From contig OX597824.1 of NCBI GenBank assembly GCA_951406725.2, forward strand, positions 57,226,001 to 57,290,000: a DNA stretch of 64,000 nucleotides, in the 5' to 3' direction. The notes under the pieces are model-generated. The model had not been told where the DNA came from, made no database searches, and was given only the letters and a program-made list of their open reading frames with translations. Shown in pieces: positions 1 to 64,000 of this stretch. Both the position numbers and the translations under genes were made by a program. Each line of letters begins with the position of its first letter. Within the stretch, counting starts at the first letter, position 1. The stretch comes from Octopus vulgaris. Lineage: Eukaryota.

Positions 1-1267
1 AACAAAAGGATAGAAATGTTTGAATACTTTTGAGTATATACCAAACTTTTACCACAATAGAGGGAGGAAAAGAAATTATCCAGAAATAGTTTCATATTTA
101 TACATATTATACACTTAAATACTAGCTCATTAGATGGTATCTGTGAATATTGATTAATTGGTATATACCGGTATTAATAATGGAGTATTGAGGTAAAAGG
201 ACATGCTAATTATATATTAATAAAATTATAATCTAAGCAGTTTTTTAAAAATAAGTAGTGAATATACCAATATAGTTTCATATAAGCTAAGTATGAACTT
301 ATAGAGGTACAAAAATTAGATTAATTTTCTAAATAAATAATGGCTAATTATAAAATAATCAAGTAGGGCAGAACACCATAGAAAAGGAATAGAAAAAGCT
401 TAATCTCTAAAACCATGATAAAGTATATGTAGCTTTTTAACACCAATAGAGAAGATTTATAGAAAATATAATAATAATTCAAAATATATTAGACTAAAAA
501 TTATATATTTACTTATTTAGCTAATATCAATAAAAGATTGATGTCTGGTATCAGCTAAAGGAATATTTAAGTTATGGAACATTCATATTTTACACTAATT
601 TTTTTAAAACTAAGAGTTATATTGTAGGTTTAAGAAGTTATTGTTACTCCCTACATGATATTTATAGTTTCTTAGTGGTATTGTTTAGAAGAATTATTTA
701 TATAAAGGCCCTTATAAATACTAAGATCAGGAGGGTAGAGCCATTTAAGAAAGGGATAAATCAAGTAATTTTTAAAGATCATTTCAGACAATATTGCCTT
801 ATAGTATAAAGTTAAAATTTAGGGTAATCAAGAAGATTATTAAGAATGAAAATTTTAACAAAAGGATACCACTTCTTTGAATATTTCGAGTGTATACCAA
901 GTTTTACCACAAAGAGGAAAAGAAAATTACAAAGAAATAGTTTAATATTTTTTTACTTGTTATTTATCTAAATATTAACTTATTAGATGGTTTCTATGGA
1001 GATTGATCAATTGGATTTAACTGGTATTTAATGAAGGAGCACTGAGGTTAAAGAACATGTCAACTATATACTGATTTAATTAAACTGAATTATTTTAAGT
1101 TGTGGAGATACCAGTATTATCTTATATAAGCTGAGTATGAATTAATAGGGACACAAGGATTAGATTTATTTAAGAGTAATAATAGTAGTAGTAGTAGTAG
1201 CAGCAATAATAATAATAATAATAATCATAATCATAATAATAATAATGATAATAATAATAATAATAAC

Positions 1268-2712
1268 TAGATAATAACATGAACTAGATAAGACACAACA
1301 CAAACAAATGAAAGAGAAAATAAAAAAAGAATATTATAGACGAGTTAGATCAATACTAAACACAGAGCTCAATGCTAAAAACAAGATAATAGGTATCAAC
1401 ACTTTAGCTGTCCCAGTTATAAGTTACAGCTACAATATCCTTAACTGGACACGAAATGAACTGACCAAAATAGATAGGAAAACAAGAAAAATAATGACAG
1501 GATCTAGGATGCATCACCCAAAATCTGACATAGAAAGACTATATATACAACGTATAGAAGGTGGTAGAGGCCTTATACAGCTGGAAAACTACTATAAAAT
1601 AACCACCATAGGACTGCAAAAATATCTACTTCAGAAGGAAGGAAAATTGATCCAGATAGCGGCAAAACACGAGCAAAACAAAAAACTGTTCTCAGTATTT
1701 AAGGAAGCTGACAAATACAAACAAGAAATCATACCACCTAATAAACATGAAGAAGAAGAAGAAGATGAAGAAACAACAAAAGCTATAAAACAAATGAAAT
1801 CCAAACTAAAAATAGAACAGCAACGAACCATGATAAAACGATGGCAAGAAAAGCCCCTTCATGGTAAATACTGCACTAAACTAAACGCAAAAGAAATAGA
1901 CAAAGAAAAATCCCAGCAATGGTTGAGAAGCTCAGGACTCAAAGCAGAAACAGAGGGATTTTTAATTGCAGCACAAGACCAAAGCCTCCCCACCAGAAAT
2001 TACCAAAAACATGTAATGAAAAGAAATATTACAAGTAACTGCAGAATATGTGGAGATGGACAAGAAACAATAAATCATATTATCTCTAGCTGCCCAGTCT
2101 TGGCTAAGAAGGAATATATTCACAGACATGACAGAGTTGGAACCTACATACATTGGAAGCTATGCCAACATTATGGAATAACAACAGAAAAAAGATGGTA
2201 TAGGCACACACCAGAAAAGGTCACAGAAAACGAGAAAGCAACCATACTCTGGGATATGCCGATACACACAGAGAAAAATTAAGGCCAACAGACCAGATAT
2301 AGTTGTCAGAGATCATGAAGAAAAAAATGCTTTCTAATTGATGTATCAATACCGGCTGATGACAACGTGTCTCTAAAAGAAATGGAGAAACTCTCAAAAT
2401 ACAAAGACCTGGAAATAGAGGTAACTAGAATGTGGAATCTGAAAACAGAAACAATTCCTATCATAGTAGGTGCATTAGGCATGATAAAAAAATATTCAGA
2501 CAAATACATAACAAAAACACCAGGACTTACAAACACATATAACATACAGAAAATTGCACTACTAGGCACTGCACACATCCTACGCAGAACACTTTCCATA
2601 CAATAACCATCAGAGCATCACAACAAATCACAGCACATACCCAAGGCACACAGAGCTGTGCTCGGTAGTGAAGTGAAAGCACGCTATAAAAATAAAAAAA
2701 GAAGAAAAAAAG
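1268..2712 (+). mobile_element. 5'-truncated R4/Dong-clade non-LTR retrotransposon (RLE type) inserted in (AAT)n
   Basis: ORFs 1308-2282 and 2367-2606 carry HPKSDIERLY, AAQDQ, a CxxC-H-C knuckle (CRICG...HIISSC), RHD and KYKDL; the RPD motif lies in the frameshifted gap. A-rich tail; (AAT)n on both flanks. Confidence 0.9.
1308..2606 (+). pseudogene. RT C-terminus, zinc knuckle and restriction-like endonuclease of an R4/Dong LINE, frameshifted near 2275 and again near 2325
   Basis: Two consecutive ORFs with contiguous LINE motifs. Confidence 0.85.
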
Positions 2713-2776
<64 letters not shown>

Positions 2777-3624
2777 TAATAATAATAATAATAAGATGAT
2801 CAGTTAGGGTAGAGCACCATAGAAAAGGAATAAAGACAGCCTAATCCCTAAAAACCATGATAAAATATCCATACGTTATTAACTTCAATAGCAAAGATTT
2901 ATAGAAAAGGTATAATAATTTAAGTATTATGAGCTAAAAATTGTTAATTAGCTTATTTAGCTTATTATAATCAGGACTGAAACCCGGTATTGATTAAAAG
3001 AATAATAGTTGTCAAAGGACTTGCTAATTATATACTAATATTAAATTAAGAGGTATAATAAAGACTTTAAAAGTTGTGTTAATCCATAAATGATATTGCA
3101 GTTTCTTAGGGGTACTTAATTAGAAGGGCTGCTTGTATATGGCCAATGTAAATACCAAAATTAGGAGGACGGAACACTTTAAGAAAGGGATAAAAAAACT
3201 TAGTTACTAAAACAATTTTAAACAATATATTCATATTGTATAAAGTTAAAATTTAGGTTTTATCAGGAAGATTTATTACTGAGGTGAAAGAACAAATTTA
3301 CTATAAATTAGTTAAATTATAATCTAAGCAGTTTAATTTTAAGTTGTGAAGATACCCATATTGTTTTTTAAAAGCTAAGTATGAATTTATAGGGGTAGAA
3401 ACATTTTAGGTTTATCTAAAGGCAATTATAAAGTATTAAAATGATCAGGTAGGGTAGAACACCATAGAAAAGGATATAAGATAGCTTAATCACTAAAATC
3501 ATGATGAAGTGTATATACAACTTCAATAGAGGAGATTTATAGAAAATATGTAATAATTCAAGTATTTAAAACTAAAAGTTGTTTATTTACATTATAGGTT
3601 TTAAATCACAATATCAATAAAGTG

Positions 3625-4375
3625 CTACTTTCTAAAATATTCAAAGGTACGGGTGGCATTATGTACACATAATATCTTAAGGTCTAATCGATTATTAATC
3701 AGGTTGCCATTATCTTTACGCTTAAAAAATTCACATGTTTCCATAGAGCACAGCTCACAAGCATTTCTGCTTTTTCTATAAGGCTGAGCTTTTCTTATTA
3801 TTTCCCATTTGAGGCTAAACCCAATTCTTTCAATTCCCATATCTTACTGGATACAATTCGCCTTATGTTTAAGTTTAAAGGACGACACGTGATTGCATAT
3901 ACGCTGTTTCAAATTAATCGAACAACTGAAGTAAATATAATTATTAGTTGTAGTTATTATTGTGCATTTATATACAACGTTCTGGGTAAGACATCGGCCT
4001 AATAACCGACAGCGATATTTAACCCTACAATTGCAACTAGGAGAATTATTATTATTAATATTAGTATTATTAAAATTTAAATTACCATATTTATTTTTAT
4101 TGTAAATATTTTCGCTATTAATAATTCTATTATCAAGTATGTTATGTTCACATCTGTTATTTTCTAACTCCACTTCAATCATATTATCATATAAGATCGC
4201 CTCTGCATCATCAGACATACTAATAGTTTCCATTCCTGTATATGTACTGGAACTATAATCTATAATCTATTCACTCCATCATCATCATCAATACTACTAT
4301 TTTCATTTTGGGGGTTTAAGTTATAACTGACAGTACTGTTATTACTATTATTATTAATATTTTTATTATCATTGC

Positions 4376-4438
<63 letters not shown>

Positions 4439-4680
4439 CAACAATTCTGGCTAATTTTATATTTTTCCTATTTTATCTAGCTATGATGGTACCTATATTT
4501 GGGAGAGTAGAGTATGAGATTCTAACTGTCTTACGTGAAAATATTCTATTACATCTATGGGATGTAGGGAAGTTATTTTCTAAAATAGCCATAAATTTTC
4601 TATATATGTTTGTGGATAATGATTAGTTGTATGGGATATTGAACCAGACAAGATTCTTACCTTTAAATTTTTTGGTGTAA
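3625..4680 (-). mobile_element. Penelope-like element (Neptune-type) fragment: linker and GIY-YIG endonuclease
   Basis: CNCR...C...CLTQNVVYKC...YIY, LKWEII, CELC in ORFs 3844-4233 and 3625-3840; WFNIPYN...RISYST read upstream on the minus strand. Confidence 0.85.
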
Positions 4681-4839
4681 CTCTATGCAACTTCATGTCT
4701 TTGTGCAGCTGCATTTTAAATTGATGTAATGATTGCATATGTATTTCTACATATAATCCTATATATTGTTATCAAAAAAGGGGTCGAATTAATTAATTGT
4801 TAATAAATTCGACCAAGCAGTATTCGGTATGTAAAGACC

Positions 4840-4881
4840 ATTTACGGTATATTTGAAGTATACTTCAAATATACCGTAAAT
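4840..4881. repeat. Perfect 42-bp palindrome
   Basis: atttacggtatatttgaagta|tacttcaaatataccgtaaat. Confidence 0.95.
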
Positions 4882-5619
4882 TAATACTTTAAATTAATAC
4901 TTCAAATATACCTATAATCCTATATATATATATATAATCACGTGACCTTGTGCGAAAGAAATCAATATTTCATGTTCCTCGAATTAAGGATAAGTAATTA
5001 AAATAAATGAAAGATGCTAATTTCCATTCTTATTAGCAACTTAGTTATCGAATCAATTAGGCCCCGCTTTACAATTTTGTGCTTTAACTGATCCAGAAAA
5101 TACTTTAATGTGGAATATATTTAAGAGATACAACAGTTGTTATTGCTAGCCGCATAACGCGGCAGATGAACTGCTGTTCCTTCACATTACTAAACTGTTA
5201 TTTCTACCCCTGACAGAATGACATGTCACTCTACTATTTATGTAGAGTGACATAGCATTGTACTAATATTTACCGCTGTTACAACCTACAGAGTGTGACA
5301 AAGAGCCTTCAATGTTTTTGACAATGTTTTTGACAAATGCTTGGTGTGCACTTGTCCAAACATGATCGTAACAGCTAAAGACAGTCCCAAATAAATCAGG
5401 AAGGCATTAGTTACATGGAGACATTGTTACCACCTCCCTTATTCCGCTAGCTAATATGCATCGAAACAACAAAATTGAAAGGCTTTTTTCTGCTGTACCC
5501 TGTAGCAACATTCCACCGAAATTACCTTTCACCTCCATAGAATAAGTTACTTGTTATATACAGTCTCCTATAACATTTCCTCTCAACGTTGTGACCATTT
5601 CCTTATATATTGCTTTCAG

Positions 5620-5822
5620 ATTTTTTCACAAGACCAGCAAATTTGGGGGAGGGGATAAGTCGGTTACATCGACTCCAGTCCTCAACTAATACTTATATTA
5701 TCAACTCCGAAAGGATGAAAGGCAAAATCAACCTCGGCGGTATTTGAACTCAGAACGTAAACAATGACGAAATGCCCCTGTTTTACACGGTTTTGCTAAC
5801 GATTCTGACAGCTCGCCGCCTC
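5620..5822 (-). mobile_element. tRNA-type SINE, family B
   Basis: Similar to 41637-41869 (gttctgagttcaaat B-box, ctttcatccttt, tcgatgtaa). Confidence 0.75.
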
Positions 5823-8800
5823 CATTTGCTTGCATATTAGAAATTCTTCTTTACGAATGGCAATAATCGCCAATAAATGTAAAAGTTAGGTGAATAGTTT
5901 TATCGACACTGGAGTTTTATCAACATCGGAAAAAGCAAAAGCAAAGTTTACGAATTTCAACTTTAAATAAATGGAACTCAACCACGCCAAGTTATTACTC
6001 AGCGCTCCACTGGCTCTGCCATATAGACTTTGTGCACGCGCTTCTTGCTTTCTTATTTCATCAATATCATTTTTTAGCAAAACAGTTTACAATAAGGGAA
6101 ACTTTAAGGACAATAACAAAGATACCACCACCACCACTACCGAGACTGTTTTAAATTGGTTGTAGGATAATAAATCAGTTGGTACGCAACAACAACTACA
6201 AAAATAATCCTTTCATTACGTACATTGTTTACATTAGTCGGATTGGTGTCCTCATCTTGATAGTTGCTTTCGCTACGTTTCGATTGCTGTACGCTCCAGT
6301 TTTCTTCAGGTATCTTCTGATACAGATTAGTGCCTTGTCTGGAATTGAACTCTCAACCTCTAGGTTTATAAGCCTTAAAGATTCACTCAGTCCTGCCTTC
6401 GGGCATAGTGAAGTGGATAAAGACGTTATTTGCTGAGCAGTCACCTAGTGGTTATGACAACAACAACAATTATAATAAGAATAATAATGATAATGAAATG
6501 ATGATGATGATGATGATGATGATTCCTTTACAAATAAAGACATCAGTAAGTAATAGTGGTAGTCGTGCTGGTTATAGTTGTATTTGTAGTAGCAGGTTTA
6601 TTTTTTGAATACACAAAATACTAGTAAACAATCATAGAATGCAAGCGAGGACGAGAAGAAGAAGAAGAAGAAGAAGAAGAAGAAGAAGAAGAAGAAGAAG
6701 AAGAAGAAGAACAACAACAACAACAACAACAGCAACAAAAAATACGTGAGACACATTCATTTGACTTCCTAATAAGAAAATGTCCGCTGTTTTGTTACTG
6801 GCCTTTCGGAGGCGTTTACCGGATATTAATCCTTTCATCTGAAAGATTAATAAAGTGTCATCGCAAAAGTAAAAATAATAAAAAAAACGTAGATTTAAAA
6901 TTAAATATAAAAAAGCACATCACTGTCTTAATATTTTCAATGTGGTGTTATGTAGGAATTCCGTGGCAGAAGTAAATTGTCCGTAAACGGAAATAATTGT
7001 CCGGGTTTGATTACATTTCGAAAAACTTTTACTTTATATACGTTGTTAACTCAAGCACGGGCCTCTCCTTGACCGCACGAATTGCATAAAATAGCAGCTA
7101 AACTTCCGTTAAACCACACCATACTATCATAAATAAAGAAATAGCAGAGAAATATAGCCAAAGATATACGAAAAGACGGAATGGCTGCAATAGGAAAATC
7201 TTTTACCATAGATAAGTTTGAACAGACATAACTTTGGGCTACACACCAACAGCAACAACGACAGTAACAGTAAGTACAACAATAGCAGCAACAACAACAG
7301 TAGCAATAACAACAATAATAACAGGAACAACAATGACAACAACAACAACAATAGCAAGAACAACAGCAGCAGCAACAACGACTACAACTCATGAGTACCC
7401 ATACAGACTGATGCTTCCTTGTTATAAATTCTTTGTTTTGTGCCTCAGAAATTAAATTGAGCAAATTGAAGACACAACAATTAAAGCAAAATAAATTCAC
7501 TAAACATTGATAACGTAGAATGTCAAGAACATCATAAAACCAGTTTCTCTTGTTCCTGTAAAATTCGAAAGTTTTCCGTCTAGCTAAACGGTAAACATTT
7601 CAAAATGCCCTTCATTAAAAGAAGATTCTATAATTAATTATTTTAGTTGGAGTAGGTACAGATATAGGCACACACAGACACACGCACAGGAAAATACACA
7701 TACAGGCAAACATACGCACATTTATACCGATGTACATGCGCACATATCCACATATGTTCGTACATACACACCATGCATATACATCTCCACAAGCAAAACC
7801 ACAGTGGCTGTTCATCCATAATGACACATAAATTAAATCGTGTGATTTAACTTATGTGTCGATATGGATGAGATATATAATCAAAGACGTTCTGGCTATG
7901 ACCATTCAGTCAAGCACAATGTATCGAGGATTACACTACCTATTACACCGTCTCTAACTTAATACGATACATCCTCGTTTCAGAGTGTGTTGTTTGGTAT
8001 TTCTAGCACATCAGGTGACCACACTGAAGCATCCTCCTTAAGTCAAAATCTGACACATTTAGCTATGGGTTTAAAGATGTATGTCAGAGAAACACATTCA
8101 AACTATTGAGGGCTGAAATCACAGGATCAGAAACCATATTACAACATATTGAACATCAAAACAAATCTATTTTGATGAGGTTGGGCGGTCAGCCATTGGT
8201 TAGGTCAGAAAGGTGAATCAATGAAGTCGGGTGACTGACCATTTTTGTCCGCAAACACCTGGATGTTATGGAGCAATATTTGAGAGAGAACTGTAATTTT
8301 GCGGAGCAATTTCTTGTGAAATTTAAGGAGATTCTTGGATCAAGCCCACTATGTATCATTTTGGGAAAAAATGTCATATTCTGTAGCTTCGTCTCGACAG
8401 AAGACGGAAACTGTATAGAAGCCCAGTGAATGGATTGTACGTCTAATACAAACGTTACAGCCTTTCCACATACTGTATCACGGTGTTTCTGCTTTAAAAT
8501 AAGTACATTAAATGTACGCTCATGTGTGGAACACTTGGCCAGTTACACACTAATTCAATGAGCAGGATATTCGGTTCATCGAATCTTTATTGTCTGAACG
8601 GATGGAGAATCGTAATACATACGTACATATGTAAATACTTTGAAACACACACACGCACACACACGTATGTGTGTGTGTATATACAAATAAATGTATGTAT
8701 GTATATGTATATTTGCATACACGCACGCATGCATACACATATACACACCCATCCACCCACCCACACACACATATTGTCTTGGCTATCCCACGAGATCGAG

Positions 8801-8869
8801 GATGGTGGTCTTTGCTTTTTTAAAAATAGTTATTGATGGATCCTGATGAGTTCGATTCTTGCTGGGTAG

Positions 8870-11180
8870 TTTTTTCCACAAGTGGAATAGAATATTAAAG
8901 ATGGAAGGTTTCTTGTTTGTTCTTGTCTATCTTTTCTGTGCATCCTCTTTTCTTCTTGCTTGGCAGCCCTACTGGTCTCAAAGGTTGCTATTTCCTTTTT
9001 GTTGATGGGTCTCCAGCGTTCTCAATCTTGAGCATTTCTCTCTCAATTCACAGCGTCAGTATTACATTTCTTGAAGTTGGCTTTTAGGACATCTTTGAAT
9101 CTTTTCTTTTACCCTCATTTTCGCCTTCCTTCTTTTATTTGAGAGTAGAGAAGTTGCTTCGATAAAAGGTTGTTTTTCATCCGGACAAGATGACTAGTCC
9201 ATTTCAGTTGTTTCTGGATGAGGATAGCTTCAATGGAGATCATGTTGACTTCTTTCAACATACTGTTCAAATGCATCGATCCTGAAATATTCTCGTTCAG
9301 AGATGGCCAAAGGCAGCACCGGCGCTTTCGAGACGATGCTGGATTTCGTCATATATGTCAGCATTGGAAGAGAGGCGAGTTCCCAGATACGAAAAACGAT
9401 ACACGCTTTCTAAGACTACGCCCTCGATTCCAGAGTCTGTTTGCGCACTGTTTGCATCCATTGGTGATGGTTGGGAGATGACTTGTGTCTTCTTGCTGGG
9501 ACTTGATGGTGAGTCCCAGTTTTCTGTAACCTTGATGGAAAGCATTGAGTGTATGTTGTAAATTTTCTTCGGATAATACTGCAATGCAGTCGTAAGCACA
9601 TTGACACGCGATGATGAAGCATTTCAAGATTTTGTTTTTGAACCTCAATCGGGCAAGACTGAAAAGTTTGGAATCGGTTCGATAAATAACTTCAATTCCT
9701 AGTGGGAGATCATCTTTAATGATTTCAATGATGGTGGCAATTCTGACGATGAAAAGTGTGAGAGCTATGACGCAGTCTTGTATCACTTCTGATCTTACTT
9801 GAGCTGATTCAGTGTCACTGTTGTTGACTAGGACCCTCGTACGCATGTTCCTTCCAAATGGCGTTGACAGCAACATCAGATTTCAAGATGGTGTTACTAT
9901 CTTTGTTTTTGAGAAGGGTTTGATCATGCATCGAAGGACAGCCTTAGTTGCGTTGAAGAAGCCCTGTTGAATTTCATGGGTCTTTTCCCTCCACCATCGT
10001 CGTTTTAGGTATCGTGTAACCCTTTGAACGGCGGCTTTGCATCCTTGGTACTTTTTCTTCTTGCTGACAGACTTCCGATCATTTTTAGAGCAATGAAGGC
10101 ATTTCTTTTGTTGTCGATGAGTTGGTGAAATTGTTCATAATTTTCATCACACCAATCTTGATGCTTCCTGGTCTTGAAACAAAGCGTTTCTTTGCAGGTG
10201 GTGATGATGGGAATTTTGGGCTAGTTCCAGTCTTCTTCGACAGTTTGTGACAAATTTTTAGGCAGATATTCCTGGTGATTTTGTTGTAATCGTTCGTGCA
10301 TTTGGCATCCTGAAGTTTTTCAACATAGAATTTCTTGCTTCTATTCTGGTCTCACCGTTTCTTTTTCATCGAATCTTCATTTTTATGGAGAAGGAAATAA
10401 GGCGATGGTTTGTCCAACATCCACTTGCATCTGTGACGGTTTGGGTCATCAGCACATCTTGGTGGTCACGGGATTATATAATGACATGATCAATCAGGTG
10501 TCAGTGGATATTGCCACGAAGCTTTGCTTTTCTGGTGAAATAAGATATTGGTAATCACCAGATCATGCTCAGCACACTTGGTGGAAAGTGTCCTGTTGGT
10601 GTTAACACTGCCAGTTCCTTCTTTTCTGATGGTTCCAGTGCAGAGCCTGTGGTCTCTGCCGACTCTAGCATTAAAGTCACAAAATAGCACAATCTTGTCT
10701 TTTGGAGTGGAAGATAGTACCTCATCGAGATGAGCGTAAAAGTTTTCCGTCACGTCGTCTTCAGCGTCCAAGGTTAGAGCATAGGGGTTGATACTAGTGA
10801 CGTGTTTATTTCTATAGAACATAATCCTCAGTGTCATAAGTCTTTCACCGATTCCGAGAGATTGCTTTGTCAGTTTATGAAACAGGCTATTTCCGACGGC
10901 AAATCTCACATCATAGATCCTAGGTTGTACAAGGTAAATACGTTTCTCCTATTCTTCTAGTCTCAATCAGAGCAACGATGTTGAACTTTTGAAGTTCACA
11001 AGCCTTCATCCACGTTCTCAGCTGTTGGGTAGGTAGCTTCATCCACCTGACCCGTCGTTCAAAATAGTAGAATACTTTTGGTCTGGTTGCTATTGATAGT
11101 CTCTTCAAATATGGCTGCACCTGTTCAGCATGACCCTACGAGATCCCAGCAGCCCACAAGCCTCTACAAAACGAACAAGG
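8870..11180 (-). mobile_element. Degenerate RTE (BovB-like) LINE with internal deletion
   Basis: APE motifs (ERLMTLRI, DFNARVG, LVITN) in ORF 10490-10909; RT motifs (QDCVIALTLF, AYDC, FSYLG) in ORFs 9358-9876 and 9297-9599. Confidence 0.85.
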
Positions 11181-11201
11181 TAGTATCCCAGGTACTATAT
11201 T

Positions 11202-11254
<53 letters not shown>

Positions 11255-11289
11255 GTAAACATAATATGTGACAATTATTCGGTAGCCAT

Positions 11290-11350
11290 GATAAAATTCC
11301 GAGTTTCGGGGGTCGGAGCGGAAACCCACGCCGGCATCTCTTCAGCTATC
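11290..11350 (-). ncRNA. Type I hammerhead ribozyme motif
   Basis: GAUAG CUGAAGA [stem II] GAAAC UCG GA AUU UUAUC. Confidence 0.6.
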
Positions 11351-12050
11351 GGGCCATCGAAAAAATTGCTATGAAAATGACCGTTAAACAAAGGGAAAAA
11401 GCTGTGTGATTGTCCGTTATTAAGACAAAGGAACTATTAGAATAACCACTAAGTAAGGGGAGGGAGTAAAGGTAAGGGAGTAAAAATGTTCATAGTAATC
11501 GCGTAAGCGCGCATGTCCATACATACACACGCGCGCCCGAAATGTGTATATGGAATTTTTCGTGCACGCGCATATAGATGTATGCGTGTGTGCAGGTACG
11601 TGGGCATATAGATGTGTGTGTGTGCGCGCGTGCATGCAAGTGTGTGCGTATATAGACGTGTTTTACGCTTATTGCTTATTTTTTTACACTTTTTTTGCAC
11701 AATTGTCTGTATTTTGCCTTTAGCCCTGTTTTTTCTTGTACATGTGAGTATATAGACATGTGCGTGTGTGTGTGCGAGCGTGTATGCGGGTATGTATATA
11801 TTTTTTGGCGAATGTGTGGGTGAGGATGTGTGCGTTTCAAGTGAGGGTGGATGAGTATATACATATAGACGCTTGCATGCATGGACATGCGCGCTTACAC
11901 GATTATTGTGAACATTTTTACTCCCTTACCTTTATCCCTTCCCTTACTTAGCGGTCATTCTAATAGCTCTTTTGTCTTAATAACGATCAATCACACAGTA
12001 ATTTGCCTTTGTTTTAACAGTCATTTTCATAGCATTTTTTTCGATGGCAC

Positions 12051-12111
12051 GATAACTAAAGAGATGCCGGCGTGGGTTTCCGCCCTGACATCCGAAACTC
12101 GGAGTTTTATC
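12051..12111 (+). ncRNA. Type I hammerhead motif with a core mutation (CUAAAGA)
   Basis: Stem I GAUAA/UUAUC; stem II GAUG..GGCG/CGCC..CAUC; GAAACUCGGAGUU. Confidence 0.55.
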
Positions 12112-12213
12112 ATAGCTACTGAATAATTGTCACATATTATATTTACAGATAAATTCCTCTATTTACATAATATCGAGGTCTCTTTTATTATTTTGTTGTC
12201 TTGCCATTTCTAT

Positions 12214-12262
<49 letters not shown>

Positions 12263-12443
12263 AAACAACACTCAGATGCCTCGACACATATATGCACGTA
12301 CACACACTTACACACACACACACACACTCACACAATAATAACTTACTAATAAACGTTAACTGAGAAATTTTAAATATCAAATTATGCCCTTTGGTTTCAG
12401 TTGAATATAAATTACTATTATTGTGAAGCCAGTTATGATGATG

Positions 12444-12522
<79 letters not shown>

Positions 12523-12619
12523 GATGTGAGAACTATTACTACCCATGTATTTTAATTTAACTTTATTTCTATCCCCCCCCCAAAAAAAAAATAACGAATT
12601 AGTGAGTTTAGTTTAATAG

Positions 12620-12725
12620 CCTACCAATGTATACTATGAGTTTCCTTGCCCTAGGAGTCGGGAAGACACTCAGCAAGAAATGGAAGCAAATTTGAAAGAA
12701 GAAGAAAAACCCATAACATAAACAA
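12620..12725 (+). mobile_element. Dong-like LINE 3'UTR fragment
   Basis: tgccctagg...acactc.gc.agaaa.ggaag.aaatttgaa matches 36011-36060; followed by (AAT)n. Confidence 0.65.
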
Positions 12726-12726
12726 C

Positions 12727-12770
<44 letters not shown>

Positions 12771-12814
12771 TAATAAAAATAATAATAATAATAATAATAA
12801 TAATGATGATGATG

Positions 12815-12886
<72 letters not shown>

Positions 12887-12888
12887 GT

Positions 12889-13466
12889 AATGCAGTACCA
12901 GGTAGTGGCTTTCAATGCCCTGATACAGCACCAGGCAGTGGTTTTCATGGCTTCTCATCTTAACTGATTGGAAGTGTTATCATGTATATTGTTTTGTCTT
13001 GGTTTAAAAGATGGGCTACAGCAAATATTCTGCTCAATACCACAGATTTGCTTGTCAGTTGTTTGATTTTAAATAGTTGAGCATGTCACTTAGTGGCTGA
13101 CGATATGTGCATTTTTGATCACGAGCAGAAGTAGTGGGGGATAATAGCCGAGTGTTGAAAGGAATTCTTTGAAGTTTGGATAATTCACCTCTGGAAATAT
13201 GGGTGTTCCGTTCAATATCCTTAAACAATCCCTATTCCAGGACCGTTTGAGCGGGATGAGCAACTCGACTTGAAAATATTCTAACTGGCCCATATCTGCA
13301 AGATCATGCGCTGTTAATCGTGATATGAGATCACCATGTCGTACGCATTTGTTTGTGATGCATGTGCCTGGTGTACCCTTATCAAATGGGTAGTCATGAT
13401 GGGTATACTGGGCTACGTATATACCACCCCAGTGTCACTTTGATGGCATGCACTGCTCTCTCACTC
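12889..13466 (+). mobile_element. Unclassified ~570-bp interspersed repeat embedded in (AAT)n
   Basis: Homologous copies at 16900-17362 (-) and 43566-43890 (+); all abut (AAT)n. Confidence 0.8.
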
Positions 13467-13523
<57 letters not shown>

Positions 13524-14030
13524 AATAATGATGATAATGATAATAAAAATGTTGTTGATGACGATGATATGATAATGATGATCGTGATGATTTCTTTTAA
13601 TCTAAAAAAAATCTATTTGTCGAAACAAAATTCAATTTTTAATAATAACAATAATCAAACAGAATTGAGAAGAGGAACGGAAACTGTTAATTCAATAGAT
13701 GCCGGTATCTTTTGGACAGAGGTCACTTTATCGTCCGCTGGGTATGACAAACAGTGTTCATTCCACCGGGATTTGAACTGATAACGTGAACAGAAGTAAA
13801 CGAAATGGTACAAGTCACGTTAATGTGATGTTCCATCGCTTGTACGCACACAACCTATTGTCATTAAATGTATTAAGGAAAGACGACTTAATATAATTTC
13901 TTAAATAGAAGTATATATAAATATTAAATTAATTAAAACAACGTAGATCGAACTCGGGATTCATTAATATATACGCTCACAGACATATACATATACACAT
14001 TCATACATATATACATACATATTATAAATT

Positions 14031-14110
<80 letters not shown>

Positions 14111-15265
14111 TTTGCTAGCTAGATATATGTTTGTGGGTGTATATATGAGTATATATGCTTAGATACATACATACATACATATATATATATATGCTTATAT
14201 ACATACATACATACATACATATATATATATACTCACACACGCACATATATACACTATATATATACACATACATATATTCATGCATAAGTACATTCATAGC
14301 ATATTTACATATATACAAGCATATATATAATGCACACAAGCACACTGACACAAACACACGTAAACATGCAATAATATATGTGATATGTGAGTGTGTGTGA
14401 GACACTATATGCGTATGCGTTTGTATGTATGTGCGCCCACACACACATATGTACATATATATATACATATATATTTGTGTCGTTGTATAGATTTTTTAGT
14501 TTCCTTTTCAACTGTTATGGATTCTATGCGAAATTTTGAATCGGAAAAGCTTATAGAAAAATTTCATTTATTGCACCACACACACACACACGCGCGAGCG
14601 CGCACGCACTTACTTACACACACATGTACACACACACGCATACACACACATGTACACACACTGGCACACATGTATATATTTATATATGTTTATATGCACA
14701 CAGAAAGACACAAATACAAATTTATTTCCATTCGACTATATTCAGTTCATACGATAATGAACACACAAGGCCCGTATAAGTCTACTAAGTCTAGCAATCA
14801 TGTAGTTATAATAAAGTGTGTGGAGAGAGAACTATAAACTTTCAGAAAATGTTTTTTACATCCGATCTAATGTTAAATATTTATACGTAAAAATATTGTC
14901 AATTTATTTTGTGTTAGACATATTTAAGTGATATGTTGGTGTTATATGTATTATGTACGTTGTATTTTTTGCGTATATTAGTGTGAGCTGCGTGTGTGCA
15001 AACGTATATTTATGTGTAGTAATATATTTATGAGGGTGTGTGTGTATCCGTGTGTACATATACATACATATATATTTTAACATGTGTATATATATTTACA
15101 TGCTTGTATGTATTATACATGCGTACATATATATATATTAATGTGTATATATACGCGCGCACACCAACACGGACAAAAATATTTTACTTAGATTATATGA
15201 AATATGTGTGTGTTTGCATATGTATGTATGTATATATGTCTATATATTTTTGCGTATATATATAT

Positions 15266-15356
<91 letters not shown>

Positions 15357-15366
15357 TAAATATATA

Positions 15367-15543
15367 TATTCTTTTATTATTTTACTTGTTTCAGTTATGT
15401 TGACTGCGGTCATGCTGGAGCACCGCCATTAGTCGAACAAATCGACCCCGGGACTTATTCTTTGTAAGTCTCGTCACTTTTTGCCGAACCGCTAAGTTAC
15501 AAGTACGTAAACACACCAAGATCAGTTGTTAAGAGACGGTGGT

Positions 15544-15584
<41 letters not shown>

Positions 15585-15601
15585 GAGTCTCACACACACG
15601 C

Positions 15602-15637
<36 letters not shown>

Positions 15638-15800
15638 GACGGGCTTCCTTCAGTTTCCGTCTACCAAATTCACTCATACGGCTTTGTTCGGCCCGAGGCT
15701 ATAGTAGAAGACACATGCCCAAGGTGCCACGCAGTGGGACTGAACCTGGAACCATGTGGATGAGAAACAAGCTTCTTACCACACAGACACTCCTGCGCCT
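15367..15800 (-). mobile_element. tRNA-type SINE, family A, with internal (TA)/(TG)n
   Basis: Reverse complement of 52558-52981. Confidence 0.85.
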
Positions 15801-15867
15801 ATTTAATATATATATACACATATACATGTATATGTGTATGGATGTGTATATGTGTGTGTATTTATAT

Positions 15868-15965
<98 letters not shown>

Positions 15966-16169
15966 GTAGGTATGCACGTGTACGAGGACGTTCATATTAG
16001 ATATGATGTGATTGTGTACGGAGTAGTTTTAACAGCTAAGGACTTTTTTTTAATTTAAATTTTTTAAATTTTCTATATCCGACGATAAAATTGTAAGATT
16101 ATAGTTTGCAGTAAGTTCTGGTTAAATGTTTAAAGCAAAAGCATATAATCTACCCGCTAATTTATTATT

Positions 16170-16709
16170 ATTATTATTATTATCATTATTATTCTATGTT
16201 TGACTTTTGCTTTATGTCTGTACAAGTTGGCTCCAAGTCTCACCCAGAGACCTCAAGAGACAACAGGTTGGAAGTTCTGTGCCATATATTTGGGTTTTTT
16301 TTTTTTTGGTGTTGTACTAGTGAATGTCTAATACATAAAAAAAAAAAAAATAAAAATAAAAAAAAGTTTGTTTTAAACCTTGGGATTACATAGAGAGTAT
16401 TTTGCGTAGGATATGAGCAGTTCCCATGAGCACTATCTTTTGAATTTCTGCCATTTTGGGGTTTCCTGGTATCTGAGTTAGGTAGCAATCAGTCCCTTTC
16501 GCTATCATTCCCAGGGCACCTATGACAACAGGAATTGTTTTAGTCTTCAACTTCCACATTTTGCTGATTTCTACTTCAAGATCTTTATATTTGCTCAGTT
16601 TTTGGTAGGTCTTGACAGATACGTTTATATCGATTGGGACAGTCATATCCATGAGGAGGCATGTTCTTTGTTTGAAGTCTTTCAATATGATGTCTGGCCT
16701 TTTTGCATC

Positions 16710-16710
<1 letters not shown>
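16170..16710 (-). mobile_element. R4/Dong LINE 3' fragment (RLE domain and 3'UTR)
   Basis: ORF 16386-16685 has KLSKYKDLEVEISKMW and IPVVIGALG; (ATT)n on both sides. Confidence 0.9.
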
Positions 16711-16776
<66 letters not shown>

Positions 16777-16899
16777 CATCATCATCATCATCATCATCAT
16801 CGTCATCGTCGTCGTCGTCGTCGCCGTTGTGGTCGTTGTTGTTGTTGTTGTTGCTGTTGCTGTTGTTGTCGTTGTCGTTGTTGTTATTATTATTATTAT

Positions 16900-17362
16900 T
16901 GAGTGAGAGAGCAGTTCATGCCATCAAAGTGACACTGGGGTAAAATATACGAAGCCCAATATACTCATCATGACTACCCGTCTGATAAGGGTACACCAGG
17001 CACATGCATCACGACCATTTGTGCGCGACATGGTGATCTCATATCAAGGTAAACAGCACATGACCTTGCAGGTGGGGCCCAGTTAGAATTTTCTTCAGGT
17101 TGAGTAGCCCATCCCGCTCAAAAGGTCCCTGAATAAGGGTTGTTTAAGGATGTTGAAAGAACCACCCATGTTTCCAGAGGTGAATTATTCAAACCCCAAA
17201 GAATCCCTCTATGATGCTCCCCCACTACTTCTGCTCGTGATCAGAGATGCACATATCGTCAGCCACTGAGGGACATGCTCAACTGGTTAAGGTCAAACAA
17301 CTGACAAGCAAATCTGTGGTATCGAGCTTAATATTTGCTGTAGCCCATCTTTTATACCAAGA
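16900..17362 (-). mobile_element. Copy of the (AAT)n-associated ~570-bp repeat, truncated
   Basis: Reverse complement of ~12995-13466. Confidence 0.8.
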
Positions 17363-17393
17363 CTATTATCATTATCATTATCATTATCATTAA

Positions 17394-17504
<111 letters not shown>

Positions 17505-18009
17505 CATTACTATTATTATTTATATACTGTTACAGTTTAGTTTTATTTAATCAACTAGACTCTGGAATGTATTTTAGCTTCTATTTCCGTTACATACAAC
17601 GTGAATATATATTTATATATATTCATGAGTGAATCTGTGTTGATACACGTCTGTATAGAAATTAGCTTAACTACGTCCATAATATGACACGTTAGTTGGT
17701 GAGGTGCTATTGAAGTCAAGTATGTGCTAATTACGTGTTCATTTAGTTTTAACGTGTATACTTAGCATTGTGTACATCCCGGGTGCCCACTGTACGTTTA
17801 CTGCGGAAACGTTTATCAAGAATGATGGATAGCGGTGGGAGTGAATGCTTTCTTTTGCCGCACCTTCTATGTATGCGTTCCGAGACCAACAATAATTGTT
17901 TTAAAATCTTCATATTCTAATTTTATTGTAAATATGTTTCCTCTTCATTATTTCATCGTATCAGTCTTTTAAATAATACAATACTAAAACTTAGTTATTC
18001 TCATATATA

Positions 18010-18045
<36 letters not shown>

Positions 18046-18075
18046 TGTATGTATGTATGTATGTATGTATGTATG

Positions 18076-18106
<31 letters not shown>

Positions 18107-18277
18107 ATATGTATATATACATATACGTATATGTATGTATATATATATATATATATATAACCAAAGCAATTAAGATTCAAGTCAATTCCAATGAATTTAC
18201 TTGAATGTGGTACTTAACTTAGATGCACCAGAAAAACTATATGGTGTTAACCATACAGTAATGTGGGGTGATTATAA

Positions 18278-19270
18278 ACGAGAAAGAAGCAACAAGAATG
18301 GATTAGTTTTTAGTACAATTGTTTCATACAAAGACAGGCTTTATTACAAGTTGCAAAAATTGCAGCAGATAAAAGTGTCCCGTACTCATCAGCTAAAATA
18401 CATATGAGTTCTCCAAACATCTTAGTGGGTGAGGCTATACTCATGAAGTATTGGAGATAATTTCATTAAAGGCAGATTTAGGTTGCAAACAGATTTCCAA
18501 AGTTCCTTAATGATGATGCACAGTCTTATCACAGGTTCTTAAAAGCTTATTAGCTTCACAGAGAAGGTGAATTAATCCGTAGTGTAGATTTAAATTTCCA
18601 GAGATATGAGGAGGATGATGCACAGACTTATCATAGGTTTTTAAAAACTTATTAGCTTCACAGAAAAGGTGAATTAATCCGTAGTGTAGATTTAAATTTC
18701 CAGAGATATGAGGAGGAATTTCATACTCATAGACGATGAATTTATCCATTGTTAATCCAAATACCTTATCATATAGCATGAAATTATTGTGGATTAACAA
18801 TGGATAAATTCATCGTCTGTGAGTATGAAATTCCTCCTCATATCTCTGGAAATTTAAATCTACACTACGGATTAATTCACCTTTTCTGTGAAGCTAATAA
18901 GTTTTTAAAAACCTATGATAAGTCTGTGCATCATCCTCCTCATATCTCTGGAAATTTAAATCTACACTACGGATTAATTCACCTTCTCTGTGAAGCTAAT
19001 AAGCTTTTAAGAACCTGTGATAAGACTGTGCATCATCATTAAGGAACTTTGGAAATCTGTTTGCAACCTAAATCTGCCTTTAATGAAATTATCTCCAATA
19101 CTTCATGAGTATAGCCTCACCCACTAAGATGCTTGGAGAACTCATATGTATTTTAGCTGATGAGTACGGACACTTTTATCTGCTGCAATTTTTGCAACTT
19201 GTAATAAAGCCTGTCTTTGTATGAAACAATTGTACTAAAAACTAATCCATTCTTGTTGCTTCTTTCTCGT
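18278..19270. repeat. Near-perfect ~1-kb palindrome (arms 18278-18759 / 18790-19270, 30-nt spacer) with a 102-bp internal tandem duplication
   Basis: Mirror-image ORFs 18507-18800 (-) and 18800-19042 (+); only a few mismatches; inside a (TA)n-flanked segment starting ~18160. Confidence 0.95.
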
Positions 19271-19411
19271 ATATATATATATATATATAAGAAAATGGAG
19301 GAACATATTTAAATCAATCATCAACTAGTAGATAATACCAATTCATATAATTTATTAACTAATTATATATATCCCATAGAGGGTTACACTCACAACCCCT
19401 ATCTCACTTTG

Positions 19412-19466
<55 letters not shown>

Positions 19467-19470
<4 letters not shown>

Positions 19471-19682
19471 ATCCAAACAAGAAACACAGAAAAAAAGAGA
19501 AAAAAACACAGCAACGCAGTACGTGGAACAATTAAAGTGTTATTGACGCTCAGGAAAGAAGGGAAGGATGGTTTAACGTTTCGAGCGGAGCTCTTCGTCG
19601 GAAACAAGGAGAAGGAAAGATCCCAAGGAGGGAAGACAGAGGAGACAATATTTGAGCTGGTGGTGCTTAAGAGATCACATAT
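19467..19682 (-). mobile_element. Short (TA)n-inserted element with a minimal hammerhead at 19571-19605
   Basis: GUUU CCGACGA A GAGC UCC GCUC GAAAC GUU AAAC; homologous to 21207, 28771 and 31690. Confidence 0.75.
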
Positions 19683-19702
19683 TGAATATATCACATATAT
19701 AT

Positions 19703-19750
<48 letters not shown>

Positions 19751-20536
19751 CATATATATGTGCGTGTGTGTGCGTATGAATACATACATAAATACATACA
19801 TACATATATACATACATACATATATACATACATACACACACACACTCACATACATGCTTATTTTAATTTATACATCATTAAATGTTATCTTTAGCTTGTT
19901 AAGCAAATCAAATATATTTTAAACAGCTGATACATGAAGCGAATTCTTTTTGTTTTTTACATGTATTCGATAGTAATCCGCTTTTTGACTTCAGGTCTTG
20001 AAGTCAATTAAATATTTATCTCCCAACGAAATGAAAAATGTATGATAGATTTATTTTTTCCAGTTCCGGTGATATAGATTTTAAATTAGTCTTATAAATA
20101 AAAATTTAACTGGAATTTTATTTACATTTGTGACATTTTTGGACTTATTGATGTATAACTATAGGATATATGTTTATTTACTTACATTTTATACCAGCTA
20201 GGTTATTATTTCCATTCCAATATTTAATAACTATTTATTATTATAAATATGCTTTCAATAAATTGTGTTTAATAAAACTTCCGTTGATAAACATTTCTTA
20301 CCAACAATTTAATTATCAGATAAAAATAAATTAGTTATACACATATTGGATTCAAAATTGTTTTGTGTGTTTAAAAGAAAGTTTATTAAAAGAATGTTTA
20401 TTAACATGTATGGATAAAAAAAAAAACATTTTGATCCTTTGAAATATTAAATAATATTACGATATTATAAATATACTTGCAATCTATACTTGATTTTAGA
20501 AAGCTGTTTACGACCCGATAGTTGCTTTTTAAATTC

Positions 20537-20920
20537 GGGCGCAGGAGTGGCTAACTCGCTTACCAACCACATGGTTCTGGGTTCAGTCCCACCGCGTGGA
20601 ACCTTGGGCAAGTGTCTTCTACTATAGCCTCGCGCCGACCATAGCCTTGTGAGTAGATTAGGTAGACGGAAACTGAAAGAAGCCCGTCGTATATATGTAT
20701 GTGTGTGTATATGTTTGTATCTGTGTTTGTCCCCCAACATCGCCTGACAACCGATGCTGGTGTATTTACTTCTCTGTAAGCTAGCGGTTCGGCAAAAGGG
20801 ACCGATAGAACAAGTACTAAGGCTTACAAAGAATAAGTACTGGGGTCGATTTGTTCGACTGATGGCGGTGCTCCAGCATGGCCACAGTCAAATGACTGAA
20901 ACAAGTAAAAGAGTAAAGAG
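20537..20920 (+). mobile_element. tRNA-type SINE, family A
   Basis: ggcgcaggagtggct...ggttcagtcccac...ccttgggcaagtgtctt...aaaagagtaaa. Confidence 0.85.
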
Positions 20921-21172
20921 TATTACTGATGTCACAATTTCGGGACCATAATCTCCGTAAGTTTTGATATTTCCCCCATTTATTATTCTAAATTTCTAAA
21001 TTTAATTTCCACTGTTTATAAAGCTGATTTCGGTCAATCTTCGGAACATATTTATTTCCCCGTTATTTAATAAATTATATTTCTAGTTACAGTATTGGCT
21101 ACTTTGTTTTCAGTTATTTTAAAGTGTAATTAAGTCATTTAAGAACGTTTTCTCTCTCTCTCACTCTCTCTG

Positions 21173-21206
<34 letters not shown>

Positions 21207-21208
<2 letters not shown>

Positions 21209-21410
21209 TAATCCAAACAAGAAAACAAAAAGACAACAACGCAAGGATGTGGAACAAATAAAGTATTATTGGACGCTCAGGAAAGAAGGGAAGAAGGAGG
21301 GTTTGACGTTTCGAGCGGAGCTCTTCGTCGGAAACACAGGAGAAGGAAAGATCCCGAGACGGGAGGACACAGGAAAAAAATCGCCGGTGGTATTCACGAG
21401 GTCACATACT
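21207..21410 (-). mobile_element. Short (TA)n-inserted element with a minimal hammerhead at 21301-21335
   Basis: GUUU CCGACGA A GAGC UCC GCUC GAAAC GUC AAAC. Confidence 0.75.
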
Positions 21411-21461
21411 AAAAGACGGAAGCGGTAAAAATGAAGGAAAATGTTTTTAAAAACAAGAGAG

Positions 21462-21508
<47 letters not shown>

Positions 21509-22948
21509 TGTGTGTGTATGGTGGACAATGGCTAGTAGCAGGCAGTAGTAGAATTAAGGAGTGGTGTGGGGGTACCCTAGCAAGTCAGAAAGGCAGGTCA
21601 GAAACAGGGAGGTATGTGTGTGTGTGCGTGTATATGTACCGTGTGTGTGTTTTGTTGTAGTATGTGTGTGTGTACGTGTGCGTTTTTTTGTGTGCATGGC
21701 GAGTACTTTGCTTAACTTAGTGTATGTGTGTGCGTGTACTTGTACGTGCGTGTGTGTGTATATATACGTATGTATAATTGTGTGCGTGTATGTATGTGTG
21801 TGCGTGTATGTATTGTTGTGTGCCGTATGGGATGTATGTGTGGGTTCATTTGTGTGTGTGTGCGTGTGTATGTATGTGCGTGTAGTTGTGTGTGCGTGTA
21901 GTTGTGTGTGCGTGTATGTGTGCGTTTGTATGTGTGTGTGTGTAAGCGTAAATGGATGTTATATGCGTGTATCCGTGGGGTTGTGGATTTTTTTTCGCGC
22001 GTGTGCGTGAGTATGTGTGCGCATGTTTTGGTGTGCGTATGTATGTGTGTGTCTGTGCTTATATGTGTGTACGTATGTGTATGTGTGCGTGCGCGTGGAG
22101 GTATATGTTGTGTGTATGTATATGTGTCGGTGTGTATGTGAATTAGTGTGTGTTTGTACGTGTGTATGTGTGTGCGCGTGTATTGTATATATATGTAAAT
22201 GTGTGTGTGTACGTGCGTGGGAGTGAATGCATGTATGTATGTGCGTGTGTGTACAAATGTAGGGGTTTATATGTGTCTTTATATGTTTATATGTGTGTAT
22301 ATATATATGCATGCAAGGACACACTTCGCAACTGAAAGATTGACGGAAAAGACTCTGGCGGTGCGGGCGCATGCGAATCTACAGGTACACACGCACACGC
22401 TCCGACGTACGCCTGAAATAAATCCAGACCCCACAGGCATGCGTGCATGCATGTATGTATGTGTGCGTGCGCGCGCGCATGCATCTGTGCGCGTGTGCAT
22501 GCGAGTGTGTATGTAGGTATGTGTGTGTGTGTATGTATGTATGCATGTATGTATGTATGTGTGAGTGTGTGTGTGTGTAGGTCTGTGTGTATGTATGTCC
22601 GTATGAGTGTATGTAAGTATGTGTGTGTGTATATGTGTATGTGTGTATGTGTGTGTGCGTGTATGTATGTGTGTATGTATGTATGTATGTATGTATGTAT
22701 GTATGTATGTGTGTAAGTGTGTATGTATGTGTGTGTATGTATGTATGTATGTATGTATGCATGCGTGTGTGTGTGTGTATGTATGTATGTATGTATGTGT
22801 GCATGCGTGTATGTGTGTATGTGTGTGTGTATGTATGTATGTATGCATGCATGTACGTATGAATGTGTGTGTATGCATATGTGTATGTATATGTGTATGT
22901 GCGTATATGTGTGTGTGTATGTATGTGTGTGTGTATGTTTGTGTGTGT

Positions 22949-23081
22949 GTTCGCTTTTAGTGCCTTATTATTTAACACCCTCACCGGTTCGATTTCCACT
23001 CATTTACTTATTTATTTCTTACTAAATAAGTAAATGAGTGGAAATGTGTGTGTGTTAAATAATAAGGCACTAAAAGAGAAC
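22949..23081. repeat. ~130-bp imperfect inverted repeat
   Basis: cttttagtgccttattatttaacac / gtgttaaataataaggcactaaaag and atttccactcatttacttattta / taaataagtaaatgagtggaaat. Confidence 0.9.
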
Positions 23082-23180
23082 GACGCTCCCAGGATACAAT
23101 AAAATATGCTTCAACACAACACTTCACATAAAGAATCATGCAAACCAAATACGAAAACAATGTTTGTGTGTGTGTGAGTG

Positions 23181-23239
<59 letters not shown>

Positions 23240-23465
23240 CTGTCTTTCTGTCTTTGTAACTGTGTTTGTTCAACCTATCACCGCATGACAACCGGTGTTT
23301 TGCTTACCTCCCCATAACGTAGTGGTTGGGCAAAAGAGACCGCTAGAATAAGTATTAAGCTCAGAAAACAAGTACTGGGATCGATTTCTTCGACTAAAAT
23401 GCTTCAAGACGGTGCACCAGTATGGCCGCAGTCAAGTGACTGAACCAAGTAAAAGTATAAAAGAT
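23240..23465 (+). mobile_element. SINE family A, 3' half
   Basis: Similar to 52790-52981. Confidence 0.7.
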
Positions 23466-23500
<35 letters not shown>

Positions 23501-23561
23501 ATATATGTACATATGTATATATATACATATATATGTATATATATATATGTATATATGTATA

Positions 23562-23603
23562 TATGTATATATGTATACGTATATCTATATAAATATCTAT
23601 CTA

Positions 23604-23654
<51 letters not shown>

Positions 23655-23695
23655 GTATGTATGTATATATGTATATATGTATATGTATCTCTCTC

Positions 23696-23750
<55 letters not shown>

Positions 23751-23915
23751 CACATGGTAACGTAATTCCAGTTCACTTCAATAATTAACACTTCATTCCA
23801 AAGTATATATATATTGAGTTCTAACAATATATATAACTCGCACACGCACACACACATACACACACACCACATATGTATATATGTATACGTATATCTATAT
23901 AAATATCTATCTATC

Positions 23916-23976
<61 letters not shown>

Positions 23977-24019
23977 GTATGTATGTATATATGTATATAT
24001 GTATATGTATCTCTCTCAA

Positions 24020-24087
<68 letters not shown>

Positions 24088-24208
24088 GCACATGGTAACG
24101 TAATTCCAGTTCACTTCAATAATTAACACTTCATTCCAAAGTATATATATATTGAGTTCTAACAATATATATAACTCGCACACGCACACACACATACACA
24201 CACACCAC
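23562..24208. repeat. Tandem duplication of a ~310-340-bp microsatellite-rich unit
   Basis: Identical unique core gcacatggtaacgtaattcc...aactcgcacacgc at ~23750 and ~24088. Confidence 0.9.
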
Positions 24209-24478
24209 GCACGCACACACCCACACACACACATATATGAAAAAGATGAATAGAAATGGCTTTTATGATAATTTTGGACTTTAATACTTCGATGTTAATA
24301 AATCAGTTTACAAATCTTTGCAAACGCCTAATAATTTATAAACATCTAATTATTAAAGTGGAATAAATAACAGAAAAGTGACTTATATTCATTTTTTCAA
24401 ATACGTAATACTGTACCAAGGATTTTCTATTTCTAATTCTATTATACACACGCACGCACTAACACACGCACGCACACA

Positions 24479-24513
<35 letters not shown>

Positions 24514-24638
24514 GAAAACGTGTGTCTGTATGTGATATTTAATATCATACACACAACTATATATATGATCTTATACTAAGACATACCATGGAAAATTTAT
24601 TAAACACAAGTTCAATATATTTATAATTATAAATAGCC

Positions 24639-25030
24639 ATTACCTCCGTCAAGGAAGGAGGTTATATTTTTATCAGCGTTGGTTTGTCTGTCTGTCCCTC
24701 TGTCTGCACTCTGTATGCAATTTAACTCAAAAAATTGTGAATAGTATTTGATGAAACTTGCCGGAAAAGTTGGTAAGAACACAAAGAACATATGAAATGT
24801 TGGTAATGATCCGGGAAGTTTATGGATTCTTGAAGGCGTTTTCATCTGTTATATTTACTTTACATGAAGTATTACATTGTTAGGTGCTGTGTTATTTTTT
24901 TTTACCCTCGCCAAGTAGGTTATGTTTTTGCCGGCGTTGGTTTGGGAAATTGGGCGATTTTCAGCATGCGTATATATGGGTGGAAATGAGCTGCTTGGCT
25001 GAAGTCGGCGCACTCCGAGTGCTTTTCTAG
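24639..25030 (+). mobile_element. Non-autonomous Helentron-associated (HINE/DINE-1-like) element with two nested 5' ends
   Basis: ttacctccgtcaagg...ggttat, (GTCT)n, second start tttaccctcgccaag at ~24901, sub-TIR cttggc, 3' hairpin gcactccgagtgc, then ctagtt. Confidence 0.7.
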
Positions 25031-25555
25031 TTAAATAATAGAATGAAATTAATAAACCTAGGTGATATAAAATGTATGTAAACAAACATATTTTTGCTAT
25101 AGATAGTCTCCAAAATATGAGAAAATGTATATAAAATTGCGGTTATAAATTCATTTACTTTTAAATGTAATTTAAAATTCATATCAAAAATATATATATC
25201 TATTATAAATTTTTAATTCGTTGAGAGACAAATATCGAATATTATATATAAACCTATATATAAACATACATGTGTATATATATGCCTGTATATATATATA
25301 TGTACTTACACACACATATATGTATGTGTGTGTATATATATATATATATATAAATAGATGAATGCATTATTCCTTTATTAACAATTAACACGGCAAAAAT
25401 AAATAAATAGTTACCAGGGTAGCAAAAAATCACACAAGTAAAGAGGTTGTAACTCCTTGGTTTTAAAGGTAGAAACTTCGGGTTTATGTGGAATTTTTTG
25501 TATTATATATAAATGTATAAATGAAGTTTAACGCAGGTATAATTCAAGTTCTTTT

Positions 25556-25642
25556 ACTTCCGACACATGTTTCGAAGATTTCACTGATATTATTCAAAAG
25601 AATAAAAGGTGTAAAGCAATGTAATCTTCTCTTCAGGGAAGT
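25556..25642 (-). ncRNA. Type I hammerhead ribozyme with intact core
   Basis: Stem I ACUUCC/GGAAGU; CUGAAGA; stem II GAAGAUU/AAUCUUC; GAAAC AUGU GUC with palindromic loop III. Confidence 0.85.
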
Positions 25643-25831
25643 GAAGATATGAAACTCATCAATAAGACATTTTTACAGAAAATGATGGATATGTATAGTG
25701 ATTTATTGAACGCTATTAATATTGTTTGAAAAAACGTTATATGATATAACGTCAGAAGTAGCCTATAGAAAGATGAGGGATTTTTTTTTAGTGAATGTTA
25801 AATATAAAAAGAAAATTAATGTTTAAAGTAT

Positions 25832-27200
25832 CTATAATGATAGAGAATACTTATATGAACTAAAGGTGTGTTTTTGCCAATGTTTACATCGGTATACACG
25901 CTCTATAACCGTGTTTACTAGAGGATTTTTAGAAAAAATAATGAAAAATAGTTCATAATTACAGAGAAGAAAGAATTCTTTGCCTTTGTCATAAGGTATC
26001 GAGATTGAGAGAATCAACCATTTTAAAATAAATTGTTCATTGCGGTCTTTTAGATCCCAAATTAATTTACTGAGCCCAATACTGTTACGTTTATTCCCAT
26101 CCCTAAATGTTGAGTAATAGATAGAAATTCTTTTAGATAACTCTAATGATGTGCTTCCAGTGTAAAATCGTACTTTACTACGAGTACTGATTATACACTG
26201 GTATTTAGAATTTTTAATTTTAGTGTTACTTGACATAAACTTAATTCTGTTGGAATTGACTTCAGATACAATAACCTTGTTAGCAATATTTCTAGAGGGC
26301 TAGATAGTATTAGCTAAATTAATGCTAGTATTAGTAAATGTATTAATATTTAACAGTTTGTTATTATGTAAAGAGATAATTTTAAAGAGACTTTTTGTGT
26401 TGGAAAAACCAATCCTAACCGTATGTGAATTGATGATAGTGTAATACCTAGAATTCTTAAGAAAATTCATAACAATAGCATGACGAAATTGGAATGGGAG
26501 ATTAGATTTAAATTGTCTCCCGTATGGAACAAGGAACCAAATATTTTTACTACTATTTATCTTATTTTTGGTGTAATTATTTTTGAAAGTCTTACATTTA
26601 CTTTTAGAATGATAATAGGGGATTAAATAAGGGTTATCTCCCTTCCTCCGCTTTGTATCTGTGCATAAGTTATGCTTGTTATCGATAATTCCTTTACAAC
26701 TAGACTTCATATCTACACTATTGACGTTAGAATAAGACTGAATAGAATCAATGTAGGAAATTTTCTCTGAATAACATGCTTTAAGTAAGGCAGAATTATA
26801 AAATTCAGCGCTATCATTGAAAATGTCAATATTAGCAGATAACCTAGATAATCTAAATGAAATATTCTTAACTAAGTTCTTAGTAATTGTCTTAGAATGA
26901 TTACTAAATTTGCTAATGTACTTAAGATTGGTTAATGGTTTATGATATAGGAAATAAGAGTTATTGTGCAAGTTAAGTGTAATATCTAAAAAGTTGGCCT
27001 TCGTCATATCATTATCAAAAACGATGCTTAAGCCCATCCTACGGAAAAACTTTACTAACGTATTCTTAATTTTTTGTACCTTGTGGTTGGAAACATTTTG
27101 GAAGTAAAGTAAACAATCATCACGATATAGACCTCCATTAATGTTAGGGAACTGTTCTGCCATTTCAAAAATGTATAAAAATATACCTGTAATATTTTCA
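25832..27200 (-). pseudogene. PLE reverse transcriptase and GIY-YIG endonuclease, disrupted
   Basis: Two consecutive ORFs with PLE motifs separated by stops or a frameshift. Confidence 0.85.
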
Positions 27201-27374
27201 TACATATATACATTTACATATATACATGTATGAAAATAAGACGTAAACGCATCAACACCGGTTGTCAAGGGGTTATGGGGACAAACAGATGTATGTGTGT
27301 GTGTGTAAATATATATATATATATATATAAATGAAAGAATGGAGTTGAACGACGATTTAACAAAATTCCTTTAT

Positions 27375-27455
27375 TCTCGACATATGTTTCGAAGACTGCA
27401 TATTCCTAATTTCGAAGGAATAAGGGGTGCATTATGCCGCCTTCTCATCAGGAAA
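27375..27455 (-). ncRNA. Type I hammerhead ribozyme
   Basis: UUUC CUGAUGA GAAG...CUUC GAAAC AUAU GUC GAGA. Confidence 0.8.
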
Positions 27456-27870
27456 GACAAGGAACTTATGTCAGCATCATGATGAACAAAAACTTTTAGA
27501 TGACTGCCCACACGGAGTCCATAGCGACTAATTTACTTAGTCCTGTGCTTTGTTGTTTTCTCTTATATCGGAAAGTTGAATAATGATTGGAAATCCTCTG
27601 GGCTAATTTAGAAGTAGTAGCCCCAATGTAGAAGACACCGGTACCGGAAGAAATTTTTTACTAGTGTAAAATTTCTTCCTATTCTTAGATCTCTCCCCTT
27701 CCAACCTTGTTTGAACTCTTGAACTTTCTAGAATCTTCTACATTCAACCATTTTTGACGTCACTGCTTAAACGGAATATTTTAAAGAAACACTCATTATC
27801 GCTATGGACTCCGTGTGGGCAGTCATCTAAAAGTTTTTGTTCATCATGATGCTGACATAAGCTCCTTGTC

Positions 27871-27951
27871 TTTCCTGATGAGAAGGTGGCATAATGCACC
27901 CCTTATTCCTTCGAAATTAGGAATATGCAGTCTTCGAAACATATGTCGAGA
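27871..27951 (+). ncRNA. Type I hammerhead ribozyme (inverted copy)
   Basis: tttc ctgatga gaag...cttc gaaac atat gtc gaga. Confidence 0.8.
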
Positions 27952-28149
27952 ATAAAGGAATTTTGTTAAATCGTCGTTCAACTCCATTCTTAAATTTATT
28001 TGTATTAAAAAAAACACACAAATTTCCACACGAAAGCACGTGATCTCTGCGCTTGGCATGTAGCTTCAACCGTGTTTTTCTGACGTGAATTTGCTTCCCG
28101 GGTATCGGTTAACCGAATTATCCATACTAGGATAATTCATTCAACTACT

Positions 28150-28209
<60 letters not shown>

Positions 28210-28212
<3 letters not shown>

Positions 28213-28372
28213 GACATGCTTCTTTCAGTTTTCGTGTAGTAAATGCACTCACAAGCCTTCGGTCGATCCGAGGTTATAGTAGACTACGCTTGCCCAAGGC
28301 GTCACGCAATGGGACTGAACCCAGAACCATGTAGTTCAGAAGCAAACTTCTAACCACACAGCAACGGCTGCA

Positions 28373-28375
<3 letters not shown>
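28210..28375 (-). mobile_element. SINE family A, 5' half
   Basis: Reverse complement of the tRNA-like head of 52558. Confidence 0.75.
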
Positions 28376-28435
<60 letters not shown>

Positions 28436-28687
28436 ATATATATATATGCATAATTGTGTATGAGCATTTATGTATGCATACATGCATACATGCAGATATA
28501 TATATATTTATATGTATGTGTTTTATATAATGTGGTTAGATGTTGTTATGCTTACGTGTGAAACACTAATGAGTTTAATACGCTTTTGCTGAAATCTTTT
28601 TAGAGCATTGAGTATAGATACGTGCACGTGCACGCGCATACAATATACATACACACAAATATGTACATACATAAATGTATGACCCCC

Positions 28688-29059
<372 letters not shown>

Positions 29060-29067
29060 GATACATA

Positions 29068-30010
29068 CGAGGGGCGTTCAATAAGTAATGCCCCTGACCC
29101 ACTTCCCATAGAAGTAGAGCAACGAAACTTGGCACAGTTATTAGTCTTTTTCTACATAGGAACCACCCAGAGTTACGCATTTCTCCCATCGTTTGATGCA
29201 GCTCTGGAGACCGTTTTTGTAGAAGACTCCAGCTTGTTCCTCCAACCACGACGTGACTTCAGAAATCAAGGCTGCATCATCTGGGAAACGCTTTCTTTTC
29301 AAAAACAACTTCATGGCAAGGAAGAGGTGAAAATCAGAGGGTGCAAGGCCAGGAGAGTAGGGGGGATGAGGGAGGAGTTCATAGCCGCACGCCTGTGCTT
29401 CTGATTTGGCGACACGCGAGTTGTGGACCAGAGCGTTGTCCTGCAGGAGGAGGATGCTTTGCTGATCTTGCCCCGCCTCTTGATTTTGATAGCTTCTCTT
29501 AATTTCCTCAAAAGTGAAGCATAATAGGCTCCTGTAACTGTGGTACCCTTTGCCAGGAAATCTGTCATCACTACTCCGTCCTGGTCCCAGAAGACTGTGA
29601 GCATAACCTTGCCAGCGGAGGGCTGCACCCTTGCCTTCTTTGGAGGAGGTGAGTCACGGTGCTTCCACTGCATTGACTGGGCTTTGGTCTATGGATCATA
29701 GTGATGGACCCAGGTTTCATCCTGTGTAATCAGTCTTTTGAAAATTTTTGACTCATCTTCTTGGCACATCTCCAAATTCATCCTCGAGCACTCGACGCGT
29801 TCTTGCTTCTGGAAAGGTGTGAGCAACCTGGGAATCCATCTGGCAGACACCTTTTTCATATGCAAATGGTCATGAATGATAGTTTCCACAGACCCGGTAT
29901 TAATCTTGACCTCATGAGCTATTTGGCAAATAGTTATGCGTCGATCTTCCAAAATGGCAGCCTCAACTTGACAGACAGATGCCTCATCAATGGCAGAAGG
30001 GGGGTGATCA
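29068..30010 (-). mobile_element. Mariner transposon remnant, one TIR retained
   Basis: DETWVHHYDP, SAGKVMLTVFWD and YSPxLAPSD-like motifs; TA followed by the TIR cgaggggcgttcaataag. Confidence 0.9.
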
Positions 30011-30110
30011 GATGTGACTAAGATGTTACGAAACACCTACATTGCTAGAAATAAGAGCTAGAGACTTCTAAAGCTGTCGTTCACGTACATGAATGAAAAC
30101 ATATATACAC

Positions 30111-30339
30111 TATTTCTTTACTACCCACGAGGGACTAAACACAGAGAGGACAAACAAGGACAGACAAACGGATTAAGCCGATTACATCGACCCCAGTGCG
30201 TAACTGGTACTTAATTTATCGACCCAGAAAGGATGAAAGGCAAAGTCGACCTCGGTGGAATTTGAACTCAGAACGTAACGGCAGACGAAATACGGCGACG
30301 CATTTCGGCGTGCTAACTTTTCTGCCAGCTCACCGCCTC
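30111..30339 (-). mobile_element. SINE family B with target-site duplication
   Basis: Reverse complement of 41637-41869; flanked by gaaaacatata(ta)cacta on both sides. Confidence 0.9.
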
Positions 30340-30395
30340 GAAAACATATACACTAACAGAGACATTAATTGTCCGACAAATGCTGATCAATAATT

Positions 30396-30444
30396 TTCAA
30401 TACAGACGTCAGTTTCGGCAATTTCCGCTGCCTCATCAGTTAAG
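30396..30444 (-). ncRNA. Type I hammerhead ribozyme
   Basis: CUUAA CUGAUGA GGCA..UGCC GAA ACUG ACGU CUGU A UUGAA. Confidence 0.75.
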
Positions 30445-31405
30445 CCTGCTCGATTGGTCCGCTCTTTCCGGGTCTACTTCGCTATTAGTACTTATTCTTT
30501 TGTCATCCAAGTTATTGGATGATTTAGTGATTCTCTAAAGTGTATATATAATATTAATATAAACAGCAATTTTCAATGTTTCACCAAAAAGGAGAATTAT
30601 AATTGTCAATAAATGTGACTAGGGTATTAGGAAATACCTACATTGCTAGAAATAGGAGCTAAAGCATTATAATGCTGTAGACAACGTACATGAATAATTA
30701 CTTATATACACTAACAGGGGTCTTAATTGTCCGAAAAATGCCGATCTAGCATTCTTAATACTGACGTCAGTTTCAGCAGTTTACGTTGCCTCATTTGTTA
30801 ATCTCGCAAACAGCTGTTTATATTAATTTTATATATACACATTAGCTAATCGCAAAATCCTATAATTTGGATGACGAAAACAAATACTAATAGCGAAGCA
30901 GGCCCGAAAAGAGCCGAACAATCGAGTAGGCTTCACTGATGAGACAACAGAAATTTTCGAAACTGACGTCAGTAGTAAGAAATCTCGAGTGGCATTTTTC
31001 GGACAATGAAGGTTTCTGTTAGTGTAGATGTTTTCATTCATGTGCGTTAACTACAACATTAGAGTGCTTCAGCTTTTATTTCTAGCAACGTAGGTGCTTC
31101 TTAACACGCTCGTTACGTTTAGTGACAATTATAATTCTCCTTTTTGGTGAAATATTGTAAACTGCTGTTTACATTAATTATATATATATTCGTTTGTTTG
31201 TTTTTTCTCATTTGTTCTCTTGTTTGTTTGATTTCCCGTATTGTATTCTCTTTTTATTTCTCGTCTTGTATTTTTTTGTACATGTATTTTTATCTTGTAT
31301 TTTATTGTACAGTTTTATTGTTACATCCTGTTTGTGTTCTTACCCGTTTTACCCCGCTGCTTGGAATATTATTTTAATTCTCTCGCAGGAAGGTCTTTTG
31401 ACGAT

Positions 31406-31463
31406 GTGTCCTGTCTTGCCTTCGAAACACGCCTGAGTTAACTAGCGACAGCTGATGACGGTG
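31406..31463 (+). ncRNA. Candidate non-circularly permuted hammerhead, copy 1
   Basis: GUGUC^ CUGUC uug cCUUC GAAACAC ... GACAG CUGAUGA cGGUG. Confidence 0.65.
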
Positions 31464-31652
31464 GATTTTTCCTCGTTTAGCATGTCCTGTACTTGTTTTC
31501 TTGTTGTAAATTTTTCGTTTTTCCCGTTTCTACGTCTTGTTGTGGTGTCCTGTACTTACGTATATTTATTTATATATGCATGTATATATACATGTAGATG
31601 TAGGTACGTACATATATGTTTGTATGTATGCATATATTTTTATTTATTACAT

Positions 31653-31683
<31 letters not shown>

Positions 31684-31689
31684 TATTCG

Positions 31690-31860
31690 TAGAAAAACAT
31701 AAGAGGAAGACAAATGTATAAACAACAAACTGGTATATTAGTTTGACACTCAGGAAGGTCTTTTAAGTTTCGAGTCTACGCTCTTCAATAGAAAGGAACA
31801 TGAAGAAATAAACAGAGAGGGAATAAAAAAAACTTATGGAGTTAGCGGTCAATCATGGTG
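31690..31860 (-). mobile_element. Degenerate copy of the minimal-HHR short element
   Basis: gacactcaggaagg and gtttcgagtctacgctcttc resemble 21270-21335. Confidence 0.55.
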
Positions 31861-32067
31861 ACCTATATATGTATGAGTGCACCATTTTTAGGAAAGATCC
31901 AGGGGAATAATTACAAGGTAGCTAAATGTTGCTTAAGTGTCCCAGGAAAAAATGGTCACACTTATGTGGGATTTGATTCCGGGGAGAAGCGAGACGTATT
32001 TAGGAGAATGTAGGAAAAATTGAAAATGGTGACAAACGCTCAAGCTGTTATTAAATCATTTATATCC

Positions 32068-32165
32068 TTATATCGTCGACATATGTTTCGATGTATGCAT
32101 TCAAAATACATCCGACAGGATGAATAATGATCAGTAATGCATCAATCTCATCAGAGCGGATATAA
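32068..32165 (-). ncRNA. Type I hammerhead ribozyme
   Basis: UUAUAUC..CUGAUGA GAU..AUGCAUU/AAUGCAU..AUC GAAAC AUAU GUC ..GAUAUAA. Confidence 0.75.
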
Positions 32166-32296
32166 ACAACTGAGCTCATCAAATAGACATTTTAACAGGT
32201 ATAAGAAGCTACAAAGAATGTGCACATAAGAAGCTACAGAGAATATGCACATAAGTACGCGCACACGCGTACATGCATGTATGTATACCTACATTT

Positions 32297-32338
<42 letters not shown>

Positions 32339-33289
32339 CATACATGTACACACATAAACATCTACATATATACACATCCACACATAAGTATACATATATA
32401 CACACATACATGCATACACAGACACACATAAACACATACACATATTGGTACACACACAGTATATATACTTACAGAAACATATACAGATATACACGCATAT
32501 ACATGGATGGAAAGCTAAGTAGTGAAGGGACGGTAAAATTTTAAAATGCCATTAAGGAGATATACTTCATAGGATGAGAGAAGAGAAAATATAGATAAAT
32601 AGGGAGGGAAAAGGAGAGAACAAAGTTAAGAGAGAGAGAGGGAGAGAGAAAGAGAGAGAGAGAGGAGAGAGGACTGAAAAATTGGATAGATAAAAGATAT
32701 GAAGAAAAGATGAAGGGAAGAATAAAGGTTATGGGAAGTAAGAATAAAGAATACAAAAAAATGTAATTTGAAGAAATTATTATTAGGTAAGGTGTAAATA
32801 TTAAAAAAAAGCGAAATAGTGTTTTTTCCAATGTGAACAGCTGTAAACTCGCTCTGTTAACGTGTTCACCAGTTTATGTTCATCAGCAACAACAATATGA
32901 GAGGCATCACCCGCCAGCAATACCATCAATCATCACCGAGCCAACAGCGAAACTTCTATGCGATGGTTTGAACTGCGAGAAATAGATGTCAATTTTTTCT
33001 CAAATCATACTTAATGAAAGGACATGTTGAAAATTGTGGTTTTGGGTCCCATGTACATAAAACTGGGATTGTCATGGTGTGACTGTGATCATGGATAGGT
33101 TTGCCTGCGTTCAGTCTACTGCCGGACGAAGGCCTCAATATGTTCTCTCCACCAACCACGGTCTGATGCGGAAGCCGTGAATTTGAACTTGAGACCATAC
33201 TGGTTTAATGAGCCTATGTTGTCACAACATCGCTTGGCTCGATATTGCTTGGTAGAGAGATGCAGTTACCCTGGAGTAGTTAATCCAAT

Positions 33290-33432
33290 TACATCAACCC
33301 CAGTGCTCAACTGGTACTTATTTTATCTATCCTGAAAAGATGAAAGGCAAATTTGAACTCAGAAGGTAAGGAAGGACGAAATACTGCCAAGCATTTCGCC
33401 AGGCGTGCTAACGATACTGCCAGTTCGCCGTC
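33290..33432 (-). mobile_element. SINE family B fragment
   Basis: cccagtgctcaactggtactta and tttgaactcagaa match family B. Confidence 0.7.
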
Positions 33433-34110
33433 TTTATGTTCATAAGGCTGCTCAATTGGCTTTCACCTGGGGCTAAACAGGAACGTCCAATAATGACCAC
33501 CACCATCATTAGTACTATTAAAGCCGCCGGAACCACCACCACGACAACAACAATGGCTAAATCAATATAAGTTGTACATTTTGGAATTTTTTATGTTGTT
33601 ACTCTTGTCCACATCAGAACTACTGACAGCAGATCCTGTAGGAACCAGCCGCATTACCATAAACATATAGGTAGATGAGGTGGTGGGAGTTTTAGAATTC
33701 CTTTGGAAACCTCTGACCTCTAATCTCTCGCAAACTTATGGCATGACACAATGTACTCTGTTCGGGAGGATAATGTAAATATCTCCGGTCTCAAGCCTTC
33801 AATAGATTTCACTGAAATCTGTTGACAGCCATGTTAGAAGCTAGATACAAATTTGATACACCGAATCGAGCGTGTTATTGCATCGTACTATCTTTTCATA
33901 TGCACATACAAATCTACGCGCGCGCACACAAACACAGACACACGCGCGCACACTCACATTTACATATACACTCAAGTACACGCACATGCACACAGCATAC
34001 ACATACATATATGTACGTATATAAACAAATTGTATGAGAGATGATGATGAAATATAATGATGATGATGATGATGATGATGATAGTGATAATGATGAAGAT
34101 GATGATGGTG

Positions 34111-34168
<58 letters not shown>

Positions 34169-34170
34169 TG

Positions 34171-34243
<73 letters not shown>

Positions 34244-34646
34244 TAATAATACGAAGAGGAGCGCCAGCCTTGACAGCGGCTGGACGTGTTCCTCGCTGCT
34301 CTGACAGTTCAGTAGCCGAAAGCCATAGAAATACTAATATGACCCAGTTTAGCAACGGGGGAAAATAACTCTCAAAGACTGGAATATCTACAATATCCTG
34401 TGAGTATTTAAAATTCTCTTCAAAATAAGTTTTAAAATTTACAAATTTACATATCTACAGTTTTCAATCACACAATCGATCAGCTTTAAAAACTTTAATA
34501 CCCACAATTGCCTCTGTAAACATCCCTTTTTTTTCTTCTTTCTAAAAACATCACGCTTTTCTTTGTGTGGACTTACAAAAGACTATCTTTGGTGAACCTT
34601 AAAACTTTCTATGAAAATATGACTTTTCTTTGCTTCCTCCCTTGAA

Positions 34647-36075
34647 TAAATGAAGGCTCTGGTATTCAGCATGCAAGCATGAAAGAGAAGGTTAGGAAAA
34701 AATGTTATAGAAAAGTTCGAGCAGTCCTGAAGTCTGAGCTGAATGCATATAATAAGGTTTTAGCCATAAATTCCTTAGCAGTACCAGTTATTCTTTATAG
34801 CTTCAATGTGCTTAACTGGAATACCAGTGAAATAAGAAAATTGACAGAAAAATCCGCAAGCTACTAACTTGTAATAAGATGCCCCATCCAAAGGCAGACG
34901 TGGATCGCCTTTACCTTCCCTGAGCTCAGGGAGGTCGAGGTTTGATCCAGCTTGAACTTACATACAAAACTACCACAATCGGACTGGCCAAATACCTTGA
35001 ATCAACCAACGATTGGATGCTAAAACTTGTTGTAAAACATGAAAGACCTAAAAAACTTCACTCTATTCTCAAAGAGAGCAAAAAATTCGCTGCTGATCTC
35101 TTAGATACCCACCAGATTGATCAGGCTGAAGAAAATGCGCCAGCTGCAGCTGCAAAGAAAATAAAATTAATTGCAAAGACAAAGCACATGGGAACAGCCG
35201 TAGCAAACAAGCTGATGTCGACCAGAAACACACGCACCAATGGTTACGAAGTTCAGGGCTAAAAGCAGAAAGTGAAGGTTTCATATTAGCTGCTCAAGAC
35301 CAAAGCTTATTTACCTGGAACTACCAAGCCAATGTGATGAAAAATGGAGCTGACCTAAAATGCCGATTCTGTATCGATGAGATTGAAACAATAGACCACC
35401 TAATCTCAGAGTGTAGAGTCTTAGCACCTGCAAAATATAAAGCAAGACATGACAGAGTCGGCCTGTATTTACAATAAAATCAAAGCCGCTAACAAATGGT
35501 ATAAACACCATCCTAAAGCTGTGACTGAGGGAGAAAATGTGTCGATTCTATGGGACTTCCCCGTGCAGACCAACAGGACTATAAAAGCTAATAGACCAGG
35601 TATTATTATAAAAGATCAGACAAAAAGGATGTGTTTATTAATTGACATGAGTATTCCCTGTGTTCACAATATAGCGGCGAAAGAATTTGACAAGATTAGT
35701 AAATATAAAGACCTGCTAATGGAAATTGAAAAAATGTGGCATCTCAAGGCGACTACAGTACCAGTGATTGTAGGATCTCTGGAAATGATAAAAAAAGGTA
35801 CTGAAACCTATTTGAAAATGATTCCAGGCTTGCCATCCCTAGAGGAAGTGCAAAAAATTGTATTAACTGGAACGGCTCATGTACTGAGAAGAGCACTATC
35901 GCTGTGAAAATAACATCCATCCATGAATCTATTTATTTATTAATTTTTAAATATATATTTTATCTGTGAATTTGCGCATGTAATCTGGGAATTCATACAA
36001 TGCCCTTCTCTGCCCTAGGTGTATGGAAAACACTCGGCGAGAAACGGAAGAAAATTTGAAGAAAGAAGGAAAAAA
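34647..36075 (+). mobile_element. Degenerate R4/Dong LINE 3' half
   Basis: ORFs 34679, 34942 and 35449 are colinear with 1308-2606; (AAT)n tail. Confidence 0.9.
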
Positions 36076-36139
36076 CATGATAATAATAATAATCATAATT
36101 ATAACAACAACAACAACAATAATAATAATAATAAAGGCT

Positions 36140-37400
36140 CGTATAGTTAATAATACAAACCCAAATTAATGTCCATTCATGGCTTATTTCAAAACTTTAC
36201 CTGCAACGATGAGGATTTCAATAAAGAGCATTTTTTATTTCTACTATTGTATACAGGTGCAAATGTTAGTATTTCCCAATCTAATTTAAAATCTATGTTT
36301 TTACTCTTGAGTTCCCAGATATACGTACTTAACCCCGTAGAGTTCATCCTATTTTTATTTTTAAATGTATATCTATGATAGTTTAGCCGTTGTTTTATAC
36401 TATTTTTAGTCGCACTAATGTACACCCTGCTATTGTATTGTGTATTTACAGTGCATTGGTAAACCACTTCTCTCCTCAGGCATTTATTACCAAACATACA
36501 TTGATTCTTGCTTCTGCAATTGCAGCCATTATCAGATTGAAGAGATTTAACCCTGGCAGAAATCTCCGTAGCCCTAAACAATAGAACTATTAGAATAGGA
36601 TATAGTATCACGAATAATCTAGCCACCATCATCTCCTCCTTCAACAACAAGAAATTAGATTGCTTCTATAATGATAGAAAGACAAACATGGGTAGTAGTG
36701 AAAATAAGTGCAATAATCAAAGCCGGCCAACCCATTATTAACAGCAATAATGAGCGAAATTTTTTTTGCCTTCACAAATTGGCGTACACTTTCTCTAGAT
36801 TTAAATAACATCTAATTCTTCTACCAGTAATCTTTTAGATATACTTTTAAAAATAAAAATAGGATGAACTCTACGGGGTTAAGTACGTATATCTGGGAAC
36901 TCAAGAGTAAAAACATAGATTTTAAATTAGATTGGGAAATACTAACATCTGCACCTGTATACAATAGTAGAAATAAAAAATGCTCTTTATGTATCAATGA
37001 AATTTTCTTTATCATCAAAGCCGGCCAACCCATTATTAACAGCATTAATGAGCGAAATTTTTTTTTGCCTTCACAAATTGGCGTACACTTTCTCTAGATT
37101 TAAATAACATCTAATTCTTCTACCAGTAATCTTTTAGCATTCCTCTATATAGGACTGTTCTATTGGTCCTTACAATTTATAACTTTGTGTCTCCATATGT
37201 GTGTTCTATATTGATTGTTTCTGTCCCGACTGAAAAATATACAAAAATATATAGTTATTCTGATATATGCATGATATTCGGAACCCCACAGAGTCTTTTA
37301 TCTGTGTAGGGTGTATAAACGCATCATACATTTGGGCACTAGTTTAAGTTTTTGTTATACCAATATGTAATATGTGAGAGTCTATAATTAGTATAAGTTG
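36140..37400. mobile_element. Rearranged PLE GIY-YIG region with inverted and tandem duplications
   Basis: ORF 36189-36650 (-) CNCR..C..C, VVYQC, RVYISAT; inverted copy in ORF 36864-37097 (+); 36716-36838 repeated at 37015-37137. Confidence 0.88.
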
Positions 37401-37779
37401 TCTATCCCGATGAGCATATAAGGTTTTTTTTTAACGGTTGGTTTGTTGGGGGTTGTTGTATTTCTGCTGCACAAGCGTGGGCTCGGGTGGCGCTGCACCG
37501 AAGTTTGTGCGCCCGCGCATGTGCATCAACGCGTGCACTCTCGCGTGCAGCGCTTGCGGACATTCGCGTGTACTTGTACGTGTGTTCTGGTGTACATCTC
37601 GGTGATCGTGTGTAAGTGTGGGCCCAGCTATGAATTCGCGTGACCGTGCGGGGGCGTGCATGTACATATATGTGCATGTGGATGCATTTCGGCGTATCCA
37701 CTTATATTTACTATATTAGGTTTATCTTTGTGCTCTCCTTAATTTGTATTCCATTTTATTTATCTATTTATCTATACAT

Positions 37780-37835
<56 letters not shown>

Positions 37836-38987
37836 TTATATTTATTTATTTAATTATTTATTTTTGTTTATTTGGCACTTACTAACTTATGATCAATTTA
37901 ATTTAATATATAATTAATGAACTTATATCTAAGTTAATAGTAACTTCTGTTTACTTTTTGTGTATGTATATATACGTCTTTGGATGGGCAGACATATATT
38001 TTAATTTATGATTTAGTGGATGTGGGTTGAGGTGTCGAGGTGTGTGAAAATGTGTATGTGTACGTATGTATGTTTTTGTACGTATAGGTATGTTCGAGGG
38101 TGGATGTACGGATGTATGTTTTTCTTATACATATGAGTACGCAGGTGCGTATTTGGATATGTATATATGTATATGCAAATATTTATTCATGGGTGGATAT
38201 AAGTATAGGTTTTATTTGTACGTATGAGTGCACAGACATATATTTAAATATGTATATATGTGTGTGTGAATGTTCCCTGATACTGTATATGAGAGTGTAT
38301 TAATATTTATGAGTATATGCGGATGTGCGTGTGAGTGTGTGTGTTAGTGCATAGACTGCTGCCTGTACTGATTTGTCTATAAGCCATGCGATGACAGACA
38401 TGCACTCCGCAATCTAGTGAATGTGTAGGGATGTGTCGGGGTGTATTCATGTGTGTGTCCATGTGTGTGTGGGTTTTATGTGGACGTGTGGGTTTAGGGT
38501 TGGATGTGGATGTGTATGTTTTTCTTGTGCGGTGTGGTGGAGGTCGGGCGGCTCTCAACGGACCAACCATGAGGTAGACAATGATAATTTAAATTCAAAT
38601 CCAATAGTGTATTTATGTCATAAGGAAAATTACTAACTGGAACCCGGACATACATATGTGCCACTTCAGATCCTAATGTAAGCGTTATTAATAATATTAT
38701 GTATGATAATAATGGTAGCATTAATGGTATTGACAACGATAATGATGCTAACTTTAATGACACTTTGGAAATTAGTAGGAAGTAATATAATGTACTATTG
38801 ACTATGTATGTTTGCATCTAGGTACTATTATGTGTATGTTTATTATCACAATATTAAGTTGAAGAACTGAAACGTTGAATATGGAACATATATATGTTTA
38901 CTAATTTATATTATTTATTTACATTATTATGTATATGTATATTTTTATGTGTATAGGAGTGTGAGTATATGCACTCATATGTATATG

Positions 38988-39120
38988 TATATCCCCGAGG
39001 AGGCCTTATGATATTTTTGTAAATGTCTCATTTATATCTATATATTGACCTGCCATAAAAGGCTAATATTGGTAAAATGAGACATACTTATCTACATGGC
39101 CGAAACAGCTGTAAGATGTA
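38988..39120 (+). ncRNA. Type I hammerhead with extended stem II (core variant CCGAGGA), downstream of a degenerate GIY-YIG remnant at ~38590-38675
   Basis: uauauc(c) CCGAGGA GGCC..augucucauuu/aaaugagacau..GGCC GAAAC AGCU GUA (a)gaugua. Confidence 0.65.
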
Positions 39121-39598
39121 ATCTATACTTATATTTATATTTACTTATATTTATATTCTTTCTCTTTTATATTTTTTATATATATTCTACTTATTATACA
39201 ACATTAGTCTTTTATGTACACTTTTTATGTACATTCCTTTATGTACACTGATTTGTTCTGCTTTTTTATGTTTAACCCTACATTCTTTTAAGAGGTGGTT
39301 TAATAAAGTATGTGATTGAGTATTATCTGGTAATTGATATTTGATTTAGATGTATTTCTCCATTTTCTTATCTTGTATATATACACACACACATATATAT
39401 ATATATATATCTGAGACTTGCTATACACCTACCTGGACTTATCTCCCAACTTTGATAATTATATATATAGGAGTTGCTGTGTGATAAGTAGCTTGGGCAA
39501 GTGTCTTATACTATAGCCTTGGGCCGACCAAAACCTTGTGAGTCGATTCGGTAGACGGAAACTGAAAGAAGTACGTCATATATATATATAAATATATA

Positions 39599-39730
39599 CT
39601 AGCATTAAAGACCCGTCGTTGCCGGGTCATAGTGCTAGTGCGTGTATATATGTGTATATATATGTGTACATATTACATGTACATCTATATATATATATAT
39701 ACATCTACACGTAAAATACAAAATACAAAG

Positions 39731-39764
<34 letters not shown>

Positions 39765-40242
39765 TAGCATTAAAGACCCGTCTTTCCCGGGTCATAGTGT
39801 TAGTGCATGTATATATGTGTATATATATGTGTACATATTACAACACCAGTTTACGCAAAAGTTCCAAATGAAAACTCACGTTCTGTTTGCGGTTTTAGAC
39901 AATTAGAAAGGCACTTCATCAAAATTACATCAACGGTGTGTCACTCCAATGTCTAAAACCGCAAACACTACGTGAATTGTCATTTGGGATTTTTGCGTAA
40001 CTTGGCGTAGAAAATAGAGTTGGTATGAAAACAATTGTAACTTAGAATTAAAGATGTGTTTAAAAATTTTTTGTCTTCTTTTCATTTACTCTTCGCCAAA
40101 CCCATTTTACGATATAATTATCGTGAAACTTTCTACACTTGAAGAATTCCGGCTTTGGCCAGGAACCTTACAGTGTTGATAGCCCAGTATTTGGGCCGAG
40201 TGCTTCTCTGGAAATACCCAAGCTTCACACCTCACCTGACCT

Positions 40243-40283
<41 letters not shown>

Positions 40284-41439
40284 TAGCATTAAAGACCCGT
40301 CGTTGCCGGGTCATAGTGCTAGTGCATGTATATATGTGTATATATATGTGTACATATTACATGTACATCTATATATATACATCTACACATAAAATACAAA
40401 ATACAAAGTTATATCTTGATATCGCTAGTGATAACAATACTCAAAATATATAACAGACTGGAATTGTTAGCCCATCTCTTGTAATTTCGATCAATTGTAT
40501 TTTGTTCTCCCTCTTGTATAGAAGTGTGGCTACAATCCAGCCTACCTCTACTTCTGGGGCAGGGCGGGCATTTTAAATTTTTTTCCGGGGCGTCCTACGT
40601 CCCAGATATAAAGGTAAAAATAAAATATTTCCACTTTGCAAGTTCGAGTCGAGTACTCCCTTGCACGCTCCGTTGACTCGAACCTTGCTTCTATTGTGGC
40701 GAATTTACCGCCTCTGATTAGATACCTTTCATAGTCGCACCAAGACACTTTTCGAAGGTGCTTTCCTCCATGTGTTCAAATCTTCTTTTTTTTCTACATT
40801 CTATACTTTATAGACAATAGTCTTTTCTTTAATTTATCCATCTGGACTATTCCATTTCTGCACGCTAATTTTCTTTTTAATTTATTCCCATTCATGTGAA
40901 ACCACTTATTCAAGTTCAAATCATTGTTGCAATTTTATACCAATTACTATTTTTACTTATATTATACTTTAGTTTGATTTTAATTATTACTTACTACATA
41001 TAATTCAATTGTTATTATTATTTTTATTCTTAAAGTGAATGTATCTGACATAAAATAGAGAAACGTTTTTGTTTCACTTTTAACACGTAATACTGAAATA
41101 GTGGAGAAGATATGATATTGCTATGGGCTCGCTCTAGGCAAGAAGTTGAACATTTTTTTGCCCATGAAACTACATGGACCCTAAGTAAGGCATGTGTAAA
41201 ATTTGAAATTGGTTGTGTAGTTCTCAAGTTTTAGGGAATCGTAGTGGAGAAGATATGATATTGCTGTGGGCTCGCCCTAGGCAAAAAGTTCAAAACTTTT
41301 TTGCCGATGACACTCCCCGGACCCTAAGTAAGGCATGTGTAAAATTTGAATGAAATTGGTTGTGTAGTTCTCAAGTTTTAGGGAAACATACAAACAGACA
41401 GACAGACACACATTCTCAGTTTTATATATATAAAGACGA
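39599..41439 (-). mobile_element. Non-autonomous Helitron-like element with three 3' ends
   Basis: 5' TC plus (TGTC)n near 41439; hairpin gacccggcaacgacgggtc followed by CTAG at 39599, 39764 and 40283; ~140-bp internal tandem at 41100-41380. Confidence 0.75.
39841..40010. mobile_element. MITE-like foldback, ~170 bp
   Basis: ttacgcaaaa..caaatga..tcacgt..tgtttgcggttttagaca versus its reverse complement. Confidence 0.75.
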
Positions 41440-41452
41440 TGAAGGTGGAGTG

Positions 41453-42230
41453 AAGGTGCGTGGCTTAGTGGGTAGGGCAATTGGCTCACGATCGTAAGGT
41501 TGTGTCCTTGAGCAATTCACTTTATTTCACGTTGCTTCAGTCAACTCAGCAGGCAAGAATGATTCGTACCTGTATTTCAAAGGGCCGGACTTGTCACACA
41601 TTGTGCCACGCTGAATCTCCCTGAGAATTACCTTAAGGCAGCGAGATCGCAGAAACGTTAGCACGCCGAGCGAAATGCTAAGCGGTATTTCGTCTGCCGT
41701 TACGTTCTGAGTTCAAATTCCGACGAGGTCGACTTTGTCTTTCATCCTTTCCGGGTCGATAAATTAAGTACCAGTTACGCACTGGGGTCGATGTAATCGA
41801 CTTAATCCGTTTGTCTGTCCTTGTTTGTCCCTTCTGTGTTTAGCCCCTTGTGGGTAGTAAAGAAATAGGCACACGTGTCTGAGGAGTGCTCAGCCACTTG
41901 CACGTTAATTTCACGAGCAAGCTGTTCCGTTGATCGTATCAACTGGGACCCTTATCGTCGTAACTAACGGAGTGCTGATAGAGCGAAGGTGGAGCATAGC
42001 TTAGTGGTTGGGGTGTTGTACTCACGATTGCGAGATCGTGACTTCGATTCCCGGAGAGGGAATTGCATTGTGGTCTTGAACAAAACACTTCATTTCACGT
42101 TGTTCTGCGACCATTTCGTCATCTGACAAGTAACACGTGGTGCACCTGTACAAGTAACGTCGAAATACTGTGTGGTTGCTCAGCAAGGAATTACAGGATC
42201 CTCATACGTCGTCTAGCGACGGGATGTTAC
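41453..42230 (+). mobile_element. SINE cluster: a tRNA-SINE (41453-41975) with nested family B SINE (41637-41869), followed by another tRNA-SINE (41987-42230)
   Basis: A-box-like tggcttagtgg / tagcttagtgg, B-box-like cttcgattccc, and a gtgtccttgagcaa core motif. Confidence 0.75.
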
Positions 42231-42635
42231 ATTATATATATATGTGTGTGTGTGTGTATGTGTGTGTGTGTGTGGGGTGTATGTGTGTGTATGTATGTGT
42301 GTTTGTATGTGTGTGTTTGTGTGTATGTATGGGGAGTAATAGAGAAGTAAAGAGATAAAATTCAATAGCAATCAAAGAATATGTAATCAAAGAATATAGC
42401 AAGTGAAGGGAACAGAAGAGGATATAATGTTATAATGACAACCCGTTAACTTCATTATTATATTATATTATATTATATTATATTATATTATATCATATTA
42501 TATTATATTATATTGTATTATATTATATATCATATGTGCTGGTATGTGAGTATATGGGAACGAGTGTGCTTGCACTTGCTAACATGTATCCATATGCTTA
42601 CGGGTATTTGGACATTTCTATACATACATATATAC

Positions 42636-42671
<36 letters not shown>

Positions 42672-43254
42672 GTATGTATATATAAATTTATAAATAAGGA
42701 TAATATCGATATTATCAAGTGGCCAGCATGGGAATAAATACCATACAAAGGTAATAATTTTTACAACTAAAAATAAGGGTGTCTGAAATAGCAGTCTAAT
42801 CACTGACTCTAAAAACCACCTTAAATGTTCATATCGCACCCTGAGATAAGACAGAGGGACAAAATAGACTAGCAAAAAGATATTACTGAATAATTCAAGA
42901 TCCTGGATTTCTAGCTTTGCTTCAGATAAGCTCTGCCTTCATCAATTGAATATATCAGATGGGCACATAAATACAAATATATATATACAGAACACATGTT
43001 ATACTTACATATACGAACGTCCATACATACATATATATGCACGTATGTACAAGGCCAGTTCAAATTGCCCGCCAACCACCTCATAAGCACGATATGGTCA
43101 AAACAAACACCGCAGTGAATATAGCGACAAATAATATAAATTTATAAATAAGGATAATATCGAGATTTAAATATTTGAACTCAGAACGTAAAGACGGACG
43201 AAATGCCATGGAGTATTTTACCGGCATGCTAGCTATTCTGTCAGCTCACCGCCT

Positions 43255-43352
<98 letters not shown>

Positions 43353-43396
43353 AATAATAATAACAATAATAAAAATTAAAATAATAATAATAATAA

Positions 43397-43444
<48 letters not shown>

Positions 43445-43502
43445 GGTGGTGGTGGTGGTGGTGATGATGATGATGATGACGATGATGATGATGATGATGA
43501 TG

Positions 43503-43565
<63 letters not shown>

Positions 43566-43568
<3 letters not shown>

Positions 43569-43890
43569 GCCCTGATGCAGTACCAGGCAGTGGCTGTCAT
43601 AGCTTCTGAGCTTAAGTGAATGGAAGTGTTATCATGTACATTGTTTGTCTTGGTTATAAAAGATGGGCTACAGCAAATATCTGCTCAATACCACAGATTT
43701 GCTTGCATGTTGTTTGACCATAACCAGTTGAGCATGTCCCTTAGTGACTGACGATATGTGCATTTCTGATCACGTGCAGAAGTAGTAAGGGACTATCATA
43801 GTCATGTATTGAGAAGAATTCTTTGCGGTTTGGATAATTCACCTTTGGAAACATAGGTGTTTCATTCAACATCCTTAAACAACTCTTATT
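43566..43890 (+). mobile_element. Copy of the (AAT)n-associated ~570-bp repeat, 3' truncated
   Basis: Matches 12914-13240. Confidence 0.8.
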
Positions 43891-44570
43891 CAGTTGTTTA
43901 AGGATTGCATTATTTTTGTTTATATATTCACCCTTTATTATTTTCTCTATTTATGTTTAAATAAATAAATGAGAGAAAAGGGTTTAAAACGAAAGTCATC
44001 GTGGTTTAGCGCTGAGAATTCCTCGAGGCATTGAATATAGATTACAATCTGATATGTTTCAAGATTTGGTTGGTGAGACGGGGGTGAGCGCTATTTGATA
44101 CCCTGACCACTCAACTCGAACAGTTACACATACTTGCTTTATTTTATTACAATTTCAAATTTTATTTTGGGAGCCGTCTCTTTGTAATGGTGGAGGAATC
44201 TTGTTTGAGAGTGAAGTTTCAATATTTGGTTTTAGGTGAGGGGTAAAAGAGAAGGAAGGAGAAAGAGAAAGGGAATAGTGGATACAGAGAGGGTATGAGA
44301 ATGTTCTCCTCTGTGAGTGTGTGTATGTGCCTGTGTGTATCGAAGTACTTGTATTTTACTAAATATGTGTGTGTGTGTACTTTTTTGTAAAATGTTAATC
44401 CTGTGTGTATGAGGATGAGTGCTTTGCGTGTGTATGCGTATATATGAGCAAGGTTATATATATAAATATGTGTACTTATGTGAGCACGTGTATGTGGTTG
44501 CGTGTGCATATATATATATGTGTGTGTATATATACATAAATATATATGCATTTATATATATATATATATT

Positions 44571-44615
<45 letters not shown>

Positions 44616-44638
44616 TATAAATATACTTCTAAACCTTC

Positions 44639-44687
<49 letters not shown>

Positions 44688-45108
44688 TGTGAGCTGTATT
44701 TTTACGCCAATACTCGGTCATAACTTACAAAATGAGATTGAATAGTGAATCTTTAGTTTATTTTCAACTACTTTGCCATGAGTAATATAAATAATAGCGT
44801 CTGGGGCACCTATAAGCAGTTTGCTAAAAATAAATTTTCTCCTGTATTACAAATGGGAGAATCCTAACAGAGCTGAAATATAACATAAGGGCAACTTCAA
44901 TTAGTCTTTAAAACCTATTCATCTGACATCTTGTAAGTCTTCAATACTGTCCTAGTCATACAGAAACATCACGACATTTCATACTTTTTAATAATTTAAT
45001 CCCGGACCTGTGTGTAAGGTGTTTCGCAAATAATAAACATATCCACTTAACCCAGTACCTGTATTGATTATTCATTTGAACTATGGCCTTCCCAGCTCCA
45101 TATTAGGA

Positions 45109-45214
<106 letters not shown>

Positions 45215-45227
45215 ATCTATCTATCTA

Positions 45228-45271
<44 letters not shown>

Positions 45272-45320
45272 AACATACATATGTAAATGTGTACATGTAT
45301 GTTTTACCTATATTCATATA

Positions 45321-45358
<38 letters not shown>

Positions 45359-45606
45359 GGATAAATGTAAAAAAACACAAACTGGGACAAGAACGCAAAA
45401 CATTTAGAAGACGATACAAAAAACGGACGGGACATTCGAAGCCTTCGATCTTCAGTCAAAAACCGGATCATCTTCGCAATTTCGGCTGATTGTATGTATA
45501 TATACGGGAAGCTTTATGAAAATATTTGATTTTGATTTTGATTTTTCCAGTTTCAGCTTATGAGCTGTGGCCATGCTGGGGCACCGCCATTTTGCTGGGG
45601 CACCGC

Positions 45607-45810
<204 letters not shown>

Positions 45811-45821
45811 GCACACACATG

Positions 45822-45853
<32 letters not shown>

Positions 45854-46406
45854 CAAAACATTCCTTATAATGCGAGATTAATTACCATATGAAGGCCTCA
45901 TTATTTTACTGTTTTAGTACTGTTTGCTTTCTTAATGTTCTCAAACGTTCAGAAACGTTATCCAAGAATAACTAAACACGTGCGGCTTTCTCTGATGAAA
46001 TATGCCGTTCTAATATCACAACATCTAAATTATAGAGATGTAATTAAGCCTGAAGAAATTAAATATTCATATATCGTCGTATCAGGATCGTATTTAAACT
46101 AATAAATATAGTAAATATACTAGCAATCCTACTAACATTGTTTCTTCTGCTTTCAATTTTGTATAATTCAAATCTTTATGTAACTTGATGCATTAAAAAT
46201 TAGTGTATTTGCACAAATGATGGGTTTATTAAATATATCTTGGTTATTTTGTGCCTGCCTATGCATGCAAGTATACATACATTTATGCACACAAACACAC
46301 ACACACACAGACACACACAGACACACACACATACACACATATATACATATGTATGCATATATATATATATACATATATATATATAAATACATGTATGTAT
46401 GTATTA

Positions 46407-46439
<33 letters not shown>

Positions 46440-46442
<3 letters not shown>

Positions 46443-47676
46443 GGTGCGAAGGTATTTGAGGATATACCCTTTTTTGGTCATTGCTGCATATTTTGCTAAC
46501 TCTGTATAATCTTTATTTCAGAAAATAATAATGGCAGACCCTCAGCTTACTCAAGAAATGAAGAGGCATGCTGTTATTGCGGTTATAAATGCTGAGCATA
46601 GCGATTTAGAAATATCTTGATTTTTAAAAGTTGCCAGATTTTTCGTCTACAAAGTTTGTGAGGAGTTAGAGACTGAAGATGGAAACGTATCACCAGCATC
46701 AAAACATAAAACGCATTCTAAACACTCTGAAATCATCAGAATACCTGAATTTATCCAGCAAGTTCAATAGACCATTGATTACAATCCCAGAAAGTCAATG
46801 AGGTCAATTGGAAAGTGTCAGAAGGAACAGTCAGAAATGTTGACCACGAAGACATCATATATGTCTTATATGATGAAAAGTCAATTTGTCCGAGAAAGCA
46901 GAAGCAAATCACTACATCAGATCTAAAAGTCTCTTAAACAAACTGAAAAATCTAGCAGAAGATTTCATTTAGTTTTTCTCAAACGAGAAAAACTTCGACC
47001 AAGTTAATAGAAGAAATGACAGTTGGTTATGTGCAGACCCTTCTGAATTTCCAAGTGTTATACATACAAAATTTCCTGCAACTGTCATGGTTTTAGTGGT
47101 TGTCAGCAATGAAGGACGTGTGATTCCTCTTTACTTCTTTCCACAAGGCCTTAGAGTTAACTCTGCCACCTACACTATGTCCTGGAAACAAATGTTAAGC
47201 CCTGGATAGACAGTGTATGCAATGGAAGGTCATATGTGTTTCAGTAAGACTGCACTAACACACATGGCTCTAGTAATACAGAAATGGATGGCTGAAAATT
47301 TTCACGATCACACAACCCCTAACATTTTGGCCTCCTAATTCCCCAGATGTCAATCTATTGGACTATTACATGTGGAGCGTTGTTGAGAGAGTGACCAATG
47401 AACATGCCCATAACACCAAAGATTCTTTGAAAACTGCCATAGTCAGAGTAATGTCCAAAATGAACCAGGACCACTTGATTCGAACATGTAGGTGATTTAG
47501 ATGTCATACAGAAACAGTTATTGAAGCTTAAGGTGGCTTTATTGAATAACATTATAGAAAAGAAGGTTTGTTTTTATTCTCATTGCATTTTTTGATAAAT
47601 AAAGTTAGTATCTGTTATTATATATCTGTTTGTTTTTATAAACAGAAATCTTTCCTCAAATATCTTACGCACCCTG
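46440..47676 (+). mobile_element. Full-length degenerate Tc1/mariner DD37D (maT) transposon
   Basis: TIRs ca(t/g)ggtgcg(t)aag.tatttgagga with TA flanks; FFSNEKNF, FQ*D followed 37 aa later by D in SPDVNLLDY; stops and frameshifts. Confidence 0.9.
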
Positions 47677-50176
47677 TATATACAACATCTTACTTCGAAT
47701 GTATACATAATATTCAGTTTAGTGGCTTTTAGAAAAAGCTGTGGCTTTCTCTGGAGCTTAATGTAGCTACCGGCTTTGTGCTCAGTTGGGTGTCAGTAAA
47801 TTGTAAACAAGAAGAATTTATTTACTGGCGAGGGTCAATCTTTGAATTAAGTTAGAGGTTGCCATAAATTAACATACAATACATATTAAGATTCAAGCGA
47901 TTCTGCATCAGTAAGTTTGCTTGCCGTGAAATTTTAGACGCATTTCATAAGTTCTAGATATATTTCTGAAGTTTTAGACAAAGGTCTGATGCTCTAGATG
48001 CCTGATTTTAAACACGGGAGCTAAAGTTTTGGGCCTTGAATCTTCAAACGGTCTACATTTTTGGGACAGTTCCCTCGAAGTAACTAAAAGAAATAGTAAA
48101 ACAGGTACAAGAAGGACAAAGAGATATTTAAAATGATTAAGAAATGTAGGGAGGGTTGTGTATTGTGTTAAAGAGAAGGGCCTTTGAAGAATTCTTGATT
48201 TTTGATATCCTCCCCTATCCTTCTCAATTGGAGCTGGTCTTAATTAGCATTTGGCAATTATGTTACATCTTAAGCAGAAATAATTTTGATAAGTCAAGAA
48301 TTTGTGTTATAATCTTGTCTGATACACCTGTATTTGTCTATGCTGTTTAAATAAATGCCGCTGGCTGCTCTGAGTTGTTACCACTTAGCTCATTTTTATT
48401 TAAAATCTATGAAGGAAACACTTGATTTACTTTTAACATCGACACATATTGTATTTAAGTTTACCTTACATTACAAAAGATCTAATCCCAACAACCTATG
48501 GTAAGAGCATTGATGGTTGTGATTGGTGTCTGGGATTGATTGATGTGATTGTAATGGATCAGTGACGGCGGAACGTTCGTTAGTTTTCAACGGTAATGAG
48601 TATTGATTTTATAGATTATGATCACATTGGTAGTAGATGTTAATACATATATGATGTTGATATTTCTGTGATCTGGCTGGAGGTAGTGTTTGTGATGTTT
48701 GCTACAGTATTGGATATAGTATAGCGAAATGCTTAGTAGTGATTGCTGGGTCGTTAGATGTATTATAGATGAAGTGTTTAGTAACGATAATTAAAATGTA
48801 TATTGTTGATATGCAGTTGTTGAGTGAATGCTTGTGTTGATTGAAGGCATGGTTGGTAACACATGAGTTGTTTTTGTTTATAACAACTGAACAGGTGTTA
48901 GTGCTGTTGATGGTTGTGGTACTGTTGGTGATAGTCGTGATGGATGAGTTGGGGTTTGTTGGTAATAAATGTAAGAGAGTAGCATTAGGGATAGTGATGA
49001 TGATAATGATATAAGGGTGATGTGAGTTTGCGATGTTGAGATGATAACGACGATGTCGGGGTGATGATGATTTGGGGGTTGATATGTTGGTATTGAAGAT
49101 TTTAGTAGTGGAATTACGACGGTCACCTGATGACAGTGGTGGGGGCCTCAATTGTTGTAGGTATCACAGTGGCGGTGTCTGTGGTGACGACTCGAAAATA
49201 GTAAACCAATTTATTCAATGGTTTACGAATCGATCGGTCAAGAATGAAGAAATGTGATATTACTGATAACATTTAGTGTGTGCCAAATACAATATCAGGA
49301 TCCATGGAAATATGTTTTCCCATTTTTATAACACACTTCATTTCCGATTGATTTAATCTTGTAAAAAAATAACAAATACGTGTGTGTGTGTGTGTGCGTG
49401 CGTGCGTGTGTGAGAGAGAGAAAGAGAGAAAGAGGGAGAGGAAGAGAGAGAAAGAGCTAGAGAGAAAGAGAGAGAAAGAAAGAGAGAGAGAGAGAAAGAA
49501 AGGGAAATTGTGTGTCTGTGTGTGTAACTTGTGTTTTTTTAGCGCTCTTGTAACTTCGTTTTTGTCCGTTTCTGGCACGAAAGAAGGAAGTCCATGCTGC
49601 TGCAGAACGAAATAGAGGTAGACGAGGAAGAGAAGTAGAAAATATATCGATGGAAGAAAAACAATAAAAAATATACTTAAACTATATACTGAGGAAGGAG
49701 TAAGTAAAGAAGGTGAAGTATGAAGATGATAAAATAAAGCGAACGACATAAAGAAATATTTTTTCCTCCATAATGACGAAATTGAGTACGTGTTTATATG
49801 TGTGTGCATCCTAAAACAGCAAAATCAAATGGTAAGAGGCTGAAATATACGCAAATTCCTAAAGACATGAAAGCATGGGTGGGAAGGAAACGTTATGAAT
49901 TGGAATGGCAATAAAGAAATAAACGAAAACACCAACGCATGAGTCAATATCTTATATATAAGACCACTTGTTTATTTTGAATGGTCTTACTTTGTTGTTG
50001 GGTAAGCTGTTAGGTTTGAAGTGCAGTTTACTATGGTAGGACCACGAATGTGTTGTTACACACACACACGCATATATTTGTGCATATATATATATATATA
50101 TAAAACTGATCAGATATTAGACCAAACATACATACATGCATCCACAGTCTAATGACTGAAGTAAGAAAAAGATAAA

Positions 50177-50276
<100 letters not shown>

Positions 50277-50289
50277 CATATATACATAC

Positions 50290-50344
<55 letters not shown>

Positions 50345-50472
50345 TATGTGGGCACAGGACGTCACGAAATGTGTACAACAAAAAATACGAAGCACGAGTA
50401 CATGGAACATGAACTATTCTTTCGAACAACGAAAGACACAAATGAAAAACAAAACAGACAACATAAAGGTCG

Positions 50473-50536
50473 ACCCTTCATCAGTTCTTGGCTGTTTTTC
50501 TAGTTTCGTATTTCGAGCATTTAACAACAATATACG
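50473..50536 (-). ncRNA. Candidate non-circularly permuted hammerhead, copy 2 (divergent subfamily)
   Basis: CGUAUA^ UUGUUG uuaaau GCUC GAAAUACG ... CAAGAA CUGAUGA a GGGU. Confidence 0.65.
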
Positions 50537-50799
50537 CTTTCGATAAAACAGTTGCTCCCGCAAAGCAAATCAAATAAAATTTGGGATTTTGCGGAAGGTC
50601 AAAACACGTCACTGTCCTGTTTGTGTTACCAATTTTATATTATTTATATTATTATATGATTGAACGCCACGCATCCTCTTCCAAGTATGTATGTATGTAT
50701 GTATGTATGTATGTATGTATGTATGTATGTATGTATGTATGTATGCATGCATGCATGCATGTATGTATGTATGTATGTATGTATGTATGTATGTTATGT

Positions 50800-51330
50800 C
50801 AGGTCACTTTCGAGTGTTACTGGTAACATGTAACCCAGTACAACCTGTTGCATGGTCGGGTCGTCGGCGACTAAACCGGCAACCCCACCAAGCTTGCTTG
50901 GTGAGGAGGGTGTTTATTGGACACCCTGCGGGATGAAAAACAAAACCCGCCAAAGGGCGGAGGAACTCTTGGGAGTCAACGGCCATCCAATAAATGTCTT
51001 AAGGCTGTATCATGCGCGGGGACATAGAAATAATCGGACTGAATACCCGATCGCGCGGTTAAACCATTGGGAGTGAGGGACCCCTAGCCTTTGTTAGGGC
51101 ATCCTTCTAGGAGAAGGTAACTCAGGTATCTGGGATAAGTCCGACATAAAATTTGCGGCTCAGTGGTTACCGATGATGTTGACTTGTTCTTCTTTTCGGA
51201 TTATGGTTGCTGTTGCTTAGTGAGTGGGATTGACTCAGTGCACAGCCTTTCCTCACTTTAAAAAAATCTTCTTGCACAGGCATTGCACGATAACAACATT
51301 GATTAAGCTTCGTGCAATGGCCATACTCGA
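50800..51330 (+). mobile_element. GC-richer repeat resembling an RTE 5'UTR or RTE-derived SINE
   Basis: Motif ttagggcatccttctaggagaaggtaactc; bounded by (TATG)n. Confidence 0.5.
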
Positions 51331-51356
51331 TAACGAGGGGGCAGCCACCATGTATG

Positions 51357-51420
<64 letters not shown>

Positions 51421-51876
51421 TATCTTTAAAATTTGTTCATAGTAACGTTTTGAATATGCATATGAAGCTCCTATTCCATTATGCCGGCCACTGTCTATAT
51501 AATATCGCCTGAACAAATGAATCAACGATGAGGATCAACCGGATGCCCAAAGATATTACAGACTACACTGTAATCATCACAGGAATACGAACTGTGATTT
51601 TAAAAGTTATGTGACGTGTGAAAACGCGCATAGTGATGCATTAAATGTTTATAAGTTACATCTTTTGATTATTATTATTACACACACACACAATCCAAAA
51701 GAATAGGGCATTTAAATACTTACGAGCGCTCTCATAAAATCCAAATTTGGCTAACTACATTGAATGAAGGAAACATTCAGAATCGTTTACAATAAACAAT
51801 TGACTCTGGTAAATCCAGAGTTCAATATACAGAATATATTCTCAAGAAGAGATAGAGGAGTAACGTATACTAAACA

Positions 51877-51944
51877 GTAAATGAGTTGCCACATCAAAGT
51901 AGCAGTGACATTCAACTGCCACTTTAATGTAGCAACTCATTTAC
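51877..51944 (-). other. 68-nt hairpin with a 30-bp stem (pre-miRNA-like)
   Basis: Three C-A mismatches on + are all G-U pairs on -; 8-nt loop. Confidence 0.5.
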
Positions 51945-52274
51945 AGAATATATTATCAAGACATAATAAATCAATTTGGTCTCTTCTCTCTTGATAGACT
52001 CAGCATCACATGTTTTTTAATGCAAATTTGTTGTTACATAATCCAGTGTACCTGATAATAAGAACACATGAAAATTCATAGCAAGGATATTAGAGCTGTA
52101 AGTTTCTCATTAGTTCTCTATTGATGTTCTACTTTTCTGTAATTTAATGTATCTTTGCAACTAAGGTTGTTGGTACGTGTGCACCTATTTATCTATGAAT
52201 GCATATATAAATACGTTCACACTCATATACGCATGCGTATATGTATGTATTTATGTATGTATGTATTTCATAAT

Positions 52275-52489
52275 TTTATTCTTTTATTTATTTCAGTCAT
52301 TTGAATGCGGCCATGATCGAGCACCGCCTTGAAAAGTTTTTTAGTAGAAGAAATCGACCCCAGAACATATTCTTTGTAAGCCTAGTACTTTTTCTATCGG
52401 TATCCTTTGCAGGACCGCTAAGTTAAGGGGACGTAAACGCACTAGCAATTGTTCTCACGCAATGGTGGGGGAACAAACACAGACACAAA

Positions 52490-52557
<68 letters not shown>

Positions 52558-52726
52558 GGCGCAGGAGTGGCTGTGTGATAAGTAGCTTGTTTACCAACCA
52601 CATGGTTCCGGGTTCAGTCCCACTGCGTGGCACCTTGGGTAAGTGTCTTCTATTATAGCCTCGGGCCGACCAAAGCCTTGTGAGTCGATTTGGTAGACGG
52701 AAACTGAAAGAAGATCGTCGTATATG

Positions 52727-52777
<51 letters not shown>

Positions 52778-52981
52778 TTGTTTGTGTATGTGTTTGTTGC
52801 CCCACCATCGCTTGACAACCGACGCTGGTGTATTTTCGTCCTCGTAACTTAGCGGTTCGGCAAAGAGACCGATAAGTACTAGGCTTACAAAAAATAAGTC
52901 TTGGTGTCGATTTGTTTGACTAAAGGCGGTGTTCCAGCTTGGCCGCAGCCAAATAACTGGAACAAGTAAAAGAGTAAAAGA
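52275..52981. mobile_element. Two family A SINEs head to head: 3' half (-) at 52275-52490 and full copy (+) at 52558-52981
   Basis: Direct similarity to 20537 and 15367. Confidence 0.85.
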
Positions 52982-53142
52982 ATATATATAATGGAGAAAT
53001 TATGCAAAATCTATAAATAGATGATGAGTAAAGCACCGGCACAGTTTCGATTACTTATTGTTATCCTTAGATTTATTGCAGGAACTTCGTAGTGGATGTT
53101 GGGACAATAGTATTAATGAAATAGGAGATGGAATGTGTAATA

Positions 53143-53209
53143 GACTTTATTGGGAACAACACATGTTTCGAGCCATTCTGGGTCTCTTCGGGTACATCAA
53201 TAAAAAGTC
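53143..53209 (-). ncRNA. Degenerate type I hammerhead
   Basis: CCGAAGA GA..UC GAAAC AUGU GUU; distal stem I gacuuu..auug/caauaaaguc. Confidence 0.5.
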
Positions 53210-53639
53210 TCAATAGAGATTTCATGAGTCGGCTTACATACTACTATATGTTCATCAAATATATTATAATGGGGGAGGCTGGTTTATGAGATTACCCTGG
53301 GTTTCTCGCTCAAAAGGGGTTCGGCCTTACGGCGTATCTTCAGACCCCAAATACTGCTGGCCTAAGACCTCTTCAAAATATTGAGGGGAAATGCCTCCCT
53401 ATAAAGGCACACACTAGGTGATTATTGGATTTCGGCTGCGCCGCTTACTTGCGGTCACCAAAGAACCGCAGAGGAAAATGATTGTCTCCTTTCGGCCTTG
53501 GCTATTGGCTTTCGGCTGTGGCGTCACTATGCGGATTCCAAAACACCAGCAGGAATCTTCTAAAATACTCTACATCTTAGAGTGTGCTTCTCCTACTGGT
53601 TTATCTATTTCTACAAACGATATATATATATATATATAT

Positions 53640-54188
53640 ATGTTTTTGTACCCTCGGGTGTTAGAATAAACACGCAGCGATACATTAGCGACATTCTGGA
53701 AGCCGAACGGCTTCCACGGATGAATGAGCACCTTCAAGGCGCTCCTTGGAGCCTCCAACAAGACTCGACACTATCCAACAGCTCCAAATAGACATGGTGC
53801 TGGATTCAGAAAAACATTACGTCGTTCATAAGCAAGGATGTATGGCCCTCAAAAGGTCCTGGTTTCAACTCGTTGGAGTTTTCTGTTTGGTACATTTTGG
53901 AGACGAGGATCTCGAGCAGTCCCCCCGCTTCGCTCAACGCTCTGAAGGCAAAAACTGCGTCAGGAATGGACTTCGATTCCACAAGAACAGCGGCATGCCT
54001 GATTTGAATCTTTCGCAGCTAGACTCAAGGCTTTTATTAGAAATAGAAGTGATCATATCAAGTAAATGTGATAGCGTCATAATTGTATTTCCTTTACCAT
54101 TGCATTGCAACGCTCAGACCCGAGATATAACAATATTTTTCTTTGGAAAAATTGCAAAAAAGTTGGTTGCCTTAATTCTGAGACATAA

Positions 54189-54194
<6 letters not shown>
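53640..54194 (+). mobile_element. 5'-truncated maT-like (DD37D) transposase remnant
   Basis: GVRINTQRYISDIL, SLQQD, WPSKGPGFNSLEFSVW, LRQEW. Confidence 0.75.
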
Positions 54195-54267
<73 letters not shown>

Positions 54268-54829
54268 TATTTATTGAATATTTGCATGACTGAGCGCCCT
54301 CGCGTCGTTTCGTTTCGTTTCCTTTCTGTTCTCCCAGTAAGTTTTTTATACATAATTATGACGCGGAACTCTATAACCCTTTGCTTGACCTTCCCTTCCT
54401 TCCTATCTGTCTTCCTCTTTATCTGATTCTCTCCTTCTTATTTTTCACTCCTTTTTTTCACCCTTTCTGGTTTCCTTTCCTGTCTCTATCTCTCTCTCTC
54501 AGTCCTCCTCATCTCTCTTACAGCCAGGTCGACCAACTTCCTTTCGCTGGCGGCTTCCTACAAGTGAACACGCTTTTTTCCTGCGCTCTTAAAAATTTTT
54601 CCTCGTCTAGGCTAAAAAAAGGCCCTCATTGTTTGTTTTCCTGTTTGTTTTTATTTCTTGTACTGTATTTTTTGTATTTGTATTTTTATTTTCTATTTGT
54701 TTTTTATTCGTATTTTTATTTGTATTATTTTTACGTCATGTTTTTGTCACATTTTTTCTCTCCTTGTTTTTACCCCTCTGCGAAGGAATTTTATTTAATT
54801 CTTTCGGAGGAAGGGCTAGTTCGACGAGT

Positions 54830-54891
54830 CGTGTTCTGTCCTTACCTTCGAAACACGCATGGAGTCGAACTACGGACAGCTGATGAAGGGG
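54830..54891 (+). ncRNA. Candidate non-circularly permuted hammerhead, copy 3 (best preserved)
   Basis: CGUGUU^ CUGUCC uua cCUUC GAAACACG ... GGACAG CUGAUGA a GGGG; within a (TA)n-flanked element at ~54290-55110. Confidence 0.7.
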
Positions 54892-55132
54892 AATTTTCCT
54901 TGTGTTGTTTGTCTTGCACTCTGTTTTTTCGTTGTTCAAAAAGGTCCGTTTCCATGTTTGTTTTTACGTTTTCGTCTGTCGTTGAGTTCTACGTCTATTT
55001 GTGGTGTCTTGTACTCACGTATATATATTTATATATGCATGTATATATACATGTAGATGTAGGTACGTACATATATGTATGTATGTATGCATATATTTTA
55101 TTTATTAAATATATATATATACATATATATAT

Positions 55133-55290
55133 ACGACGGTCTTCTTGTTGTTTCCGCTTACCAAATCCACTCACAAGGTTTTGGTCAGCCCGAGGCTATA
55201 GTAGAAAATACTTGCCCAAAATTCCACGTAGTGAGACTGAACCCAGAGCCGTGTGGTTAGTCAGCAAACTTCTTACCACACTGCTACGCC
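55133..55290 (-). mobile_element. SINE family A, 5' half
   Basis: Similarity to 15634-15800. Confidence 0.75.
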
Positions 55291-55619
55291 TAAGCCATCT
55301 TCAGAGTAACCTATCAGATGAGTGTAAAATTGTTTTTATAACAACTGAACGCAAAATATTTTTTGTATTATAATCAATGGATTCTTCTAAGTTATAGCAT
55401 TTTTACACAGAGCACATTTATAAATATATCTATAGCTAGATATCCAGTATTTAGATTACGACTAGTTTTGCCACATCATGTCTCTTCAGGTAGTGTGTTG
55501 TGAGAACTATCATTCTACTGTTGCATATATTGAAGGAATCAATCCGACGGTAGAATAATGGTTCCTAGCTCACATTACCAGAAGAGCCATTTTATTGCAG
55601 ACGCACAGAGATCAATAAA

Positions 55620-55668
<49 letters not shown>

Positions 55669-56256
55669 CATACATATATACATACATATGTACATAGATA
55701 CAAATATATGCACATACACACATGTATGTGTGTTTGCATGTGTAAATTTATCTTTCTGTTTGTAGATGCAGATGCTTCGTCATGATAAAAAGCTAGTAAA
55801 TTCATGTAAAAGTAAAAAGTATTTTCATATATTTGTTTCCCATTTTTTGAGTCGTAACCAGAACCTGGCCAGATATTTTAGCATCGGTTAATATATTGAA
55901 CGGTGTCAATAACTGGAGGCATCATTGATGTGTTTATGGATATTAGATTAAGAAGAGATATATTTATGGCTGGAGTACAGGGTATGCGTATGTGTATGAA
56001 TATATTTACGTGTGCTCACTTATCTGTGCAAAAGAGTATAGTATTAGTATGCACATTTTTTGTCAATTTTTTATTTTTTTCTATCGTTTGTGCGATGTGT
56101 CCATCACATGAACATACACACACATAAACATAAAGACGCGCGCACGCGCGTGAGTCTATGTGCGCGCGTGGGTTTGTGAGTGTGTGTGTGCAACAAGCTT
56201 TTTATTTATCGAAGATACAAACCAAAATATTTTGAATGTATCAAATACATACATAC

Positions 56257-56344
<88 letters not shown>

Positions 56345-57930
56345 ATTGTACTCCCCGTGGTTTCTGTTATAACTATCACATTTAAATTATATTATCAAAG
56401 CTGGAATCTCTCCGATTCCAGACAGTGATGTGGCTTTATGAGAAAGTGTTGTGGTCAGGTTGGAGTCAAGAATTCTTCATCATCAGTTGACCGCCAAAAC
56501 GGAACCATTAAATCAAAACTTTAGATTCCCAACAATCTTTAATTACACAATAAACAGAAAGAAAATGTCGTAAACTTCACAAAAAAAGATTTTGCATGCC
56601 AAAAGTTTTTTTTATGTACTGTTGTGGGAGTGATAATGGCACTAATGGTGGTCGTTGTGGCAGTGGCGGTGGTGGTGACAATTGTAGTTGTGGTGGTGGC
56701 AATCGTATTATAGTTTTGATGTCATTGTTGTGCTTGATAGTGTTGTGATTGTGGTCCTGTTGTTATTACTGCCGTTGTTGTTTTTATTATTATAAATGTG
56801 TCTTGTTGTTTGTGGCGTTGATGGTGCTACTTTGTTAATGGTAGCAGATGTCTTAATGGTGTATCATGATGGGATAATTATCCATGTGGTGTGGTTGTTA
56901 TTTGAACCCAGGACCTTCCTGTTGGTCGCGTACTGGCTGCAAATCCTGCTGAGCTTAACTTAGCTTTCATCACTCCAAAATCGACAAAATAAAGTACTTG
57001 TCAGATACTGAGATCAATGGTAACCCTTCCCTTTCAGGGCCGATAATATAATTACTATTCTAGCACTTGGGTGTATATAATCAATTAGGCACCTCCACTT
57101 CCAAAATGTTAGGCTACGTGCACATAGTTTAAAGGATTATCTTTATTCTACTATCATACTTAGTATAGAGGTGAGGATGTTGCAACGTGGTTATGTTAGT
57201 ACCACAGGTAATGGTAGATGTCGTGACAATTGTAGATAAGGTAAAGTTGGGGTTTGTGGTGTTATTGGTTGTGATGGTGATACTAATTCTCGTAGTGTTA
57301 GTGATGGGCTGGTAGTAGTAGGAGGTGATTTTGGTGGTCGTGATGGTATTTCTTCCTGTACATTAATCAATGATTGCATTTAGACCATCAGAACCGTCAG
57401 CTGATTCCCTCGGAAAAGTTGCCTTCCCCCACAACAAGAAGCTCAACAGCCACAAGTACTACTACAAACGCCGCTCATCTACTCGAATAGATATCTACTC
57501 GTATAGATATCTACTCGCATGTATTCTTATTTATCTACTTGTTGTAGATAGATAATATTCACCATCTATTTACTCGTATGTATTCATACACAGATCTACC
57601 TGTATACACACATTTGTCAACCTGTATACACACACATAAATACGCGCACGCGCATACACACACACGTGTATATGTACCTAAATATGTATCCATCTACCTA
57701 TGTATGTATGTATATATATATATATACATATAATATATAAATATATGCATATATACATACATATATGTACATATCTACATATATATGTATATATACATGC
57801 ATATATGGGTACATGACATAAAAAAAAACGTTGGACACAATGAGAAACGAAAACAGAAAACGAACTGTTTTTCGAATAACGAAAAAAACAAACAAACAGA
57901 GAAACGAGACATGCAACATAAAGAGTATTT

Positions 57931-57990
57931 CCCTTCATCAGTTGTCCATGTTTCATTTACTCCGCGTTACGAAGGCAAGGACGATACGCG
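57931..57990 (-). ncRNA. Candidate permuted hammerhead, copy 4 (GAAA mutated to GUAA)
   Basis: CGCGUA^ UCGUCC uug cCUUC GUAACGCG ... GGACAA CUGAUGA a GGG. Confidence 0.55.
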
Positions 57991-58370
57991 ACTTCGTTGA
58001 AACAGTCCTTCCCGCAATCCTTTCTGGTTTTCTCTCCCACCCTTCCCTATTCTTTTCCTCTCCTCTTCACCATTCCCTCTTTCTCACTCTTCCTCCTTGA
58101 CGCTCTCGTCGCTGACACGTGATGAAAAGGAATCTATCTTTCAGCTCATTCCTTTCCTAAAGACAACACGTGCTTACACCTGTCTCCTCTCATAAGATCG
58201 TCTTCCTAGTGTTCATAATACTTTTTCTATCGTCTTGGCTTTACAGCCCTCACTGTTTGTTTTTACTGTCATGTTCTCACTGTTCTGTTCTTGTTATCAC
58301 TTTCACCCTCCGCAAAAAATCCCAAATTTTAATTTAATTTGCTTTGCGGGAAGGACTGTTTCAACGAAGT

Positions 58371-58431
58371 TGCGTATTGTCCTTGCCTTCATAACGCGGA
58401 GTAGATGAAACAGGGACAACTGATGAAGGGG
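58371..58431 (+). ncRNA. Candidate permuted hammerhead, copy 5 (GAAA mutated to AUAA)
   Basis: UGCGUA^ UUGUCC uug cCUUC AUAACGCG ... GGACAA CUGAUGA a GGGG. Confidence 0.55.
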
Positions 58432-58829
58432 AATATTCTTTATGTTGCATGTCTCGCTTCTCAGTTTTTTGCGTTATTCTAAAAAATGTTCGTTTTCTAT
58501 GCTTTTGTTTTAATGTTTTCGTTTCTCATTGTGTTCAACGATTTTTTGATGTCCTGTACCCATATATGCATGTATATATGTATATATATGTAGGTATGTA
58601 CATATATGTATGTATGTATATATGCATATATTTATATGTTATTTATATTATTATATGATCGAACGCCACGCATCCTTTTCCAAGTAATATATATATAAAT
58701 TAGAAAAAAGCACCTTTTTTGAATTATACCATTTAGCAAAATAACATATTATAGAAAGATTAAGTTAAACATATAACGATGATTAAGTAATGTGCAAAAT
58801 AATAAATAAAACGTATATATTTGGTAGAA

Positions 58830-58935
58830 TAGTGATACGTGTTTCGTGGCCATATTTAACAAATGATAATAGTAAAAATAATAGTAGTAGTAGTAAAATC
58901 ACTTCGATATAAATATAGCCACTCTTCAGGTTAAA
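58830..58935 (-). ncRNA. Type I hammerhead motif with decayed stem I
   Basis: CUGAAGA GUGGCUAUAUUU/AAAUAUGGCCAC GAAAC ACGU AUC. Confidence 0.6.
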
Positions 58936-59056
58936 GATAACAACAATGATAAAATAATTAATTAGATAAATTAATAAATATACGTAAATAATCTTGTAAA
59001 ATACGAAATATCTTAACAAATATATTCTTGTTTATAAAATAAGATACAATTATATA

Positions 59057-60640
59057 TAAACTTAGATAAACTTAGATATGTTTCGACCAAAGATTGGTCC
59101 AGGCCATGTCTAACTTAATAGCACCACCTGATAGGATTATTCGAATCCTGTTTAAGTCAAGTTTTGTTTAAGTCAAGTTTTATTCAAGTAGTGAGTTCTT
59201 GTTGGGTGAGTTGTATCTAATTATGGGTGGCTTATCTGGTATTCTTTGAAGGAATCTATCCAGACTCTGTTTAAAGTTGATGGGATCCTTTTCCTCTTTG
59301 ATCTCCCTCGGGACAATGTTAAATAGGGCAGGGCCTGTTGAGGAAAAGAAATTATGTTGCAGTGTACATGTATGTTGTGATCTTGAATTGGGCAGGGGAC
59401 GTATAGCCCGTGGTCCAAGTCTTGGATGAACCTTGAAGCTAATGTTTAGGTCGTTTGGGCAAAGTTGGCGGTATATTTTCCACATCGTACAAATGATGTA
59501 CCGCTCACGGCGATGCTGGAGGGAGTAAAGTTTCAAGGCTTTAAGGCGATCCCAATAATCAAGAGCAGCCATGCCTTCAATTTGTTTAGTGAGTGCCCTC
59601 TGGGGTGACTCAATTCTGGAGATGTTTTGTCTTGTGTGAGGAGACCACAGTGGGCAGCAGTATTCAAGGTGTGGCCGTACAAAGGAGGAGAAAAGTGGTA
59701 TGATGACACCTTGTTCTCTGGACCGGAAAGTTCTTAAGATCCAGGAACTCATCCTACGAGCTATATCGACCTTCTTGTTGATGTGTGCACTCCAACTGAG
59801 ATCGTCATCAACAATTACACCCAGGTCTCTGATATTGTTAGAGGCTGTGAGCGGTTCCCCTGAAGGAAGAGAGTATGGTTGTTTTAGTGAGGAATTTCTC
59901 CAAAATGCATCAGCTCAAATTTTCCCTCATTCAGTTGCATTTTGTTTCTGTCTGCCCATTGACTTACAGCATATAGATCAGACTGGAGTTGAGTTCGGTC
60001 TGCTTCTTCATTGACGATTTGCTGGAGCTTAGTCTCATCAGCAAATATTTTCACTTTGCAGTAATGTACGACACTGGAAAGGTCGTTTACGTAAATTATG
60101 AAGAGTAGCGGACCCAAAACAGTTCCCTGGGGAACACCGCTGGTGACTTTTGCTGGGTTTGAGTGGACTCCATCAACTACAACATGTTGTGTTCTATTCG
60201 CCAGGAAATACTTAATCCAGTGTAGAACTTTTCCACGGATTCCAACGTTTGCCAATTTTGAGAGTAGGATGTTATGGTCTACTCTATCGAACGCTTTACT
60301 GAAGTCAAGATATATGACGTCAGAGTTCGAACCTGTTCCCAAGGCTTTGAGTACATCTTCAATGTGGTGTAAGAGCTGTGTTAGACAGTCCCTGCCACAG
60401 CGAAAGCCATGCTGATTTGCATTTAGGAGTTTGTGGGTCTCCAGGAAGTCAGCTATCCTTGATCTTAACACTCTTTCAAACACTTTAATGATGTGGGAGG
60501 TGAGTGAGATTGGGCGATAGTTGACTGCGAGGGATCTGTTTCCCTGTTTGAAAACCGGGATGACCGACTGGGATAGAAACTGTTTCGGTATATAACCTGC
60601 GTCTAACGAATTTCTCCAGAGGTTGGTCAGAGGGACTGCA
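59057..60640 (-). mobile_element. 5'-truncated CR1/Jockey-group LINE (RT and 3' tail)
   Basis: YRPISLTS, YLDFSKAFD, GVPQGTVLGPLLF, FADET, RPHLEYC; tandem tail (TCTAAGTTTA)2. Confidence 0.92.
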
Positions 60641-60644
60641 AGTA

Positions 60645-61640
60645 TGGATGAAATGAACAGGCTTAAATCCAAAATACAGCAGTTGTTTCTGCGCATGAGT
60701 AACAACTGTTAACCTGTTAGTTGTTGAATGTTTCACATAGTATACATATTATTACATAAATTCTATATGAAATGTTCCAGAAATACCTGTGTTCTCGCAC
60801 CGCTGGATAACCATTGTTTTGTATCCACATTCTATTTTTAACATTCCTTTGGTAATGAGAAACACGTAGATTGAAATAGACACAAGTCATAAAAAATACA
60901 AAATAAATTAATGGAAATAAAAACCAAAAATGTAAATTGTAAAATAAACAGACCAAAATTAATCAATGGAGATAAAAATCGAAAGTATAAAATATAAAGT
61001 AACACAATCTCAAATTCAGTATTTCCTTTAGTACAAATATATCTCGCCTTTTATGAAGATAGAGTAACACGCTGAGATAATAATGTTGCCAAAAAATGGA
61101 TTAAAAGAATTTCTTATCCCTTTTGAACGTAAGAGTATTTTACTTCAAAGGACGCAAGGTCACTTATTACTTCAGTTCACGTACACTCGTTTATATTTTG
61201 CCAACATTATTTTCATAAAAGTCAACACATATTTATACTAAAGAAAAGAACGAATTTGAGGTTGTGTTAATTTATATTTTTTACTTTTAATCAATTTCCA
61301 TTAATTAATTTTGGTCCGTTTCATTTATAATTTACATTTTTGATTTTTATTTCTATTAATGTTTTTTTATTTTTTTATGATGACGTGTGTCTGTTTAAAT
61401 AGACGTTAAAGTATACAAAACATGTTAAAATATAGAATATGGGTACAAAACAATAAAAAACTACTGGTTATCCAGCAATGCTCTCAAAGCCACTCACCTG
61501 GTGACGTCCGAGTACACAGCTGTTGTTGGGTTACATCTGCTATGTATAATATGTGAAACGCTCAACCGCTAACAGTTTAACGGCTGTTATTACGGCACAG
61601 AAACAATTGTAATTTTGATTAATGCTTGTTCATTCCATCT
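60645..61640. repeat. Old, diverged ~1-kb foldback centred near 61140
   Basis: For example tttcacatagtatacata / tatgtataatatgtgaaa, aacacaatctcaaattc / gaatttgaggttgtgtt and gctggataacca / tggttatccagc. Confidence 0.8.
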
Positions 61641-62079
61641 TCCTGTATTATAACTTTTTCTGCATACACTAACGGATTTCCACATGTATATCAAGTTAGA
61701 AGGAGTATGCATCTTGTAGACATATAATGTTAAAAGGCATGGATGTATATCAGTAGCAGACAAAAATCATTCAGCAATGATTTTTACCACTTCTCATAGA
61801 CACAAACTTCACCACTTGACGGTAGATCCTACGATCTATCCTTGACCTCTACTACAACTCACCTAGTAGCAATAATACAACACTTAGAAACCTGATTCAA
61901 TAATAACAACCATGATGTTGCATCCTATACTGCTACCAACATGATCACATAATTACGATGATATCCCCTCTCAAACTAGCACCGGTAGTGGTAATATCTT
62001 CGGCACTTCTTTGGGTGGTAACTGACCATACGAATCAGGACTTTGCAGGGATCAATTCCAACCCCAGTAGTGATAGGAA

Positions 62080-62500
62080 AACCTGCAATTTCCGGGTCTC
62101 TCAAATCTTCCACTCGGGAGTTACTGTCTGCACAATAACGTAGTCTATTAATGCCTGATATTAACACCACGCTCCCACCAGGCAAGGGTCTACATTGGCA
62201 ATACAGTCAATTTCAAGCGCCGCAACTGAACCTACATGAATTCTTTCTCTAACTAATCCTCTAAACGTCCTACCTCTTTAGCGACTTACATATAAAACCT
62301 CAGGTTCCATCCATAATATTCTTTATACTCTATCCTGGTCCATTATTTGCGATGCTCACTCGTACAATACTTACCACAGGACTTATAAATTGTGTTTAAG
62401 CGAATCGCTCGCCATTCTCTGCCACTACAACCCCTCATTACACAATAGATTCTCAGATGTAATCTTCTCATGAAAGCACAAATTTTATTCACTGTTTGCC
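62080..62500 (+). pseudogene. Degenerate PLE GIY-YIG endonuclease
   Basis: Manual translation NNVVY*C...RVYIGNTVNFKRR...SLATYI...LSWSII...KLCLSE. Confidence 0.7.
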
Positions 62501-63866
62501 TATTTTGTAAAGTTTGAATAATTCCCCTAATCACGATTCAAACTTAAATTACAACTTAGCCGTGCTAACAGCATAACACCGCTATTTACCCCACCCCTTC
62601 TATATATATTTTTCTCTCTATCGATTCTCTTCGCATATTCCTCCTTACCAAGCATATTCTCCTATCCCACTATCCCATACTCATCCTTCAAATTCCTTCC
62701 CCACCACCTCCTAGCTTCACCCTTAACCTGAACCACTTAGCACTACCTACACCTTGCCACTGTTACCAACCTATCCCTCCCTTTCTCCCCTCCTCTCTCT
62801 CTATTTACTCTCACATCTCTCTTTAGGTTAGTATTTTTCCTCCAACTTTCCAAACTCACTTTTAGTCTTCCAATTTTCCCCTAGTCTCCCTGCCGGCATC
62901 TAGATTCCTTCCCTTCATTTCAGTGCTCGCCTTTCCCTTCTCTCACCGTACTTAATTCCCTTTTACGGTAGCCTTATGCCCCCGCTCTCACAACCCTATT
63001 CCCTACTTCATTCATCTCTTCTCCTTCTAGTTCTATAACCTCCACCATCCCTGATTAATAACATATTTTGTCAACACACCAAACTCCACTCTTTACAATA
63101 CTACCTATCCTAACCCTTTCCATTCATCTCTCGACTCACCACTTCTACTTCTACATCTTTCAATCCCATAGCCACTCACCCCATCTCTGTGCTCTGTCAC
63201 TCCTGCCTCTTCTTACCCTTCATTTGCTTCAACAGTTCCCTCCTCCTGAACTACCAACATCCTCCTTCTACCTAATTCTTTTCGCCCTCTTCTTCTATTC
63301 TACTCTTAAATTCTCTCGAACTATGATTTGAACCGCTAGTTTCCACCCTCAAGACAGAAGCTGGCTTTACGGTAATATTTATATACATCCCTACTGGTTG
63401 CATATCCTTGAGTTTTGCACACTCCAAGTGCCGACATTACAATTATCACATAATTCCGAACCCCCAGGAACAGCTGTCGGATCCGAAATGCCATACCCTT
63501 TTCCATTTGTTTTCTCAATATTTTATGCTCCATGTAAGTCTGTTCTGTAAATATATAAATATCTCAATGCTTCTACACGAGTGTTCATCTGAATATATTC
63601 ATTTTTTATTTCTCTGTATTCACATGTGTATATGTATGTAGCTATATTTTATGTATCGAGCCCAAGTGCGTTTATTTGCATCATTACTTCCATATCAGCT
63701 TACCTCGACTTCTCTTATAGCCAGTCTCTACCTCGTGGACTTAGACTTCGATAGAGATTTTGGAGTGTAAGTTCAAATCATTCGAGCACTACTATGTGTT
63801 TTCTATATTGAGCATCTCTGGATCTCACCTAGTGTTGACCCTCTCTCTGTCTCTCTTTCTCTCTAA

Positions 63867-63900
<34 letters not shown>

Positions 63901-63966
63901 ATAAATGTACATTTATTTTCTCTCTCTTCCTCTCCCTCCCTCTTTCCCACCCTCCCTCCTCCTTCC

Positions 63967-64000
<34 letters not shown>

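Follow-up and report, generated by a model that had tools for sequence, protein, structure and literature searches.

The stretch of Octopus vulgaris DNA analyzed here (64,000 nucleotides, referred to as the window) contains CUGAUGA cores of related repeats at 31452 (+), 50484 (−), 54880 (+), 57941 (−), and 58420 (+). The stem I, II, and III sequences of the 50484 copy differ from those of the other four cores, as the initial annotation had pointed out. A search with the Rfam hammerhead families (types I–III) gave 0 matches at gathering score within the window. On the minus strand, U16.1 of the window copy is located at 50532, A17 at 50531, GAAA at 50514–50511, and CUGAUGA at 50484–50478, and the blocks follow in the order S, G, C. 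Block S (50536–50525) comprises the stem III 5′ strand (50536–50532), A17, and the stem I 5′ strand (50530–50525). Block G (50519–50507) consists of the stem II 3′ strand (50519–50515), GAAA, and the stem III 3′ strand (50510–50507), and block C (50490–50478) of the stem I 3′ strand (50490–50485), mismatched at 50487 in this copy, and CUGAUGA. Cleavage is predicted between 50531 and 50530. HDV, twister, and the hammerhead types I–III were considered as identities and were excluded by strand order. From the sequence comparisons presented here, the locus is probably a decayed copy of an ORF-less repeat, the RNA of which is predicted to fold as a self-cleaving hammerhead that the chain enters and leaves via a four-way junction between A9 and G10.1.

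Six subfamilies of the repeat (A–F) were sampled with the 30 best copies each. The repeat unit measures ~650–900 nt and is devoid of ORFs. Copies end at a constant 3′ position, and their 5′ ends differ from one to the next. The longer copies, inserted in (TA)n, consist of a partial tandem or include an inverted arm. Cores were spaced 620–897 nt apart in 15 of the 180 loci, and upstream homology stops in a partial tandem. For subfamily B, to which the window copy belongs, a first look at the 2.8-Gb genome gave 3211 candidates, and the 23-letter B core pattern matched exactly at 455 places. Capture-recapture (12/90) yielded a size of ~3,400 copies, which is probably low; the two B matches and one family N match in a random 200-kb sample were too few for a copy number. 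The window was initially thought to hold five separate copies. However, the cores at 57941 and 58420 are the inverted arm (57892–58017, −) and the main arm (58290–58469, +) of a single subfamily A insertion, and the number of insertions is therefore four, with subfamily C represented at 54751–54930 (+) and subfamily D at 31320–31500 (+). The main arm of the subfamily B insertion (50345–50604, −) is 92–93% identical to the B copies L014, L022, and L025, is 5′-truncated 4 nt before helix e, and runs into (TA)n. It is accompanied by an inverted 28-nt piece of the unit (50609–50636, +; 93–100% identity to B copies in the opposite orientation), the native place of which is just 5′ of the ribozyme, and by a terminal segment with a 30–40-nt tail (50633–50687, +). 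The latter is the 3′ terminus that had been described as shared with the element at 58316–58686. The likeness was confirmed (93% over 55 nt, 50633–50687 versus 58632–58686), but the segment lies on the plus strand here, opposite to the ribozyme, on an inverted arm.

Helices and strands of the RNA are arranged in the order e, f, f′, a, b, S, a′-GAAA, b′, CUGANGA, e′. In six of six subfamilies, the stem II 3′ strand preceding GAAA has a perfect partner of 5–6 bp ~65–73 nt upstream of CUGANGA, in the exact register for G10.1–C11.1. In the window copy this partner is 50553–50557 (−; G10.1 = 50557), located upstream of the cleavage block; it forms 5/5 Watson-Crick pairs with 50515–50519, and it covaries. 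The bases after A9 give 0 bp as stem II at offset 0 and 2–4 wobble-rich bp at offset 1 in A–F. Instead they pair further upstream as helix e, the 3′ strand of which (50472–50477) begins right after A9 and has 50595–50600 as its partner, with one U-G pair in this copy. Hairpin f (50558–50594; 7 bp, 50588–50594 with 50558–50564) bridges the helix e 5′ strand to G10.1 with zero-nucleotide junctions, so that no spacer separates it from helix e or stem II. The abutment of e and f amounts to 7–13 bp, compared with 3 bp for the second-best register. Helix b (50545–50551 with 50492–50498 in the window copy; 5–10 bp across families) prolongs stem III across a GA-rich internal loop, a tandem GA with a 3-nt bulge in B. 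The kink-turn signature (3-nt bulge followed by tandem G-A/A-G) fits B and F; the bulge is 2 nt in A and E, and C and D have the tandem GA without a bulge. The linker between stems I and II measures 5 nt in B. The full structure thus spans 50472–50600 and not 50473–50536, and the stem II partner, which had been placed after CUGAUGA, is found upstream. Likewise, the upstream flank thought to be shared with the 58316 element is no flank but helix f of the fold. The similarity itself was real: between the B and A majority rows the e/f segment is 94% identical, compared with 66% for the core and 71% for the 120 nt downstream, as expected if the supposed flank is hairpin f. Of the helices, RNAfold returned f and b and missed the stems of the pseudoknot (z −2.2). 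A greedy helix picker selected different partners for helix e (subfamilies C and D) and for stem II (family H), and abutment-constrained runs resolved these cases. Taken together, these pairings suggest that helices e and f and stem II make a four-way junction between A9 and G10.1. In such a structure e and f would stack, stem II would stack on the core, and A9 would be held against G10.1, replacing the usual backbone link.

In another reading of the same pairings, the RNA would be a type-SGC hammerhead of the ordinary kind in which a single base bulges out after A9 and stem II is formed downstream; a, e, and f would then act as an off-switch, keeping both strands of stem II occupied until the RNA refolds. 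A downstream stem II of 4 bp with two wobbles can be formed in A, B, C, and F. Over A–F it was 91.3% paired, compared with 97.8% for the upstream stem II, where three of four pairs covary. A bulged base at this place is usual in PLE hammerheads, and according to the accessible text of PMC4209133 stem II of these ribozymes can have a base left unpaired at its 5′ end. However, the downstream helix is down to 2 bp in D and to 3 bp with two wobbles in E, and its duplex energy was −0.2 to −3.3 kcal/mol, against −4.9 to −8.0 kcal/mol for the upstream helix, in six of six subfamilies. An off-switch would need neither the exact G10.1–C11.1 register nor the zero-nucleotide junctions. Three further families, G (with a partial, sequence-unrelated copy of the same architecture at 45389–45494, −), H, and N, which were obtained independently of A–F, served as a tie-breaker. 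They are without sequence likeness beyond the core and have an upstream stem II of 6 bp, abutting e/f helices of 14, 9, and 7 bp, respectively, and a stem I to stem II linker of 1–4 nt. The downstream stem II reaches at most 0, 0, and 2 bp in these families, which leaves only the upstream pairing. The same wiring was thus found in nine families (A–F, G, H, and N), with the best stem II partner upstream in 9/9. Family H (L235–L264) also speaks for the off-switch to some extent, since two upstream strands (7 and 6 bp) can pair with its stem II 3′ strand; only the second, 6-bp strand leaves e and f formed, and family H may switch between two folds. Overall we regard the off-switch as unlikely and retain the upstream stem II.

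A quite different explanation is that the pairings arose without any selection, either by chance or because template switching in an AT-rich repeat produced them incidentally. Inversions and switches are frequent in these elements, and copies inherit changes jointly. Against this, the topology descriptor gave 2 matches in 5.26 Mb of shuffled sequence, neither of them complete (0 with helices e/f), and the wiring recurs in unrelated families. A pattern scan of metagenomes, in which 80 of 120 stretches were covered, gave 0 that passed the S-G-C test, and its matches were taken as chance. In the six majority rows A–F, all positions of the six helices are paired without a mismatch, and all pairs are Watson-Crick except for two G-U pairs. 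Stems I and III of subfamily B, the complementarity of which the initial annotation had made the decisive point, are fully Watson-Crick in the majority row (6/6 and 5/5, respectively). Covariation was scored in an alignment of 47 of 48 copies, the chimeric E copy L141 being omitted. In this alignment 90.8% of the cells were paired, compared with 41–48% in slid controls, and 13 of the 29 pairs had changed on both sides; the subfamilies are related, so the two-sided changes are not independent and both pair and cell counts are inflated. The two-sided pair count was reached by 39/500 column shuffles and the cell count by 0/500. Helix b was only 72% paired in the automatic alignment owing to register shifts. 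Between subfamilies B and A, 7 of 27 pairs are different, and in 7/7 both sides have changed. When B was compared with the five other subfamilies, 39 of 40 differing pair comparisons were two-sided and one was one-sided, although these are not independent either. The expected covariation of paired positions between subfamilies was therefore observed, and an origin by chance or template switching appears very improbable. Within subfamily B, a sublineage has swapped stem I pair 5 (C-G 14, U-A 63, C-A 0, and U-G 3 copies), which counts as one event. The compensatory set of subfamily B, this sublineage swap, and the test for neutral decay described next are the new contributions of this locus, and no other natural compensatory set in the window is as informative as that of B.

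Individual copies gave a different picture from the subfamily majorities. Departures from the majority, CpG sites excluded, amounted to 264/9685 (2.7%) in stems and 235/7814 (3.0%) in linkers (p = 0.27). Without A13, the core departs less (20/1247, p = 0.004); with A13 included it is level with the linkers. The decay rates were taken from the copies nearest each query and are therefore low overall. Stems I–III were fully paired in 18 of 61 pattern-picked B copies reaching helix e. Because stems decay like linkers inside subfamilies, the filter appears to act on source elements rather than on inserted copies. Neutral decay of the inserted copies, together with founders of subfamilies that kept the fold, fits what selection on source elements predicts, and in combination with the two-sided changes between subfamilies it argues that the fold is required in the source elements. 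If spread was limited to source elements in which the fold was intact, two-sided stem changes would become fixed in each subfamily. The initial proposal that the structure was kept by selection for ribozyme function during amplification can be upheld in part: selection fits, provided that it acts on source elements, and ribozyme function itself is a prediction. The window copy has 8 differences from the B majority, including G-G at stem I pair 3 (50528/50487) and the helix e wobble, and the stem I mismatch has probably impaired it. In four runs (organisms A, C, D, and E), contigs contained subfamily B with the majority base at 50487, which indicates no more than its presence.

The core bases vary only where hammerheads allow it, N7 being U, A, or G and H17 being A, C, or U. 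CUGANGA, GAAA, and NUH with A15.1–U16.1 are present in the majority rows of B–F, G, H, and N; in subfamily A, A13 was changed in 17 of the 27 nearest copies. The AUA triplet, as in B, is known from a natural active hammerhead (PMC1636495, available text). We take the fold to be real and consider it likely that the RNA cuts itself. An alternative is that the fold was kept for another job, such as binding of the reverse transcriptase or protection of the RNA end, and that cleavage is slow or depends on a protein or another copy. Poor in vitro cleavage of metazoan PLE hammerheads (reported in the accessible part of PMC4209133), the absence of 5′ ends at the exact cut, the GUU triplet of subfamily C, and the frequent A13 changes in A are compatible with such a role. 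However, nine families with little else in common keep all catalytic bases, only N7 and H17 being variable, and a single unit holds three full-length stems. Conservation for a purpose other than efficient self-cleavage is accordingly judged improbable, and self-cleavage is preferred.

Two peculiarities of the core were observed in addition. A13 of GAAA (e.g. at 58391–58394) is a mutation hot spot in A, E, and F (loci L031–L060 and L141–L200). Of the 17 substitutions in subfamily A, 14 are to T, 6/28 E copies are substituted, and indels occur as well, compared with 0/90 in B, C, and D; the T in subfamily A showed no linkage to other variants. Recurrent reverse transcription errors at a modified A (for example m1A, in the T-loop-like TTCGAAAC context) are our guess for its origin. 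Subfamilies C and D carry the TTCGAAAC context, yet are without the hot spot. In subfamily C (54840–54850; L061–L090), one of the youngest judging from identity, the cleavage triplet is fixed as GUU, which is unusual for hammerheads.

The predicted cut was compared with the 5′ ends of genomic copies. A word situated 90 nt past the predicted cut was used to pick 90 B copies, of which 39 were long and 51 truncated. The 5′ ends of 14/51 truncated copies fell 1–14 nt after the predicted cut and 4 within the 15 nt before it. Relative to a uniform distribution the post-cut cluster gave p = 7e-5, with a 15-nt bin chosen after seeing the data; without two unclean ends it comprised 12/49 copies (p = 7e-4, bin likewise chosen afterwards). 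Truncated B copies starting exactly at the predicted cut numbered 0/51, and three started at +1. In family N, 1/30 copies begins at the predicted cut, subject to the ambiguity of the TA target. A second cluster of 5′ ends (7/51 truncated B copies) was located 63–70 nt before the cut (~50593–50600), at the helix e 5′ strand. No RNA entry on record was listed as carrying the repeat. Three raw RNA runs from a related organism had 376–660 unstranded reads each on the B unit. No pile-up of read ends was seen at the predicted cut in these runs, which are from a fragmented library and mostly 85–95% alike. A joint closing the unit was not detected above the listing threshold in the RNA reads, and tandem genomic copies would mimic one. 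At L022 (1543/1596), reads of the three runs (19, 24, and 10) join opposite strands within the ribozyme, most simply through transcription of a genomic copy that, as in L470, is inverted internally. In tandem copies (e.g. L014, L025, and L043) the tail ends in GTAAG, resembling a 5′ splice site, and is followed by a long pyrimidine-rich stretch; a 5′ intron is frequent in PLEs.

Features of the Penelope type are present in the repeats, namely partial tandems, an inverted 5′ arm, a tail at one end, 5′ truncation, and a microsatellite target. No ORF with an N-terminal GIY-YIG and a C-terminal reverse transcriptase was found beside the first 120 A–D loci. A C-terminal GIY-YIG fragment beside L026 was considered as the partner ORF and set aside, since it lies on the opposite strand and has a different 3′ end. 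A Pfam search of PLE and Naiad fragments gave nothing useful. Family H sits 3′ of an ORF end in 1/30 loci, which we take to be HERO-like from its peptide. For family N, 379 exact matches were found in the genome, and 1/30 fetched copies keeps a reverse transcriptase end ~1.2 kb upstream. Family N matches the published Naiad_Obim and Naiad_Ovul 3′ ends (File S5 of PMC8557442). The octopus Naiad consensus 3′ ends in this file have the same wiring by eye, and so do 30 genomic copies; in the Naiad_Esco 3′ end given there, S-G-C and helix b could be made out by eye, without a clean stem II or e. Comparison of A–F with family N, the only Naiad family compared, gave core-level scores only (best E 0.017 in a tiny set). 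Since A–F have no homology to N beyond the core, the assignment of a Naiad as mobilizer relies on architecture and insertion pattern, and since HERO-like elements share the fold, the mobilizing enzyme is not fixed to Naiad.

In the proposed mechanism, the RNA would cut after the NUH triplet (50531|50530) and release unit-length RNA from tandem transcripts. The unit RNA, linear or circular (circularization has been proposed for PLEs in the available text of PMC4209133), would be copied into DNA by a Penelope-like enzyme, with a Naiad as the most plausible candidate. In the accessible part of PMC8557442, Naiads are described as being without canonical hammerheads, and Naiad_Ovul is flagged “HHR_half_core”. 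On balance, we lean toward the view that the split hammerhead is the missing Naiad ribozyme, shared with the HERO-like elements of a different class and required for the copying of these elements and of their noncoding derivatives, and that the turnover of whole stems between subfamilies may record repeated selection for it.

The closest known relatives in structure are the type-SGC hammerheads (HRIMA-1 and variants; Eckert et al. 2023, PMC10085705). As far as the accessible text of that paper describes them, they share the S-G-C order, the pseudoknotted core, the standard core bases, the short linker between stems I and II, and an extra helix that joins the outer strands of stems I and II. 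In type SGC, however, CUGANGA continues straight into stem II, and an insertion of more than 1–2 nt is assumed in that text to be absent, whereas in the octopus element the 5′ strands of stem II and helix b are upstream and the chain ends exit via e/f between A9 and G10.1. With block C broken in this way, CUGANGA not being directly followed by stem II, the element falls outside type SGC as defined. Viewed as a circle, it is the SGC ribozyme of Eckert et al., opened between A9 and G10.1 and not within a linker. With Naiad PLEs (Craig et al. 2021, PMC8557442, accessible text), A–F share partial tandems, an inverted 5′-truncated arm, a 30–40-nt tail, and (TA)n targets, insertion features given there for Naiads as well as for other PLEs. 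Unlike Naiads, A–F lack an ORF, and outside the core their sequence does not resemble the Naiad tail. The non-LTR retrozymes and the pLTR hammerheads of PLEs (bioRxiv 10.64898/2026.07.22.740005; PMC4209133; available portions of both) are likewise noncoding, tandem, hammerhead-bearing, and probably PLE-mobilized; these are type I, often minimal and dimeric. In contrast, the octopus element is non-circularly permuted, and each unit contains the complete set of stems. Its unit is also longer and for the most part dispersed; the element consists of ORF-less head-to-tail units, as non-LTR retrozymes do, but has the order S-G-C in place of a type I hammerhead in each unit. The accessible text of Perreault et al. 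(PMC3088659) describes only short core insertions, and within the accessible papers and passages searched, no description of the split-core wiring was found. If our reading is true, it adds a fourth hammerhead break point, which the sole paper on non-circular permutations assumed to be impossible in its accessible text, and moves such permutations from metatranscriptomes to high-copy repeats of an animal genome. It would also explain why hammerhead descriptors missed the Naiads, flagged as only a half core, and would have implications for the question of whether PLEs need their hammerheads or just carry them along.

Other mobile element remains were noticed in the window. ORF fragments of non-LTR retrotransposons are located at 1278–2282 (+), with a weak zf-RVT match, and at 35425–35907 (+); no split-core ribozyme was found 3′ of either fragment. 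The region 25832–28005 contains, on the minus strand, a broken Penelope-like reverse transcriptase plus C-terminal GIY-YIG-like ORF. It is adjoined by inverted repeats at 27321–27527 and 27799–28005, each with a CUGAUGA core in the ordinary order. Hammerhead-like cores at 30439 (−), 30936 (+), and 28832 (+) are, by eye, ordinary type I or minimal PLE motifs, and one of the three has an extra A after A9.
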